From the IMG/VR virus record IMGVR_UViG_3300042455_001086, positions 1 to 64,000 of that record: a stretch of DNA of 64,000 nt. One strand, written 5' to 3'. Position 1 is the first letter of the stretch. Every line of letters starts with the position of its first letter. A program made the position numbers and the translations under genes. This document shows, in pieces, positions 1 to 64,000 of the stretch. A model generated the notes under the pieces. It ran no database searches. It was not told where the DNA came from and worked only from the letters and a program-made list of their open reading frames with translations.

Positions 1-2012
1 GTGCAAACTCTGGTGATAATTTATGGGTTAATAGTAAAACATTACCAGGATCATATACTATTACTGGTGATACAAGTATTGGTGGAAATTTAACTGTTAG
101 TGGTAATACATCATTACAAGGTTTAACTGCTACTACAACAAATATTAATGGAAACTTAACAGTTACTGGTAATACTTCTTTACAATCATTTACCGGAACT
201 TCTGGAATAATTAATGGAAATCTTACCGTTACTGGTAATACTTCTTTACAATCATTTACCGGAACTTCTGGAATAATTAATGGAAATCTTACCGTTACTG
301 GTAATACTTCATTACAAGGTTTAACTGCTACTACAACAAATATTAATGGAAACTTAACTGTAACTGGTAATACTAGAACACAAACATTAAGAGTAACATC
401 AGGTTCAACTGCTGGATATGTTTTAACAGCAATTGATACTAGTGGTAATACTGAATGGAGGGCTTTAGGGTCTACAACAAGTAGTGAATTAGATCCTGTA
501 ATCTCAATAACAGGAACAAGTGCTACTACCGTAAATATTGGTGATAGATATCTAATAAGTGGTGGTACGGGTAGTTGGTCAACAAGAAACAATCAAATCG
601 CAGAATATACGGGAACATCATCACCTAACTGGTCATACACAACAGCGGTAACAGATAATATTGTATTTGTAACAAATACTTTAACAACATATAGGTTTGA
701 TGGTAATAATTGGATACCTTGGCAAGGAACATCAATACTTCAAAACGGTAACTCTTTAGGTACCGCAATTAATATTGGAACTAACGATAATCAAAACCTA
801 ACCTTTAAAACTTCTGGACAGACAAGGATGTTAATTTCCGGAAGTACTGGGAGAGTTTATATAGGAACCGGAACAACAATGCCAATAGATGAAACATTGG
901 TTATTGATGGTGGCGGATCAACAAATCCTGGTGGTAGTAATGGTGGTGGTAGTATAAAATTTGCAGATTCAAGATATTTTGGTTATAGAAATGGTAATCC
1001 CATTTCAGGAATAACTGGAACAACACTTACTATCGCACAAACAGCAGCTTCCACATTTAGAATTAACCATGATTTTAGAAGTAACGAAAATATTACATTT
1101 GGACCTTCAAATAGGATTTTTATTACAGCACCTGAAATTGTTGCCAATGGAGATTTTTTTATCAACCAACATCCATCCAACACTAGTAACCCTTCTAGAC
1201 TAATCGGTAGAAATTTAAATGGGTTTAATATTGATAATAGTTTAGGAATACAGAATAACACTACAATAAATGGAATTATACTTCAAGGTCGTACATCTTG
1301 GAATGGCGGCACAGGAACTACGGCAACATCTACAATAAATTCAGTAAAAATTAGTCCAGAGGCTAATATGATTGTTGGTACAACAAATGGTAATCTATTA
1401 GTATTAGACCCAACCATAAACTACACAGGCGGATCTTTAAGTTTAAGAGGAATTTATTATAATCCAATAATTTCTGCAACAACAAGTGCATTTACTGAAA
1501 CAGCTATTGAAACAGTAAGAGGTAATGTGTTATTTAACACTCTAACAGGAAACACCGGTATTGGTACGTCAAACCCAACGAGAAAGTTAGATGTGGCTGG
1601 TGATTACAAATTTGTTCACAACCCAGTAACTGGATTAACATCATCTGTTAGTGGTTATGGTGATATTGTTACCTTTGGTTCAGGTAGTTTAACTGCAGGT
1701 AATTTATACTATTTAAATAGTTCTTCAGTATGGACTATTGCCGATGCCGACTCAGTATCAGGATCAACAGGACTTTTAGCAATAGCTTTAGGTACAACTG
1801 CAAGTGCTGGTATGTTAATTAGAGGTTATGTTAGATCTGCAACATATACAGAGGCAACTGGTGCGATTTTATATGTATCAACAACCGATGGAGCAATTAC
1901 TGCAACCGCACCAATAGGTGCTGGTGACGTAGTTAGAATTGTTGGTTATCAAATTGATTCGGGAAATAATGTTATTTATTTTAATCCATCAAATGATTGG
2001 AGGACTATATAA
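1..2012 (+). CDS. Tail fibre / virion structural protein, 5'-truncated at the window edge
   Basis: The frame of ORF 828..2012 is open back to nt 3 (ANSGDNLWVN...). G/T/N-rich, with 22-aa GNTSLQ...INGNLTVT repeats, a GNTGIGTSNPTRKLDVAG fibre motif and a C-terminal VRIVGY domain. Confidence 0.7.
   Translation, partial: ANSGDNLWVNSKTLPGSYTITGDTSIGGNLTVSGNTSLQGLTATTTNINGNLTVTGNTSLQSFTGTSGIINGNLTVTGNTSLQSFTGTSGIINGNLTVTGNTSLQGLTATTTNINGNLTVTGNTRTQTLRVTSGSTAGYVLTAIDTSGNTEWRALGSTTSSELDPVISITGTSATTVNIGDRYLISGGTGSWSTRNNQIAEYTGTSSPNWSYTTAVTDNIVFVTNTLTTYRFDGNNWIPWQGTSILQNGNSLGTAINIGTNDNQNLTFKTSGQTRMLISGSTGRVYIGTGTTMPIDETLVIDGGGSTNPGGSNGGGSIKFADSRYFGYRNGNPISGITGTTLTIAQTAASTFRINHDFRSNENITFGPSNRIFITAPEIVANGDFFINQHPSNTSNPSRLIGRNLNGFNIDNSLGIQNNTTINGIILQGRTSWNGGTGTTATSTINSVKISPEANMIVGTTNGNLLVLDPTINYTGGSLSLRGIYYNPIISATTSAFTETAIETVRGNVLFNTLTGNTGIGTSNPTRKLDVAGDYKFVHNPVTGLTSSVSGYGDIVTFGSGSLTAGNLYYLNSSSVWTIADADSVSGSTGLLAIALGTTASAGMLIRGYVRSATYTEATGAILYVSTTDGAITATAPIGAGDVVRIVGYQIDSGNNVIYFNPSNDWRTI
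84..374 (+). repeat. 66-bp coding tandem repeat in A-B-B-A arrangement
   Basis: Units start at 96, 162, 228, 294 and 360. The two central units are identical; the outer units encode GLTATTTNIN. Confidence 0.9.
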
Positions 2013-2103
2013 TAATTTTAAAAATGATTTCTTTTGGATTAGCAAATACTTATAAGAAACAGATAAAAATTTAAATAGTGAATAAAAAATAAAAAAATAT
2101 AAA

Positions 2104-2721
2104 ATGGCAAATTTTTTAATAAAAAGTTGTGATGATTTAATTAATATTGTTGTTAATCCAGGAGAAAATACAATAACAATAGGTGATATATATTATGTCA
2201 ATTTTACTGGTGAAACAAACTCTGGTTGTTTTACGGTTATTTCAGAATCCACAGATTCAATAGAAGAAGGTATATCTTCTGTTGTAATGTATGATAGTTG
2301 TTTAGAATGTTATCAAGATAATAACTGGTCATATATTGTAAGTGCATGTACCGATAGTGAATTATTGGGACCCGTAAATGCTAATTTCTTTTATGAAAAT
2401 CCAATTGGTAAATATTATACGATTGAAGGTCCATTTTGGGAAGGACAATTGTGTTTTAATGTGATTGCGGTTGAGGATAATGATTTTGAAGCACCGTTTT
2501 TAGTGAGTGGATCTTTCACCGACTGTACTTGTACTGGTAATATACCAAGAAGTGCAAATACTGAAGTTTTAGTTTGTGAGATTTGTAATGATTTCACAAC
2601 TGGTGATATAACTCTAAATCAAATTACACCCCCACATCCGGTATGGACAGATGGATATGGAACATCAGTTACACAATTAAATATGATTACCCTTGGTGGT
2701 GTAGATGGGCTTAATAGTTAA
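2104..2721 (+). CDS. Cys-rich acidic hypothetical protein, probably virion-associated
   Basis: ORF track; repeated SC..GC..YDSCLEC modules. Confidence 0.6.
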   Translation: MANFLIKSCDDLINIVVNPGENTITIGDIYYVNFTGETNSGCFTVISESTDSIEEGISSVVMYDSCLECYQDNNWSYIVSACTDSELLGPVNANFFYENPIGKYYTIEGPFWEGQLCFNVIAVEDNDFEAPFLVSGSFTDCTCTGNIPRSANTEVLVCEICNDFTTGDITLNQITPPHPVWTDGYGTSVTQLNMITLGGVDGLNS

Positions 2722-2726
2722 TAGTT

Positions 2727-3161
2727 ATGAATTTAAATAGAATAATAAAAAAAGTTTTAAAAGAACAAGAAGAAAGGTCAACAAGATATATGTTCTTTTC
2801 TAACCTTGAGCAAATGAAAAGACAATGTGAGTTACTTCTTGACCTTGACGAGAATGAGGTAGAATCTATTTTAGAAGACGGACACGATTGGGCTCAAGAT
2901 CATATTGCTGAAGCCAAAAATAATATGGATCAAGTATTTGATTTTTTAATGAATGAAACCGAAGGTGGTGAAGATGGTGATTATGATGAGGATATGATGA
3001 TGGAAGGTAAAAAGAAAAAGAATGTTGCAACTAATAAAAAATTATGGCAACAATCTTTAGCTTGGGCTAGGGCTAGATATGATGTTTGTCCAAGTGCGTA
3101 TTGTAATGGTGCTGCAGTAAAGAGGTACAATTCTAAAGGTGGTAAGTGGACAAAAAAATAA
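2727..3161 (+). CDS. Hypothetical protein with a shared N-terminal IIKKVLKE leader
   Basis: ORF track; acidic middle and basic C-terminal domain. Confidence 0.7.
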   Translation: MNLNRIIKKVLKEQEERSTRYMFFSNLEQMKRQCELLLDLDENEVESILEDGHDWAQDHIAEAKNNMDQVFDFLMNETEGGEDGDYDEDMMMEGKKKKNVATNKKLWQQSLAWARARYDVCPSAYCNGAAVKRYNSKGGKWTKK

Positions 3162-3233
3162 TTTTTAAAATTTAATTTTTAGATTCAATTCTTTTGTTTA
3201 TATTTGTAGAATAAATCAATAAAAATATAAACT

Positions 3234-3689
3234 ATGATGTCTAAAGTTGAGAGGTTTTTCAAAAGATTAAAATTAAAATTTTACATTTGGTCAAAAAAAG
3301 GTGGTGTAAATTTTGCAAACCAAGAAGAAGAAATATCTTCTTATGAAAAGACTTGTTTTCTTATATGTCTTAAAGCAATCAAACACAAAAATACAAAATT
3401 TATGATTGCCCCAATGTCGAATAAAAGATATTTGGAGAACAAAGAAATGGATATATTCATCACAATGAATGATGGTCGAGTTGATTTAACAAATCACATA
3501 TATCACTACGATGTAAAATTATCAAAAAGAGATTGGGAACGAATTACTTATGTCTTTGATACGGAAACAGAAAAAAGAAGATTAAATTATGAGGACACAA
3601 TAAATTCTCAAATTAAAAATTCTCTACACAATATTCTAGAAAGAGTTTCTAATCTCACTGATAATTCTACCAACCAAGGAATCAATTGA
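3234..3689 (+). CDS. Hypothetical protein
   Basis: ORF track; TATATTTG promoter at 3199-3206. Confidence 0.65.
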   Translation: MMSKVERFFKRLKLKFYIWSKKGGVNFANQEEEISSYEKTCFLICLKAIKHKNTKFMIAPMSNKRYLENKEMDIFITMNDGRVDLTNHIYHYDVKLSKRDWERITYVFDTETEKRRLNYEDTINSQIKNSLHNILERVSNLTDNSTNQGIN

Positions 3690-4556
3690 TTCCTTTTTGG
3701 ATTTATATGATGTCATAACTGGTTTTTGTCCCTTACCACTTTGCGGATCTTTTTTCTCAGCTCTTCTTTTTTGTTGGCAAGCTGCTTTCTTTTGTGAATC
3801 GGACATTTTACCGGCAACACCAGCTGCTCTACATTTGGGATAAGATCCGGTGTCGGCATCTTTTCTACCACAAGGTGGATGTTTTCCATCAACTTTCCGA
3901 CAAATATCAACCCAAGGTCCCTTTGGTTGTGATGAACCCTTTGGTTTTTTCTTTTTTCCAAACCAAACCGCCAAATCTTCATTTATTGTGTGTGTGGGAT
4001 GTGTATCATCTTTTAATTTTTTAAAAAATTCTGAACCTTTATAATATGTTTTACTTTTTTTATTATTTTTTAGATTTGATTTTTTTGCATGGTGATTTGT
4101 GTGATGATCAACCACATAATCAAAAGGAGTTAGTGTTGATTTTGGCCATTTTTTTAAACCTAATGAAAATGGTCCATTAAATTCACCAGCAGTAACAGAT
4201 GAATTTGCTTCATTTATTGGGACAATTTTTTTATTTTTTCCTGGTGTTGCATTTATATTATTCCCATCGTCATCACTTGTAAAAACATCTGGGTGTTTTT
4301 TCATATAGTTTGTAACTTTTTTTGCTATCCCCTCAATTTTTTTTATTTTATTTTTAGGTGTATCCATTTTTCCATCATAACTGTCGTATTCTAACTCTGG
4401 TGAGTCATAGTTTGAAACTGGATTTATATAAGGACCATTTTGTGTGTCTTTAAATTTTCTAACTCCGGGAACCAAAGGTCCGATATAAGAACCTCTACTC
4501 CCACCAGATGATGTTGCCTCCCTTATTATTTCTTTTATCCTTATATCACTTATCAT
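3636..4556 (-). CDS. Hypothetical basic protein, putative head protein
   Basis: IKEIIRE leader, ATATTTAT motif upstream, Cys/Lys-rich C-terminal domain (GPWVDIC..PCGR..YPKCR). Confidence 0.7.
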   Translation of the reverse strand: MISDIRIKEIIREATSSGGSRGSYIGPLVPGVRKFKDTQNGPYINPVSNYDSPELEYDSYDGKMDTPKNKIKKIEGIAKKVTNYMKKHPDVFTSDDDGNNINATPGKNKKIVPINEANSSVTAGEFNGPFSLGLKKWPKSTLTPFDYVVDHHTNHHAKKSNLKNNKKSKTYYKGSEFFKKLKDDTHPTHTINEDLAVWFGKKKKPKGSSQPKGPWVDICRKVDGKHPPCGRKDADTGSYPKCRAAGVAGKMSDSQKKAACQQKRRAEKKDPQSGKGQKPVMTSYKSKKESIDSLVGRIISEIRNSF

Positions 4557-4578
4557 TATTTTATAAATATCTTAAAAT

Positions 4579-4788
4579 ATGGAAAACACAAAAACAAACT
4601 TTGGTAATTTATTTGGGACGATTGAACTTCTAAATGAGGAACATTTGGATGCAATCCTTACAACAATGGAAAAAGAAGCTGCAACATATTATTTAATAGA
4701 GTCCATTAAAGCAGCATATAGTAGAGGAGCATACACAATAGGTGAAACTGAAGTAATTTCAAAAGCAATTAGAGTGGTTTCAAAATAG
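4579..4788 (+). CDS. Hypothetical protein
   Basis: 69-aa ORF filling the gap between neighbours. Confidence 0.6.
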   Translation: MENTKTNFGNLFGTIELLNEEHLDAILTTMEKEAATYYLIESIKAAYSRGAYTIGETEVISKAIRVVSK

Positions 4789-4790
4789 AA

Positions 4791-6092
4791 TTATCTAATA
4801 ATTTTTTTAGAAGTTCCATCTTCGTATATCTCAAATAGAACGCCTTTATATTCAAATCCTACTTCTTGTCCTAATGAATTAACATATTTAATCACTGTTT
4901 TAGTTTTGGTTTCATTATTCAAAACAATTGGTCCATATATTTTAAAATATCCATCAATATCATATTGGACTAACCTATAATAATGAATTGTAAATTGATC
5001 AATTTTATCCGAATGAGAATAATCCAAATGAGTATTTGAATTTCCAGCGGCCGGACTTATACCAATTGTTTTCCAGTCAATTCCATTTGTTGATCGTTCT
5101 ATGTCAAAATAAAATGAGTTATGTTCCGAAGCTGTTGCCCATTTTAAAACATTATGTGTAGGGTATGCAATACCTTCAAAATACAATAACTCAACTGGAA
5201 GACCAATTGGCACACTTAATGTTGCAATAAATCCACCCCAAGAACCGGTGTTTGAAACATCCGTTGTCCATCTTAATGTTAGTTCTCCGTTTGCGTTGGT
5301 TGCCGTAATATCTGCTGGTGTTGTCGTACCAGTAAGAGTCCCCACAAGTGTTGCTGAAGTGTTGGGACCATCATAAACATATAAATAATCATAATTTGTT
5401 TCCAAATCTAAACTAGTAAAAGAAAGCTTTAATTTTTTTGTCGCATCAGATGGTGTGAATGTCAATGTTCTATTTAAACCGTTTCCACCCGTACCACCAT
5501 AATTACCAGATGCTGGTCCTAGATTATCTGTTATTGTATATGTGTAATTCACATTTAGTGTTTGATTACAAGCGGCTAAAAAAGGAATTAGTGTATTTTC
5601 ACTAGCATCCGTTGATGTCAAACCCAAATCATCAACATATCTTTCAGCACTACCTGACGCTCGTTTATCAACAATTCGTATAAAAATATTTGTTAAACCC
5701 AATGCACCCAAATCAACCGAAGCAAGAGTATATGTTGTTGAAAATGATGTGACAGCTAACCGTTCAGTCCAGACTAAACCATCGGTTGAGGTTTCAACTG
5801 AAAATTTCGGAGTACCGGTTGATGTGGAACTTCTTCGGTAATAAAAACTAAAAACACCAGGATTTGCTATTTGTGGTAATCGCATAGCGTCATTTACGGC
5901 GTTAAATGTTAAATAACTCACACCAGTACGAGCCGTCGATGCTGTAGTACCATATAAAACAGATGTATTAACCCAAGTGCCTTGTTGGGTTGGTAGAGAC
6001 GATGAAAAACTTTCGTAGATAAGATATTGGTTACACTGATTAAAACCAAAAAAGGATAATGAAATTAAAAATAAAAATAATATTGTTTTCAT
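4791..6092 (-). CDS. Secreted CUB-domain protein with a Bacteroidota T9SS-like C-terminal domain
   Basis: Signal peptide; CUB motif LSFTSLDLETNYDYLYVYDG...LTLRWTTD..GF; LPVELLYFEG...YYRLVQYDIDG module; CTD-like YVNSLGQEV...KKIIR. Confidence 0.75.
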   Translation of the reverse strand: MKTILFLFLISLSFFGFNQCNQYLIYESFSSSLPTQQGTWVNTSVLYGTTASTARTGVSYLTFNAVNDAMRLPQIANPGVFSFYYRRSSTSTGTPKFSVETSTDGLVWTERLAVTSFSTTYTLASVDLGALGLTNIFIRIVDKRASGSAERYVDDLGLTSTDASENTLIPFLAACNQTLNVNYTYTITDNLGPASGNYGGTGGNGLNRTLTFTPSDATKKLKLSFTSLDLETNYDYLYVYDGPNTSATLVGTLTGTTTPADITATNANGELTLRWTTDVSNTGSWGGFIATLSVPIGLPVELLYFEGIAYPTHNVLKWATASEHNSFYFDIERSTNGIDWKTIGISPAAGNSNTHLDYSHSDKIDQFTIHYYRLVQYDIDGYFKIYGPIVLNNETKTKTVIKYVNSLGQEVGFEYKGVLFEIYEDGTSKKIIR

Positions 6093-6185
6093 AGTGATTT
6101 AGTTATATATATAAATATAAATAAGATTATTCATTATCAAAATTTTTTACTAAATAAATGAACAATATTTGGATTTGAATTAATA

Positions 6186-7886
6186 TTATATATTTAAATC
6201 CAAAACATATTTAAATAACCCACAATTCCATATTTTATCAAATCCAAGTTCTTCAGTTAATTGTGATTCAGATTTGGTGAAATCAAGGTTGGGATATTTT
6301 TTTTTCAAATTATTTTTACCCATAGAAAACTTATGAAATCTTTTGTATTTATTAATTTTTGAACTATAGTAATAGTAAGATGGTTTAACAACTGATGTAA
6401 GTTTAAATCCCAATTTTGTATATAAATTATTTTCTGAACTAATTGTCCATCTTCTATCAGCAAAACTAATAATTTGTTTTGGGTTATGTTCTTTTATAAA
6501 TTTTTTAAGGATTTTTGAAGCCAAACCATTGACAATAAATCCAGAATTTGTTGAATATCTGGACAATTCAAACTCACCGGTTTGTGTTTTGGTCATATTT
6601 CTTTTTCTATTAAAGGTCATGACACCAACCATTGTATCCCCATAAAATGCACCATAAAATATATCAGATTTATCATTTCCTTGTATATGGAAATCATTCA
6701 AAAAATTGGTTTTTTGTTCCTTAGTTATATTTTTTATTTTTACTTGTCTCGCCCCAATTTTTATCCCATCATTTTTATTTAGAATATGTTTGATTTTATT
6801 TTTGACAAGTTCTTTATTTTTAACCCATTCATCTTCATAAATGTGATATAGTTTATAACCCATAAGAAAACAATCAATTGTTTTATTTAAATGATATTTT
6901 GAGTCTTTACCCATCTTTTCGGTATTGTAATATAAACCATCATATTCAAAACAAATTTTTAAACTAGGAATTACCAAATCAATTTCTTTACCTTCCAATA
7001 TTTTTCTATTTTTACCCTTAACAACATCAAACCCCAAGGTCTCCAAAAATTCTTTAATTTCGGATTCACCTTTTGATGTCCAAGTTGGTTCCAATGTTTG
7101 ATTTAATATTTTTGTGGACTCACTTAATTTTTTTGAGGTTGTTTCAGATACGATTTTTGAATTTGGAAATTTCATTTTATACTCCTCAATATCCATATTG
7201 TGTTTGTTTTTCAAATGTGTGTTTGTTATTGATTTCATTTTTTCATTACAAATTTGACAAACAACAATATTTTCACTTTTATTTAACTCACTCTTCTTAA
7301 CAAGAGTTGGATGAAACTTATATTCCAATGGAAATTCATCAAGATATTCTTTAATTGTAATATTATGTGTTTTAATGATATGTTGCTCAAAACAACCGGT
7401 TTTGTTGTTTATATCAGTTGTTTCCCATTTACATAACGAACATTTTCTTATTTCTTTTTTTTCCTTCTTTATTATATCAAAATATTCTTCATACCATTTT
7501 TTACCATATTGTATTTCATATTTTTTTCTTTGGTAATTATTAATGGGTATATTAACATCACCATAGTTCTCAATTATATGTTTTGTTAATTTACCAGATA
7601 AATTGTTTGGATCATTTATAGTTATTTTTGTTTTTTTACAGACAGCAACAAATTCATATTCATCTGTTTCATATTTTTTTGTCTTTACAGATTCGATTTC
7701 TAAAGTTTGGAAATCTTTTACTTGACCTCTTTTTTTGTTAATTTTAATATTGTTATTTTTTAAAATTTGTGAAATTTTTTTATGTCCTACTTTAAATTTT
7801 TCTGCTAATTTATGAGTACTGGGAATTTGATTTTGATATAAAGAAATGATTTCCAAAATATCATCATTAGATAGGATTGTTTTCAT
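6186..7886 (-). CDS. Free-standing putative homing endonuclease (zinc fingers plus PD-(D/E)XK-like domain)
   Basis: C2H2-like CxxC..H motifs; SKGESEI...EIDL...FEYDGLYY; C-terminal ELSRY..SFADRRW..IWNCG domain. Lies behind the capsid-gene terminator. Start taken at MKTILS. Confidence 0.65.
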   Translation of the reverse strand: MKTILSNDDILEIISLYQNQIPSTHKLAEKFKVGHKKISQILKNNNIKINKKRGQVKDFQTLEIESVKTKKYETDEYEFVAVCKKTKITINDPNNLSGKLTKHIIENYGDVNIPINNYQRKKYEIQYGKKWYEEYFDIIKKEKKEIRKCSLCKWETTDINNKTGCFEQHIIKTHNITIKEYLDEFPLEYKFHPTLVKKSELNKSENIVVCQICNEKMKSITNTHLKNKHNMDIEEYKMKFPNSKIVSETTSKKLSESTKILNQTLEPTWTSKGESEIKEFLETLGFDVVKGKNRKILEGKEIDLVIPSLKICFEYDGLYYNTEKMGKDSKYHLNKTIDCFLMGYKLYHIYEDEWVKNKELVKNKIKHILNKNDGIKIGARQVKIKNITKEQKTNFLNDFHIQGNDKSDIFYGAFYGDTMVGVMTFNRKRNMTKTQTGEFELSRYSTNSGFIVNGLASKILKKFIKEHNPKQIISFADRRWTISSENNLYTKLGFKLTSVVKPSYYYYSSKINKYKRFHKFSMGKNNLKKKYPNLDFTKSESQLTEELGFDKIWNCGLFKYVLDLNI

Positions 7887-7940
7887 ATGTATAATTATAT
7901 AAAAAATAAATTTATAATCCATTCAATTTTACACCAAATA

Positions 7941-7968
7941 AAAAAGGTCAGATTTCTCTGACCTTTTC
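7941..7968 (-). terminator. Intrinsic terminator after the major capsid gene
   Basis: AAAAGGTCAG/CTGACCTTTT inverted repeat with a U-tract on the minus strand. Confidence 0.75.
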
Positions 7969-7989
7969 CTTATATTTTTAAGATTTTGA

Positions 7990-9828
7990 TTATCTCAATT
8001 CTCTTAAATCAAATGTACGAACACCATCAACAGTGATACGAGCGTAGAAACGGTTATTAACCATTTTCTTCGCGTATCTTGTCATAATCCCTTTAATTGG
8101 TGTGAAATTAAATGGGTTATACATTGTAGGTGTTAATTGAAGAGGCACATACGGTGCGTAGATGTAACCTGTGTCAAGTAAAGATGTACCTTTGTGACCC
8201 AACAAGATTGTGTTTGGTGGGAAGTAAGGATCTCTATACACTTGGTAACGACCAGCTAATGTTCCAACTCTTTCAATACCCATATTGTATTGATCTTGCT
8301 CTGGAGATGCGTTAGATACGTGGAAGTATTCTAAATCATCAAAGATTGCAGAAACCTCAGAAGATACAACAATCCAGTTTGCACCACCTCTTAAAGTAGA
8401 TTTGTGGATTTGTGCAGACAATTGGTTGATTGCAGTAATCAATGTTTGGTTCCAATCTTTTTGAGTGTAAGAAGTTGTTAAGTTCAATCTTCTCCATCCG
8501 TTGTAATCCCATCTCAAAGTCCAAGCAGCACCTTTTCTAAGGTCTCTTAGGATTTCTCTGTCGATTTCAGCAGCAACTTGCTCAGAAAGTAAAGCAGTAA
8601 GTTCAGCTTCAGCGTCGATGTTATGGAATGCAGCAACATCTTGTGCAAGTTCTGGAGACCATTGAGCTCTTAATTTTCTTTCGGTTACAGAAACTGTTAC
8701 TGACTCAAGATCAAAAGATACTTCACCGATTTCATCTTGGAATTCCAAGTTTTCGTAAGTTCTATATACAGCAGTGAACGCATTTGCACCAAAACCTTCT
8801 TCATTTAATGTTGTTCCAGTATATCCATCAAGTGTGTCAGCACCACAAGTAGCACATGCTGGACAAGAAAGATCTACTTCTAAGTAGATACAACCTTCAG
8901 CATCACAGATGTCATAGTAAGAACCACCATTTCCACTATCAGGGAATGAAGTTGTTTTTTTAGAACCGTAATTTACGATTCCTTTACCATATTGTTGAGT
9001 AACAACTCTAAATAAAAGTGGTTGACCAACAACGATTTGACAAGCTTCGTCCTCAACACTAATTTCTGCGTTAGCGAAGATTTTAAGGTCAGAAAGGAAA
9101 GTTTCAGTATCAACTTCGTTTCCGTCAGGTCCGATTAATTTACCAGCACCTTCACCTAAAGTTCTAAAATTACAAAGTTGTAAAAGAACTTTTCTTACAT
9201 TAACTTTATCAAGGTAAGATTGAACAGCACCTGAAGTAGTTAAACCACCATCAGCACTCCACTTAATAACATCAGTAGCTACAGTAACTGCAGACCATTT
9301 TCCTTTTGAATAGTCAAATAAACCAGCAGGATCTAAACTAGCTTCAGCACCTTCATAAAATAAGTCATAAAGATTCTTTTTGTATGAACCAGCAGCAGGT
9401 GGATAACCAGCACCAAGAGCTTCTGGAATTTCATAATTGTTTGGTGAACCAATTGGTGGATAATGTGCGTTCCCAGCTTCAAGAGGATTATATCCTTGGA
9501 TACGAGGTACGAAGTAGAACAATTTACCGATAGGTAAGTTCATTGCTTGTACTGATACGATGTCGTTAGCTAACAATTTAGAGAAAACTCTTCTTACGAT
9601 AGGGAAAACAACTGTTTCAAAAGCTCCGTTTGAACCTTCTGAAGTTGCTTCGTTAATCAAGTGAGAAGCTTGGTTTTCATATAACTGTGCTACGTTCTCT
9701 TTTAGGTGGCCTTTAAGACCTTCTAGGAACCCTAATTTGTCCCATTTGTTAATTGTATCTTCTTTAATAACTTTAAGGTGTTTCAACCCAATGTTACCAA
9801 CAAGACCTGATTCTAATAATGCTCCCAT
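7990..9828 (-). CDS. Major capsid protein (T4 gp23-like)
   Basis: LYENQ, IVSVQAMNLP, RKLRAQWSPELAQD, EIDREI, YAPYVPL, GIMTRY motifs. Confidence 0.97.
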   Translation of the reverse strand: MGALLESGLVGNIGLKHLKVIKEDTINKWDKLGFLEGLKGHLKENVAQLYENQASHLINEATSEGSNGAFETVVFPIVRRVFSKLLANDIVSVQAMNLPIGKLFYFVPRIQGYNPLEAGNAHYPPIGSPNNYEIPEALGAGYPPAAGSYKKNLYDLFYEGAEASLDPAGLFDYSKGKWSAVTVATDVIKWSADGGLTTSGAVQSYLDKVNVRKVLLQLCNFRTLGEGAGKLIGPDGNEVDTETFLSDLKIFANAEISVEDEACQIVVGQPLLFRVVTQQYGKGIVNYGSKKTTSFPDSGNGGSYYDICDAEGCIYLEVDLSCPACATCGADTLDGYTGTTLNEEGFGANAFTAVYRTYENLEFQDEIGEVSFDLESVTVSVTERKLRAQWSPELAQDVAAFHNIDAEAELTALLSEQVAAEIDREILRDLRKGAAWTLRWDYNGWRRLNLTTSYTQKDWNQTLITAINQLSAQIHKSTLRGGANWIVVSSEVSAIFDDLEYFHVSNASPEQDQYNMGIERVGTLAGRYQVYRDPYFPPNTILLGHKGTSLLDTGYIYAPYVPLQLTPTMYNPFNFTPIKGIMTRYAKKMVNNRFYARITVDGVRTFDLRELR

Positions 9829-9865
9829 TTTTTTTATTTTTTTAGCTTTATTTTTATTGTTATGT

Positions 9866-9878
9866 ATAAATAAATATA
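9866..9878 (-). promoter_or_regulatory. Putative late promoter ATATTTAT (coding strand); over 20 copies
   Basis: Found 5-40 nt upstream of the capsid, scaffold, terminase and many other genes on both strands. Confidence 0.7.
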
Positions 9879-9910
9879 CGGTTATTTAAAAAAGTTTATT
9901 TTTTTTTTAT

Positions 9911-11410
9911 TTATTTTATTTTTGTCATCAAATCTTTCATTCTCAAGAACTGAGGATTTTCATATGTTTTTGATTCAATCAAATTAACAGCAGATCCAGA
10001 AGCAGGTGCTTTAGATACTTTTCTTTCAATTGACTCATTTAATGAAACACCTTCAGTTAATGAAGTGTTAGAAATTTCATTTTTGATGATTCTATAAAGA
10101 TTTTTAGATTCTTTTAAACTTTCAACATCATCAAATCTTCTTAAAATATTGATTTTTTCTTGTTTAGTTGTTGAATGTTCTGTGAATAATCTTGTAGCGT
10201 AAGCCAAGTTAGAGTTAAATACTGCAACCTCATTTAATTTAGTTCTGAACAAATCAAGAGCTTTTTTGTATTCATCATTTTTACTTCTTAATTCTTCAAC
10301 TTCTTCTTTTAAATGTTTTGGAGCAGCCATTAAACCTCTTTTAACTTTTCTGTCAATTGATTTAACGAATCTTGAAGCTTCTTTAGCTTCAACCTTTTTT
10401 GGTTTTACTTTAAAATCACCATCAAGATTTTCACCATCTTTGTACTCAAACTTTGCTTTACCGGTGCCAACAGCTTTAGTACCTTTACCGAATGCCTCTT
10501 TTTTCTTTTCGTCAAATCCACCTTTAGTGTTTGAAGTGTAATCTACTTTTTTAACTTTACCAATTCTACCTTTTGGTTTGAAAGATTTAGATTCGTACAT
10601 TACTTCTTCTTCCATTTCTTCCTCTTCCAATTCGTCCATTTCAATTTCGTAAATTGTTTCTTCTTCAGCTTCAAAGTCGAAATCGTCCATATCATCTTCT
10701 TCTGAGTCAAGGTCGTCCATATCATCTTCTTCTGAGTCAAGGTCGTCCATATCATCTTCTTCTGAGTCAAAATCGAAATCATCCATTTCAAAAAGTTCTT
10801 CATCTTCGTCTTCTTCCGAATCAAAAATATCAGACATATCTTCTTCTTCTTCTTCTTCTTCAGCTTCAAAGTCGAAATCATCCATATCTTCCCACTCTTC
10901 ACTAAACATTTCTTCTAATTCTTTTTCCATGTTCTCTTTTTCTAATTGTTCATTTATTTTAATTATGTATTCTTCATCACCATCGTTAAGTGTTATAATG
11001 TTGTCATCTTTTGTAACAACAATACCATCACTATCTCCCATAGCTTTGAATACTTTTAATACCTCAGCATCAGATGCTCCGGTTAAATCCACTGTCTCAT
11101 CATCATCAGCAGGTATTTCTTCAACATCGTCCATACCTAATTCATCACCTTCAATGTCAGCCGAATCACCATCAATCATTTCCGGTTCTTCACCTTCCAT
11201 ATCTGGCTCTGCTACCATTTCTGGTTCCGTAGGTTCAACTACTGTTTCAGGGTTTTCAATCTCCTCTTGTTCCATAAGAGATTCTTTTACTAGAGAACTG
11301 ATTTCTTTCTTCATTGTAGATGAAAGTATTCCTTCTGCATTTTTGTTAATAGCTTGTTCAACATTTTTAATCTGTAACAAAGCTTCTTCAACCATTGATT
11401 TTTTACTCAT
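9911..11410 (-). CDS. Prohead core/scaffold protein (gp22-like)
   Basis: Lies between protease and capsid genes; extremely acidic; coiled-coil C-terminus; many L/I-x-E sites. Confidence 0.8.
   Translation of the reverse strand: MSKKSMVEEALLQIKNVEQAINKNAEGILSSTMKKEISSLVKESLMEQEEIENPETVVEPTEPEMVAEPDMEGEEPEMIDGDSADIEGDELGMDDVEEIPADDDETVDLTGASDAEVLKVFKAMGDSDGIVVTKDDNIITLNDGDEEYIIKINEQLEKENMEKELEEMFSEEWEDMDDFDFEAEEEEEEEDMSDIFDSEEDEDEELFEMDDFDFDSEEDDMDDLDSEEDDMDDLDSEEDDMDDFDFEAEEETIYEIEMDELEEEEMEEEVMYESKSFKPKGRIGKVKKVDYTSNTKGGFDEKKKEAFGKGTKAVGTGKAKFEYKDGENLDGDFKVKPKKVEAKEASRFVKSIDRKVKRGLMAAPKHLKEEVEELRSKNDEYKKALDLFRTKLNEVAVFNSNLAYATRLFTEHSTTKQEKINILRRFDDVESLKESKNLYRIIKNEISNTSLTEGVSLNESIERKVSKAPASGSAVNLIESKTYENPQFLRMKDLMTKIK
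10683..10770 (-). repeat. 3 x 30-bp coding repeat (DSEEDDMDDL) in the scaffold gene
   Basis: tcgtccatatcatcttcttctgagtcaa repeated with a 30-nt period. Confidence 0.9.
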
Positions 11411-11526
11411 TTGTTAAGTTGTTTTCATAATAAATATATTGACTTTGTAAAAAATCATTTTTTTGACAATAAAAAAAGGGAATAATGTAAATTATCCCCT
11501 TTTCTAAAAAATTATAAAAGATTATT

Positions 11527-11742
11527 TTAATCTATAACTTCATCAATTTTACTTTCAGTTATTGATGTTATTCTCCAATCCATTGTGTAGTTTTCATACA
11601 CTTTTGTTACTTTGGCCTCAACATCTGTTGGTGTATAACCCAATACCAATTTTTCTTCTTTTACTTTTTTTACACGACCAGATTCACTATCCAAAAGATC
11701 TGATGCGATTTTTGCTACAAAATACTTTTCTCCTTGCTCCAT
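11527..11742 (-). CDS. Small conserved protein (DUF4494-like)
   Basis: KKVKEEKLV..YTPTDVEAKV...ITSITESKIDEV resembles the Bacteroidota DUF4494 family (from memory). Confidence 0.5.
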   Translation of the reverse strand: MEQGEKYFVAKIASDLLDSESGRVKKVKEEKLVLGYTPTDVEAKVTKVYENYTMDWRITSITESKIDEVID

Positions 11743-11777
11743 AATTATTTTTTTTTCAAATGATAGGAACACTTATT

Positions 11778-12563
11778 TTATTTATCAAGAAAAGATGAAA
11801 GTTTATCCATTAATTTTTTTGTCTTATCAAGACTTTCTTCTTCCATTCCGGAAATTCTCTGATTTCTAATTTTATTTTCTTCATCCAGATTCTCTTCAAA
11901 TTTGTGTCGATCACCCTTATCCAAAAATAAATAAGCACCAGGTGTTGATGGTGATGATACAAGGTCAAAACATATTAATTCAAAATCGTCTTGGACTTCA
12001 TTTTGTTCTCCAACTTTTTTTAAAGATCCCACACCACGAGAAGAAATACCCAAAGTAACCCCTTGTCTTAAATAATTGGCGGCCATATCCCCCTTTGTTG
12101 ATACAATTCCTCTTTCGTGAAAACCAGGTGAGGTAAGTAATTTTAATTTACCCAACAATACTGGTCCATCCCACCAAATATCAGTAATTATATGCGATAC
12201 TCTATCAAGGTCAATTAAAGAAGATTCTGGGTGATTAAGTTCGGAAAGTGATGTTCCCTTCTCAATCATTTTTTTATAATTGTCGGCTTCCCTTTTTAAT
12301 ATTTTTTCCGGATATACCCTTCCATTTCTATTTGGTGTGTTATATTTTTGTAAAACAGCGTAGAATTCAAATGGTTTTGAGTGGTCCAAAAATGATTTTG
12401 ACTCCATTATGAAATGGTTATTTTCACTCTTTGGGTTAATATAACCGGCGTCGTATTCGATAAGAATTAATTTTTTATTTAATTCGTTCTTTGTGTTTAT
12501 ATACATTTTTTTATTTAAATTTCCATTTATATCCACCAGCACTCTTTCGTTGATTATTTGCAC
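11778..12563 (-). CDS. Prohead protease (T4 gp21-like)
   Basis: NRNGRVYP, ELNHP, RVSH, LGISSRGVGS, FDLVSSPSTPGA. True start uncertain (possibly MYINTK). Confidence 0.93.
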   Translation of the reverse strand: MQIINERVLVDINGNLNKKMYINTKNELNKKLILIEYDAGYINPKSENNHFIMESKSFLDHSKPFEFYAVLQKYNTPNRNGRVYPEKILKREADNYKKMIEKGTSLSELNHPESSLIDLDRVSHIITDIWWDGPVLLGKLKLLTSPGFHERGIVSTKGDMAANYLRQGVTLGISSRGVGSLKKVGEQNEVQDDFELICFDLVSSPSTPGAYLFLDKGDRHKFEENLDEENKIRNQRISGMEEESLDKTKKLMDKLSSFLDK

Positions 12564-12927
12564 ACATCCTAATTGAGTTTCGGTTTATAGATAAATATTC
12601 TGATACTTCTTTTAGTGATTTCCAACTTTTTATAAAATCAACATTTAAATCATATTGATTTACTTGTTTATATTTACCTTCAATACAATTTTTTGATTGT
12701 TTTTTACCAAACATAGGGTTTTTTACACCTTTTCTTTTTTCAGATAATGATTTTCTACCTTCTTTAATTAGTTTTTGAATCCAAATATTTTTATATGTTT
12801 TTTTATACTTACTTTTTCTTATGTGTTCAATAATCCTTTCTTTTGGTTTATCAGATTTACCAACATATCTAACATCATTATTAACCGGATCTTTCAATAC
12901 ATAAATATATGTTACGGATTCTGACAT
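12511..12927 (-). CDS. GIY-YIG/NUMOD homing endonuclease, probably internally deleted
   Basis: YIYVLKDP..VRYVGKS..R..EH; NUMOD3-like KNPMFGKKQS; NUMOD1-like QYDL..SAGGYKWK. The catalytic Glu/Asn region appears to be missing. Confidence 0.7.
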   Translation of the reverse strand: MSESVTYIYVLKDPVNNDVRYVGKSDKPKERIIEHIRKSKYKKTYKNIWIQKLIKEGRKSLSEKRKGVKNPMFGKKQSKNCIEGKYKQVNQYDLNVDFIKSWKSLKEVSEYLSINRNSIRMCANNQRKSAGGYKWKFK

Positions 12928-12953
12928 TACTTAATATTACTTTCATATAAATA

Positions 12954-13421
12954 TCAAGTTTTTTCAGTTTTTAATACAGCAACCTTTGAATTTCCGTTTT
13001 TTGTTAAATAAAATTTAAAATATTCGTTATTTGAAAAGACATCAGAATATATATCTTTTGTTAATTTTTTTAGAGTTCGTTTTAATTTTAAAGATTTAAA
13101 ATCAATTTCTTGTGTTAAAAACAAATTTATCTCCAAGTTCATAAATGATTTCTTTTTTAATTGTAATCCAGATGTTCTTAAATCCAAATCAACAATAAAT
13201 TTGTCGTCAAACATTTTTTTATCAATGTGCTCATACACGGAATGTTTAACTGCTCGTGTTAAATTTAAAACAACACGAGTCCAATTTTCGGGGTCTTGTT
13301 TTGGTTCAACCCAAGTTTGAATGTTTAAATAGAGGGATTTAAATTCTTTCGAATCTACAGTTCCATAATGAACCTTGGATGTTCTAAAACCAGTTAGTTT
13401 TAATGTTTTTCCTTTTTTCAT
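12954..13421 (-). CDS. Conserved hypothetical protein of the head module
   Basis: ORF track. Confidence 0.7.
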   Translation of the reverse strand: MKKGKTLKLTGFRTSKVHYGTVDSKEFKSLYLNIQTWVEPKQDPENWTRVVLNLTRAVKHSVYEHIDKKMFDDKFIVDLDLRTSGLQLKKKSFMNLEINLFLTQEIDFKSLKLKRTLKKLTKDIYSDVFSNNEYFKFYLTKNGNSKVAVLKTEKT

Positions 13422-13487
13422 AAAAATTTTTCATAATTTTCGGTTTATTTTATTAAAATATATGTAATTTTGTGATATATATCAAAT

Positions 13488-13670
13488 ATGTTAATAGTAA
13501 ATGTTAAAAAGGGTGGGATTGAAAGGGCTCTAAAGGAATTAAAAGGTAAGGTAATTAAAACCAGACAAAGCTCACATCTAAACGAAAGAAAAGAATACAA
13601 AAAAAAATCTGTCATAAAAAGACAGATTTTAAATAAAGCAAAATTTAAACAAAAGTTTTTAAATTTATAA
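13488..13670 (+). CDS. rpsU: Ribosomal protein bS21
   Basis: MLIVNVKKGGIERALKELKGKVIKT...ERKEYKKKSVIKR matches bS21. Placement among head genes is as described for bS21 phages. Confidence 0.9.
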   Translation: MLIVNVKKGGIERALKELKGKVIKTRQSSHLNERKEYKKKSVIKRQILNKAKFKQKFLNL

Positions 13671-14378
13671 TTCTTTTTCCAGTTCTTTTAATTTTAAATA
13701 ATTTAACTTATCAAAATTTTCAGTTTGAACTTTATTGATTGTTTGATCTATTTTACTCAACACCTCATTATCATTTTCCTTTTCTTTGAGTTCTGTTAAT
13801 TTCTCAACAATCGTTTCTTTTAATAAATCAAATTTTACTTGTAGTTTGTCGTCAGATTCTTTTAAAACATTTTTTACTTTTAGTTTTTCAGATTCACTTA
13901 ATGTTGATAAATAATCATTTATTGTTTTATTCCCAACCTCAACTAATTCTGATAATGATGTATTAATTTCCACCTCATCCTCTGATTTTTTTTGTAAATT
14001 TTCCAAAATTAAATTTTTACTTTTTAATTTGTTTTCTAACAGAGAAACATTAGATGAGAATAAATTATCTATATCTTCATAATTATTTTTACCTTTTATT
14101 TCATTAGTCCAAAGTTCAAGTTCTTTAATTTCGTTTATTGTAATTTTATTTACAGTATTTTCAAATACAATAATACATTCGTTAATAAAACTTTCTGCCA
14201 AATTTTTGTCTAGACCTTTATTTGATGAAAGTTCATCATAAAGAAAATATAATTTTTTGATGTTTTTATTTTTCAAAACAAGTTCTTCAAAAACAAACAT
14301 TTGGTCTTTAAATGTGTTATTTGTGAAACCTTCTGTTAGTATATTTTCTATTCTACTTTTTATTAAACCAAATTTCAT
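13665..14378 (-). CDS. Hypothetical coiled-coil protein
   Basis: ORF track; ATATTTAT upstream. Confidence 0.7.
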   Translation of the reverse strand: MKFGLIKSRIENILTEGFTNNTFKDQMFVFEELVLKNKNIKKLYFLYDELSSNKGLDKNLAESFINECIIVFENTVNKITINEIKELELWTNEIKGKNNYEDIDNLFSSNVSLLENKLKSKNLILENLQKKSEDEVEINTSLSELVEVGNKTINDYLSTLSESEKLKVKNVLKESDDKLQVKFDLLKETIVEKLTELKEKENDNEVLSKIDQTINKVQTENFDKLNYLKLKELEKEL

Positions 14379-14399
14379 AACAATTTTTTTTTATAAATA

Positions 14400-17300
14400 T
14401 TACCCATTTAGTAATTTGTCCAATTCTTTTTCAATATCACCCAATGAATTACGACCTTTTGATAGATCAATATATTCATCTTCGACCAAATCATTACTCT
14501 CAAGTAAGATGTTAAAGTTTCTTTTTTCTACACTATCCATCATTGGTTCTCCTCCTCCTGGTGGTGGGGGTGGTGCTCCTTCTCCTCCTGGTGGTGGGGG
14601 TGGTGCTCCTCCTGCTGTTACAGTTTCACCCGATACTGTTTTATATAATTTATCAATATTATCAAACATACCAGTTTTAGTAATTACGGTTGCGGTATTT
14701 GCTAGCTCAGCGGCAACAGCTCTTTCTAATCTTATTTGTTGTATTTCAAGTTTAATTTCTTCGTCGGAGAACCCAAATATGTGTTTTTTAGCCCAAGTTG
14801 CAGAAGTTGGTTGTAATGTGTTTGCAATTTCTGTAACCATATCTTTATACAATAAAACTTTTTCTTTCCAAACTGAAACCATAAGTAAATCAGCTTGTTT
14901 TGAGGGATTAGTAAGTCCTAGAGTAAAGTTGTGTAGTTCGTCTTCAAAACCTAATAAAAATAAATGAATGATTGCAATTTTATTCAGTTCGGCAATCATA
15001 CTTTTTTGTATTTTATTTATGGTTCTAGCAAAACGAATATCAAGTAATGATAGATTATCACCATTTCCAACCGGTTCTTCAAAACCTAAAAATGCTTTTG
15101 GTATTCTTAACGCTGTTACAAGTTTCTTTTGGATATATTCAATATCGGCAATCTCCGATAAGTTTTGAGCACCAGGTAATGTTTCAATTGGCATAGTTGC
15201 CGCTGGATCTCTAACAGGAATAAAATAATCTTGATCTACGGCCATTTGATTAAATCTTAAATCAACATTACCAGTTTTAGAATCAACAACCTGATCCCTT
15301 TTAAATTTGTTTGCAACTCTTTGTACATAAGCCTCAACATCCTTATCATCCATATTTCCAACAAACACTTTAAACACCCTTCTTTCTGGTGCTCTTGATG
15401 TTCTATATATTAACATCGCATCTTCAGCCAAAACAAGTTGTTTCCAAATTCTACGAGCTTTTTCAAGCATTGATGTTCCGTATGGAAGTTTTCTATCATC
15501 ACCTAATAATCTGAAATGAGCCATTTCCCAAGTGTTAAACTCCATGTCTTTGTTTTTCCAAACAAACTTTAAATTTTTATTTTTGAATTGAACTTCAGGA
15601 CCCAAAACCGAATTCATAGTTCTGGCTTCCATTCCTCTTTCTAGTCTTTCAATTTCTATGTTTGGTAGTTGAAGACAGCCGACAACACCTTTTTCTGGGT
15701 CTAATTTTAAATAAACGAAATTATCGCCATATTTACAGTTGGACAAAAACACACCGGTTTCTCTTGAATGATTACCATTTACATCAAAACCACAGACTGG
15801 GAAATTATGTCTATCATGTTCTCCGTTCGGACCAACAGCTTCTAAACAATAAACATCAGATGTTTCATCTAACTTAATTACTGAAACAACTTTATGGTTA
15901 ATAACTTTTACTTTAGTTTTTCCTTCAAAAATTGACTTAGCTTTAATATATTTTTCATCTAAAATAATTTCTGGTTTAATATCAGATATAAAATCAAAAT
16001 AATTTTTATTTGTTTTTCTTAAAATAACTTTTTTTAATGTTGTTGGATTAATTGATTTTGTGATATTTTTATTTAATTTATAATTTTCTTTGAATAGTTT
16101 GATAAACTCATTATCTGATTTGAGAATTTTTGACAACTCATTTACTCCCACATATGTCTCACAATTTTTAATTAAATTAGAAATATACGATAAACAAGTA
16201 TCATTAATTTCAATTGTCATCCCCTTTTTTGTTTTTTCTATAAAATTATTATCTCTCCAATGATTTAACATTTTATTTGAACGAATTATATTGTGTTTGA
16301 CATGTAATTCACTATTATTATAATTTTCAAAATATCTATTATAGACACCAGTCATTTCTTTGGATAGTCTTTGTCTTCGTTTTTCTGAACGCAAATACCT
16401 ATCAATTCCATCCATTCTTTTTTTAACAACTTCTGGCGAACCTAATATTTTATTAAAATGTTCCACATGTAATTTAAAATGATCCGAATGTCTCATTCTA
16501 CTCAAATTTTTTGGGTGATTATTTAGTTTGTTAAAATCAATGTGATGTGTGTCAAATTGCTCACCAATTATTTTTTCATTTTCCAAATCTCTAACACATT
16601 CATGTGAAACCATTGTGTGGGTAAATTTATATTTTCCTGTACTTGGGTTAAATACCTTTTCATAACCGACAATTCGGTCTTTTTTCTTTTCACTTTTTTT
16701 AGTGTAAAACGGCATTAATGATTCACCTTTAGTTAATTTATCAGCTCGTTTAAATGACCCATCCCTAAGCATATATTCGTGATCTGGTGTCGTGTCAATA
16801 TATGTACCATCATCTAGTGTGACCCTATACAACTCACTATTTTTTCTAGTTAGGTCACACCATATAATTTTACTAGGAACAATTGCTTTAGTTCCATCTT
16901 GTATTGAGTAAGACCAAATCTCCTCACCATTCTTAATCCTATCACTCAATTCTTTTATTGATACTTCTGTACCATCTAATAATGGTATCATAGTATTCTC
17001 TCTAATTGGAGTGTTTCTTACCCACATTGGTAAATTGATTGATATGTCCAAAACATTATTAAACAAATCAGTTAAAATTGATTTGATTCTCTTTGATTCT
17101 GAATATATCTGTAGAACATAACCATCTTGATTTGGTGTTGTAGATTCCTCAGAATAAATGTCTAAAGCCGTTGATATTTCAGGAGTATTATGTGAAAATA
17201 TAGTATCAGTTGCAAAGTTTTTATATCCTGGAACTGTTAAATCATAAACAGGTATGACACCATTTTCTTCTATTGATACTATTTTATGATTAAATACTAA

Positions 17301-18422
17301 TGTGTTTCCCTTACTTTTTACTGTTGCGTATATTGATTTTTTAATCCCGTATGCTTCTAAAAATGTGGACCAATCTTTATACCCACTATTTACGATTTCT
17401 CTTTGTATTTTTCTATATGATACATTTAATTTTTTTGCAGTACCCTTTAATGTTTTTATTTCTCTGGCGGTTTCTATGATACTATCAAAAGGTATTTTAA
17501 AGTAAGCTGGGTTATTAATACCACTTCTCTTACCATCCCAACTATGTTCACCTGTTCTTTTTGCAACTTCAGACATTTTTTGTCTATACTCTGGGTTTGT
17601 CCACAATTTTTCGTTGTTTAATCTTGCGTGATAAGCTCTATGTTCGGAAATATTCATTATTTGTAAATTTTCCGGTTTGTTATTTTTACCGTTAAAATCT
17701 ATATGATGAACTTCTTCATCTTTGTTAATTTTTTTACCATAAAACCATTCTGCAATTAAATTATGTTCCGAAACCCATCCATTATGACCTTCTTCTGAAT
17801 TACAAGTATATACCCAATTATATTTTTCATTATTGTAAAATGATTTTCTATAAAAAGGCATCATTGAGTCCCCTTCTTTTAAGTTCATTACACGTTCAAA
17901 TGAACCATCTCTTTTCATTAGTTGATGTTCCCATGTTGTTACAATATATGAACCGTCGTCAAATGTAATTTTATATGTCATTTCATCTCTCGTATAATGA
18001 GCATTTCTAGCTAAAGCCGGAACAACTTTTTTTAAATTGTGGTCATATGCGTACGTAATAAATTCATAATCTCTACCTTTTTCGGCTAATTCTTTAATTG
18101 TTATAAAACCATCTGTGGTTGCGATTTTAGTATCTCCCGCAATACAATATTCCATTGATTCATAATCATAAAAAGCCGCAATTCTATTAGGTTCATAATA
18201 CACCGCTTGAGCATATAAATTATTCTCAATTTTTTGCCATTGATTACTTAAAAATAAACTTTGTTGGTATTCTAATTTTTCTTTTTCGTATTCTTGTTTA
18301 TCTGTTGTTTTTAATAAAACCGTTTTATCCAATTTAACTGTTGGTTGGTCTAGATTCAAAAGTGAGTTGGGGCCAAATGTTTTGGATAATTTCTGCCATA
18401 TTGTCAAGTTATTTTTTTCCAT
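14400..18422 (-). CDS. Portal protein (T4 gp20-like) with two inteins
   Basis: LAEDAMLIYRTSRAPERRVF, DYFIPVR, IETLPG, DIEYIQKKL, DIRFAR. Confidence 0.95.
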   Translation of the reverse strand: MEKNNLTIWQKLSKTFGPNSLLNLDQPTVKLDKTVLLKTTDKQEYEKEKLEYQQSLFLSNQWQKIENNLYAQAVYYEPNRIAAFYDYESMEYCIAGDTKIATTDGFITIKELAEKGRDYEFITYAYDHNLKKVVPALARNAHYTRDEMTYKITFDDGSYIVTTWEHQLMKRDGSFERVMNLKEGDSMMPFYRKSFYNNEKYNWVYTCNSEEGHNGWVSEHNLIAEWFYGKKINKDEEVHHIDFNGKNNKPENLQIMNISEHRAYHARLNNEKLWTNPEYRQKMSEVAKRTGEHSWDGKRSGINNPAYFKIPFDSIIETAREIKTLKGTAKKLNVSYRKIQREIVNSGYKDWSTFLEAYGIKKSIYATVKSKGNTLVFNHKIVSIEENGVIPVYDLTVPGYKNFATDTIFSHNTPEISTALDIYSEESTTPNQDGYVLQIYSESKRIKSILTDLFNNVLDISINLPMWVRNTPIRENTMIPLLDGTEVSIKELSDRIKNGEEIWSYSIQDGTKAIVPSKIIWCDLTRKNSELYRVTLDDGTYIDTTPDHEYMLRDGSFKRADKLTKGESLMPFYTKKSEKKKDRIVGYEKVFNPSTGKYKFTHTMVSHECVRDLENEKIIGEQFDTHHIDFNKLNNHPKNLSRMRHSDHFKLHVEHFNKILGSPEVVKKRMDGIDRYLRSEKRRQRLSKEMTGVYNRYFENYNNSELHVKHNIIRSNKMLNHWRDNNFIEKTKKGMTIEINDTCLSYISNLIKNCETYVGVNELSKILKSDNEFIKLFKENYKLNKNITKSINPTTLKKVILRKTNKNYFDFISDIKPEIILDEKYIKAKSIFEGKTKVKVINHKVVSVIKLDETSDVYCLEAVGPNGEHDRHNFPVCGFDVNGNHSRETGVFLSNCKYGDNFVYLKLDPEKGVVGCLQLPNIEIERLERGMEARTMNSVLGPEVQFKNKNLKFVWKNKDMEFNTWEMAHFRLLGDDRKLPYGTSMLEKARRIWKQLVLAEDAMLIYRTSRAPERRVFKVFVGNMDDKDVEAYVQRVANKFKRDQVVDSKTGNVDLRFNQMAVDQDYFIPVRDPAATMPIETLPGAQNLSEIADIEYIQKKLVTALRIPKAFLGFEEPVGNGDNLSLLDIRFARTINKIQKSMIAELNKIAIIHLFLLGFEDELHNFTLGLTNPSKQADLLMVSVWKEKVLLYKDMVTEIANTLQPTSATWAKKHIFGFSDEEIKLEIQQIRLERAVAAELANTATVITKTGMFDNIDKLYKTVSGETVTAGGAPPPPPGGEGAPPPPPGGGEPMMDSVEKRNFNILLESNDLVEDEYIDLSKGRNSLGDIEKELDKLLNG
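15738..17009 (-). mobile_element. Intein 2 in portal (424 aa, Pro1, class-3-like, HNH endonuclease)
   Basis: WVRNT|PIRENTMIP ... TTPDH ... DVYCLE ... FLSN|CKYGD; THHIDFNKLNN. Confidence 0.85.
17187..18146 (-). mobile_element. Intein 1 in portal (320 aa, HNH endonuclease)
   Basis: Y|CIAGDTKI ... VYDLTV..NF...SHN|T; EVHHIDFNGKNN. Confidence 0.92.
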
Positions 18423-18524
18423 AATTAAAATTTATTTATATTTTTTCAATTCTAAATGTTTAACACCAAATTAATTTATTATATAAATAGTTTAAAATTA
18501 TTTATGTGATATTATTGATTAAGC

Positions 18525-19475
18525 TTAAATTGTTGGGTAACATAAAGTTGTTACAAGGTTTTCTACTTCATAACCACCATCAAAAACCCAATTATCAAAC
18601 GTAGGACATAAAACATCAGCACTATTTGTATAAACAATATTATCTAAAGCTACTCCTTGTATTATTATTAGCCAATAAGTTTCATTCCAAAATATTTCAA
18701 TAAATACTGGAGCATCTGGATCGAAAGCATATTTATTTCTTCCATTAACTATTTCATCTGATTTTGGTACATCATATTCATAATCAACACCATTATAAGT
18801 AAAAGATACACGAATACATTCATCACAACTTATAGGTATTGGTGTTGGTGTAGGAGTAGGTGTTAGACCACATTCAGAAACTACAAATGATTCAAAAATA
18901 CTACCTTCTTGTATTGTGTATATCCCAAAAGGACAAAATGTATCGGATTCTAAATTTGCTTGGTAGAAGGGTCCTTCCCCATCTACATTTTCAACAACCC
19001 AATTTATATCGCCTTCAAAATCATTTCTCCAATATATTATATTGGTTTCTTCATTTACCTCGAATGAATAAACATTTTTACCATTATATGATTCAGGTTC
19101 TTTTATTACATTAACCGTAACAGGTTCTTCACCTATTAATTGATATGTAACTTGTATGCAGTCACAACTTATAGGTATTGGTGTCGGTGTAGGGGTAGGT
19201 GTTGGCGTTATATTACAAATATCCCAAACTAGTTTGAAGTTATCTTGTGTTATAATATCTTCATAAAATTGTGTTTCAATTCTACAAGTTTCTAAAGTTG
19301 GTATTGGTGTTGGTGTTGGGGTTGGAATTTCTTCACCATCAATAAATTCATCTAATTTTCTTTCTTTTTTAATATCTGGGATAAATTTTAATACGGAATA
19401 AATTGGTTCTCCATCAACAACCAATCTTGATCCACCAATCAATCTGCCAGATTTTTTTCGTCTTTCTAACCCCAT
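18525..19475 (-). CDS. Protein with Pro-Thr linker repeats, probably a virion surface protein
   Basis: Three TPTPTP linkers; two similar ISCD.CI.V...NG.N.Y modules. Confidence 0.6.
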   Translation of the reverse strand: MGLERRKKSGRLIGGSRLVVDGEPIYSVLKFIPDIKKERKLDEFIDGEEIPTPTPTPIPTLETCRIETQFYEDIITQDNFKLVWDICNITPTPTPTPTPIPISCDCIQVTYQLIGEEPVTVNVIKEPESYNGKNVYSFEVNEETNIIYWRNDFEGDINWVVENVDGEGPFYQANLESDTFCPFGIYTIQEGSIFESFVVSECGLTPTPTPTPIPISCDECIRVSFTYNGVDYEYDVPKSDEIVNGRNKYAFDPDAPVFIEIFWNETYWLIIIQGVALDNIVYTNSADVLCPTFDNWVFDGGYEVENLVTTLCYPTI

Positions 19476-19486
19476 ATAGATAAATA

Positions 19487-22400
19487 CTATCTTTTACCAA
19501 ATAACCAACCATATTCCATATAATCTCTTCTTGACGGTCCGGAATTATTTCTATTAAATCTATCGTTATTAACTCCCATATTTGGTATTACAGGATCAAA
19601 ATGAATTTGTTTTCCAATATTATCATTATTTGCAACAGTCCAAGATTCAATCATTATTTTTGTTTTTTCTGTAACTTTTTCAAGTTTTGAGAATGATGAC
19701 TCACCAACATATATTGCCATTGATATACCCATTATAAGATCATCGTGTTGTCCTTTTTGGTGATCTGGCCTTCCGTTTATATAGACAAACGTATTCATCT
19801 CATTATACAAACGAACACTTCTGATTTTAAATTTATGTCTTACATATTCCTCAAATGCCGCAATAATTTGAACTCTTTTGTTATTAAAATTTATTCCTGG
19901 TATTTTATCTGCCGATGTTTTATTAACAGCCCAAATATTCATAGAATCAACACCATCAATATAAAGGTTTTTATATCCAAGTTCTTGCATTTTTCTTACA
20001 GTTGTGATTCCCATACCACCGGTGATATCCACAACACAAAATGCGTTATACATTATCCCCCATTTATACGCAATTTCAGCTAAAGCATCAGGAGGGATCT
20101 TTCCAACATATTCTAATACTTGTTCTCTTTCATCAAAATCAATAATCTGGAGTGAGGAAAAGTCCTCACTATCACCACGAGAAACATCACAGTTGTGTGT
20201 GGTAATGTGGTGACACATAAAAGTATGTGTTTCACACTCAAAGTTATACACATTTCCAGTAAATTGATTCTTATCAATATCTTTAATCCTAAAGTAAATA
20301 TATTTATTATCCTTACTAAAATGACACCCACTTATAATCCTTTTATTATTAATACTAAAATCACTTAACTCAAATCTATTTAATTTGGGGTCAAGTTTAT
20401 CATTATTCAAAATTTTAATTAAATCCAAACTATCTTGATTTGATAATGATAAACTGTATGTTTCTTTATGTTTTATAGTTTTACCCTTTATTTGTGATTG
20501 TTTTTCATTTCGTAACTTACTTAACGATGAAACAACACCAAATGAAAACAATATGTCTTGGATTGACTCCAATAGTTCCAAATTTATACTAACAAATGTT
20601 ATTTTAGAATTTACTTTACCTTTTTTTTTGGTTTTCAACCAACAACCGTCACTAGCTAAATAACCTTTTATCAATTCAATTTTATATTCTTTAGGTATAA
20701 ATTTAACCCATTCTGATATTTTTTTACCATATGAATATTTACCAAAATTTTCTAATATAAAATGATATAGAAATTTTGAATTAAACACTAATTCATAACT
20801 ATTCTGATCTTTATCAAAAAATGACGGACTTCTGTCAAATAATCTTTTTATTATATTTTTTGTTTTATCCAAATAATACAAATCTTTAGAATCAAAACAG
20901 ATATTTATTGTAAAACTATGACCAACATCATACATACAACCATCACCTAACCACATACCTATAAACCACCAAAAATCTTTATCCTTTAATGGTGATTTAA
21001 TATTAAAATCGGTTCTAATATTTTCAGAAATAACCCATTTATCCTCTAATATATTTTCAATTTCTTTATTATAAATATTCGGAGTTTTAACCCAATCACC
21101 AACCTCAACTTCCTCAACCCTTGTGTATTTAAAATTAAAATCCCAATATCTTTCATTAAAATCTAATGAATTATGTTTTTTACTATAATTACGTTTTAAA
21201 ACTGGATTACTTATTAACAACGGATGTTCTTTTGTGAATGTCGTTTTTCTAAAAGTGTTGTCGACCTTAATTGTAAAAATATCCTCATCAACGACTGGGT
21301 ATATTTGTTTATTATAAATCTTAACATATTCACCATTTTCACTAACTAACTTATCATCTAATGTAACATCTTCAATATTTTTTAACCCACAATCAGTTAA
21401 TACTTTTTCACTAGGTGGCAAACAACCTAAAATGTATTTATGTCCCGGTACTGGTTCTTTCCAAATCCAAAGAGCATTACCCATCATTTTTGTTGGAGCT
21501 TCTTGTATTGTGTTTTGTTTTATGTAATCAAGTTGTTTTCCGTCAAATACATTATCTCCAGACCCTAAAAATTCACAATTTAACTCTTGGTTAATTTTTC
21601 TTTTATCGTATTTTAATTTTTTAACCATCTTCTCATACCAAGTAGAACATGGTTTATATCCTTGTGAAAAATATTCTCTTATTTTCTCATAATCCCTATT
21701 ATATGGATCCGAGTCCTCAAATGATATATTCCCAGAATGATCTCTTTCATCTTTATTAAGTAGATAATCAACCATATCATCAGTTGGAACTAAATATAAA
21801 TCTTTTGAATATCTTGGGTCTTTCCACCAAAACATTTCAGAAATTTTAAAATTGTTAATTCCTTTATTTGCCTGATTATATATTTCATAATAAATTGGAT
21901 CATAACCGTTTGGTGTTGAAACAACAATAACTTTACCACCGGTAGATAGGGACGCCATACAAGCTGCCCAGAAATCACCATCAGCTTCGATAAACGCCGC
22001 CTCATCAAATACAAGTATTGTTGGTGTATAACCCCTCAACGCATCTCGTGATGTTGCAACAGCTTTAACTTCACAACCATTTGTTAGTTTATAGTGTCTT
22101 TGTGAGTTTTTATCAGCTGAAAATCCGGTTCCAACCCAAGAAGGCCATTGTTCTACAAAGGCTCTAATTTTATTTGCCATCTCCATTGATGTATCAAGTT
22201 TGTTGGCAATAATCAATATTTTTTCTGGTCGTTCTTTTTTTGCAAAAACCAGTCTTTTTGATATCCAAGCAGCGGTTACTGTTGATACACCAGCCTGACG
22301 ATATTTTAAAGCTATATTTTCTTCAAAATCTTCATAATCTTTAAGTAGTGATATTTGATCTGGAAATAACTCTAATGGTACATATTTGGAAACGGTATTA

Positions 22401-22492
22401 TCATATGTTTGTAAATATGTTCTTAAAGCATATGGAGTGTCTTTCATACATCTCACATACTCCAACATCACCTGTTCTTTTGTTAAACCCAT
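19487..22492 (-). CDS. Terminase large subunit (gp17-like) with an intein
   Basis: KYRQAGVST Walker A, LVFDEAAF Walker B, STPNG, QELNCEF, G|CDVSRG..DFS, HDDLIM. Confidence 0.96.
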   Translation of the reverse strand: MGLTKEQVMLEYVRCMKDTPYALRTYLQTYDNTVSKYVPLELFPDQISLLKDYEDFEENIALKYRQAGVSTVTAAWISKRLVFAKKERPEKILIIANKLDTSMEMANKIRAFVEQWPSWVGTGFSADKNSQRHYKLTNGCEVKAVATSRDALRGYTPTILVFDEAAFIEADGDFWAACMASLSTGGKVIVVSTPNGYDPIYYEIYNQANKGINNFKISEMFWWKDPRYSKDLYLVPTDDMVDYLLNKDERDHSGNISFEDSDPYNRDYEKIREYFSQGYKPCSTWYEKMVKKLKYDKRKINQELNCEFLGSGDNVFDGKQLDYIKQNTIQEAPTKMMGNALWIWKEPVPGHKYILGCLPPSEKVLTDCGLKNIEDVTLDDKLVSENGEYVKIYNKQIYPVVDEDIFTIKVDNTFRKTTFTKEHPLLISNPVLKRNYSKKHNSLDFNERYWDFNFKYTRVEEVEVGDWVKTPNIYNKEIENILEDKWVISENIRTDFNIKSPLKDKDFWWFIGMWLGDGCMYDVGHSFTINICFDSKDLYYLDKTKNIIKRLFDRSPSFFDKDQNSYELVFNSKFLYHFILENFGKYSYGKKISEWVKFIPKEYKIELIKGYLASDGCWLKTKKKGKVNSKITFVSINLELLESIQDILFSFGVVSSLSKLRNEKQSQIKGKTIKHKETYSLSLSNQDSLDLIKILNNDKLDPKLNRFELSDFSINNKRIISGCHFSKDNKYIYFRIKDIDKNQFTGNVYNFECETHTFMCHHITTHNCDVSRGDSEDFSSLQIIDFDEREQVLEYVGKIPPDALAEIAYKWGIMYNAFCVVDITGGMGITTVRKMQELGYKNLYIDGVDSMNIWAVNKTSADKIPGINFNNKRVQIIAAFEEYVRHKFKIRSVRLYNEMNTFVYINGRPDHQKGQHDDLIMGISMAIYVGESSFSKLEKVTEKTKIMIESWTVANNDNIGKQIHFDPVIPNMGVNNDRFNRNNSGPSRRDYMEYGWLFGKR
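20192..21424 (-). mobile_element. LAGLIDADG intein in the terminase nuclease domain (411 aa)
   Basis: G|CLPPSEKV..TKEHP..IGMWLGDG..IKGYLASDG..VYNFE..THN|C. Confidence 0.93.
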
Positions 22493-22570
22493 AAAGATAT
22501 TTTAATATAAATATCAAAACCCCCAAATATAATAGATGGGGGTTTAAAAATATTCTAAAATAAATAATTA

Positions 22571-22678
22571 CTAAGCCGGTACCGCTGGTTGTCGTAAAGG
22601 TATTGTAACTGTAATTATTTTATTATTAGGTAATTTAACATCAAATTTAATGTAACTATTTTCAGGTGTTGTCTTCAT
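22571..22678 (-). CDS. 35-aa small ORF ending PAVPA
   Basis: Hand-translated: MKTTPENSYIKFDVKLPNNKIITVTIPLRQPAVPA. Confidence 0.45.
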   Translation of the reverse strand: MKTTPENSYIKFDVKLPNNKIITVTIPLRQPAVPA

Positions 22679-22711
22679 TTTTTTAATTTTCTTTTATTGT
22701 TTATTTTCTAG

Positions 22712-22999
22712 TTATGCTGGTATTTGTAGTTTAAAAGCACATCCACCAGTTGGTTTTTGATCAATCACAACTTCAATATCTGAATATTCTAAAAGTCCAA
22801 GACTTCCAACTAATTCTTCATCCCTATTTGATGCTGTAATTATCACACCATATTGGTTTAATAACTGTTGTGCTGTTAATTTTTGTGAAATCTCACCATT
22901 ACCATCTATCCAATATGTTCCTACTTGAACTTGGAAACTTCCTTCAACAATTGTTGATCCTTTTGGAAGTAATATTTTTTCTGTAAAACTTTGTCCCAT
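22712..22999 (-). CDS. Hypothetical protein
   Basis: ORF track. Confidence 0.6.
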   Translation of the reverse strand: MGQSFTEKILLPKGSTIVEGSFQVQVGTYWIDGNGEISQKLTAQQLLNQYGVIITASNRDEELVGSLGLLEYSDIEVVIDQKPTGGCAFKLQIPA

Positions 23000-23033
23000 A
23001 TTTTTATTTTTTTAATTTTTATTTATTTATTTA

Positions 23034-23318
23034 CTAAGCCGGTCCTCCTACATCAGTGCGAACACCAATATGGATTAAACCATTATTATCTTCGTAGAAT
23101 GAAAAAGGTTGGTTTGATAAGTTCCCAGAATTTAAAACTGATCCATCACCATAAAATAAATTGTTTTCAATTCCATAAAGATTAATAACACCACCGCTTT
23201 GATCCCCATTCAGTTGTAATGGAATCCAAATGTTTGTAAGAGATCCTTCTTTACCAGTAACCTCATTTCCGTCAACAAAAACTTCGGTTGCTATTAGTTT
23301 ATCAATTTTTAAAGGCAT
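23034..23318 (-). CDS. Hypothetical protein
   Basis: ORF track; ATATTTAT upstream. Confidence 0.6.
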   Translation of the reverse strand: MPLKIDKLIATEVFVDGNEVTGKEGSLTNIWIPLQLNGDQSGGVINLYGIENNLFYGDGSVLNSGNLSNQPFSFYEDNNGLIHIGVRTDVGGPA

Positions 23319-23451
23319 ATTTTTTTGTTTTTTAAATTGTTTATTTACTAATAAATATTTACAATTTTATAAAATTTAATATTTTTTATTTTTTTATTAA
23401 AAATAAAAAACCCCACCGGTTGGTAGGGTTTTAATTATTCTTATATATTAC

Positions 23452-24726
23452 TTATAATCCCAATTGAGAAAGAATATCATCATCTTCTTCGTCCTCTTCT
23501 TCGTCTTCGTCATTTTCTTCTAACTCTCTTACAAGTTCATCAACCATTCTTTGTATTTTTTGTTTTCCAGATGGTTTTTCTTCTAAAATTTCCTTAAATA
23601 AGTCAAAAAATTCTTTAGCCGGCATAGCACTTATTTTACTAAAAAGATATAGTTGAATGTGTTTTTTATCTTCATCACTTAAAATGTCAATTGGATATGA
23701 TCTTTGTAATAATTCCCAAAATACTGGACCTAACTTTAAATCCCAAGCTTCAGCTGGAACTGTATCTTCAGCTGCCATAACCATTTCAGCTTGTCTTGGG
23801 TCATCTGGTAATCCTTGTGTCCCAAGTATTTCGTGAACACCTTTAATAAGTTCATGAACTAATGTCGGAAAATTAACTCCTCTTGCGATTACTGTTGGTG
23901 GATCTGTTGTATCGTCAATTTCTGATGTTCCAGCTTCACTACCTCCTTGTGCTGACATTGCGGCTAAAGTTTGTTCTGGATACAACCAGTATAAGTGGTC
24001 TATAATAGCAGTTGATAAACTATAATATTCAATTAAATCTGGGTGAATGTCATTTAATTTTTCTGAAACCAAATGATACATATATTGTCCCTTTTTTGCT
24101 GCACCACCAATAAGAGCGTTAATCATTCTTCTTTTTGCTCTCTCCATATCAAAATTATCCATAGCATCCAAAAAAGCCTCAACATCATTTTCGTGTTTTT
24201 GCGCATTTTTAAATGCTTGTGTCATGTCTTCTCGTGAAGGTTCTTCAGCTTGTCTTCTCATTCTTTCATTTGACTCACTTTGACCCATACCAACAAGTTT
24301 TGCGTCAAATTGTAATTGTCCCGAAGGAATACCCAATTCTTTTTTAACCAATTCAACGGCCATATTTTCAAGATCTTCTTTATGTTGAGATTCAATTCTT
24401 GAAGTTTGGTTGATTGCTTGTGAAACCAACATCAATAAACTCACCATAGGATTACGACTCGTAAGTTGAGAAGTTGTTCCGGTTGTTCTTTGTAGAATAG
24501 TTCTTAATTTACTAACAGTATCTTTAAACCTTTTTGAAGAAATAAGTTCAACAAAATCTCTATCCATTTTTGGCATTGCCGGATGTTTTGAATATGGAGT
24601 TTCCTTACCCAATATTTTTCTTTCAATACTTGGATCCATTCTTTCTGGACCGTCATAATCAATCGGAGCTTCTTTTAAAACTCTTTTTACAATGTTGTCA
24701 ATTTCTCTATTTGTAATATTTCTCAT
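23452..24726 (-). CDS. Conserved virion-module protein with an HExxK metalloprotease-like motif
   Basis: IVKRVLKE leader; FPTLVHELIKG..E. Confidence 0.65.
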   Translation of the reverse strand: MRNITNREIDNIVKRVLKEAPIDYDGPERMDPSIERKILGKETPYSKHPAMPKMDRDFVELISSKRFKDTVSKLRTILQRTTGTTSQLTSRNPMVSLLMLVSQAINQTSRIESQHKEDLENMAVELVKKELGIPSGQLQFDAKLVGMGQSESNERMRRQAEEPSREDMTQAFKNAQKHENDVEAFLDAMDNFDMERAKRRMINALIGGAAKKGQYMYHLVSEKLNDIHPDLIEYYSLSTAIIDHLYWLYPEQTLAAMSAQGGSEAGTSEIDDTTDPPTVIARGVNFPTLVHELIKGVHEILGTQGLPDDPRQAEMVMAAEDTVPAEAWDLKLGPVFWELLQRSYPIDILSDEDKKHIQLYLFSKISAMPAKEFFDLFKEILEEKPSGKQKIQRMVDELVRELEENDEDEEEDEEDDDILSQLGL

Positions 24727-24732
24727 TTTAAA

Positions 24733-25806
24733 TTATTTTAAATTAACTCCAAGTTTATCCCAAGTTAAGAAGTTCGGTAAAGATGATTTTCCTGCTTTTG
24801 GTGCCGGTTTATGTTTTGGTTCAAAAGGATTTTTCTTCCCTGGATTTTTTTCTTTTGTTCTTTCCTTTGTTCCCGGTTTCGTTGGTGCTATAGTTTGTTC
24901 ATTATATTCGCCTTTTCCTGCTTTTGGTGCCGGTTTATGTTTTGGTTCAAAAGGATTTTTCTTCCCTGGATTTTTTTCTTTTTTGTCTGTATCTGTATCC
25001 GGTTTTGTTCTTGTTTTTTCTTTTGTTTCTTCTGACATTTCTCCACCCATAGAGAACATTCTTCCAATTGGTTTTTTCATTTCTTTTCCTTCGTCTTGTG
25101 AAAACATACTATTTTTTTTAGGTTGTTTCAACATAAAAGACTCAGAATTTTTTCTCTCATTAACAGATTGAATTAATTTTCCTTTTGTCATCGCAGGATT
25201 GATATAATCACCTAACATCTCAACAATTCTGTTTTCCAAAAACTTCTCATAATTTTCTTTTGTTGTTTTCTTTTTAACAGTTTTTTCTGGATGTTTTTTC
25301 TCCGGCATATCTTTGTATTGTTTTTTTGATGTACTATCAGAAAATTCTTTAGCCATCTTACACCATTTTTCTTTTGTTTTTCCGGTTGAGTTATTACACT
25401 TAGCCCAGAATAACCCTTGTTGTGCTTTAGATTCAAATTTTTCATTCATTTCACCTTCAGTTGTTGGCATACCATCAGCAGTAGCATCCGGATCATTAAC
25501 AATGTCCATTGTTTCGTCTTCTGTCATTTCACCTTCAGCTTGAGTAACCACAAGTTTTCCACCTTCAAGACCAACCATTGTTTTTTTGGAAGGATCTGTT
25601 GGTGGTGGAATAGCTGCTGGTTTTCCACCTTGTAAATTAGTAATCGGTGTTGAATATTTAATCTCGGTACTTTGTTGTTTTGTCCATTGTTCGGAAACAA
25701 TGAATCTTTTAGCCAAAACTTCAATTTGTGATAAGTTCAAATTTTCAATCGTGTTTGCTTTAATACCGTTTTCCAATAACACTTTTATGTATTCTTTAGT
25801 TTTCAT
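24733..25806 (-). CDS. Hypothetical Lys/Glu-rich protein with a duplicated basic tail
   Basis: ORF track; start taken at MKTKEY. Confidence 0.7.
   Translation of the reverse strand: MKTKEYIKVLLENGIKANTIENLNLSQIEVLAKRFIVSEQWTKQQSTEIKYSTPITNLQGGKPAAIPPPTDPSKKTMVGLEGGKLVVTQAEGEMTEDETMDIVNDPDATADGMPTTEGEMNEKFESKAQQGLFWAKCNNSTGKTKEKWCKMAKEFSDSTSKKQYKDMPEKKHPEKTVKKKTTKENYEKFLENRIVEMLGDYINPAMTKGKLIQSVNERKNSESFMLKQPKKNSMFSQDEGKEMKKPIGRMFSMGGEMSEETKEKTRTKPDTDTDKKEKNPGKKNPFEPKHKPAPKAGKGEYNEQTIAPTKPGTKERTKEKNPGKKNPFEPKHKPAPKAGKSSLPNFLTWDKLGVNLK
24787..24982 (-). repeat. 70-bp direct repeat (KEKNPGKKNPFEPKHKPAPKAGK x2)
   Basis: 24787-24856 equals 24913-24982. Confidence 0.9.
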
Positions 25807-26203
25807 AAACCATTTTTTTTTCAAATTCTAAAATTATGTCTCTTTCGTACAATTTGTCTTTTACTTCCTGTTCTGTTTCACCAAATTTAAAAACCAATCT
25901 TTTAACAACAGAAAAATCAACATCATTACTTTCTTTTTCCCATCCCAAACATAAAACACCATCCATTGAATCCAAAACAGAAAAAACATCAGACTCTTGA
26001 ACCAAATCTAATGTTATATTCCCTTTATGTAATATCCCAACCTTTTTGATGTATTCAATGTCCGGTGGTGATGGGTAACCATTTGCTGGTCTTGTTTCCC
26101 AATTTTCACCCCAAACTTCAGTTGTGTCGGAAAAAATAAATTCATAAATATTCTCACCCTTATAATTAGGACCCAAACCATTTATGTAAATTAAATAATT
26201 CAT
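25796..26203 (-). CDS. Conserved hypothetical protein
   Basis: ORF track; translationally coupled to its neighbours. Confidence 0.7.
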   Translation of the reverse strand: MNYLIYINGLGPNYKGENIYEFIFSDTTEVWGENWETRPANGYPSPPDIEYIKKVGILHKGNITLDLVQESDVFSVLDSMDGVLCLGWEKESNDVDFSVVKRLVFKFGETEQEVKDKLYERDIILEFEKKMVYEN

Positions 26204-27648
26204 AGTAATTTTCCAGTAGGTGAAACTCTATAATTTTTATTTTTATTTTGGAAAATCAAATTTCCAGTTTTTGATTTTCCTAATAAATTTGATGTTGGGT
26301 ATTGCTCAATAAACTTTAAAGAAGCTCTTTCTTGTGAAATACTCTCTGAAAGATTTTTGATTCTTTTTGAAGTAAGATTTATATTTTTTTCAATTTTTTT
26401 TCTATTTTCTTCTTCTTTTACTAAAATTTCGTTTTCGTCTATTTTGAAGTAGCTTGAAATTATTTTATCAACCTTTGACTCACCGAATGTTCCGTGTGCT
26501 AAATGTCTATGTCTTTTACCGGCAGCTCCGTGTTTTGGATAATCATCACCTTCTTCCATCATTTGGTCGGCAACATTTGCTGTATAAGCACCTTTAAACT
26601 TATTTGTAAAAGCATCTGAAAGATTTTCATAACCTTCTTCTAATTCTGGTTCTATTGCTGCCTCAGCATTACCTTCTGGTGGTACTGGTGCTCCTTCTAA
26701 TCCTGGTTCTGGCATTCCACCTTCTTCACCACCCATTTCTTCACCGGCCATTTCTTCTGGATCCATCCCTTCTTCTTCACCTTCAATTTCCTCACCTTCT
26801 AATCTGTCAATAATTTCATCAACATCTTCATCATCTAAAACATCCAATTCAAGGGACGATAAAATTGAGTTGATAATATATTTTGTATCATCAGAAGTCA
26901 TTTCTTCCTCTTCTGTGTATTTTCTAATTTTTTGTGTTAATCTACCTGTAAGTTTTTGAATTGACTTAAAAGAAACCTCTTCTTTTTTATCACCTTCAGT
27001 TTCACCTTCTGGTTCTTCCATATCCATATCTGGCTCTTCCATTGGAACTTCATCACCCGCAACCATATCTGGTTCTGCTGGTGCTGCCGTAGGGTCAACT
27101 GGAGCAGGAGCCGTAGTTGCAGTCGGATCAACTGGAGCAGGAGCTGGAACGGCAGTTGGGTCAACAGCTTGTTCACCCAATTCAGCTGTAGGAGCTGTCG
27201 CACCACTTACTGGTGTTGATACTTGAGCTGGCGTTGCCTCCTTTTTATCGGAACTTGGTGTTTTTAAAAAGTATTGTTTATCCTTTTTTTTTTCGTCTTG
27301 CTCAAACAAAGAAATACCTTTTTTATTACCGTGAAGAGTGTTTAACTCTTTGGTTATAATATTCAATCTTTTTAAAGCTTCAGAATATGATCTATAATAT
27401 TTTCTTTCCTGTATTGGTTCAATATAGTCAGTTTCATTTTCATTTATCGCAGATTTGATAATATACCCCAACTTCTCTCTTACAATAGCATAAACATTTC
27501 CATCAGCAAGTTTAACGGTGTATTCTGTGTTTCTATTCTCATTTACCGGATTTGGTATGTTTTCGTTATATGTGGCAATTTCCATAATTCTACGAATTTT
27601 GTCCATCCCTTGTAACTTTTCACTTCCGATAGGTCTTAATCCTCCCAT
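26200..27648 (-). CDS. Acidic Pro/Ala-rich hypothetical protein, putative prohead core
   Basis: ORF track; VDPTA repeats. Confidence 0.7.
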   Translation of the reverse strand: MGGLRPIGSEKLQGMDKIRRIMEIATYNENIPNPVNENRNTEYTVKLADGNVYAIVREKLGYIIKSAINENETDYIEPIQERKYYRSYSEALKRLNIITKELNTLHGNKKGISLFEQDEKKKDKQYFLKTPSSDKKEATPAQVSTPVSGATAPTAELGEQAVDPTAVPAPAPVDPTATTAPAPVDPTAAPAEPDMVAGDEVPMEEPDMDMEEPEGETEGDKKEEVSFKSIQKLTGRLTQKIRKYTEEEEMTSDDTKYIINSILSSLELDVLDDEDVDEIIDRLEGEEIEGEEEGMDPEEMAGEEMGGEEGGMPEPGLEGAPVPPEGNAEAAIEPELEEGYENLSDAFTNKFKGAYTANVADQMMEEGDDYPKHGAAGKRHRHLAHGTFGESKVDKIISSYFKIDENEILVKEEENRKKIEKNINLTSKRIKNLSESISQERASLKFIEQYPTSNLLGKSKTGNLIFQNKNKNYRVSPTGKLL

Positions 27649-27724
27649 AATATAATTTTTTTAGTTAAATTATTTTTTCTTAATAAATATATCAATATTT
27701 AAGATTATTTTATTTTTTAATAAA

Positions 27725-28456
27725 TTATTGGTTCATAGATAATTTTTTATCTATAATATCACTTGTCAAATTATGTAATTTTTCAATATATCCGTTTCTC
27801 CTTAATATTTTGAATACCAAATTTTCAGTTGAGTATTCACCGTCTTTTTCTAGTCCGCAAGTTCTATACTTTTTTAATTTTTCTTTATATTTTTTTACTA
27901 GATTTTTAGCCGAATCAATATCTTCGTCTTTTAAGCTATCAATTAGTTCATCAATCATTTTCATCCATTGTTTAGATTTTTCTTTCAATAGACTTTTGTC
28001 AATTTCAACGGTCTCCTTTTTTGGTTTATTTGACCATTCGTCAAATAAGATAGAATAGACACCACTAGAAAAATGTGTCTCGGCTTCACTTTGAACATAT
28101 AGTTCAACTTCATAACCTTTAATTTTAATATCGTGTTTTTGATTAAATAACATTTTTTTCAAGTTGAATAATTTTTCATATAGTTCAACTTGGTTTTCTG
28201 GGTATTGTTGAAAGTTTGCAACAATGTGAAGATCAAAATCCGAATATTTTGACCAGTTGTAGTTTGATAGTGATCCGGTTAGAATAATATCTGTTATAAC
28301 AATATCAACATCTAAAAAATCGATAAATTCATATGCGATTTCTAATAATTTTTTTCTAATATCATTTTTAATTTTTGGTTCCTCCCCACTAATATCCCAG
28401 ACATTTGGATTTAGTTCTTTTTTTGGTTCAAAACTTTTAATTAAATCTTTTTCCAT
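27725..28456 (-). CDS. Pol-beta superfamily nucleotidyltransferase
   Basis: IILTGSLSNYNW..SDFDLHI and a downstream VELY (hGS..DhD motif). Confidence 0.75.
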   Translation of the reverse strand: MEKDLIKSFEPKKELNPNVWDISGEEPKIKNDIRKKLLEIAYEFIDFLDVDIVITDIILTGSLSNYNWSKYSDFDLHIVANFQQYPENQVELYEKLFNLKKMLFNQKHDIKIKGYEVELYVQSEAETHFSSGVYSILFDEWSNKPKKETVEIDKSLLKEKSKQWMKMIDELIDSLKDEDIDSAKNLVKKYKEKLKKYRTCGLEKDGEYSTENLVFKILRRNGYIEKLHNLTSDIIDKKLSMNQ

Positions 28457-28481
28457 TATATATAAATATACCAGAAATGAT

Positions 28482-28727
28482 TTAACTTAATTTCTTATAT
28501 TTAAAAGTTTTTGAAATATTGGTGTTAAAAAAAGAACCTTGCGATTTTGCAACTCTAAATGCTGTATATGTTTGTAGTGGAACTTCATCGTATTCGTATT
28601 TCATACCATTTTTAAATTCGGTAATCAATTTTTTTGTTTCCACATCATATTCAGTTCTAACAATATTAGATGACTCAATTTCGTTTATAATTTTTGTTCC
28701 TTTAATTTCTTCTCTTGTGATTGCCAT
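28482..28727 (-). CDS. KTSC-domain protein
   Basis: ESSNI...YD...L..EFKNG..YEY..VP...Y..F..A.S.GSFFN..I. Confidence 0.85.
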   Translation of the reverse strand: MAITREEIKGTKIINEIESSNIVRTEYDVETKKLITEFKNGMKYEYDEVPLQTYTAFRVAKSQGSFFNTNISKTFKYKKLS

Positions 28728-28745
28728 ATTTTTTTTATTTTAATT

Positions 28746-30668
28746 TTACCAAATGGGACAATTAGTTTTTCTTTTTGGTATTACCGCTTTATTTCTAGTA
28801 ACAGCTCTTTTTAATCTTACAAAAGCAATATGTCTTGCGCTTTTTCTTTTGTTTGGTCCGTCACCGATATTTATATTTATATCCCAATTTATACTTGTCC
28901 AAGTAATCATAACACCCAATCCACCAGAAGTAGATACCACAAATTCTAATTCTTTCTCTTCTTTTGAAACCCCTTTTGGTGCTTCTATTGACATATTAAA
29001 TCCACAAGTTGCGTATCTAAATTCACTATATAAATTTTCATACTCTTCTGTCAATGCTACACCACCAATTTGTACGCCAGCCAATTTACTTGCATTTCTA
29101 ACAGCATTTCCGTCTCTTACACCATAAAATTGTCTTGGTGTTAAATTTGGGTTACGAGTACGAGCCTTCAAATATAATGGTGCGTTTGCATAAGCTGTTT
29201 TAAAATCCATTGGTGTACCATCTAAAAAAGTACTTTCTGTGTTATTCCAACCAGGACCTCTATTAGGATCTGATAAATCTAAAACCGTTATTTTTTCAAA
29301 AACATTTAATTCAGAATTATCGATAATTTCATTTAAATACTCTTTCATAGTCGCAATCCTATCAAGAGATAATGGTACATTATTGGTTTCCGAATATTCT
29401 CCTTTTTTATCTGAATATGCGGTTCTAACTTTACTTGTTGATGAATAAAAATTTAAATACAAACCTTTAGGTACTGCTTTATTTCCAGAATCGGCCATAA
29501 TTTTTTTGTATTCAGCAACAGCTTCATTTACTTTTTTCTGAAGTTCAGTTTTAGTCTCATCAGTTAATGTTACATCATCATCTTCAAAAAAGTTTCTGGA
29601 AATTTCATCTCTTTGTTCAACATTCATATTTTCTGGCGGCCAACTATATGTTGTTGTAATTAACTCAACACCAGTTTCATCATCCTTTTTCTTTTCTTCT
29701 TTATATTTTGATAAAACAGAAACATCAGCTGATTCAATAACAATATCTTTGGCTTTGATAATCATATCACTTAAAGTTGGGTTAATACCTCTAAAAAACC
29801 CATCCAAAAATGCTTTGTTTTGTAATTGTTTTCCAGCTTCAGTAGTCAATGTTGCAATAATACTTTCTTTATATGGTTCAACTTGTTTTTTTGAAAGTAC
29901 AACACGAGAATCACTTTCAGCCGAACTTCTTAAATCAACACCTTTTAAATATCCATTTATTTCATTTCCAGTCAATGACCCATAAGTTGGACTTTCGTAA
30001 TCTACTGAATATTGTACATCAGACCCAAAAGCACCCAATATGTGGTTCATTAGATTTATAATTTCATCACTTGTTTGTGTTGACATTATAACATTTTTAG
30101 AATTAAATGCCGTTAATTCTGTTAATAATCTATCCACTTGTTTTTTCATTTCAACATATAAACCCTGATTTACAATTGTAGATAGTTTAGTTTTTACTTT
30201 TGTAAGTAAATCTAATGCTTGTTTTTGTTTTATATTAGTTTGCTCTGTTGAAGAAGTTGTTTGGTTGTTTGAAAGTTTTTTTGTTTTATCAAAACCAGAA
30301 AGTGTTGATGCGTCTACAACTTTATTTAATGTTGTTTCAGGACTTTGTCCAATTCCAGATGTTAATTCATTACCAAGCCAATTTTTAAGAGATTGTCTGG
30401 TTTCTGATGAATCATTTTGTTCAAACCATTTTAACATCGCAAGATAAACTGGTGATTTTGAAAAATTATTTCCAGCATCTACTTCTTTTATATATTGAAT
30501 TATTTTTATAATATCGGCATTCTCAAATGTTTTAGAACCACCGTCAGTCCAATCTGTTACTTGTTCTTTTATTAACCAAGTATTTTTTTGTTCTGAAATA
30601 ACCTTACCCGGTTTATAGTCAAAATAGAATTTCATTCTATTTATTTCTTCTAAAATATTTTTTTTCAT
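28746..30668 (-). CDS. Large hypothetical protein, putative internal/ejection protein
   Basis: ILEEINRMK..ISEQ leader; possible OmpA-like segment (NVPLSLDRIATMKEYL). Confidence 0.6.
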   Translation of the reverse strand: MKKNILEEINRMKFYFDYKPGKVISEQKNTWLIKEQVTDWTDGGSKTFENADIIKIIQYIKEVDAGNNFSKSPVYLAMLKWFEQNDSSETRQSLKNWLGNELTSGIGQSPETTLNKVVDASTLSGFDKTKKLSNNQTTSSTEQTNIKQKQALDLLTKVKTKLSTIVNQGLYVEMKKQVDRLLTELTAFNSKNVIMSTQTSDEIINLMNHILGAFGSDVQYSVDYESPTYGSLTGNEINGYLKGVDLRSSAESDSRVVLSKKQVEPYKESIIATLTTEAGKQLQNKAFLDGFFRGINPTLSDMIIKAKDIVIESADVSVLSKYKEEKKKDDETGVELITTTYSWPPENMNVEQRDEISRNFFEDDDVTLTDETKTELQKKVNEAVAEYKKIMADSGNKAVPKGLYLNFYSSTSKVRTAYSDKKGEYSETNNVPLSLDRIATMKEYLNEIIDNSELNVFEKITVLDLSDPNRGPGWNNTESTFLDGTPMDFKTAYANAPLYLKARTRNPNLTPRQFYGVRDGNAVRNASKLAGVQIGGVALTEEYENLYSEFRYATCGFNMSIEAPKGVSKEEKELEFVVSTSGGLGVMITWTSINWDININIGDGPNKRKSARHIAFVRLKRAVTRNKAVIPKRKTNCPIW

Positions 30669-30752
30669 TTTTTTTAAATAAAATTTCTATTTGATAAATA
30701 TCATAATAAAAAAAAAGTGTTATATTTGTATTATAATTCTAAAATATATAAT

Positions 30753-31265
30753 ATGAAATCATTGACAAGTCTTTTTGTAATTTTTATTTCTGTCATTTGT
30801 TTTACCCAAACAAAAAATAGTAAATCAGATGAAATGTTTATCGCCAGAAATAAAAAAGAATACAACAAAACTAATTTTGATAGTTTGAATAATTGTTTAG
30901 TTGGTTTAATTAACGATTATAGAGTTAAAAATAAATTAAACAAATTGTCTGTTGATACTAATTTGATTCACTATTCCAAAAATTGGGCAAAAGTTTTGTG
31001 TGATAGAAATACACTTGTTCATTCAGATTTTAATGGAACAAACATAATTGGTGAAAACATTTATGGACTTTTTACTTACGGTACATTTATTTGTAGTGTT
31101 GAATATTTCAATAAACAGCCCCAAATAATTTTTGATTCTTGGAGGACATCAATTGTTGGTCACAATGAAAATATGTTAAATGTTAAAGCAACTAAAATTG
31201 GTTTGGTTATTTACACAGAATATAACACCAAATTTAAATTAAGAGCTGTGATGGTTGTTGAATAA
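30753..31265 (+). CDS. Secreted CAP/SCP-domain protein
   Basis: Signal peptide; INDYR...L..L..D, HS, GENI, W..S.GHNENML. Confidence 0.8.
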   Translation: MKSLTSLFVIFISVICFTQTKNSKSDEMFIARNKKEYNKTNFDSLNNCLVGLINDYRVKNKLNKLSVDTNLIHYSKNWAKVLCDRNTLVHSDFNGTNIIGENIYGLFTYGTFICSVEYFNKQPQIIFDSWRTSIVGHNENMLNVKATKIGLVIYTEYNTKFKLRAVMVVE

Positions 31266-31292
31266 AAAGACCCCCAAAAAATGGGGGTTTTT

Positions 31293-31661
31293 TTATTTTA
31301 GGGAGTTAATTTTATCTCTCACTTCTATAGCCCTCTCAAAGTTTTGTGTTTTAATACAATCTTCAAGTTCTTTATTGAGCTCACTTATTTTTTCTTTGTT
31401 TTCTTCTAGATTTTTTATTCTATCTCTTAACTCCACAGCTTCCTCAAAATTTTGTTCCTCAACCGCCATATCCAATTTTTGTTTTAATAGTGTTATTTCA
31501 TCGGATTTGGTTAAATTACCTCTTTTATTTGTAATGTAGGTAAATGAAATTGACCCATCTGGTGAATGATAAGTTTTTTTATCCCAATCATTAGTATTCC
31601 CAAATAATGGATCCGAATTAAAAAATTCATTAAATAATCTTTCTAAATTTCTGTTAAACAT
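31293..31661 (-). CDS. UVR (UvrB/C motif) coiled-coil protein, McsA-like Clp partner
   Basis: Two repeats of AVEEQNFEEAVELRDRI; divergent from the clp gene. Confidence 0.8.
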   Translation of the reverse strand: MFNRNLERLFNEFFNSDPLFGNTNDWDKKTYHSPDGSISFTYITNKRGNLTKSDEITLLKQKLDMAVEEQNFEEAVELRDRIKNLEENKEKISELNKELEDCIKTQNFERAIEVRDKINSLK

Positions 31662-31822
31662 TTTTTTATATTTTAAAGGTTTATTTTGTAATTTTTTTTA
31701 ACCAATTTTGTTCCAAACAAAAAAGTATGACAAAATGTCAGTATAAAATTTTAGTATATGACAAAAAGACAAATATTGACAACAAATCTATTTATATCTA
31801 AAATTAGATAAAACTTTTAGAT

Positions 31823-32110
31823 ATGGCAATAGAATTTGTAGATGATGGAGACAAAAACAAAAGAAAAGGTGATGGTAGCACACCTATTTTAGACAATTTC
31901 AGCAAAGATTTAATTAAAGCTGCTGAACAAGGAAAATTGGATCCTGTTATTGGGAGGCAAAAAGAAGTGTTAAGAATTGCACAGATATTATCAAGGAGAA
32001 AAAAAAATAATCCAATTATAATTGGTGAACCCGGATGTGTATTAGGAGACACTTGGATTGAGGTTGAGAAAGTATCTAATGTTGATACTCACAATTTTAA
32101 AAAGTTGTGA
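31823..32110 (+). CDS. ClpC-like ATPase N-fragment fused to a 24-aa N-intein
   Basis: [28 protein letters not shown]|CVLGDTWI...stop. Confidence 0.9.
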
Positions 32111-32126
32111 TATTTATTATTAGGTA

Positions 32127-33335
32127 TTGGTATATCCCAACACCTGGATTATTATGTTTATCAAGAAAAACGGTAAGAATTTAATTGAAATTAATACAGT
32201 CATTGAGTTTCAAAATTTTATATTAGATAAAAAATTTTATAAATATTTTATAAAATTTAGGGATTCAGACATCCAAAAAGTTAATGACTTAATTAATCAG
32301 ACTGAGTTTTTAAATTATAAAAAAATAAAACCAGTGTTAAGGTCGGTATTAAACTATCCTGAAAGTATCTATAATAAAGATTTTTTATTAAGTATGGGTT
32401 GGGAATTGGATATGATTGATATTTTTATATCCGAAAAACAAAGTAAAAATTCTAATATTTTAAAACAAAAGAAACAATCAAACCCAGAAAAATATAAAAG
32501 TAGTGAAACTACAAATATTGAATATTGGTTAAATAAGGGATATAACCTAAATGATGCTAAAATTAAATTGAGTGAGCGTCAATCAACTTTTAGTTTAAAA
32601 AAATGTATAGATAAATATGGTGAAGTTGTTGGGACTGAAAAATTCTTAAATAGACAAAAAAAATGGATAAACACATTAAAAAATAAAGAAAATTTTCAAG
32701 AAGTGCAGTTGAAAAAAAATGTATTTAAATATGATGTGAAAGAAACAAAATTGTTATTACAACACGCAAACTATAAAGAAAAAACAAAAGGAATTATTAT
32801 GGGTTGTTCTACCTATAATACAATTAATGAATTTATTGATTGTATCATTAAAAATGATGACATAAAAAAATATTCGGATTTGACACAGTATGTTAATAGT
32901 AAAGTCATTTGTAATATATTTAAAACAACACCAACAATCATAAAAAATTTATTTTATGAGAAAATAAATCTAAATCAAAATAGACAATATTATGGTATAT
33001 CTGTATATCATAATGGTATTAGATATAAAAGTGTTGGTGAATATAGAGTTGCGTTATTTTTGGAAGAAAATAAAATTAATTTCGACTACGAAAAAAATTA
33101 TCCAAACTCAAATTTAAAGTGTGATTTTTATCTAAAAGAGAAAGATACATACATTGAATTATATGGACTATTAAATAAGAAAAATTTAAACAAATTAGAT
33201 GATAATCAACAGATATATAAACAAAAAGTTGATTTTAAAAATCAATTTTGTATAGACAATAATATAAAATTGATTTATGATTTTGACTATAACTTATTAA
33301 TTAATAAAATACAAAATTATTATTATGAAAATTAA
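32127..33335 (+). CDS. Free-standing endonuclease between the split-intein halves
   Basis: EYWLNKGY / CIDKYGE repeats; KSVGEY..CDFYL....IELYG PD-(D/E)XK motif. Start may be ATG 32154. Confidence 0.7.
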   Translation: MVYPNTWIIMFIKKNGKNLIEINTVIEFQNFILDKKFYKYFIKFRDSDIQKVNDLINQTEFLNYKKIKPVLRSVLNYPESIYNKDFLLSMGWELDMIDIFISEKQSKNSNILKQKKQSNPEKYKSSETTNIEYWLNKGYNLNDAKIKLSERQSTFSLKKCIDKYGEVVGTEKFLNRQKKWINTLKNKENFQEVQLKKNVFKYDVKETKLLLQHANYKEKTKGIIMGCSTYNTINEFIDCIIKNDDIKKYSDLTQYVNSKVICNIFKTTPTIIKNLFYEKINLNQNRQYYGISVYHNGIRYKSVGEYRVALFLEENKINFDYEKNYPNSNLKCDFYLKEKDTYIELYGLLNKKNLNKLDDNQQIYKQKVDFKNQFCIDNNIKLIYDFDYNLLINKIQNYYYEN

Positions 33336-35574
33336 AATTAAAGATTTTTTCGAGTTAATTGAAAAAGAAGGGGGGACATATAAAATTAAAACTCCATCAG
33401 GATATAAATTAATTGGTAATTTATATGAAAAACAAAATAAACTTTGTTATGAAATAAAATTATCTAACGGTAATACTTTATCGGGTTCTGAAGATCATTT
33501 AGTTGAGGTTGATTCAACAACAACTAATGAAAATTCAGAATTGATAAATGAATCATTTTGGGTTAAATTAAAAAATATCAATTTGGGCGACTTTATTTTT
33601 TGTGAAGATAATAATTTATACGATGTTATTGAAAAAAATGAAATTGGTATTCATAATACATATGATCTTGAAGTTCTTGATAATGAGCGTAAATATATTT
33701 CAAACGGTATTGTGTCACACAATTGTGGTAAAACGGCCATTGTTGAAGGGTTAGCAATGATGATACATTCTGGTGAATGCCCAAAAAATTTAGCTGATAA
33801 AAGAATTGTATCATTAGATATTAACTCACTTGTTGCTGGAACAAAATATAGAGGACAATTTGAAGAAAGAATGAAGGTTATAATTGAAGAATTACAATCA
33901 AACCCAAATATTATAATCTTTATTGATGAAATTCATACAATGGTTGGTGCTGGTAATAGTTCTGGATCATTAGACGCTTCAAATATTCTTAAACCTTCAC
34001 TATCAAGGGGTGAAATTCAATGTATTGGTGCTACAACACTTGACGAATACAGAAAACATTTTGAAAAGGATGGTGCGTTAGAAAGAAGATTCCAAAAGAT
34101 AATTGTTGACCCTTCATCAAAAGAAGAGACATTTCAAATTTTAAAACAGAGTAAGGAAAAATATGAGGAACACCACAAAGTAAATTACACAGATGAATCA
34201 CTTTGGTTATGTGTTGAGTTAGCGGATAGATATATTACGGATCGTGAATTTCCAGATAAGGCTTTTGATATTTTAGATGAGATTGGTTCTCGTATGCAAA
34301 TTGATATTAAACTTCCGGAACATATAGAAAAATTAAAACAAGAAGCCGCAGATATTAAACTAGAAAAAGTTGATGTTATTAAAAAACAAAAATATGAATT
34401 AGCTGCCGAACTTCGTGATAGAGAAAAAAATATTTTATCTAAACTTGAGGAAGAAAAGAAAAAATTTGAGGACGAACTCAAAAATAGTAAAAGAGGTATT
34501 CCGGAGGACTTAATTTACGAAGTCGTTTCAAATATGACAAAAATTCCAGTTAGTAAGATTAATATAGACGAAAAAAATTCACTTGTTAATTTGGAAGACT
34601 CACTTAATGGTTCTGTTATTGGTCAAGAAGAAGCGGTTAAAAAGATTTCAAAAGCAATTAGACGAAATAGAGTAGGTATTAAGGATCCAAATAGACCAAT
34701 TGGTTCATTTATCTTCCTAGGATCTACTGGTGTGGGAAAAACATTTTTGGCGAAAAAGTTGGCAAAAGAAATTTTTGGGAGTAAAGATAGTTTAATTAGA
34801 GTAGATATGTCTGAATATCAAGAAAAACACACAATTTCACGACTAATCGGCTCACCTCCTGGTTATGTTAATTCAGACGAAGGTGGTCAATTAACAGAGC
34901 AAGTTAAAAATAAACCATATTCCGTGATATTATTTGATGAAATAGAAAAAGCACACAAAGACATTTTTTCAACACTTTTGCAAGTATTAGATGACGGACA
35001 TATTACTGATAGTCTTGGTAGAAAAATTAATTTTAAAAATTGTTTAATTATAATGACATCAAATATTGGTGTTAAAAAATTGCAAGATTTTGGTAGTGGT
35101 GTTGGTTTTAAAACATCAAATAATAGTGAAGCTGTTCAAGAAGAATATAAACGAGATGTTCTAAAGAAAGAACTAAGTAAGTTTTTTGCACCAGAATTTT
35201 TAAATAGAATTGATGATGTTGTTGTCTTTAATTCATTAAAAAAAGAACAAATCAATAAAATTGTTAAACTTGAAATTGATAAACTAATAAAACGGTTAGA
35301 TTCAATGAAGTATAAAATTTCGTATGAAAATTCAGTAATTGATTTAATTGCCAAAGTTGGGTTTGATGAACAATATGGTGCAAGACCAATAAAGAGAGCA
35401 ATCCAGGATAAAATTGAAGATTTAATTTCAGAAAAAATATTATTGAATGAAGTTATTGAAGAAAAGGAATATGTGTTATTTGTCAAAGGAGAAGGTGATG
35501 GCCAGACAATAGAAATTGAAGATAGATCAAAACCAGAACCGAAAAAAAGAGGTAGAAAGAAAAAGGAGGATTAA
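33325..35574 (+). CDS. 133-aa C-intein fused to the ClpC-like AAA+ ATPase C-fragment
   Basis: SEDH..TYDLEV..YISNGIVSHN|CGKTAIVEG; AGTKYRGQFEE, FIDEIH, UVR motif, GSTGVGKT, LFDEIEKAH, GARP. Confidence 0.92.
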   Translation: MKIKIKDFFELIEKEGGTYKIKTPSGYKLIGNLYEKQNKLCYEIKLSNGNTLSGSEDHLVEVDSTTTNENSELINESFWVKLKNINLGDFIFCEDNNLYDVIEKNEIGIHNTYDLEVLDNERKYISNGIVSHNCGKTAIVEGLAMMIHSGECPKNLADKRIVSLDINSLVAGTKYRGQFEERMKVIIEELQSNPNIIIFIDEIHTMVGAGNSSGSLDASNILKPSLSRGEIQCIGATTLDEYRKHFEKDGALERRFQKIIVDPSSKEETFQILKQSKEKYEEHHKVNYTDESLWLCVELADRYITDREFPDKAFDILDEIGSRMQIDIKLPEHIEKLKQEAADIKLEKVDVIKKQKYELAAELRDREKNILSKLEEEKKKFEDELKNSKRGIPEDLIYEVVSNMTKIPVSKINIDEKNSLVNLEDSLNGSVIGQEEAVKKISKAIRRNRVGIKDPNRPIGSFIFLGSTGVGKTFLAKKLAKEIFGSKDSLIRVDMSEYQEKHTISRLIGSPPGYVNSDEGGQLTEQVKNKPYSVILFDEIEKAHKDIFSTLLQVLDDGHITDSLGRKINFKNCLIIMTSNIGVKKLQDFGSGVGFKTSNNSEAVQEEYKRDVLKKELSKFFAPEFLNRIDDVVVFNSLKKEQINKIVKLEIDKLIKRLDSMKYKISYENSVIDLIAKVGFDEQYGARPIKRAIQDKIEDLISEKILLNEVIEEKEYVLFVKGEGDGQTIEIEDRSKPEPKKRGRKKKED

Positions 35575-36616
35575 AAACCCTCCTTTTTTTTATTAAAAAC
35601 CAACATAATCTAAATTATCAAATATTTATATAATATAAATTATATTATAGGATATGTTGGTTAATAAAGAACAATATTATAGTTATACTGAATTAAAAGA
35701 TTTAATTAAAAATCAAAACATAACAACAAAAGAATCATATATTTCTAATTATAAAAATCTTAAGATTTATGGTAAAAAGGCACCAATAAATCCAATAACA
35801 TTTTACGGTAAAAATATTTGTAAAAATTGGTCTGAATTTTTAGGAAAACCAATATATAAAAAAAATAAATATGGTGTGTACTACACATACGAAAAATGTA
35901 AAAAACAAATTAGACTTCTAAATATTAAAAGTAAAAATGATTATTATAATCAAATAAATAAAATTATGTCTGAAGAAACTGGGATACCATATAATCCGGT
36001 CTCAATATATAAATCAGAATGGGAAGGTTGGGGTATTTTTTTAGGAACTAACCGAATACAAGATAATCTTAAAAAATACAAACCATTTGATGAGGCTCGT
36101 GATTGGGCTCGTAGTTTAAATCTAAAAATGGGTAAAGAATGGACAAAATTAGAACTAACAAAATTACCAACCAACATACCAAAAAAACCAGAAAAAACAT
36201 ATAAAGATAAAGGATGGATTGATTATTACGATTGGCTGGGGATTGACAAAAGAACTAAAATTAGTTATGGTGAAAAGGTAATTTTTGATTTTCTAACTAA
36301 AAACAAAATAAAATTCCAGTACGACAAGTCTCTTTTAAATTGTAGAGATAAAAATAAACTTCGTTTTGATTTCTATCTCCCAGAAAAAAATATATGTATT
36401 GAATTTGATGGGATACAACATTTTAAACCTATTTCAATATTTGGTGGTGAAAGTGAGTTTGAAAAAGTTAAAATAAGAGATAGAATAAAAAATGATTTTT
36501 GTGAATTAAACAGTATAAAATTAATTAGAGTTAATTATTCACAATCAAATGACGAAATAATTAAAATATTGGGCTGTTTATAAAAAGGAGGATTAAAAAC
36601 CCTCCTTTTTTATTAA
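35560..36616. repeat. Duplicated ~30-bp bidirectional terminator flanking an endonuclease gene
   Basis: aaaaaggaggattaaaaaccctcctttttt starts at 35560 and at 36582. Confidence 0.85.
35654..36583 (+). CDS. Putative homing endonuclease (repeat domain plus Vsr/DUF559-like nuclease)
   Basis: IP.NP..Y..W.GW..FLG repeats; SYGE..FDFYL..IEFDGIQH..D..KN.FC. Confidence 0.75.
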   Translation: MLVNKEQYYSYTELKDLIKNQNITTKESYISNYKNLKIYGKKAPINPITFYGKNICKNWSEFLGKPIYKKNKYGVYYTYEKCKKQIRLLNIKSKNDYYNQINKIMSEETGIPYNPVSIYKSEWEGWGIFLGTNRIQDNLKKYKPFDEARDWARSLNLKMGKEWTKLELTKLPTNIPKKPEKTYKDKGWIDYYDWLGIDKRTKISYGEKVIFDFLTKNKIKFQYDKSLLNCRDKNKLRFDFYLPEKNICIEFDGIQHFKPISIFGGESEFEKVKIRDRIKNDFCELNSIKLIRVNYSQSNDEIIKILGCL

Positions 36617-37398
36617 TGTTTGGTATAACCTAGTTCTTCAATCATCAGCTTACCCACCTTAATTCCGTTGTATGTATCCTCAACAACAACATATTCATTT
36701 TTTGTGTGGTAGTTGTAATAACCAATTGATATGTTAAAACAAGATAAATCAAAATTTTTATTTAATGGATAAATGTCCGTATATGGATGACTATGATATT
36801 TTGTGTCACTTGGGAAATGTTCTGTAATCAAACGACCACCAACCTTAAAAAATTCAGAATTTCTATTAAACATAGGTTTGCTCATCAGATATTCGGAAAT
36901 CATATTATTCTCCGGGGCATCAAATTGAATCACATAACCAACATTCTTGAAAAATTCTGGGTCGGCGTTAAATGAACCTTTACAACCGGTTTCTTCAGCC
37001 ACAAAAAATGCTACCTTCAAGTTTGGCAATTCTTTTAGAAGTTCAAGACAAGCATAGACACCACACTTATCATCACCACCAATTCCGGTTGGGTTTCCTT
37101 TATCATTATACGCTTTAAGTGCCAGTTTTATTTCTTTCTGTGCGTTTGGTAATTGTTCCTCAACAACATTTATTGTGTCAATATTATGAACCGTATCCGT
37201 ATGTGCAACAACACAAGGAAAATAAGAAATATCTTCATCAGTTTGTTTTGTTGCATAAACATTATTAAACTGATCCACATAAAATGGTATATTGTTTTCG
37301 CTCAACCAATTACAAATGAATTCAACCATTAAACCTTCTTGATAAGTTTTTGTGGGAATTGATAATACTTCTTTTAATAATTCAAAATTTCTTTCCAT
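36613..37398 (-). CDS. Zn peptidase (M20/M28 family)
   Basis: AHTDTV, GGDDKCG, EETGC.GS, D, YH. Confidence 0.85.
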   Translation of the reverse strand: MERNFELLKEVLSIPTKTYQEGLMVEFICNWLSENNIPFYVDQFNNVYATKQTDEDISYFPCVVAHTDTVHNIDTINVVEEQLPNAQKEIKLALKAYNDKGNPTGIGGDDKCGVYACLELLKELPNLKVAFFVAEETGCKGSFNADPEFFKNVGYVIQFDAPENNMISEYLMSKPMFNRNSEFFKVGGRLITEHFPSDTKYHSHPYTDIYPLNKNFDLSCFNISIGYYNYHTKNEYVVVEDTYNGIKVGKLMIEELGYTKH

Positions 37399-37425
37399 AC
37401 CACAAATATAGAAACATTATTTGAT

Positions 37426-38472
37426 TTATAAAAGTTTTCTTAATATTTTTCTAACACTTTCAAATAATTCCGGATGATAGAGGATTAAGTTCAAATCATC
37501 AAGATTATTAACAGACCTTTTTTCTTGTTGGTTATTTTTCCAAAGTTTAATAATTAGTCTATTTGTTTTTAAATCCAAGGTTTCAAAAATAACCTCAATA
37601 TTTTTTTCCGGAATTTTAATTAATTTGTTAAAACCACCAAGGCTAATTACTTTTTTATATAATTTATTATATTCGTCAAAATTAGTATTTTCACCCATCA
37701 AATCATCTTCAATTGTTTCTAATATATCATCTAAAGCCTTACCTATATTTTTTTGTGTTTCCTCATTATCGTAATCATCACACCAAGAATTATATTCAAG
37801 TTCAGACCAATCCCCAACATTATTATTACCATATTTTTCATATAATAACTTTAATAAACCTTTTAAATCTTCATCTTCAGCGTTTAACATTTTATACAAT
37901 CTTAAAAGAATTCTAACATCAGTTATAAATTTATAGGCAGGTATCAACTCAAAAATACCAAATTTATAAAATGGATTTTTAACATCATTCAATATTTCTT
38001 CTTTAACTGCCCTTCCGATACATTCAGAATGTGTCGTACCATAGTCATATATTAAATTATCAATATGGTTTGAAAACATCTTATCAAGAAATTTGGCAAC
38101 ATTCGATTCATTTTCCTCAATTTCTAAAGTTGGATTTACAAGTTTTACTATTCTTTTAAGTTTTTCAAGATTTATTGGATTGAAGTCTTTAATAATATAC
38201 CCTTCTTTCCAATCATCTTCGTATTTATATCTATCATAATCATCATTATAATACTGACCACCAACAAATCTAGCCCAGGTATATCTATCTGGATTATCAC
38301 GATCAATATCAAAAATCGCTAGAAAGTCATCGTCATCGTCAAATGTTATTGTAATTTTTGGCGTTTTACTACTATAATCAACATACGAAATTAGATCATC
38401 AGGATAATGCCATCTACTAATTTCTTCACCTTTAGCAATTTTTTTTAAAAATTCATAAGTTTCACTTGCCAT
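37426..38472 (-). CDS. Hypothetical acidic protein
   Basis: ORF track. Confidence 0.7.
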   Translation of the reverse strand: MASETYEFLKKIAKGEEISRWHYPDDLISYVDYSSKTPKITITFDDDDDFLAIFDIDRDNPDRYTWARFVGGQYYNDDYDRYKYEDDWKEGYIIKDFNPINLEKLKRIVKLVNPTLEIEENESNVAKFLDKMFSNHIDNLIYDYGTTHSECIGRAVKEEILNDVKNPFYKFGIFELIPAYKFITDVRILLRLYKMLNAEDEDLKGLLKLLYEKYGNNNVGDWSELEYNSWCDDYDNEETQKNIGKALDDILETIEDDLMGENTNFDEYNKLYKKVISLGGFNKLIKIPEKNIEVIFETLDLKTNRLIIKLWKNNQQEKRSVNNLDDLNLILYHPELFESVRKILRKLL

Positions 38473-38523
38473 ATTAGATAAATATAATTATATTTGTATT
38501 TATATATAGTTCTTTGAAAATAT

Positions 38524-38914
38524 GGGGGTGTTTTTGGATTTGACAGGTATTGGCTGAGGAATAAGGGCATGTAGGGACTAAGTTAATCTCTTTAAAAACT
38601 GACTTGGAAAACAACTGGCAATGTGCTAAACAAAATGGAAACTCTTGGATTAGTAAGAGGTTCTGAAGTTACTGTAGCTTAAGATAAGTTCGGAAACGGG
38701 GGGTCGGCAGACATATAACCTAGCAACAGAAGTCGTAGTTTGATAGAGCACACCGGATGGCTCTCTAAATCCGATTCGGGACCATTGGTTGTTGATTTAC
38801 GATGGTGAAGAACAAATCAACTATTTTGGGATATTAGAAAATATCAACCTAAACATGTAGTCCTTATCTGACAGGATATTATGGACCGGAGTTCGACTCT
38901 CCGCACCTCCACCA
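38524..38914 (+). ncRNA. ssrA: tmRNA
   Basis: 5' GGGGGTG..GGATTTGAC; 3' T-arm CGGAGTTCGACTCTCCG and CACCTCCACCA with G3.U70; tag ORF 38617-38682; promoter and boxA upstream. Confidence 0.95.
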
Positions 38915-38977
38915 ATTGTAAAACCTCATCATAAGATGGGGTTTTTTTTATTTAAAATAAAATTGTATATTTGTAGA

Positions 38978-39703
38978 ATGAAAACAATAAAAACATATTT
39001 GACAAATTTACCAAGTGGTGTAAAAACTATTTTTGGAATCAATATTATTGTTTATATTATAAGTTGTATATCGTTATTTTTGTTTTCATTTGATATTAAC
39101 CAACATCTTGGATTTTACCCAACCGATTCTGGAAATTTTGTTATTTATCAGATTCTAACATTTATGTTCACACATTCATATGAACCGACACATATATTTA
39201 TCAATTTAATTTTATTTTTATTTTTTTCTGTTTCATTCGAAAAAAAATTCGGTACAGAAAACTACTACTGGATGTATGTTTTATCAAGTTTAACTTGTGT
39301 GTTGTTTTATAACACTTTGAAAAACCAAGAACTTGATTATTGTAAAAGACAATTAATAAGTAAAGATGTTAATATTTTTTCTGTAAAGTATAGTGATAGA
39401 TTTAAACATCCAAAAGAAGAAAGGGTTTTGATTGAACGGTATTACGATTCTAAATCGTATGGTATTGGTGCTTCGGGGGCTTTATTCGGATTTGTTGGTT
39501 CTTTTTTAGTTTTTAATCTAAGATTTACAAGAAAAATAAGAACAATACTACTATTATGTCTGGCATCATATATGGTCTATAGTAATTTAATTGTTCTCTA
39601 CCCATATGATTATACCTCATCTGGATCCTCAATTGGACATATAGGAGGGCTTATAACTGGATTGATATTTTCAATGTTTCTTAAAATAAAAAAGGAGGTT
39701 TAG
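38978..39703 (+). CDS. Rhomboid intramembrane serine protease
   Basis: YQILTFMFTH..HIFIN, GASG, GHIGG; several TM segments. Confidence 0.9.
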   Translation: MKTIKTYLTNLPSGVKTIFGINIIVYIISCISLFLFSFDINQHLGFYPTDSGNFVIYQILTFMFTHSYEPTHIFINLILFLFFSVSFEKKFGTENYYWMYVLSSLTCVLFYNTLKNQELDYCKRQLISKDVNIFSVKYSDRFKHPKEERVLIERYYDSKSYGIGASGALFGFVGSFLVFNLRFTRKIRTILLLCLASYMVYSNLIVLYPYDYTSSGSSIGHIGGLITGLIFSMFLKIKKEV

Positions 39704-39733
39704 ACCTCCTTTTTTAATATTTTAATTTTTTAA

Positions 39734-40192
39734 TTATCTAAGACCCTGGAATGGTTTTTTTTGTGAAGATTGTTGTGTTCTTCCATGTGCCGAACCTTGA
39801 GCTGAGAGTGTTTTAACTCTTTCTTCTGGGTTAAACTGTTGTAAATGTCTATTTATTTCACTTATAATTTTATTTTGTTTATCAGCAAAACCAAAAACAT
39901 TCATACCATAACTTACTTCTTCCATATCCGTTGAGATGTAAGATCCTATTGTGCTATATCCAAGTTTTTTTACGGCAGCCAAAGCTTCCATATAATCAGC
40001 TTTATTTTTGATCATATATACGGCGTTTAAAACACCTCTCTCATCAGTACCCAAACCAGCTATTCCTTTTTTAATCGCATTAACAGCATTTTGTCCGTTT
40101 CCTTCATTTAGAAGACTTGTATTATTTTCATTAATCACTCTTTTTACAATTCTCACCAAATCTGACTCAGTTAATTTTACTATTTTTTTCAT
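39734..40192 (-). CDS. Protein with LTESDL leader and an annexin-like repeat
   Basis: MKKIVKLTESDLVRIVKRVINE; IKKGIAGLGTDE. Confidence 0.7.
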   Translation of the reverse strand: MKKIVKLTESDLVRIVKRVINENNTSLLNEGNGQNAVNAIKKGIAGLGTDERGVLNAVYMIKNKADYMEALAAVKKLGYSTIGSYISTDMEEVSYGMNVFGFADKQNKIISEINRHLQQFNPEERVKTLSAQGSAHGRTQQSSQKKPFQGLR

Positions 40193-40252
40193 ATTTTAAT
40201 TTTAATTTGATTATTTACAATATAAATATATCGTGAATTGAAAAAGGAATAA

Positions 40253-41812
40253 TTATCCGTAAGTTTCCTCACTTCCTTCCTTATCAGTTGTTCCAACACC
40301 TTTAGTTATTGTTTTAGTCCCGGCTTTAGTTGCCCCTATAATTTTTTCAGCTTTCTCAATCCCAGTTTCAGCTTTTTTAATACCTTTTGCTAACTTTACA
40401 GTTTCTTTTCCGGTTTTTTTAGTTCCTTTTACAGAATGTGTAGCAACAACACCATTCATAATAACATCAAAAGTGTCACAATATGTTTTACCAGCTTGAC
40501 AAATCAAGGGTCTTACATTTTCTGTTGTTGCATTAGAACCAAGTTCAAATATTTTATCTTTAATCCAACTAACAGTTTTTTCATTTAACTTACTCATTAT
40601 ATCTTTACCCAGAACATTTTCAATGGATTGGAATATTGGTCCTAAATTTGTTTTTGCGTATGTTGTAAAATATGCTGTTCCCTTTTGTAGTAATGTTGTT
40701 GTTTTTGGTATTGTTTTGGTTACTACTTTTCCTGCTGTTCCTTTTATTGCATTTACAATCTCATCCAAAAAAGCTGTAATCTTATTTAAAGATCCCAATA
40801 ACATATTACCAAAATTCTTTAGAAAGGATAATTTTGTAATTAACCAATTTACACCTTTTTTAATACCATCAATAACCCACTTTGCACCACCGGCGATTTT
40901 ACCAATAATACTATTAAAAAATTGACTTAATTTTGGGAATTTTTGTGCCATTTTTCCAAAAAAACCAACTGCGGTTTTTTCAGCACCAAGAACTGCTTTA
41001 GTCCCTTGTAGTGGTTTTAAAGAGGTCTGTAATCCAATTCCAGACAATAATAATGAAAATGTGTCTAAAATTGCATCAAAAAAACTACCTTTACCTTTAT
41101 CCATTTGAACAAAATCCCAAGCTGTTAAAGCACCATAAATTAACATATTTGCCGCTTGCCCACCTGGTATAGCGGTTAAAATTAATGTTGCAACAGTTCC
41201 ACCAATACCATTTACAATATCCCTAAATCCTTCCATTATTTGTTCTAAAGATAAACTTCTTAAAGAATCAATTGCTTTATCAGCACCTTTTACTACCATA
41301 CCAACTGGTGTATATCCCACAACCTTTAGTAATACATTTCTATTGGCGCCGGCATAACCCATTTTCTCAAGATTGTTCCAGATATTACCGTATTCACTAT
41401 CAAAATCACTCATTTCCGCATTCAACCAAGACTTTAAATTTGGATATTGTTTCCAACTTGCGATATACTTGTTTAAAGCATCAAGAGTTTCTTTATTCTG
41501 AATTTTTTTGATTGCAGCTAAAGCTACACCCTCATTCGTTCCATCATTATCTTTTAGATCCTTATCACCATCCATATCGAAGGCTTTCATTAATTCACCA
41601 AAAACGGCATAAGCTGTTTTATTAGCACTTGCTTGGATTTTTTGTTTTGCTGCTTGGATTTGTTCTGGTGTTAATTGTTGAGGTTGTGTTTGTTCAAATA
41701 TAGTTTGCTCGGATATTTGAACTTCTTTTTGGTCTTCGATACTTTTATTAATATCAAAATTCATTAAGTAGTTAATTCTATTGACCTCTTCTATTAATAG
41801 GGATTTTTCCAT
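40253..41812 (-). CDS. Putative internal/ejection protein with an annexin-like repeat and hydrophobic helices
   Basis: LIEEVNRI leader; GTNEGVALAAIKKI; Gly/Ala-rich helices. Confidence 0.6.
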   Translation of the reverse strand: MEKSLLIEEVNRINYLMNFDINKSIEDQKEVQISEQTIFEQTQPQQLTPEQIQAAKQKIQASANKTAYAVFGELMKAFDMDGDKDLKDNDGTNEGVALAAIKKIQNKETLDALNKYIASWKQYPNLKSWLNAEMSDFDSEYGNIWNNLEKMGYAGANRNVLLKVVGYTPVGMVVKGADKAIDSLRSLSLEQIMEGFRDIVNGIGGTVATLILTAIPGGQAANMLIYGALTAWDFVQMDKGKGSFFDAILDTFSLLLSGIGLQTSLKPLQGTKAVLGAEKTAVGFFGKMAQKFPKLSQFFNSIIGKIAGGAKWVIDGIKKGVNWLITKLSFLKNFGNMLLGSLNKITAFLDEIVNAIKGTAGKVVTKTIPKTTTLLQKGTAYFTTYAKTNLGPIFQSIENVLGKDIMSKLNEKTVSWIKDKIFELGSNATTENVRPLICQAGKTYCDTFDVIMNGVVATHSVKGTKKTGKETVKLAKGIKKAETGIEKAEKIIGATKAGTKTITKGVGTTDKEGSEETYG

Positions 41813-41910
41813 ATATTATAATATATAAACTATAAATATATGATATATATAAAAAAAGGATAACCAACCGTTATCCCCAATTTTTTTTTAATAAGATCTT
41901 ATATTTTTAA

Positions 41911-42765
41911 AAAAAGCCTGAGATTACAGCTTGGTTTGAGAACCTTTTGAAGGATTATTTTTTCCCTTCGTATCCACCATCTTTTGAATGGTATTTCTCA
42001 GTGACGGTTTTTTAGGTATACCACTCCTTTAGGTTTGAATTACTCTCATCTTACTTGACTCTTTCCGAGGATGCCTCCCCAGTTCGTCCTTGCGGGATTA
42101 AAGGTTTTTCGGATAATTACACATCGACTTGGGATCTTTGTGTGCAATGAACGGCTCATTACTATGTAGTCACCTTTCATCCAAACCTGACGGACACTTT
42201 TCCTTTCTGTAGTTAATAATAGAATCATTACTTTCCATAAAGTATTTGTGTTGTGGATTGTGAAAGTAGTGGTCCGTCAACCAAGCCAACCCATCTTTTG
42301 AACGGATCGATACTTAACTACTCTCTGAAATGTCCCCATTTCCATATTTTTAGACTACTTCAAAACAATTCCCTTGGTAAGGAATAATTAGGGTTGGTAA
42401 CAGCACCATCTGTACACGAACATACCTTTCGGTTTTAAGTATCCTATTATATTGGAACACGCAATAATAAAATTGGATAATTCTATTTTTTGCAATATTC
42501 CTACGAGTTATTCCTATTGGTGTTCCCACCTCAAACTGACAACCCACATTGCCAGTTCATCTAACCACTTTCCCTACAGCGTTGCCCTCGGTACTAAAGG
42601 TTAAACGGTATCCCGCTTGTGTACTCAAGTTCAGTTACCCAAACCGCAAACCATTTACACGAATGATTCACTTTATCCCACTTTCGTGGTTTATTTTATG
42701 GACTATACACGGCCCAATATCTTTATCAGTTTCATTTCTTACTCCTGAAAGGATAATCTAATTTT
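41911..42765 (-). ncRNA. Large (~850 nt) structured ncRNA, probably GOLLD-class
   Basis: No credible ORF; GC richer than its surroundings; TAACTTTG promoter at 42803-42810 and boxA at 42766-42775; many hairpins; 3' hairpin plus U-run. Size and tRNA-proximal phage context fit GOLLD. Family assignment not verified. Confidence 0.65.
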
Positions 42766-42851
42766 TCAAAGAACTTTTTCGGACTTTTCCGAATTTGTTT
42801 TACAAAGTTACGACATTTATTCTAATTTGTCAAGTGCTTTGTGATTATTTT

Positions 42852-43001
42852 TTAATATTTTTCGATATAAAGCTTACCGTTACCATATTTATTTACCATA
42901 ATTTTGGCAAACTCTAAATTAGGTGTATAAACTTTTTGACCTTTATCGTTGATATATCCGTAGATTTCAACTTCAACTAATTCATTTTGTGTTTCACTCA
43001 T
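42852..43001 (-). CDS. 49-aa hypothetical protein
   Basis: Hand-translated MSETQNELVEVEIYGY...YIEKY. Confidence 0.55.
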   Translation of the reverse strand: MSETQNELVEVEIYGYINDKGQKVYTPNLEFAKIMVNKYGNGKLYIEKY

Positions 43002-43061
43002 TTTGTTTGTTTTTTAAATACATTACAAACATATAATAAATATTTGGGTGAGTCAAGAAAA

Positions 43062-43796
43062 TTAAAACATTTTTCTAATTCTTTCTATTTCCTCATTCAG
43101 TTTTGACGATCTTTTTTGCAAACCATTATTTTCATTTAAAGAAAACACCTTACTTATCAATTCTCTATATTTTTCTTTTCTTTGTTCTTCAGGCATATTA
43201 AAAATATCCGAAAGTGAATTGATAATACTATTTTGTTTTGAGGTTCTGTCTATATGTTGTATTTCTTCTTCGTCATCTTTTGTTGGGAAACCGGGTATGT
43301 CGGAAATTGTTAAGTTTGATTCGTCAGGAATGGTTAAATCCTCAATACTTTTTGGTTCTGAACTTGCTCCACTTTTTCTTGATATATGTATGTGATTTTC
43401 GTGATTTGGAAACCCAAAAGTTAAAACGGCTTTATCATTACCTTTTTCGCTATTTTTTTTATAACCCATAGAAACTAAAGTGTCGACAAACTTTTGAATA
43501 GCATCATATATTCCTTTTTGTTTTGCATCTGAAACACCACCAGAAAATCCTTTACCATTAACAATAGCAATATCTACAGCATTTCCAGTTTCGTGTCTTG
43601 TACCCTTTTTGTGTCCAGTGATTGCAGTAGTAATTGTAACCTCCACACCAGCTTTTTTTGCTGCATCACTAACATCTTTTAAAAGTTCTGGATTTATTTT
43701 GTCTTTGGATGGTGTTGCACTACCAACAATATTATCACCAAACATAACATTTGACAATCCAGAAGACTTTACTGATTCACGAATTTTAAATTTCAT
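43062..43796 (-). CDS. Peptidase M15-like peptidoglycan hydrolase
   Basis: ITTAITGH...RHETGNAVDI...HENHIHIS. Start taken at MKFKIRES behind ATATTTAT. Confidence 0.7.
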   Translation of the reverse strand: MKFKIRESVKSSGLSNVMFGDNIVGSATPSKDKINPELLKDVSDAAKKAGVEVTITTAITGHKKGTRHETGNAVDIAIVNGKGFSGGVSDAKQKGIYDAIQKFVDTLVSMGYKKNSEKGNDKAVLTFGFPNHENHIHISRKSGASSEPKSIEDLTIPDESNLTISDIPGFPTKDDEEEIQHIDRTSKQNSIINSLSDIFNMPEEQRKEKYRELISKVFSLNENNGLQKRSSKLNEEIERIRKMF

Positions 43797-43797
43797 A

Positions 43798-44268
43798 TTA
43801 TATAAATATGAACCAATCTGGAATTTGTCTATTTTTCCATCTTGCAAAATCTTTTTTTGCTCTCATATAATAATTTCTATAAGATTTAATAACATCATTA
43901 CCAATTTTAAATTCATCACCCATTGCTAGTGGTGGTGTTGTAAAATTAATATCGTTAATATTTGGTTTATTGGTTAAACACCATTCAATTACATCCTGTG
44001 ATTTATGTCTTTTACCATATCGGTAGGTATATTCTTTACAGAGTTCCAAACCTAAATCACACAAATAAAGATAATTTGATAATGATTCTCTAACCCAAAT
44101 AGAACAAGGGTGATTTTTGTGGGATAATTTATATGGGGCTTCAGAACCTAAAACCCAATGAGAACCACATAATAATTGTGCTGATTCAACTATTAGCTTA
44201 CAAACATGCTTATCACAATGGTATTGAGCACATTTTTTTGTGTCAAAATCAAGGAAAAATATATTCAT
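43798..44268 (-). CDS. Pyrimidine-dimer DNA glycosylase (DenV-like) family protein
   Basis: MNIFFLD..AQYHCDKHV.K...E.AQLL, HKNHPC..W, EYTYRYGK.H. Confidence 0.8.
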   Translation of the reverse strand: MNIFFLDFDTKKCAQYHCDKHVCKLIVESAQLLCGSHWVLGSEAPYKLSHKNHPCSIWVRESLSNYLYLCDLGLELCKEYTYRYGKRHKSQDVIEWCLTNKPNINDINFTTPPLAMGDEFKIGNDVIKSYRNYYMRAKKDFARWKNRQIPDWFIFI

Positions 44269-44308
44269 ACCACAAAGATATAAAATAATATATTAACTAG
44301 AAAAAAAA

Positions 44309-44920
44309 TTATTGTGATAAATGATTCATTAAAACACCACCCAAAGATGTTGCATGCACTTGTAGATGATTTATCGATTCCATATCAAGTTTTGTTTTTC
44401 TTTTTGTAAAATCAATACCCAAAGTTCCGATAAATTTATCATCAATAGTTTTAATTGCAAATAAATAACCGGATTTACAACCAGTATCTTCGGCAATATA
44501 TTTTAATCCATAAGTTGCAATTGATTCATCTTTATAATCAGGAATTTCAATTACATCATTCCGATATAGTTGATTAATTGATTTTGAAAATAGATTTACC
44601 GGAATGTTATAAAAATTTGATTGCACTGAAGATATACCAAGACCTACAGTTTCATAAATAATTGAAAACTTTGCCATAGATTTTCCTGTTGGATAAAAAT
44701 TACCACCATTATGAAATTGTGTTACCCAAACTCTATCAGCATTAAATTCATCTTTTATATGTTCTATTCTTGAATTTATTAACTCGCTCACACGAAGTGT
44801 GTCTGTAACCATATCTGGTTTTTGTTTTCTTTTGTCCAAAAAATTTTTTAAAAAAATAACCGATAAAGGACCCAAAATACCGGTTATAAATGCAATTGTT
44901 ATTTCTACCCAATTCTCCAT
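44309..44920 (-). CDS. N-terminal TM plus GAF-like domain protein (T4 gp t-like holin candidate)
   Basis: Single TM; ADRVWVTQFHNGG...IGTLGIDF. Confidence 0.55.
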   Translation of the reverse strand: MENWVEITIAFITGILGPLSVIFLKNFLDKRKQKPDMVTDTLRVSELINSRIEHIKDEFNADRVWVTQFHNGGNFYPTGKSMAKFSIIYETVGLGISSVQSNFYNIPVNLFSKSINQLYRNDVIEIPDYKDESIATYGLKYIAEDTGCKSGYLFAIKTIDDKFIGTLGIDFTKRKTKLDMESINHLQVHATSLGGVLMNHLSQ

Positions 44921-45002
44921 TCACATAAATTTACTTAATAAATATATTGTAATATTAAAAAACCCCACCTAAAAAGATGGGGTTTATAAAATTTTGTTAA
45001 AA

Positions 45003-45170
45003 TTACTTCTTAACAACCACTGACCAAACAGCCCCAATTAGTGTTAAAATACCACCAATAGTTTGAGTTACGACCGCTTCACTAGCATAACCTTTCATTA
45101 TGACAATACCACCAACAAAGGTTAATATGTGTCTTGCAATCCCAAGGACTTGTTCTTGTGTAAGTTTCAT
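45003..45170 (-). CDS. 55-aa two-TM holin-like protein
   Basis: MKLTQEQVLGIARHILTFVGGIVIMKG...IGAVWSVVVKK; ATATTTAT upstream and a terminator downstream. Confidence 0.65.
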   Translation of the reverse strand: MKLTQEQVLGIARHILTFVGGIVIMKGYASEAVVTQTIGGILTLIGAVWSVVVKK

Positions 45171-45231
45171 AAAATTTTGTTTTTTATGGTTTATTTGTTA
45201 TAGATAAATATCTAAAAAACCATAAAAAGTT

Positions 45232-45438
45232 TTAATCTTTAATTTTGAACAAACGTCTGAACACTTCTTCCCACTGATTAATTGCTGGATTTATTGCAAT
45301 AAAAAAACCAATTAATCCGATCAAAAATGGAAAAACTCCACCGTCACCTTTAATAAAATACATAGCCATTTGAAGCCCAATCCCAACAACAATTACTGAT
45401 AATACAGTAGATAAAATAGTAAAAAAAACATCTCTCAT
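45232..45438 (-). CDS. Small membrane protein
   Basis: Two hydrophobic segments. Confidence 0.6.
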   Translation of the reverse strand: MRDVFFTILSTVLSVIVVGIGLQMAMYFIKGDGGVFPFLIGLIGFFIAINPAINQWEEVFRRLFKIKD

Positions 45439-45454
45439 AATATATAAATTTTAG

Positions 45455-45570
45455 ATGCCAGGGTGGGATTCGAACCCACATTTAGCAACCTTATAACTTC
45501 TCGCGTCCAAATTGCTCTTGGACCATGGTGTCTTTAGGACTTGGCACCGTGCCGCATTACGCTCCTGACA
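45455..45570 (-). ncRNA. tRNA-like RNA (acceptor and T-arm, non-canonical interior)
   Basis: TGTCAGG/CCTGGCA and GTGGGTTCGAATCCCAC; no standard anticodon arm. Confidence 0.6.
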
Positions 45571-45573
45571 AAC

Positions 45574-45652
45574 CAGGGTTGAGAAGACCTCAGTGTTGTA
45601 GTGGTTACTTGGTCCACTATTTCCGGCATTCCTTTCTCAAGGGAACAACACG
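45574..45652 (-). ncRNA. Structured RNA motif, copy 1
   Basis: 24-nt identity with 47967-47990; kissing loop UUGAG/CUCAA. Confidence 0.6.
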
Positions 45653-45789
45653 ACTCTTCAGCTTTCTACTCCCAGCACCGAGGAATTGTATCTAACTTAG
45701 CCCGTCTCACCGCTGTATGGGAACTGAAGTTCATCGTCTTTTTCTTACCGTAAAGATAAACAAAATAAATAATATAAACAATAATGGTG

Positions 45790-46200
45790 TCATAATTTAT
45801 CTGTATTTTCCAAAAGTTCTTTTGCAATCATAGATACTGTTTTATTATCAACAAGTCCTTTATAGTTTTTATTAAACTCACCCATAATCTGTCCGAGATT
45901 GGTCAATCCACTCATTATATATGTGGTAACCTTTTCACGGATTAGATTTTCACTCATCATTTGTGGTAAATATGGTTTAATATATTCCAATTCTTTTAAA
46001 GATTCCGGTGTATTAGTTTGTGTTAAAGATTTTTCCATTTTCTTTAATATACCTAATACCACATCATCAGATGCAATACCTGATCTTCCTTCTTCGTTTT
46101 GGATTTCACCCTTAACAACTCCAAGGAAGTTTTTCTTTTCCATTTCTTTGTTCTTAAATGCTGACATAAAATCGGCATTTATTTGTTCTTTTAATGTCAT
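45790..46200 (-). CDS. GatB/YqeY-domain protein
   Basis: MTLKEQINADFMSAFKNKE...YLPQMMSE...GQIMG. Confidence 0.85.
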   Translation of the reverse strand: MTLKEQINADFMSAFKNKEMEKKNFLGVVKGEIQNEEGRSGIASDDVVLGILKKMEKSLTQTNTPESLKELEYIKPYLPQMMSENLIREKVTTYIMSGLTNLGQIMGEFNKNYKGLVDNKTVSMIAKELLENTDKL

Positions 46201-46379
46201 AATTTTTTTAATTTAAAAAAAAGGTGGAGATTTGTAACCAACATATGATCACCCATATGTCTCGTTTCTTTTGTCTTAGGCACTCCACCATTGCAAGTTC
46301 TTCTTTGCTTGCGCCCCCATTCACGGATTTCCGATTTCCCAATGGGTTTTACCGTCCTATCGGAGTCAGGTAACCGCTG

Positions 46380-46480
46380 AAGTCAGGACCGGATTTGAAC
46401 CGGTATGTCATATATCTGGGCACCCATACGTTGCCCCATTTTGACACTTGTCGTTGCGTCTACCATTCCGCCACCTGACT
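46380..46480 (-). ncRNA. Leu-type tRNA shell with replaced anticodon arm
   Basis: AGTCAGGTGGCGGAATGGTAGACGC ... ACCGGTTCAAATCCGGTCCTGACT. Confidence 0.65.
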
Positions 46481-46589
46481 ATTTTATGATAGTATCATAA
46501 TTGTTATAGCTACACCCAGTACGATTACTGTAAGTAAAGCTACTGCCGCTCTAATAAATGTTTTGTCGTGTTCTTTCATAGTATATGTT

Positions 46590-46988
46590 TTATTCTGGTT
46601 TGTATGTTAAGATCAATGGTGTTCCATTCTCATCTAAAACATTGAAGAATCGTTTTTCTCTAGTGCCATCAAATTCACCAAACATTATTTTGTATACTTC
46701 ATCTTCGTATAGGAGAATGCTTATGTACATTGTTCGGGCTTCAGCTGGTTTCTTAAAGAATCCGAAATCAATGGGATTCACCATTATGTCGTAAACAAAT
46801 CCACTTGTATCAGCACCCAATTTATCAATTACCGTGTTGTATTTAATTATTGCCGCTCGCGGATTGGTGAATCTCATCTCATAGAGATCATATTCATTTT
46901 TCTTGAATCCGCTCATATTACGTAACTGAAACTGACCGATTACCGTACTGGTAACGAGCAAACTAAATGCTAAAATTAATTTTTTCAT
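46590..46988 (-). CDS. Secreted hypothetical protein
   Basis: Signal peptide. Confidence 0.65.
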   Translation of the reverse strand: MKKLILAFSLLVTSTVIGQFQLRNMSGFKKNEYDLYEMRFTNPRAAIIKYNTVIDKLGADTSGFVYDIMVNPIDFGFFKKPAEARTMYISILLYEDEVYKIMFGEFDGTREKRFFNVLDENGTPLILTYKPE

Positions 46989-47004
46989 ATAACTTTTATT
47001 TTTG

Positions 47005-47079
47005 CCGTCAGGAGTGGATTCGAACCACTTACCGATTCAGATTTGAGTACTGTCCGCTCTGCCATTGAGCTACCTGACT
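47005..47079 (-). ncRNA. Aberrant tRNA, anticodon unresolved
   Basis: Normal D and T arms; 3-bp anticodon stem with a 9-nt loop UACUCAAAU. Confidence 0.55.
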
Positions 47080-47088
47080 ATTGTTTTA

Positions 47089-47121
47089 CAAAGATATGTA
47101 TTTTATTTCAATCTACCAAAT
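47089..47121 (-). promoter_or_regulatory. Bacteroidota sigma70 promoter cassette (TTTG-N20-TATCTTTG); copies at 48455 and 48960, variants at 52485 and 54730
   Basis: caaagatatgtattttatttcaatctaccaaat is repeated. Other TAnnTTTG sites: 3199, 30721, 37403, 38489, 38966, 42803, 44273, 52858, 58447, 58861, 60671. Confidence 0.85.
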
Positions 47122-47331
47122 GTTTTTTTTAAAAATAAAAGGGGGAATTAAGGTGTTACCCCCTTTTTGTTTCTGTCGTTTGAAGTTTCGATTTTAGGTC
47201 TTGGAAACCCCATTCGGTAAAAAAAGAGACCGCAGTTTCTGGAAACTTACCTAACCCCAACATTTCTACCTTGTTACTTTAACGTCTCAACAATGGGACT
47301 CACTTGGGCGAGCATCAAAAAAGACGACCTG

Positions 47332-47417
47332 TAGTCAGGACCGGATTTGAACCGGTATTGTTGAATTACCCAGCTTCAACTGCTTAAGTATAGCGTCTAC
47401 CATTCCGCCACCTGACT
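47332..47417 (-). ncRNA. Leu-type tRNA shell with truncated anticodon arm
   Basis: Acceptor, D and T arms identical to 46380-46480; different interior. Confidence 0.65.
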
Positions 47418-47424
47418 ATTTTTT

Positions 47425-47664
47425 TTACTTAGATAATTCAAATTGATAAACACAACTTTGAATTCCCAATTCATTCTTCACCAAATAATCGTGTCTTCCA
47501 GTTTCAATTATTGTGACAGATTCACCTGGTGTAAATCCGGTGTTTTCGGTGTAACAAAAATGAATCTTACACTTTTCACCGATCTTAAATCGTTGTTGGA
47601 TTGGTGTTGAATAACCCCAATTATCGTCAACCAATTTTAATAATTTCCAAAGTAACTTTTTCAT
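47425..47664 (-). CDS. Hypothetical protein
   Basis: ORF track; start taken at MKKLLW, downstream of the tRNA-like element. Confidence 0.5.
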   Translation of the reverse strand: MKKLLWKLLKLVDDNWGYSTPIQQRFKIGEKCKIHFCYTENTGFTPGESVTIIETGRHDYLVKNELGIQSCVYQFELSK

Positions 47665-47680
47665 AATTTTAATTTTTTCG

Positions 47681-47799
47681 TAGTCAGTCAAGGAATCGAA
47701 CCTGTATTCAACCCAATCTCGATGTTGGCATTGTTATTCCCAGCGTCTACCAATCACAGTCAATCCAATTGACATATATGGCTATTCCGCCACCTGACT
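47681..47799 (-). ncRNA. Leu-type tRNA shell with ~30-nt D-loop insertion
   Basis: GGCGGAAT[insert hairpin]TGGTAGACGC; T-loop GGTTCGATTCC. Confidence 0.55.
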
Positions 47800-47899
47800 A
47801 AAAATAAGATTGATTTAGTGGACATATATAATCCCGCCTTGAGCAATTCGTTTCCACTAAGCTTTGACTTTACGGGCTTAGCTTTAAATCAATCTATAC

Positions 47900-47990
47900 G
47901 AGGTTGAGGTCCTCTATGTTGTAAGTTGCCTACCATAAATGGTATCCTTTATCGTCTACTCAAGCAATTCCTTTCTCAAGGGAACAACAC
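47900..47990 (-). ncRNA. Structured RNA motif, copy 2
   Basis: See copy 1 at 45574. Confidence 0.6.
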
Positions 47991-48153
47991 AATAATGTTG
48001 ATAGTGTTGGTGTACCCGCCTATTTCCAATCTTAACTGCCTTTTTAAGTTTTATGGTGCACCGGCAGTGGGCCATATCTATCCTTAACCTACGTAGTTTG
48101 TCGACAACTTCCGTAGAGGCGATCACTATCAATTTTTTCAAAGAACTTTCTTT

Positions 48154-48227
48154 TGGCGGGCTATGACGGTTACAATCCGTCGACTTACGGTAGACAGCCG
48201 TATATGATATCATTTCACCAATAGCCC
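48154..48227 (-). tRNA. tRNA-Asp(GUC), atypical T-loop AUUGUAA, encoded CCA
   Basis: TACGG-CTGTCTA-CCGTA anticodon arm. Confidence 0.85.
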
Positions 48228-48288
48228 AAAATTAACACTTTAAAACCATAGAGGTACAACTTGTGTGTATGTGTTGTTCATTTCATTG

Positions 48289-48362
48289 TAGTCCGTATGA
48301 GAATCGAACTCATGTTGCCGGGATGAAAACCCGGATTCCTGTAACCACTAGAAGAACGGACC
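48289..48362 (-). tRNA. tRNA-Glu(UUC)
   Basis: CCGGG-TTTTCAT-CCCGG. Confidence 0.92.
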
Positions 48363-48648
48363 GTTTAAGATGAGTCGTGGACTTGTGTACCACTTGTCCC
48401 CCTTTAAGTTTCTCACTAACCCCGGATGTAGGGAAACTCACCTTATTTGTCTTACAAAGATATGTATTTTATTTCAATCTACCAAATCTTTTTTTAATTT
48501 TTGTTGAGGATTAATCCTAAATTTTTTCTTTAAGGCCCTTAATAAATCAGTTTTTATGTTAGTTTTAACAAATTTAACCCTTCCTGATTCACAAGTCCCT
48601 GATAAAACTTCCTTCATCATTCATTGTTTTTAATTGTTTATTTTTTGA

Positions 48649-48725
48649 ACTACCCATAGGACTCGAACCTACAACCTTCGGGCCGAAGTAGACCCGTGTG
48701 CAAACCAAATTTACACCATAAGTAG
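48649..48725 (-). ncRNA. tRNA-like RNA with an 8-nt anticodon loop
   Basis: CGGGT-CTACTTCG-GCCCG; intact D and T arms. Confidence 0.6.
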
Positions 48726-48819
48726 TTACGCAAGAAGACAGACAGGAATTAGTGTCGACAAATTTCCTTAGGCTATATGACCCATCTTCTTGTTAGGTTC
48801 GGTTAATTACTCCGAACTT

Positions 48820-48951
48820 TGCTGATTAAAAAGGATTCGAACCAGCGGTTTCAGATTGACATTGAGTACCACAATACTTGTTACTCCGATTTCACGTTCT
48901 TGACTCAATACGCTTCTTATTCAATCTTCCATACTCCCGTCCACCTGACTA
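48820..48951 (-). pseudogene. Degenerate tRNA-like element
   Basis: 5' AGTCAGGTGG and GGTTCGAATCC are retained; the acceptor is unpaired. Confidence 0.4.
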
Positions 48952-48978
48952 TTGTTTAACAAAGATATGTATTTTATT

Positions 48979-49776
48979 TCAATCTACCAAATATTTCTTA
49001 TCCCAATCTTCAATTTTTTTCAAAAGTTCATCAATTGTGATGTCTGATTTTTTATTTTTAGATATATTATCATTATGAATCATCAATCTACAATTTGCGG
49101 GATGAGATATGATTTTTGGATCAATATTATTTTTAAATCCTTCATTTACAGAATAAATATGATCCCTACTTATTCCACCTAAATTGTTACCCCTATTTTT
49201 AGGTTTATACCAACCATATTTCTCAATAAGAGAAAATTCAAATTCACTTGGGAAGTCGGACAAATTAAAATTAAATTTAGAGTCTTGTTTGTATTTGCAA
49301 TATTCCGTCATCAAATGTCTCTCATGTATCCTTCTACATTCAACGCAACAGAATTTATTGTTTCGTTTTTTAAAATTTAATGGTATATCACAATTACTAC
49401 ATTTACTTGGGTTTAATTTATAGTCGTTATACTCATCCAAAATACCTAATCTTTTAAAATTAGATTGGATTATATTTTGTTTACCTTCTTCGGACATATT
49501 ATATTTAAGTCCTTTTTTGTTTACCTGATTTATTACAGATTTACTACATTCTTTGGAACAATATAAATTAAGTCTATTTTCATAATCTATAAAATTTTCG
49601 CATTTTTTACATTTTTTAGGATTTTGTAAATATTTTTCCCTTGAGTTTTTTTTTAAACTTTCTCCTACTTTAGTGTAGTCTCTTAAATTTTTATTTACAT
49701 ATATATTTCTACAAGTTAAAGAACAATATGTATTTTTTTCTTTAATATCTTTACCACAATTTTTACAATTTTTCAT
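48979..49776 (-). CDS. Zn-finger HNH homing endonuclease in the tRNA cluster
   Basis: CxxC..YCS..C repeats; SRDHIYSV..HPANC..N..K. Confidence 0.8.
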   Translation of the reverse strand: MKNCKNCGKDIKEKNTYCSLTCRNIYVNKNLRDYTKVGESLKKNSREKYLQNPKKCKKCENFIDYENRLNLYCSKECSKSVINQVNKKGLKYNMSEEGKQNIIQSNFKRLGILDEYNDYKLNPSKCSNCDIPLNFKKRNNKFCCVECRRIHERHLMTEYCKYKQDSKFNFNLSDFPSEFEFSLIEKYGWYKPKNRGNNLGGISRDHIYSVNEGFKNNIDPKIISHPANCRLMIHNDNISKNKKSDITIDELLKKIEDWDKKYLVD

Positions 49777-49828
49777 ATAAGTATTTATATATAAATATCT
49801 GAATTTGTGGAAAAAGTGAATAACGAAG

Positions 49829-49905
49829 TGGAGGAGGTGGGACTCGAACCCACATAAAACCCTCTCGTTGCAAACGAGCCGCTCAGCCAATTGAGCTACA
49901 CCCCC
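49829..49905 (-). tRNA. tRNA-Ala(UGC)
   Basis: G3.U70; CTCG-TTTGCAA-CGAG. Confidence 0.88.
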
Positions 49906-49911
49906 AAATTT

Positions 49912-50120
49912 CCCCCTCCTGAGATTACAGAGGAGTAGTTAATTCGGTTTTTTCTGTTTCAAAAACCTGCGGGGCATCCCCCATAAAAAAGTCAGTTCTT
50001 ACTTGGGGGTGGGAGAACTTTCCGACCTTATTCCCAATGAGTACTCCGTCACGTAGTAGTACCAGCTCCGTTAAGTTTTTATGAAGAAAACTTAAAAACT
50101 TCGGGCATCTCTTTCCCATT
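49912..50120 (-). ncRNA. ~200-nt structured RNA sharing its 3' motif with the large ncRNA
   Basis: 13-nt identity with 41917-41929; bounded by tRNA-Gly and tRNA-Ala. Confidence 0.5.
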
Positions 50121-50123
50121 TTG

Positions 50124-50194
50124 AGCGGGTAGAGAGAATCGAACTCTCGTCTTCAGATTGGAAGTCTGAAGTAATACCATTATACGATACCCGC
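50124..50194 (-). tRNA. tRNA-Gly(UCC)
   Basis: TCAGA-CTTCCAA-TCTGA. Confidence 0.93.
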
Positions 50195-50409
50195 AAGTTG
50201 TGACAACTTTGGGTTGGTTGTCACATTTACGTGAATGAGGGGATCAATCCTACTAACATCACGGGTATAAGTTCGTCACATCAAACTATTACCAAAAACA
50301 ACGTCAGTTTTTATCCGACAAAACTGATTAAACGACCTGATCTCTTGTTACCCCCCTTTTAAGTGCGTGAACTCCTTCTCAAGTTGAACTCTACTGTATA
50401 CACTCCCAG

Positions 50410-50483
50410 TACCGAAGACGGGACTCGAACCCATAACCTTGACGATATAAGCGTCCTGCTCTCACCAATTGAGCTACGTCGGC
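50410..50483 (-). tRNA. tRNA-Ile(UAU)
   Basis: GACG-CTTATAT-CGTC. Confidence 0.85.
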
Positions 50484-50488
50484 ATAGT

Positions 50489-51115
50489 TTATTTTTTTCT
50501 TCTGTAAACCTCACCTTTATAGTGTTTATCAACAAATCTTTTTACTTGTGAATGTGTTAAACCTAAAATATCAGATACTTTTTTTACCCACCCATACGTT
50601 GTCATATCAACACCTTTAATTAAATCTAACCTTTCACTAACAATATCTTCAGTCAATTTATTAAAACCACCGAATTTATCACCCATTTTTTTTGCATTAT
50701 TAATTCTAAATTCTAAAGGTACCGATTCCCAAGTTTTTTTTCTTTTTTCTTTGTTATCCCACGAGCCGGCAATACTTCCATATTTTAATCCGTGTAACCG
50801 TCTTTTTTCTTCTGTCCAATAATTTTTATTTACATGATCAAAAGAACCTAAACCACCCAAAGAAATGTTATATGTGTTTTTATTAGTTACAAAACTTTCA
50901 TTAACTATTTCACTTTCCATCTGAAACATTTGTGTTGGGTTGTCGAATATTGCTAAATATTTTTTATCAAAGTTATTAATCCCGTATTTTTTAATAGCAT
51001 CTTTTATGTTTTTTCCAGAACCCATATACCCATCGTTAATATTATCAGTTTTATGTACACCAACATAAATCTTACCATTAACTTTATTTCTTATTTCATA
51101 AACTATGTATTTCAT
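50489..51115 (-). CDS. GIY-YIG homing endonuclease (Seg-like)
   Basis: YIVYEIRNKVNGKIYVGVH...YMGSG...E...YNISLGG. Confidence 0.88.
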   Translation of the reverse strand: MKYIVYEIRNKVNGKIYVGVHKTDNINDGYMGSGKNIKDAIKKYGINNFDKKYLAIFDNPTQMFQMESEIVNESFVTNKNTYNISLGGLGSFDHVNKNYWTEEKRRLHGLKYGSIAGSWDNKEKRKKTWESVPLEFRINNAKKMGDKFGGFNKLTEDIVSERLDLIKGVDMTTYGWVKKVSDILGLTHSQVKRFVDKHYKGEVYRRKK

Positions 51116-51378
51116 TTTGAACCTCCGTTTATATATAAATATAACGATAGTTCAAAAAATGTCAGTCTTTCCTGACCGTCACCCCTAACCCACAGGTATG
51201 AACCCGTATTGTAGTAAAGCTTGGTTAGCTATAAAGTAAGGATGAACACGGGCCTAGCAAGCCATCTTTCAGGAAAGGCCCTTCCACCTATTCATCCTAT
51301 TATTAAAAGTTTCGTTAAAAAGGTTTAGAAAACATACTTTTTTACAAAACCAAGATATTTATATATACACTTTTTAAT

Positions 51379-52062
51379 ATGAAAACACTATTCACAGAAG
51401 AAGAATATAAAAATTCAAAATCAACATCTAAATTACCTTGTGAATGTTTACTATGTAAAAAATCATTTCTTGTTGAAAAAAAACTAATAACTTATGAATT
51501 AAAAAATAATCGTAATCGTCATATCTATTGTTCTACCGAATGTTATTATAATGCTCAAAAAGTATTACCAATAATTTTTAAATGTAAAAATTGTAATTGT
51601 GAGTTTGACAGAAAAGAATCCTCAAATAAAAAAGATTCTTCTGGTAACTATTTTTGTTCTCAATCGTGTTCGACCACATTTAATAATAAAAACAAAACAC
51701 ACGGAAATCGACGCTCTAAACTTGAAATTTGGTTGGAGGACCAATTAAAAGTTATTTATCCCAACCTTCCAATCGACTTTAATAAAAAAGAAGTTATCGG
51801 TTCTGAATTAGACATTTATTTCCCAACACTTAATTTTGCAGTAGAATTAAATGGTATTTTTCATTATGAACCTATCTATGGTATAGATAAGTTAAATAAA
51901 ATCCAAGAAAACGACCAATCTAAAACTAAACTTTGTCACGATTTAAAAATAGACCTCTGTATTATTGATGTTTCGGAACAAAAATATGTCAAACCCTCAA
52001 CATCAAAAAAATACCTTGATATTATCACCAATATTGTCAATGAACGTTTGTTAATCTCTTAG
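51379..52062 (+). CDS. Zn-finger PD-(D/E)XK endonuclease, antisense to the tRNA operon
   Basis: CxxC/FCS..C; RSKLE..ELDIY..AVELNGIFH. Confidence 0.75.
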   Translation: MKTLFTEEEYKNSKSTSKLPCECLLCKKSFLVEKKLITYELKNNRNRHIYCSTECYYNAQKVLPIIFKCKNCNCEFDRKESSNKKDSSGNYFCSQSCSTTFNNKNKTHGNRRSKLEIWLEDQLKVIYPNLPIDFNKKEVIGSELDIYFPTLNFAVELNGIFHYEPIYGIDKLNKIQENDQSKTKLCHDLKIDLCIIDVSEQKYVKPSTSKKYLDIITNIVNERLLIS

Positions 52063-52118
52063 CCGGCTTTACCCGTTTCCAACAATCACCTCGTGGCGGT
52101 GGATTAACTCCGATTGTT

Positions 52119-52190
52119 TAGCGTGTTGTGGACTCGAACCACCCCGTAGACGTTATGAGCGTCCCATGCAACCAATTACACCTTCACGCG
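52119..52190 (-). tRNA. tRNA-Met(CAU), initiator-like
   Basis: C1xU72 mismatch; GGACG-CTCATAA-CGTCT; lacks the three consecutive G-C pairs. Confidence 0.75.
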
Positions 52191-52195
52191 ATATG

Positions 52196-52302
52196 TAGTC
52201 AAAGAAGGATTCGAACCTATCACGAGATAAGTGTGAAATTCACCTTATCCCAAGGACTTTTGAGTATTGTGTCCCAGCGTCTACCAATTCCGCCACTTGA
52301 CT
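52196..52302 (-). ncRNA. Leu(CAA)-like tRNA with a 13-nt anticodon loop and extended V-arm
   Basis: GGGAC-ACAATACTCAAAA-GTCCT. Confidence 0.6.
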
Positions 52303-52525
52303 GTTTTTTGTAGTTTAGTAGTTAGATTAAACTCTCGTTTCACTATCTTAATCTAACAGGTTGATACACTTAACGAGTTTCCCGTTTCTTACAACCACAA
52401 TATTTCTAATTTCAATGAACTTCCTTCCTTTTTCTGGAGGTGGGGTTACCATCCCTAACTTCCCCACCTCCGTTGTTTGTTTTACAAAGATATGAAGAAT
52501 TTTTTAATCTACCAAATCTTTTTTG

Positions 52526-52817
52526 TACTTGGAGCGGGAATCGAACCCGCACGGGCAAATGCCCACAGGATTTTCTTACCACTATAGTTTTCACTACCAA
52601 CCAAATTGTTGTTTGTGGTCTGGACTATACCTTAACCTTATCTTTTTAGACTTAGGTTCTCCGTGTCTAGTCTCTACACCTTACTCATTTCTGAGTCTTG
52701 GCTCGGTATTCCCATTTTAAAAGGTTCACCGAATTTACGGAGTTCTACTCAGAGGGTTTCCACTCTGGCACTCAAATTATATAAGTCCGGCGTGTCTACC
52801 TATTCCACCACCCAAGC
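52526..52817 (-). tRNA. tRNA-Leu(UAA) interrupted by a group I intron
   Basis: Exon 1 ends GGACTT and exon 2 begins AAAATCC; long V-arm. Confidence 0.92.
52575..52782 (-). mobile_element. Group I intron (IC3-like, 208 nt) at U^AA
   Basis: AAATTCGGTGAA (P), AATACCGAGC (Q), GTAGAGACTAGAC (R), GTATAGTCC (S), terminal G. Confidence 0.92.
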
Positions 52818-52900
52818 ATTTTACCAATATGTCAAAGAACCTTTGTCTTTTGTTTTACAAATATAAAAACTTTTTTTCAATTACACAATACCCTTAAACG

Positions 52901-52929
52901 AAAAAACCCCTCTTTTTTGGAGAGGGGTT
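52901..52929 (-). terminator. Attenuator terminator A
   Basis: AACCCCTCT/AGAGGGGTT stem plus U-tract. Confidence 0.85.
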
Positions 52930-52955
52930 CATTTTAATTTTGTATGTATAAAATA

Positions 52956-53024
52956 TTACACCCTCTTCTTAAAAGTTGCCTCAGCTAAATCGCCCCCTAT
53001 CAATAATATGTGTAAATTTTTCAT
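52956..53024 (-). CDS. Leader peptide A (22 aa) of tRNA operon A
   Basis: MKNLHILLIGGDLAEATFKKRV; follows ATATTTAT and precedes a terminator. Confidence 0.75.
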   Translation of the reverse strand: MKNLHILLIGGDLAEATFKKRV

Positions 53025-53091
53025 TTGCGGTTTTATTTGTTTTGTTATAAATATATGATACTTTTTAAAAGTGTCAAGTTATTTAATTATT

Positions 53092-53598
53092 TTAATCTTC
53101 AATACTATCAAGTAATTCCACAACAGCATCTACTGATTTTTCTAACGCCTTTAAATTTCTTATTGTTACATCATCTTCTACCAAATCTTCTAAATCCCTA
53201 ACTTTATCATAAGCAGATTCCAAGTCATTTAATATTTCATTAAGATCTATATCGTAATCTTCAAAATCACTTTTATGAAGTTTAACATCTTTTTCTTTAT
53301 AAGATTTAACTAATTGTTTAATAGTGCTTAATGTTTTTTTCATTTTAATAAAATCATCCATCAACCCTTCAGCAACTTTATATTGACTATGTTCAAAAGA
53401 ATCGCCTTTTATCATTGTTTTTAATTTACCAAATGCGATCATCATTCTACCAATACCATTGAATAATCCCATAGTAATGTTGTTTGCGGTTTTTCTGACT
53501 TTCAAATCTTTTTTTACACTTTCATAACCACCTTCGTTGATTACTCTTTTAACAATTCTTGTTAAATCTGATTCTGTTAATCTTATTACTTTTTTCAT
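53092..53598 (-). CDS. LTESDL-leader protein
   Basis: MKKVIRLTESDLTRIVKRVINE. Confidence 0.7.
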   Translation of the reverse strand: MKKVIRLTESDLTRIVKRVINEGGYESVKKDLKVRKTANNITMGLFNGIGRMMIAFGKLKTMIKGDSFEHSQYKVAEGLMDDFIKMKKTLSTIKQLVKSYKEKDVKLHKSDFEDYDIDLNEILNDLESAYDKVRDLEDLVEDDVTIRNLKALEKSVDAVVELLDSIED

Positions 53599-53767
53599 AA
53601 TGTTATTTAATTATTTTATTATTAAGTTTCCCCAAATGTTAATCATTTTTTTAATTTCATCTTCAGTATAAATATCAAATACTGGTAAATTTTTCATTTC
53701 TTTTTATTTATAATAAATATTCAACTTTTCAATTATTAATGTATTTATTGGTTAAATACATAATATT

Positions 53768-54277
53768 GTGAAACGAACAATAAGACTAACCGAATCTGAA
53801 TTAATTAATGTAATTCAACGAGTAATTGAAGAATCAAAAGGTGGAAATTTGATGGAAGATGTCAGACTTTTATTTGTCACAATGAATCTTTTTATTCCTT
53901 TAATTGAAAAAGATGGAAAAAAATCATTAGATTACAATGGTGAGATTAAATTTTCTATACCAAAAACTAAAATGGAACAAGACCCTAAAAAAACTGGTTC
54001 GTGGTGGGACGGAAAAAAAGTTAAAAACCTAAGTATTGACATCGCTGGTGATGAGAAATATATGATATTAAAAGAACTTACAAACGACACTAATCAAATT
54101 TCTGGTGTTGGTCCTAGGGTTAGTGAAATTGTTAGACCAAACTCAAATGGTTCATCTGCTCTTTTTGGTTTAATAGGTAAACAAATTGATGGTACAAAAA
54201 ACAAACGTACACAAGTTAATTTTAATGATGGTCTAGTATATGGTGTCGTTAATTTTATAGCAAAACCAACCCAGTAA
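53768..54277 (+). CDS. LTESEL-leader protein
   Basis: MKRTIRLTESELINVIQRVIEE (GTG start). Confidence 0.7.
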   Translation: MKRTIRLTESELINVIQRVIEESKGGNLMEDVRLLFVTMNLFIPLIEKDGKKSLDYNGEIKFSIPKTKMEQDPKKTGSWWDGKKVKNLSIDIAGDEKYMILKELTNDTNQISGVGPRVSEIVRPNSNGSSALFGLIGKQIDGTKNKRTQVNFNDGLVYGVVNFIAKPTQ

Positions 54278-54700
54278 CTAGGATGGTTTTATTATTTCAA
54301 AATTTGTCATAACATTTATTTCCGTTAATGAAGAATAAAAAACATAACGTGTAACGGATTCGTTTTTAATATCGGTGTTTACAATCAACCCATAATCAAA
54401 TCCCTCCTCCAAGATTTCAATTTGAAATTGTGTTTGGTTTAATTTAATTATATTGATAGGTAAAACTGAAACAAGTTTGCCGTTTCTGTAAAATGAGGAT
54501 GTTTTTTCATCAAAATCAATAAGATATTGAGTGTTTACAACATCATTTGACACCAAAGAAGAATTCTCTAATAAAACTTTAAGATTTTTTGACTCAGAAT
54601 ATGAGTAAAAGGTGTTTGATTCCTGAATTTTTATTATCAATTTTTGTGAGAATGAAAATGTCGAAATAAGTAAACCAACTAAAAGAATTAAATTTTTCAT
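54278..54700 (-). CDS. Secreted hypothetical protein
   Basis: Signal peptide ending SFSQ; host-type promoter at 54730. Confidence 0.65.
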   Translation of the reverse strand: MKNLILLVGLLISTFSFSQKLIIKIQESNTFYSYSESKNLKVLLENSSLVSNDVVNTQYLIDFDEKTSSFYRNGKLVSVLPINIIKLNQTQFQIEILEEGFDYGLIVNTDIKNESVTRYVFYSSLTEINVMTNFEIIKPS

Positions 54701-54782
54701 AAATTTTGTTTTTATATTAGTTATATCAACAAAGATATGTACTTTATTTTAATCTGCCAAATTTTTTTCAAACTTTTTTTTG

Positions 54783-54856
54783 TACCCCCAGCAGGACTCG
54801 AACCTGCAAAAATATGAGCCTAAATCATACTCGTATGCCAATTCCGACATAGGGGC
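54783..54856 (-). tRNA. tRNA-Leu(UAG), short variable loop
   Basis: TATGA-TTTAGGC-TCATA. Confidence 0.85.
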
Positions 54857-54868
54857 GTTTTTTTTTTG

Positions 54869-54953
54869 AGTAAGTGGCCAGATTCGAACTGACGTAAGAC
54901 TTTCGTCTATCGGTTTTGCAGACCGACGGTTTCAACCGCTCACCCACACTTAC
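54869..54953 (-). tRNA. tRNA-Cys(GCA) with a long variable arm
   Basis: TCGGT-CTGCAAA-ACCGA; U73; AGAC-GAAA-GTCT V-arm. Confidence 0.8.
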
Positions 54954-54956
54954 ATA

Positions 54957-55412
54957 TTAACGGCAGTGGTGATCTGCCGCTCTTGTTGCAATTTGATTAT
55001 GGGGTTTTATATTTGTTTTATACCCCAATGACATTGCCCATCCTGTTGCCGGTTGAACCAACTTTGAACTAAAATGTTTATCATCACTATTATAATCCAA
55101 ATCTATTTCAACTTTAACACTAACTTTTTGTGTTAGCCATTCAGCAACTTCAATTGAATAATCGGCCTCATTCCATAATCGTGTCCATTTGTCTTTTACT
55201 TTTTTCACTTTTTGTTTGTGGTAAATATAGTGGACACCTCTATTACCATACCTATATGCTATTGCAGTTACATAAACAGTACTTCTTCTATGATTTTGAG
55301 AATCAGTTCCTATGTGAACCTCAGCCCAGGGACAATCTTTAAGAATGTCTATTGTATGTTTTACAATGTCTGACACAGGTTCACCAGTGACTTTTCTGAA
55401 TACTCTGTTCAT
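54957..55412 (-). CDS. RNase H-like YkuK (DUF458) family protein
   Basis: IGTDSQ..YVTAI..RL..E...S...IDLD.N...A..AAD. Confidence 0.8.
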   Translation of the reverse strand: MNRVFRKVTGEPVSDIVKHTIDILKDCPWAEVHIGTDSQNHRRSTVYVTAIAYRYGNRGVHYIYHKQKVKKVKDKWTRLWNEADYSIEVAEWLTQKVSVKVEIDLDYNSDDKHFSSKLVQPATGWAMSLGYKTNIKPHNQIATRAADHHCR

Positions 55413-55434
55413 TTTAGTTAATTTTAATTGTTTG

Positions 55435-55509
55435 TGGAACCCAACCGATTCGAACGGTTACCTTCTGATCTTCAGTCAGACGTGACACACCTGCTTACAC
55501 CAGGGTTCC
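55435..55509 (-). tRNA. tRNA-Phe(GAA)
   Basis: TCTGA-CTGAAGA-TCAGA. Confidence 0.88.
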
Positions 55510-55515
55510 TTTTAG

Positions 55516-55587
55516 CGCAAAACTTCCGAGTCGAACAGAAATTTGATGGTTTGGAATCATCCGTGTTAGCCATTACACTAGTCTTGC
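55516..55587 (-). tRNA. tRNA-Trp(CCA)
   Basis: GATGA-TTCCAAA-CCATC. Confidence 0.85.
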
Positions 55588-55625
55588 AGTAGTGCCCGAC
55601 CTAGCTCGGGACCGACATCGGATTG

Positions 55626-55699
55626 TACCCCCACCAAGATTCAAACTTGGATAAAACATCTTAGAAGGATGTTGCATTATTCAATTATGCTATGGAGGC
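55626..55699 (-). tRNA. tRNA-Arg(UCU)
   Basis: ACATC-CTTCTAA-GATGT. Confidence 0.88.
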
Positions 55700-55881
55700 A
55701 AATAAAAGATGATAAATGACTTTATCAGGAATCTGGGATTCGTATTTCTACGACGCTTCACACACCATTAGAGAGTTGGGTTATTACATCAATACAATTA
55801 AGATTGAATACCTATCCTTAGTGTGTACCCTTGCGACACGTCTCTCCACGTCTGTCATTCTACGCTTTGTATCATCTTTTG

Positions 55882-55954
55882 TATCCTCGGAGAGATTCGA
55901 ACTCCCATCTTATGGTCCGTAGCCATAGGTTCTTCTCCGTTGAACTACGAGGAT
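55882..55954 (-). tRNA. tRNA-Arg(ACG)
   Basis: TATGG-CTACGGA-CCATA. Confidence 0.9.
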
Positions 55955-55960
55955 ATGTTG

Positions 55961-56034
55961 TGTGTATGATGGGTCACGATCCCATGGCCTCCACTTTCAC
56001 AGAGTGGTACTCTACCAACTGAGCTACATACACC
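55961..56034 (-). tRNA. tRNA-His(GUG)
   Basis: CCACT-CTGTGAA-AGTGG; T-loop AUCGUGA. Confidence 0.87.
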
Positions 56035-56040
56035 ATGTTG

Positions 56041-56108
56041 TCCCGTATGTTGGACTTGAACCAACCTCAAGTCGGATATGAGCCAACTTTGATCCCTGAT
56101 CATACGGG
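56041..56108 (-). tRNA. tRNA(CAU) Met with a minimal D-arm
   Basis: AGTTGG-CTCATAT-CCGACT; D-arm GATC-AGG-GATC. Confidence 0.7.
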
Positions 56109-56114
56109 TTGTTG

Positions 56115-56198
56115 CGGAAGACATTGGAATCGAACCAAATACCCGAAGGTACATCTCGCTTAGCAGGCGGACCCTATCGCCATCAAGGTTTATCTTCC
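56115..56198 (-). tRNA. tRNA-Ser(GCU), 8/4 fold
   Basis: GGAAGATA/TGTCTTCC acceptor; 4-bp T-stem. Confidence 0.82.
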
Positions 56199-56202
56199 GT
56201 AG

Positions 56203-56279
56203 TCGGCACAGTAGGAATCGAACCTACATGGGACCTATTAACCTTTCAACCGCGTATCAGGCGGAGGGTATATGTACCG
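56203..56279 (-). tRNA. D-armless tRNA-Ile(GAU)-like RNA
   Basis: CGGTACA/TGTGCCG acceptor; CCGC-CTGATAC-GCGG only 8 nt after the acceptor; canonical T-arm. Confidence 0.65.
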
Positions 56280-56447
56280 TGGTACGTATTTAGGGGTATT
56301 TCTTAACCACCCCCCTCAGCTCGTCAGCATCTCGGTGGTCGATACTTTAGTCGTGACGAACCCATCTGTCACTTCTTACTAGATTCTTGTGGCTTACTTA
56401 CCTAGGTTTAATCCGTTACCACTACAGGGAGCCCAACATTGTATCTT

Positions 56448-56523
56448 TGGCGGACAAGGTAGGGTACGATCCTACACCTTTCATATTAACAGTATGACGC
56501 TCTCCCAATTGAGCTACTTGTCC
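56448..56523 (-). tRNA. tRNA-Asn(GUU), encoded CCA
   Basis: TCATA-CTGTTAA-TATGA. Confidence 0.9.
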
Positions 56524-56527
56524 AGTG

Positions 56528-56608
56528 TGGAAGTGGTAGGGTTCGAACCTACACGCCTTTCGGACTTGATTTACAGTCAAGCGAGCCAGCCAATTGCTCA
56601 ACACTTCC
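56528..56608 (-). tRNA. tRNA-Tyr(GUA)
   Basis: CTTGA-CTGTAAA-TCAAG. Confidence 0.9.
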
Positions 56609-56614
56609 TTATTG

Positions 56615-56688
56615 TACACCCTACAGGGATCGAACCTGTGACCTGTTGTATGTAAAACAACCGCTACTACCATCTGAGCTAAGAGTGT
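56615..56688 (-). tRNA. tRNA-Val(UAC)
   Basis: GTTGT-TTTACAT-ACAAC. Confidence 0.9.
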
Positions 56689-56842
56689 GTAAAGATAATA
56701 CTTTTTTTTAATTATTCAGACATTTTCTGAATTTTTTTAAGAATCCCTTCGTTGGTACTCGTCGTTTCTATAGTCGTCACTTTCCCCGTTTTTGTTTTTT
56801 AAGTGTACTTCCCTACTGGGACTTGAAGTCAACACTTGTTTG

Positions 56843-56916
56843 TGTCCCCGGTGAGACTCGAACTCACACTCTTTCCATTAAAAGTGGAAAGCTTTAACCA
56901 GTTAAGCTACGAGGAC
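56843..56916 (-). tRNA. tRNA-Lys(UUU)
   Basis: TTCCA-CTTTTAA-TGGAA. Confidence 0.92.
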
Positions 56917-56956
56917 TTCTGTTTGTCATACTTGTCACTTTCCATAACACTTATTT

Positions 56957-57733
56957 TTATTTGTTTATTATTTCATTTAATTGGTTAATTAAGTAATTAA
57001 CATCACCAAAAATTATTTTATATTTTTTTGATACAACTTCCATTTTTTCTTTATCTAACACCAAACAATGTGGGTTTTTAGGATCCAAAAATAAATCATA
57101 TTTAGGGAGATAAAAGTCTGGATAATATAATTTATTTTTACCATTACTATTCACCCACTTTAATGGTTTAGGTCTAACCCAATCTACATTTTTTTCATCA
57201 AGGTACATCGCAACCTCTAACTCCCAAGTAGATTCTAAAGTCACATTTTTGTATTTTATAGTTTTTCTACTACCATTTCTGTATTTTCTACTTGTTGACG
57301 CTTCAATTCTACAATGTTCGGAACAAGTAACTTTATTACTATAATTTCTTTGTGTGAATAATTTATTACAAATTTTACAGTTAGTGTATTTTATTTTACA
57401 AGTTCCAAATTTTATAGTTTTAGATAATGATAATAAAATTTTATCTCTTGTTTCTTGTGATAAAGTCCTACCTACCAATGTTTTTGATATTTTATCTTTT
57501 GTTTCTTCATTACGCCTCCCTCTTTTTATGTTATTATATGTTGCCGCACAAGAATTACCACAAAATTTGTTTCTTTTTTTGTAGAAATCTAAATCACAAT
57601 CACATTGTAAACATTTATTTGGGTTTTTATAATATTCATCTCTTATAAGTTTTTTATTATTCTTAATAACTTCTACCGCAATTTTTTGTGCTTTTAATGC
57701 GTTTTCATAATGTCCAACATATAGTTCTTTCAT
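56957..57733 (-). CDS. Zn-finger/NUMOD3 PD-(D/E)XK homing endonuclease in the tRNA cluster
   Basis: CxxC, ETKDKIS repeats, ESTWE..YYPDFYL..LDPK. Confidence 0.78.
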   Translation of the reverse strand: MKELYVGHYENALKAQKIAVEVIKNNKKLIRDEYYKNPNKCLQCDCDLDFYKKRNKFCGNSCAATYNNIKRGRRNEETKDKISKTLVGRTLSQETRDKILLSLSKTIKFGTCKIKYTNCKICNKLFTQRNYSNKVTCSEHCRIEASTSRKYRNGSRKTIKYKNVTLESTWELEVAMYLDEKNVDWVRPKPLKWVNSNGKNKLYYPDFYLPKYDLFLDPKNPHCLVLDKEKMEVVSKKYKIIFGDVNYLINQLNEIINK

Positions 57734-57801
57734 AATCTACTTTCTATATAAATATCTCAAAAGTCAAAAAAAGTTAGTCGAACCTATAAATTATTTATCG
57801 T

Positions 57802-57874
57802 TGCAAGTGCCGGATTCGAACCGTTCTTGAATGTCCCAAACATCCCGTGCTCACCTGTTTACACCACACTCGCA
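57802..57874 (-). tRNA. tRNA-Pro(UGG)
   Basis: GGATG-TTTGGGA-CATTC. Confidence 0.8.
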
Positions 57875-57943
57875 ATAAAAATCAATACCCTGACTCCTTT
57901 CGAGTTTTGGAGGACTCGTATCATTCATTCTGTATTGATTTAG

Positions 57944-58029
57944 AGGAAGCCTGAGGTGTCGATCCCCATACCGGTCAAGGTACCGCCCGTTTTCAAGACG
58001 GGGTTGCAGACCGCTGCAATTAGACTTCC
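57944..58029 (-). tRNA. tRNA-Ser(UGA), SelC-like 8/4 fold
   Basis: 8-bp acceptor; 6-bp D-stem with CGGT loop; CCCGT-CTTGAAA-ACGGG. Confidence 0.82.
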
Positions 58030-58038
58030 AATTTATTG

Positions 58039-58109
58039 TTGTTCCCCAAGGACTCGAACCTCGATTCCACGGACCAAAACCGCGTGTCCTGCCATTAGAC
58101 GAGGGAACA
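58039..58109 (-). tRNA. tRNA-Gln(UUG)
   Basis: CGCGG-TTTTGGT-CCGTG. Confidence 0.92.
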
Positions 58110-58119
58110 TTATGAAGCC

Positions 58120-58135
58120 AATATGTCAAAGAACT
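58120..58135 (-). promoter_or_regulatory. rrn-type boxA (AGTTCTTTGACATATT); also at 38508(+), 42766, 48138, 52037, 52412, 52832
   Basis: GTTC(T/A)TTGA occurs ahead of RNA genes. Confidence 0.75.
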
Positions 58136-58147
58136 TTTTCTTTTTTG

Positions 58148-58220
58148 AGGTTTCTATCGGGTTCGAACCGATGACTCCGGGTTACAAAGCCGGGATATTA
58201 CCAAACTATACTAAGAAACC
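58148..58220 (-). tRNA. tRNA-Thr(UGU)
   Basis: CCGGC-TTTGTAA-CCCGG. Confidence 0.88.
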
Positions 58221-58230
58221 AATATAAAAC

Positions 58231-58260
58231 AAAAAACCCAAGGTTTGTCGCCTTGGGTCT
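58231..58260 (-). terminator. Attenuator terminator B
   Basis: AGACCCAAGG/CCTTGGGTTT stem plus U-tract, directly before tRNA-Thr. Confidence 0.85.
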
Positions 58261-58291
58261 TATATTTCTTTATTATGTTTGTTAATCGTTA

Positions 58292-58399
58292 TTAACTCAT
58301 AAATGAAAATGCCCTCGACGGTTTAAGCGTGTTATAACAGAACGACCACTGATTGCGCGGTTGCTTGCTAATGACCATATGTCTAAGATTTGTTTTCAT
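58292..58399 (-). CDS. Leader peptide B (35 aa) of tRNA operon B
   Basis: MKTNLRHMVISKQPRNQWSFCYNTLKPSRAFSFMS; rich in rare G/C-ending codons. Confidence 0.78.
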   Translation of the reverse strand: MKTNLRHMVISKQPRNQWSFCYNTLKPSRAFSFMS

Positions 58400-58493
58400 T
58401 TTTGTTATAAATATATCGTTATTTCTAAAAGTTTTAATTTACTCTACAAAGATAGGTATTTTTTTCTAATAAACAAGTGTTTTTGGAAAAAAA

Positions 58494-58784
58494 TTAGTGC
58501 AATCTCAATATATGTTTAATTATTTTATTTATATCTTCTTCTGTTTGGTAACCTAATACGTCATTTGTTAGTTCCGTATCGTAACAAATTTCCCACTGAT
58601 CTTTTGTTCCTTTTAAAATTGCAACTTCCCAAGTATCATCATCTGCGTAAGACGAATATCTGTTACTATAAGGAATTTTACATCTAACAACAGAAAGTCC
58701 GTATCCACCAGGAAAGAAAATTAATCCGTGTAACCCATTACCAGATTTGTTTGGTATAAACTCTATATCATTAAATGTAATCAT
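58494..58784 (-). CDS. Hypothetical phage protein
   Basis: F..GYG.SVV...WEVAIL...DVLGY. Confidence 0.7.
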   Translation of the reverse strand: MITFNDIEFIPNKSGNGLHGLIFFPGGYGLSVVRCKIPYSNRYSSYADDDTWEVAILKGTKDQWEICYDTELTNDVLGYQTEEDINKIIKHILRLH

Positions 58785-58872
58785 AGAACAAATGTAAGTT
58801 TTTTTTTAAATAAAAAATCAATAATATTAAATTTTATTTTTTTAATTCAAACTAATATTATATATTTGTATA

Positions 58873-59292
58873 ATGAAGACAATAAAAGTATATAAAATTA
58901 AAATTGACAACCAAGAGTTGGCAAATGATATTATGGACGATTTTACTAATATTGTTATTGGTGACGATATTTTAAATGTGATTTTTAATTCAATTAGTGA
59001 AACTGAAGATTTTGTTTTTTGTTTTTTAACTGATGATAAACAAGAGATGATTTTTAATTTGTTTATTGATTATGGTGTTTTAAGATCACACTTTGATATA
59101 ACAAAAGATGTTTTATATCAAAAAGATACGGGCATTGTTGTTGAATGTCTAAGTGATATTAAATTGATTAAAAATTTTATTAGTGAGTTTTTGGATTCCG
59201 ATACGGTTTTGGATAAAATTATTGAACTTGGTATTGATTCGTTAAATGATATTGATTACCAAGTATTACAAAATGAGAATCCCCAAGTATAA
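58873..59292 (+). CDS. Hypothetical protein
   Basis: D.VLDKI.E.GIDSL motif; host-type promoter at 58861. Confidence 0.7.
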   Translation: MKTIKVYKIKIDNQELANDIMDDFTNIVIGDDILNVIFNSISETEDFVFCFLTDDKQEMIFNLFIDYGVLRSHFDITKDVLYQKDTGIVVECLSDIKLIKNFISEFLDSDTVLDKIIELGIDSLNDIDYQVLQNENPQV

Positions 59293-59306
59293 CCTGGGGA
59301 TTTTTT

Positions 59307-59729
59307 TTATTTATTTCTTTTTCTACTTTCTGACATTGTTCCAGGACTAAATGGTGATCCAGCACCTAATCTTCTTTTTGGGTCAGAATGACGAGGAACC
59401 CATTTAACATATTTGTCTTTGTTACCAACAATTTCCCATCTTCCTCTATAATTATCTTCTTCAGCTTGACGCATAAGGGATTCTTTTTTTCTATCCCAAT
59501 TATCATAAAACACATCTTCTTCTGGTATAGAGTCTAATTCAGATTTTAAATCATCACGCTTAGCATCTTTTTCTGATTCATCACCGTAACCAGTAAAACC
59601 TCTTTTAATTCCTTTTCCTAAATCACCAAAGAAACCTTCCTCTACTTCAACATCTTGTTGTTCTTTGATTATTCTCTCAACCAAATGAATTAGTTCTGAT
59701 TCGGTTAATCTAACTATTTTCTTTCCCAT
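59307..59729 (-). CDS. LTESEL-leader protein
   Basis: MGKKIVRLTESELIHLVERIIKE. Confidence 0.7.
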   Translation of the reverse strand: MGKKIVRLTESELIHLVERIIKEQQDVEVEEGFFGDLGKGIKRGFTGYGDESEKDAKRDDLKSELDSIPEEDVFYDNWDRKKESLMRQAEEDNYRGRWEIVGNKDKYVKWVPRHSDPKRRLGAGSPFSPGTMSESRKRNK

Positions 59730-59903
59730 ATTTTTATTTTTTATTTCTTATTTTAATAATAAATATATGGGAGACTAAAAAAAAACAAAAAAAGGAGATA
59801 AAAATCTCCTTTTAATTTTTTTGTTCTTCTAAGATTTTAAGATAGACTATATAATCTTCAGATGTTATAAACTCGTAATGTATCTGTTCAAAAATATCTT
59901 CCA

Positions 59904-60641
59904 TTATTCGTTGTATAACATTTTAATAATTTCAACATCGATAGGTGCGTATTCAGTTGTAGTAGTCCAACCTTGGTAAAACATACTATTTGGATAATCG
60001 TAAGAATCTTGTTTGAAACCTAAAGCTTGAGTAAATTCTTCACGAAGTAAGTGTTTTTGACCGTCAATATCTGTACATCTAAAAATATCAACAAACATAT
60101 TTGCATCATAAATAACAGAACCAGAATTTGTAGTAAATAAACCCCAATTGTCCTCAACATAATTAGCAGCATATGGTTCTACATTTACATAATCTTGAGC
60201 TGAACCGAAAACAACAACAAAATTAGCCTCACTTCTTGAATTAACAAATTTGATGTTAATCGGATCAATATAAGAATTTAATTCATTTACAATACTTTTA
60301 AATTCGTCCATAAGGTAATCACGCTTTTGACCCATAACATATACCTTAACATCACTATTCCACTTTGAGATTTGGTCACCTGAACCATACTCTGAACCTC
60401 TACAAATAGTATTAAAGTAGTTGATTGCTTCTTTTGAATGTTCAACAGGCTCACTAGGTTCAGTAGGTTGATTATCACTTTCAGTTTGAGTTTGTGTTTT
60501 ATTACCACTACCATATTGAGTTGATAATGTATCAACCAAATCTGAAATATTGTTTAAATCAGATAATGACTTATTTTTTGAGTTTTCATACATAAAAAAT
60601 GCTACACCCAAAACTACGACTAAAGAGAAAACTGTTTTCAT
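59904..60641 (-). CDS. Membrane-anchored DUF2927-like zincin-fold protein
   Basis: KW..D..V, LLREEFTQALG..D....SMF...D.EII.MLY. Confidence 0.7.
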   Translation of the reverse strand: MKTVFSLVVVLGVAFFMYENSKNKSLSDLNNISDLVDTLSTQYGSGNKTQTQTESDNQPTEPSEPVEHSKEAINYFNTICRGSEYGSGDQISKWNSDVKVYVMGQKRDYLMDEFKSIVNELNSYIDPINIKFVNSRSEANFVVVFGSAQDYVNVEPYAANYVEDNWGLFTTNSGSVIYDANMFVDIFRCTDIDGQKHLLREEFTQALGFKQDSYDYPNSMFYQGWTTTTEYAPIDVEIIKMLYNE

Positions 60642-60996
60642 ATTTTTTATTGTTTTAATTGATTACAATACAAAGATATATGTTTTATTTGGATTTACAA
60701 AACATTTTTTGAAAAAAATATTAAATTCTTTTAAGATTTGATATGGTCATCACTAATATGAACTCATTGTATAAATTCTTTATTACAGTTAATACAGTTT
60801 GATTTTTTTATTTTACCATAGTTATGTAGTTTAAAATCAATAGGTAAATTCTTCATTTTTTTTAAAGTTATACCTAATTTATTTGCAATTTTTTTTATAT
60901 ATGTATCACTTACAGAATAAATTCTTCCTATTTCTCGATAAGATTTACCATCAACAAAAATTAATCTTTCTAAATCTTCTTTATTATATTTTTTTG

Positions 60997-61069
60997 TATC
61001 CCTATCAGGGTTCGAACCTGAATAATTTCTTTAGAAGAGAAATATGTTATCCAGTTACATCATAGAGAC
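60997..61069 (-). tRNA. tRNA-Arg(UCU), second solitary copy
   Basis: TTTCT-CTTCTAA-AGAAA. Confidence 0.87.
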
Positions 61070-61074
61070 ATATA

Positions 61075-61251
61075 TTAAATCTTTTTAACTTCGTATTTAT
61101 GTCCAGAATCCGAGTTGAGTTGAAATGTATCTTTCATTTTTTCCGCTTCTTTTTCTGTATCAAATTCCCATATTTCACCTTGACTATCTAATAAAATAAC
61201 CGGGACTCTTTTTTTATTTTCAGTTTTTACATGTTTAACAATTACATACAT
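61075..61251 (-). CDS. 58-aa hypothetical protein
   Basis: MYVIVKHVK...SGHKYEVKKI. Confidence 0.6.
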   Translation of the reverse strand: MYVIVKHVKTENKKRVPVILLDSQGEIWEFDTEKEAEKMKDTFQLNSDSGHKYEVKKI

Positions 61252-61461
61252 AGCTTATCTTTTTTATTCAATTATGAGTAATTGATTTTGTTTTGTCAAA
61301 TTAAATATTAAATTTTTAATCTTTTTTCCCTTAACCAAATCTAATATAAAACAAAATAGGAACCGAAGTTCCTACTTTGCTAGATAATTAACACCTCCTT
61401 CTTTTGTTGGTTTATCCTTACCGGACAACTACATCCAGTAAGTGTTTTTGAGACATTATCC

Positions 61462-62868
61462 TTATCTCATTGTTTTTCTTTTTATTTCTTTCAAACTCAA
61501 TCTAATGTTTCTTGAAAGAGATTCCTCAAGTTGTGTTCCTGCTTGTTGTGATGCTTTATTTTCTTCGGCATTAGGGCTAAATCTATTTGTTGATGTATTT
61601 AATTCTCTTAACATTGTTTCATAATCTTTTCCACCAACACCAAGGAAACCTTTTAGATTTACTCTACCACATTTTCTAACCAATTTTTTTAATGTTGTTA
61701 AAGTATCAAAATATTCATTCTCACCACCTTTATAATTACTACTATAAGTTTGGTTCATTGAATCAGCACATTCAGCGTCATCATTAGATGCCATACAAGC
61801 ATGTAATACTGTTATTGCAGCTCTACACGAATCTTTATCAGCATATTGACTTTGGACATCTTTTATTGCTCTTTTAGCTTGTCTTCCAGATGCTGAGGTT
61901 TTTACAAATTCTTTATAATCTGAAACATTTATACCTTGTTTTCTAGCATCTTCTTTTTGTTTTGCATTCATCGGCCATATTTGTCTATCACCCTCAATCT
62001 CATTTGCATATTTTAATAAGACTTCATCACAATCACCACCTTGACAAAGTTTTTTAACTGAAGTTGGGTTTTTCGCCTCCTGTGTTCCCGGTAATGCAGC
62101 GTCTCTTGTATAACCCATTCTTTTTAACATACTCTCAACTTCATCTGGAATATCAAAACCTCTTTCTTCCCCACCTAAACTCACCCAAATAAAATATTTT
62201 CCTGGTTCTGTAAATTCTTGTTTTAAACCATCCAATGATGTTTTTTTAATATATTGTTTTTTATCATTTACACCCATACCAGTATTCAAATCAACAGGTT
62301 CATATAGTGTTCCGATTCCAGATTTTGGTCTAACTTTTGTATAACTAAAACCGGTTTCTTTAGCACCACTCGGACCAACAAGTTCATCAACTCTAATTGA
62401 TTGCTCAGCAGAAAGATTTTTAACATCAGACACAAAACTTTCACCTCTTTTTAATTCTGGACATACTAACTGATTTTCAGAATATGGTTTTTCTTTATTT
62501 CCAGTATCTTGTTTTACAAGTAAAAAAGCTCCTTTTGAATTTCTTTTGGCAAATACAAAAAATCTAAGATCATTTAACATAAATGATACATATTGGTCAC
62601 CGGCGTTGACATTATTAACACCAGAATTTCTTAATTTTTGAATATTCTCTGGTTTAATATTTCCGATTTTACTTATATTTTTAGCCCCTTTATTCGTTAA
62701 ACAACCAGCAGGTCCTGAAATCCAGGTTAGCCATTCTTCTGGTGTTTTAAAAGAAATAGCACTATCTTGTTCATTTAATATTTGTTCAGAAATAAGTGGT
62801 TTTACATCACCCATTTTTGTTTCAAGAAGTCCAAGCATTCTTTTAATTTCTAAATTAACATTTTTCAT
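61462..62868 (-). CDS. Putative internal virion protein
   Basis: LLETKMGDVKPLISEQILNEQ leader. Confidence 0.6.
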   Translation of the reverse strand: MKNVNLEIKRMLGLLETKMGDVKPLISEQILNEQDSAISFKTPEEWLTWISGPAGCLTNKGAKNISKIGNIKPENIQKLRNSGVNNVNAGDQYVSFMLNDLRFFVFAKRNSKGAFLLVKQDTGNKEKPYSENQLVCPELKRGESFVSDVKNLSAEQSIRVDELVGPSGAKETGFSYTKVRPKSGIGTLYEPVDLNTGMGVNDKKQYIKKTSLDGLKQEFTEPGKYFIWVSLGGEERGFDIPDEVESMLKRMGYTRDAALPGTQEAKNPTSVKKLCQGGDCDEVLLKYANEIEGDRQIWPMNAKQKEDARKQGINVSDYKEFVKTSASGRQAKRAIKDVQSQYADKDSCRAAITVLHACMASNDDAECADSMNQTYSSNYKGGENEYFDTLTTLKKLVRKCGRVNLKGFLGVGGKDYETMLRELNTSTNRFSPNAEENKASQQAGTQLEESLSRNIRLSLKEIKRKTMR

Positions 62869-62887
62869 TTTCTTATATATTTAAATT

Positions 62888-63754
62888 TTATAATTCACCA
62901 CAAATATCAGAAATATCGGATGTGGTTATTTTACTTTTTTTAATTTCACTTTGAACCAATTTATCAAGTTCATCATCATATTTACCTGTTTGTTCAAGAC
63001 CTAAACATCCTTGAAGTTTTTTAATCTGGCCACCAGAAATTCCATCTTTACATCCTTTATAAAACTCACCAGAACAAACAACATAAGATAGATCATCATC
63101 TTTTTCCGTTTCTGAACCCTTATTACCCCCACCTGGATCACGAAGACCTTCGTCCTCTTTGGTTTTATTTTCAATTTTTTTATAACCTGGAACATCTCCA
63201 TCAACTTCCATTGTTTTCTTTACAGCACCTGATAAACCATTCATTACAATTGTGTCAAAATTTTGATAAACCTCATCCATCAAAACTTCACCCAAGTCTT
63301 GAGTATAAAGTTTTTCATATTCTTTTTTAACTTTACAATAATCACCAATTGATCTTATTTTCTTTAATAATTTTGTTACAGTTTCATTATATGTTCCCCA
63401 ATCCATCCCCAATGTGTACCAATCACTCCAATTAAAAGACTTATTTAATTTTTTTGCAATATATTGATAATCATTTGGGTTGTTAAATGTTTTTAATTTA
63501 CTAGAAGTTGGTATATCACACCCTTTATTGATTTGACTAAAAGCATCTTTACTTTTTTGTCCGGTTAATGAATCCCAATTTTTATAAAGTGCCGCAGCAC
63601 CACCAGCCGCAAGACCAATACCAAGTAATGTCAAAAAAAACTCGTTTAGTGGTTCTTTATCCTCCTTTAGATACAATTGGTTTGTTGCTTTTTTGTGCAT
63701 TTCAAGGATTCTCTGTTTCTCATATTGATCCAAAAAATATAAAGGTTTTTTCAT
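62888..63754 (-). CDS. Putative internal protein: TM, annexin-like repeat and PG-binding-like tail
   Basis: EKQRILEMH leader; WGTYNE..YEKLYTQDL; IKKLQGCLGL..TGKYD. Confidence 0.55.
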   Translation of the reverse strand: MKKPLYFLDQYEKQRILEMHKKATNQLYLKEDKEPLNEFFLTLLGIGLAAGGAAALYKNWDSLTGQKSKDAFSQINKGCDIPTSSKLKTFNNPNDYQYIAKKLNKSFNWSDWYTLGMDWGTYNETVTKLLKKIRSIGDYCKVKKEYEKLYTQDLGEVLMDEVYQNFDTIVMNGLSGAVKKTMEVDGDVPGYKKIENKTKEDEGLRDPGGGNKGSETEKDDDLSYVVCSGEFYKGCKDGISGGQIKKLQGCLGLEQTGKYDDELDKLVQSEIKKSKITTSDISDICGEL

Positions 63755-63999
63755 AATAATGTATTTGCTTTTCCTCTTGTTAATTTATTTAAAGATTTCC
63801 AGGTTACTTTATAGTCAATTTGATTTGCAACACTCCTTGTAAGTCCGGTTTCCCACTTTGTTACAGTCGGATAACCATTGCCACCACCAGAAGTCGCCGT
63901 TGATCCACCACCTTCTTCTTGTTCATCAATTTCACCTTCGCTTTTATCACTAAAAGTAAATTTTTGCATAATTGAAATTAAATCTTCAAGATTATCCAT
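63751..63999 (-). CDS. Small hypothetical protein
   Basis: KWETGLTRSVANQI / LTRGKAN repeat. Confidence 0.6.
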   Translation of the reverse strand: MDNLEDLISIMQKFTFSDKSEGEIDEQEEGGGSTATSGGGNGYPTVTKWETGLTRSVANQIDYKVTWKSLNKLTRGKANTLL

Positions 64000-64000
64000 A

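What the first reader, a model, noticed from the sequence alone, without database searches (positions are those of the whole stretch)
58225..58460. Attenuator B mechanics: a long alternative hairpin across the stop codon, and rare-codon enrichment
Nested pairings GUCG/CGAC, GGG/CCC, AUUU/AAAU, UUAUG/CAUAA and GUUAAU/AUUAAC link the leader 3' end to the terminator 5' arm and loop, in competition with the 10-bp terminator. The leader uses CCG, TCG, ACG, CGC, AGG, CAG, AGC and GTC, which are atypical for this AT-rich genome, as expected for a sensitive sensor.
Basis: partly seen in the sequence, partly recalled or inferred. Interest (0 to 1): 0.72.

Follow-up and report, generated by a model that had tools for sequence, protein, structure and literature searches.

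The report
Leader-ORF attenuator before phage tRNA genes
A 257-kb freshwater phage places a short translated reading frame and a switchable stop signal for transcription directly in front of its tRNA-Thr gene, an amino-acid-operon style of control not described before for tRNA genes; this rests on sequence comparison only.

Summary
All five pairings exist, the terminator is real (11 bp plus a U-tract), and the 35-codon ORF is poor in preferred codons (CAI 0.36 against 0.68 for phage genes).

About 54 distinct relatives from viral and metagenome contigs show four things:
- The ORF stays open in every one; its indels are nearly all multiples of three.
- The terminator covaries.
- The leader's 3' strand covaries with the terminator's 5' arm. 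The antiterminator is therefore conserved, though it is weak in one subgroup.
- A third helix pairs the start-codon region with the ORF's 3' end and competes with the antiterminator.

A paralogous module at 52885-53078 has the same logic upstream of tRNA-Leu(UAA).

This is the architecture of a leader-peptide transcription attenuator. It lies 12 nt upstream of tRNA-Thr(UGU), which has no recognisable promoter of its own.

The "rare codons as sensor" idea is not supported. The rare codons lie in the GC-rich pairing strands. Modelling puts the read-through-promoting ribosome position at codons 1-10, which are mostly common codons.

What is sensed is unresolved and no transcription data exist. 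I rate it a new variant of a known kind, with confidence about 0.5.

The parts
58447..58476 (-). Promoter P1 of the Bacteroidota type: TTG, 19 nt, TATCTTTG
   Evidence: Pattern scan. Conserved in nearly all relatives but absent in L057.
58404..58415 (-). Second promoter-like motif, TATATTTATAAC, ending 4 nt before the ATG
   Evidence: Shared with module A. The core ATATTTATAA recurs 3-12 nt upstream of many start codons across the genome. Conserved in all relatives.
58292..58399 (-). Leader ORF: 35 codons plus TAA (MKTNLRHMVISKQPRNQWSFCYNTLKPSRAFSFMS)
   Evidence: Open in all 52 distinct nucleotide versions, while the other two frames carry at least 2 stops each. Indels are multiples of 3. Within-subgroup dN/dS is 0.07-0.15.
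58382..58401 (-). Segment 1: AAAUGAAAA (58401-58393) plus codons 4-6. It pairs with segment 2 as the anti-antiterminator and buries the start codon.
   Evidence: RNAalifold helix of 9 pairs, 96.8% of cells paired. Compensatory variants in L056, L023/L164 and L091.
58342..58381 (-). Internal helices of the leader: CAUAUGGUCAUU with CAGUGGUCGU, and the ACCGC/GUGGU hairpin. They carry the rare codons GTC, CCG, CGC, CAG and TCG.
   Evidence: helix 2, 92.8% paired.
58301..58321 (-). Segment 2: CCGUCGAGGGC (antiterminator 5' strand) followed by AUUUUCAUUU (partner of segment 1)
   Evidence: The leader's GGGC or GGGU matches the arm's AGACCC or AAACCC in every sequence where both are read.
58281..58296 (-). 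Hairpin across the stop codon (GUUAAU AACG AUUAAC). It is compatible with both states and lies inside the antiterminator loop.
   Evidence: 5 of its 6 pairs show compensatory changes, for example GUUAAA/UUUAAC in L055.
58221..58261 (-). Intrinsic terminator: stem 58261-58251 with 58243-58233, loop CGACAAA, and the U-tract and spacer down to 58221
   Evidence: Covaries among relatives.
58147..58220 (-). tRNA-Thr(UGU), starting 12 nt after the terminator stem with no recognisable promoter between them
   Evidence: It follows the module in 28 of the 29 relatives scanned with ARAGORN.
58118..58134 (-). Conserved motif GTTCTTTGACATATTGG between tRNA-Thr and tRNA-Gln. It may be a promoter or a processing signal; this is unresolved.
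   Evidence: Occurs only twice in the genome, both times just upstream of a tRNA. Conserved in relatives.
57800..58109 (-). Next tRNAs of the array: Gln(UUG) 58038-58109, Ser(UGA) 57945-58029, Pro(UGG) 57800-57874
   Evidence: The array order is conserved in relatives.
52885..53078 (-). Paralogous module A: promoter, 22-codon ORF 53024-52956 (MKNLHILLIGGDLAEATFKKRV), terminator 52929-52901. It lies upstream of tRNA-Leu(UAA).
   Evidence: Covariance-model hit of 31.6 bits. Same three-helix logic, with covariation.

Best explanation
This is a leader-ORF transcription attenuator at the head of the phage's tRNA array. One or two promoters start an RNA whose first 108 nt form a translated 35-codon ORF.

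The RNA has four interacting segments:
1. The start-codon region and codons 2-6.
2. The last 9 sense codons of the ORF.
3. The terminator's 5' arm with its A-rich flank.
4. The terminator's 3' arm with the U-tract.

The proposed mechanism has three cases (inferred):
- No ribosome on segment 1: segments 1 and 2 pair, segments 3 and 4 form the terminator, and transcription stops 12 nt before tRNA-Thr(UGU).
- A ribosome held on roughly the first ten codons when RNA polymerase reaches segment 3: segment 2 is free and pairs with segment 3, and polymerase reads into tRNA-Thr and possibly beyond.
- A ribosome that has run on to the last codons or the stop codon: it covers segment 2 or sits inside the antiterminator loop, and the terminator forms.

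Shown by sequence comparison: the ORF, the three mutually exclusive helices and their covariation. Inferred: that translation decides between them, and that the output is tRNA synthesis.

The signal sensed is unresolved. The best guess is the speed of decoding of the first codons: K2, the invariant T3 (ACA), and Thr again at codon 4 in 38 of 52 versions.
For: ORF:
- Open in 52 of 52 distinct versions, while the other frames each have at least 2 stops.
- Indels inside it are multiples of 3.
- dN/dS is 0.07-0.15 within the subgroup.

Terminator:
- Canonical form, and it covaries.

Antiterminator:
- On a sequence-only alignment 79.4% of cells are paired, against 17-49% when partners are slid. The covariation score is 0.300 against 0.179 for shuffles, with 0 of 500 reaching it.
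- Pair 21-92 is U-A in 12 sequences and C-G in 11. Pair 27-85 is C-G in 20 and U-A in 3.
- Leader GGGC or GGGU matches arm AGACCC or AAACCC wherever both are read.
- Native leader-plus-arm combinations gain -5.84 kcal/mol against -4.66 (sd 0.21) when permuted, with 0 of 5000 reaching the native value.
- The divergent clade has -14 to -17 kcal/mol antiterminators with lineage-specific matching arms.
- RNAalifold on each subgroup recovers the antiterminator.

Segment 1:2 helix:
-, with compensatory changes in L056, L023/L164 and L091.

Switch behaviour:
- The median fraction of the 5' arm paired with upstream sequence is 0.35 without a ribosome, 0.65-0.69 with one at codons 1-10, and 0.27-0.42 with one at codons 24-27.

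Context:
- There is no promoter motif between the terminator and tRNA-Thr, and this tRNA is the only one in the window directly preceded by a terminator.
- Paralogous module A has the same logic. Its segment-1 codons are L H I L L I; three UUR codons in six has P = 0.003. It lies upstream of tRNA-Leu(UAA).
Against: - No transcription data. The runs found were probably DNA or did not cover the ORF.
- The antiterminator is weak (about -2 kcal/mol) and no better than chimeras or shuffles in the core of group 2, such as L031, L038 and L046.
- RNAalifold on the whole-family alignment of the truncated region predicts nothing.
- I derived the tested structure from these same sequences, and the permutation tests do not correct for shared ancestry.
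- There is no run of regulatory codons. One Thr codon among the first eight in the window is not significant (P = 0.37).
- L164 lacks tRNA-Thr behind the module. In module A a promoter or the GTTCTTTGACATATTGG motif lies between the terminator and the tRNA. The modules could therefore be self-contained units.
- In the window itself, the modelled arm pairing hardly depends on ribosome position (0.62 both with no ribosome and with one at codons 1-14).
Confidence: 0.5

Rival explanations
1. A self-contained small gene or stable small RNA with a constitutive, somewhat leaky terminator. The 170-210 nt RNA, closed by its 5'-3' helix, is itself the product, as a small basic peptide and/or a trans-acting RNA. 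tRNA-Thr is made by fixed read-through. The alternative pairing has no regulatory role.
For: - The peptide pattern is conserved: M1, T3, M8, P14, W18, Y22, T24, S32, F33 and S35 are invariant.
- Purifying selection acts within the subgroup.
- With the full leader available, the terminator arm is insulated from upstream sequence in many relatives.
- L164, L091, L078 and module A have the module followed by a promoter-like motif rather than directly by a tRNA.
- The full-length fold is more stable than shuffles (z = -2.8).
Against: - It does not explain why the leader's 3' strand covaries with the terminator's 5' arm. That includes the C/U with G/A match, which the terminator itself does not require.
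- In L055 a frameshift changes the C-terminal peptide while the nucleotide sequence is kept.
- dN/dS between subgroups is 0.5-1.2.
- The fold prediction for the peptide is poor (pLDDT 57.6). No family matched in Pfam, PHROGs or the Atlas.
Confidence: 0.2
2. A regulated terminator/antiterminator switch set by something other than the ribosome: a phage or host RNA-binding protein, a processive antiterminator (as with lambda Q at PR'-tR'), or an RNA or small ligand. The ORF would be secondary.
For: - The three alternative helices are conserved.
- Two different promoter types lie upstream, one of them a motif that recurs across the phage genome. This fits temporal control by a change of polymerase or factor.
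- The antiterminator is weak in group 2 and might need a stabilising factor.
- There is no run of regulatory codons.
Against: - The ORF is kept open with 3n indels in all 52 versions.
- The stop codon always falls inside the antiterminator loop, 18-34 nt before the arm.
- The start codon lies inside segment 1.
- No Rfam family matched.
Confidence: 0.2
3. A type I toxin-antitoxin locus. The small ORF would be a toxin whose mRNA is kept silent by 5'-3' pairing (as in hok), with an antisense RNA made from the promoter-like site at 58253-58281 on the plus strand.
For: - The long-range helix sequestering the start codon resembles the hok fbi/tac pairing.
- A TTG-N18-TATGTTTG match lies on the opposite strand.
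Against: - The peptide is polar and basic and has no hydrophobic helix.
- The antisense promoter match is not conserved in close relatives, by inspection. About five chance matches to that pattern are expected in the window (my estimate).
- No plus-strand terminator lies beyond the ORF.
Confidence: 0.03

Closest known systems
Leader-peptide (ribosome-mediated) attenuators of amino-acid operons: trpL, thrL, leuL, hisL, pheL (Rfam Thr_leader, Leu_leader and others)
   Same: - A short translated leader ORF.
- An intrinsic terminator, a mutually exclusive antiterminator that shares the terminator's 5' arm, and a 1:2 helix overlapped by the ORF.
- A stop codon placed so that a terminating ribosome blocks the antiterminator.
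   Different: - The gene behind the terminator is a tRNA, not a biosynthetic operon.
- The element is in a phage, probably of Bacteroidota.
- Segment 1 contains the start codon itself.
- Segments 1 and 2 are about 85 nt apart, with internal helices between them.
- There is no run of regulatory codons in module B, though module A has L-H-I-L-L-I.
- There is no sequence similarity. The best Rfam scores are 21.6 bits (Thr_leader, on module A) and 19.5 bits (L10_leader), both far below threshold.
T-box riboswitches and the pheM-pheST attenuator (control of the tRNA-charging machinery by tRNA status)
   Same: A terminator/antiterminator decision tied, possibly, to the supply of a particular charged tRNA.
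   Different: - A T-box binds uncharged tRNA directly and has no ORF. No T-box features or Rfam hit were found here.
- The regulated genes in those systems are synthetases, not tRNA genes.
Lambda PR' - 6S RNA - tR' with Q antitermination
   Same: A phage promoter, a short terminated RNA of about 200 nt, and a strong intrinsic terminator in front of the genes to be switched on.
   Different: - The lambda 6S RNA has no conserved ORF and no antiterminator hairpin; Q modifies the polymerase instead.
- Here an RNA-encoded alternative structure covaries with the terminator.
Attenuator-derived small RNAs (rnTrpL of Sinorhizobium, PMC6614838) and the hok mRNA fold-back (fbi/tac)
   Same: The terminated leader RNA is a compact molecule closed 5' to 3'. 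It could persist and act in trans. Its start codon is buried in a long-range helix.
   Different: No target or toxicity is known here, and the peptide is not hydrophobic.

Membership tests
Ribosome-mediated (leader-peptide) transcription attenuator | A short leader ORF that is translated | tested here: inconclusive
   The ORF is open in 52 of 52 versions, has 3n indels, and has dN/dS of 0.07-0.15 within the subgroup. There is no ribosome profiling or peptide evidence. Between subgroups dN/dS is 0.5-1.2.
Ribosome-mediated (leader-peptide) transcription attenuator | An intrinsic terminator between the leader and the regulated gene, with no promoter in between | tested here: met
   An 11-bp GC-rich stem plus U-tract that covaries. 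tRNA-Thr starts 12 nt later, and no promoter motif was found between them.
Ribosome-mediated (leader-peptide) transcription attenuator | An antiterminator that shares a strand with the terminator and is conserved | tested here: met
   Covariation and chimera tests support it, as do the subgroup consensus folds. Caveats: it is weak in core group 2, and the whole-family RNAalifold run gave nothing.
Ribosome-mediated (leader-peptide) transcription attenuator | A 1:2 helix (anti-antiterminator) whose 5' strand lies in the translated region | tested here: met
   The start region pairs with UUUUCAUUU and flanks. 96.8% of cells are paired and compensatory variants exist. Masking segment 1 raises antiterminator pairing in 23-26 of 28 sequences.
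Ribosome-mediated (leader-peptide) transcription attenuator | Regulatory codons cognate to the regulated product, placed in segment 1 | tested here: inconclusive
   Module B: ACA at codon 3 is invariant and codon 4 is Thr in 38 of 52 versions, but this is not significant in the window (P = 0.37). Module A: 3 of 6 segment-1 codons are Leu UUR (P = 0.003), upstream of tRNA-Leu(UAA).
Ribosome-mediated (leader-peptide) transcription attenuator | Read-through that responds to translation or charged-tRNA supply | not testable with these tools
   The sequencing runs found were probably DNA or did not cover the ORF.
Any curated Rfam cis-regulatory leader or small RNA | A match at or above the family's gathering score | tested here: not met
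   Nothing reached threshold at 58221-58476 or 52885-53078. The best scores were 19.5-22.3 bits against thresholds of 44-60.
Type I toxin-antitoxin | A small hydrophobic toxin and a conserved antisense RNA | tested here: not met
   The peptide is polar and basic. The opposite-strand promoter match is not conserved.

The most novel reading that the evidence does not exclude
This clade of freshwater phages controls its tRNA genes by feedback. Each of at least two paralogous leader-ORF attenuators reads, through the first codons of its ORF, the supply of the charged tRNA encoded just behind its terminator: Thr ACA/ACU before tRNA-Thr(UGU), and Leu UUA/UUG before tRNA-Leu(UAA). tRNA transcription would then rise only when that tRNA limits translation, for instance after host tRNA depletion or cleavage.
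Probability: 0.22. Interest if true: 0.85.

Novelty: new variant of a known kind. Interest (0 to 1): 0.72.

Why it matters
Why phages carry tRNA genes, and how they express them, is still debated. A translation-sensing attenuator in front of tRNA genes would be the first case of tRNA supply regulated by the classical leader-peptide mechanism.

It would extend that mechanism to phages and to hosts with Bacteroidota-type promoters. It would also give a compact, testable RNA switch of about 180 nt, with natural compensatory variants already in hand to guide mutagenesis.

It further shows that a run of "rare codons" in an AT-rich genome can simply mark GC-rich RNA pairing strands.

Tried and rejected
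- **Rfam:** searches at gathering and E-value thresholds gave no family for the element.
- **Cultured-phage collection:** blastn and tblastn found no relative.
- **Peptide searches:** Pfam, PHROGs and the Atlas gave nothing. An HMM search of 1.8 billion proteins found only four short relatives.
- **RNA evidence:** of the four runs laid, three are probably DNA and the one true metatranscriptome has nothing on the ORF. This says nothing about termination.
- **Energy gain against dinucleotide shuffles:** significant for the window, L045 and L051 and marginal for L039, but not for L049, L033, L031, L037 or L036. With the whole leader available the gain is no better than shuffles. I first read this as evidence against a conserved antiterminator. 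The covariation and chimera tests later overturned that reading.
- **RNAalifold on the whole-family alignment of the truncated region:** no pairs predicted. Realigned subgroups were needed.
- **[quoted passage not shown]:** weakened. The whole tRNA array is syntenic among relatives and L164 lacks tRNA-Thr.
- **[quoted passage not shown]:** considered and set aside. It was noticed after the fact, and these codons lie in pairing strands where stalling should favour termination.
- **Antisense promoter and type I toxin-antitoxin:** rejected.

Full report
**Context.** The window is the first 64 kb of a 257-kb IMG/VR virus record with inverted terminal repeats. It is AT-rich, with 24-37% GC. It carries a tmRNA, a GOLLD RNA and at least 27 tRNA genes, almost all on the minus strand. 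Promoters of the form TTG-N19-TAnnTTTG precede several of the tRNAs. From my own knowledge this is the Bacteroidota sigma-A consensus, so a Bacteroidota host is an inference.

The finding lies on the minus strand. In order it contains:
- promoter P1, 58476-58447
- a second promoter-like motif, TATATTTATAAC, 58415-58404
- a 35-codon ORF, 58399-58292
- a hairpin across the stop codon, 58296-58281
- an intrinsic terminator, 58261-58233, followed by a U-tract
- tRNA-Thr(UGU), 12 nt later at 58220-58147
- Gln, Ser(UGA) and Pro tRNAs

**Check of the observation.** All five pairings exist at unique positions. As drawn, the hairpin is worth -9.0 kcal/mol; the terminator stem alone is worth -15.1. The equilibrium fold of the full RNA keeps the terminator.

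The codon claim also holds. Leader CAI is 0.36, against 0.68 ± 0.045 for 209 phage ORFs. Only 0.06% of random 34-codon CDS windows are as low.

**Relatives.** I collected about 54 distinct leader/terminator versions from four sources:
- a flanking-protein search
- three DNA pattern scans of viral and metagenome contigs
- three contigs reached through a profile search of 1.8 billion proteins
- a covariance model

They fall into three sets: the window's subgroup, a second large subgroup ("group 2") and a divergent clade (L023, L168, L056, L164). More distant modules exist in L091, L078 and L079.

**The ORF.** It is open in all 52 distinct nucleotide versions, at 35-40 codons. The other two frames carry at least two stops each. 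Indels inside it are multiples of three, while those outside are not. Within the window's subgroup dN/dS is 0.07-0.15.

Between subgroups dN/dS rises to 0.5-1.2. In L055 a one-base shift changes the C-terminal peptide while the nucleotide sequence is kept. An open frame of this length is therefore selected, but much of the sequence constraint acts on the RNA.

**The terminator.** It is canonical. Its distal stem differs between lineages with matched changes in both arms.

**The antiterminator.** The first test looked negative. The free-energy gain from adding the terminator's 5' arm to the upstream RNA beat dinucleotide shuffles in the window, L045 and L051 (and marginally in L039). It did not in L049, L033, L031, L037 or L036. 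RNAalifold on one alignment of the whole family predicted nothing.

Four other tests changed the verdict:
- *Chimeras.* Each leader pairs better with its own terminator arm than with arms from other family members. For 27 pairs the native mean is -6.76 against -5.40 ± 0.30. For 54 pairs and 32 arm types it is -5.84 against -4.66 ± 0.21. No permutation out of 5000 reached the native value in either run. 25 of the 32 arm types beat their median chimera.
- *Divergent clade.* Its antiterminators are long helices of -14 to -17 kcal/mol. The leader strand follows each lineage's own arm: GUCU.CGG with CCG.AGAC, GGUUCG with CGAACC, AUCUCGG with CCGAGAU, and UCCG with CGGA.
- *Pair counts.* On a MAFFT alignment not fitted to any structure, nine antiterminator pairs are formed in 79.4% of cells. 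With partners slid by 1-3 columns the figure is 17-49%. The covariation score is 0.300 against 0.179 ± 0.020 for shuffles. Pair 21-92 is U-A in 12 sequences and C-G in 11. Pair 27-85 is C-G in 20 and U-A in 3. In the larger set, every leader with GGGU has an AAACCC arm and every leader with GGGC has AGACCC. The terminator itself does not need this match, because that arm base pairs with U in either form.
Group 2 and the divergent clade give their own versions.

Three caveats apply. I derived the tested structure from these same sequences. The permutations do not correct for shared ancestry. In core group 2 the pairing is worth only about -2 kcal/mol.

AAAUGAAAA (58401-58393, with the start codon) and the next codons pair with UUUUCAUUU (58309-58301) and the bases just upstream of it. 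RNAalifold predicts this helix on the sequence alignment, and 96.8% of cells are paired. Lineage-specific versions keep it:
- GAUGAAAA with UUUUCAUC in L056
- a second helix, CUAA/UUAG, in group 2, replaced by ACAC/GUGU in L023 and L164
- AACUACAAU with AUUGUAGUU in the distant L091

This helix buries the start codon. Together with the adjacent GCUU/GGGC pairs it also occupies the strand that the antiterminator needs.

**Switch behaviour in the model.** I folded transcripts that end at the terminator loop. Without a ribosome, the median fraction of the 5' arm paired with upstream RNA is 0.35. Masking a 30-nt footprint centred on codons 1-10 raises it to 0.65-0.69, and it exceeds 0.5 in 23-26 of 28 sequences. 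A footprint at codons 24-27 lowers it to 0.27-0.42. This is equilibrium modelling, and in the window itself the effect is small.

**Rare codons.** Most of the rare codons lie in helices:
- GTC, CCG, CGC, CAG and TCG are in the internal helices.
- ACG is in the GCUU/GGGC pairs.
- CCG, TCG and AGG form the antiterminator's 5' strand.

Their G and C bases are explained by pairing with a GC-rich terminator in an AT-rich genome. A ribosome stalled on them should favour termination, not read-through. The first eight codons are common ones, apart from the semi-rare CTT at codon 5 in the window. ACA at codon 3 is invariant, and codon 4 is Thr in 38 of 52 versions. In the window alone, one Thr among seven codons is unremarkable (P = 0.37).

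**A paralogous module.** The covariance model also hits 52885-53059 (31.6 bits) and equivalent places in five relatives. This module has a very similar promoter, a 22-24-codon ORF with 3n indels, and a terminator.

Its full-length fold pairs codons 4-9 with the last codons. Its truncated fold pairs the last codons with the terminator's 5' arm: AGAGGG with CCCUCU in the window, and GGAGAUGG with CCAUCUCC in relatives.

Its segment-1 codons are L-H-I-L-L-I (three UUR codons in six, P = 0.003). The next gene is tRNA-Leu(UAA), which here carries a group I intron. This is probably the scan's "Attenuator A". It supports the attenuator architecture as a family trait.

**What is regulated.** tRNA-Thr is the only tRNA in the window directly preceded by a terminator, and no promoter motif fits in the 12 nt between them. 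It follows the module in 28 of the 29 relatives scanned with ARAGORN.

The linkage is weakened by three points:
- The whole array is syntenic (Thr-Gln-(Ser)-Pro-Lys-Val-Tyr-Asn-Ile-His-Arg), so the linkage is not independent evidence.
- L164 lacks tRNA-Thr.
- A conserved motif, GTTCTTTGACATATTGG, precedes tRNA-Gln and tRNA-Leu. In some relatives it directly follows the module's terminator.

If that motif is a promoter, the attenuator controls only tRNA-Thr, and module A may control nothing. If it is a processing signal, read-through feeds the whole array. I could not decide between these.

**Rivals.** Three alternatives are given in their own section: a self-contained small gene or small RNA, a factor-driven switch, and a type I toxin-antitoxin locus. 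The first does not explain the leader-arm covariation. The second does not explain the strictly kept ORF and the placement of its stop codon. The third fails on the nature of the peptide and the lack of a conserved antisense promoter.

**Comparison and novelty.** The architecture matches the defining structural features of leader-peptide attenuators (see the membership table). There is no sequence relation to any curated family. Full-text searches found no report of such an element in front of tRNA genes or in phages; the library is incomplete, so this is a weak negative. I rate it a new variant of a known kind. Everything rests on sequence comparison and thermodynamic modelling, and no experiment or transcript map supports the mechanism yet.

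Noticed in passing
window 52885-53078 (-): A paralogous leader-ORF, terminator and antiterminator module upstream of tRNA-Leu(UAA). Its early codons are L-H-I-L-L-I. Probably the scan's 'Attenuator A'.
   Followed up: partly
window 52525-52817 (-): tRNA-Leu(UAA) interrupted by a group I intron of about 208 nt at the classical anticodon-loop site (ARAGORN in intron mode; Rfam Intron_gpI 53.7 bits at 52600-52792). Relatives L051 and L168 have the same tRNA without the intron.
   Followed up: partly
window 52050-52118 (-): Weak match to an HDV-like ribozyme (RF02682, 29.4 bits, below the threshold of 44) directly after a weak tRNA with anticodon CAU at 52119-52190. A long-arm tRNA-like gene with a 38-nt insert lies at 52196-52302.
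   Followed up: no
window 41915-42325 (-) and 38524-38914 (+): A full-length GOLLD RNA (321.6 bits) and a tmRNA (110.2 bits), both encoded by the phage close to the tRNA array.
   Followed up: no
window 56957-57733 (-): A 258-aa ORF with weak PHROG matches to HNH and other endonucleases splits the tRNA array between Pro and Lys. It is absent at this place in most relatives, so it is probably a mobile homing-endonuclease insertion.
   Followed up: partly
window 58118-58134 (-) and 52824-52840 (-): The motif GTTCTTTGACATATTGG occurs exactly twice in the 257-kb genome, each time 7-10 nt upstream of a tRNA. It is conserved in relatives. Whether it is a promoter or a processing signal is unknown.
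   Followed up: partly
window 47089-47119, 48455-48485, 48960-48990 (-): Three identical copies of a 31-nt Bacteroidota-type promoter (TTGGTAGATTGAAATAAAATACATATCTTTG) in the tRNA region, with near copies at 52485-52515 and 54730-54760.
   Followed up: no
window 48647-48726 (-): ARAGORN reports a tRNA with a four-base anticodon (actt) and unassigned identity. It could be a frameshift-type tRNA or an artefact.
   Followed up: no
window 57945-58029 (-): A long-arm tRNA-Ser(UGA) missed by ARAGORN in the window. It scores 46.6 bits on Rfam tRNA-Sec, just under the threshold of 47. Its anticodon is UGA, so it is Ser and not Sec.
   Followed up: partly
genome-wide, e.g. 159352, 77323, 72885 (-): The motif ATATTTATAA recurs 3-12 nt upstream of many start codons, often right after a terminator. 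It is a candidate phage promoter giving nearly leaderless mRNAs.
   Followed up: partly
L079:5396-5633 (-); L091:3638-3846 (+); L078:267-451 (+): Distant modules with the same opening (MKT..HM), a small ORF and a terminator. One lies in front of tRNA-Phe; the others lie in front of the motif plus another tRNA. The family may be wider than the clade studied.
   Followed up: partly
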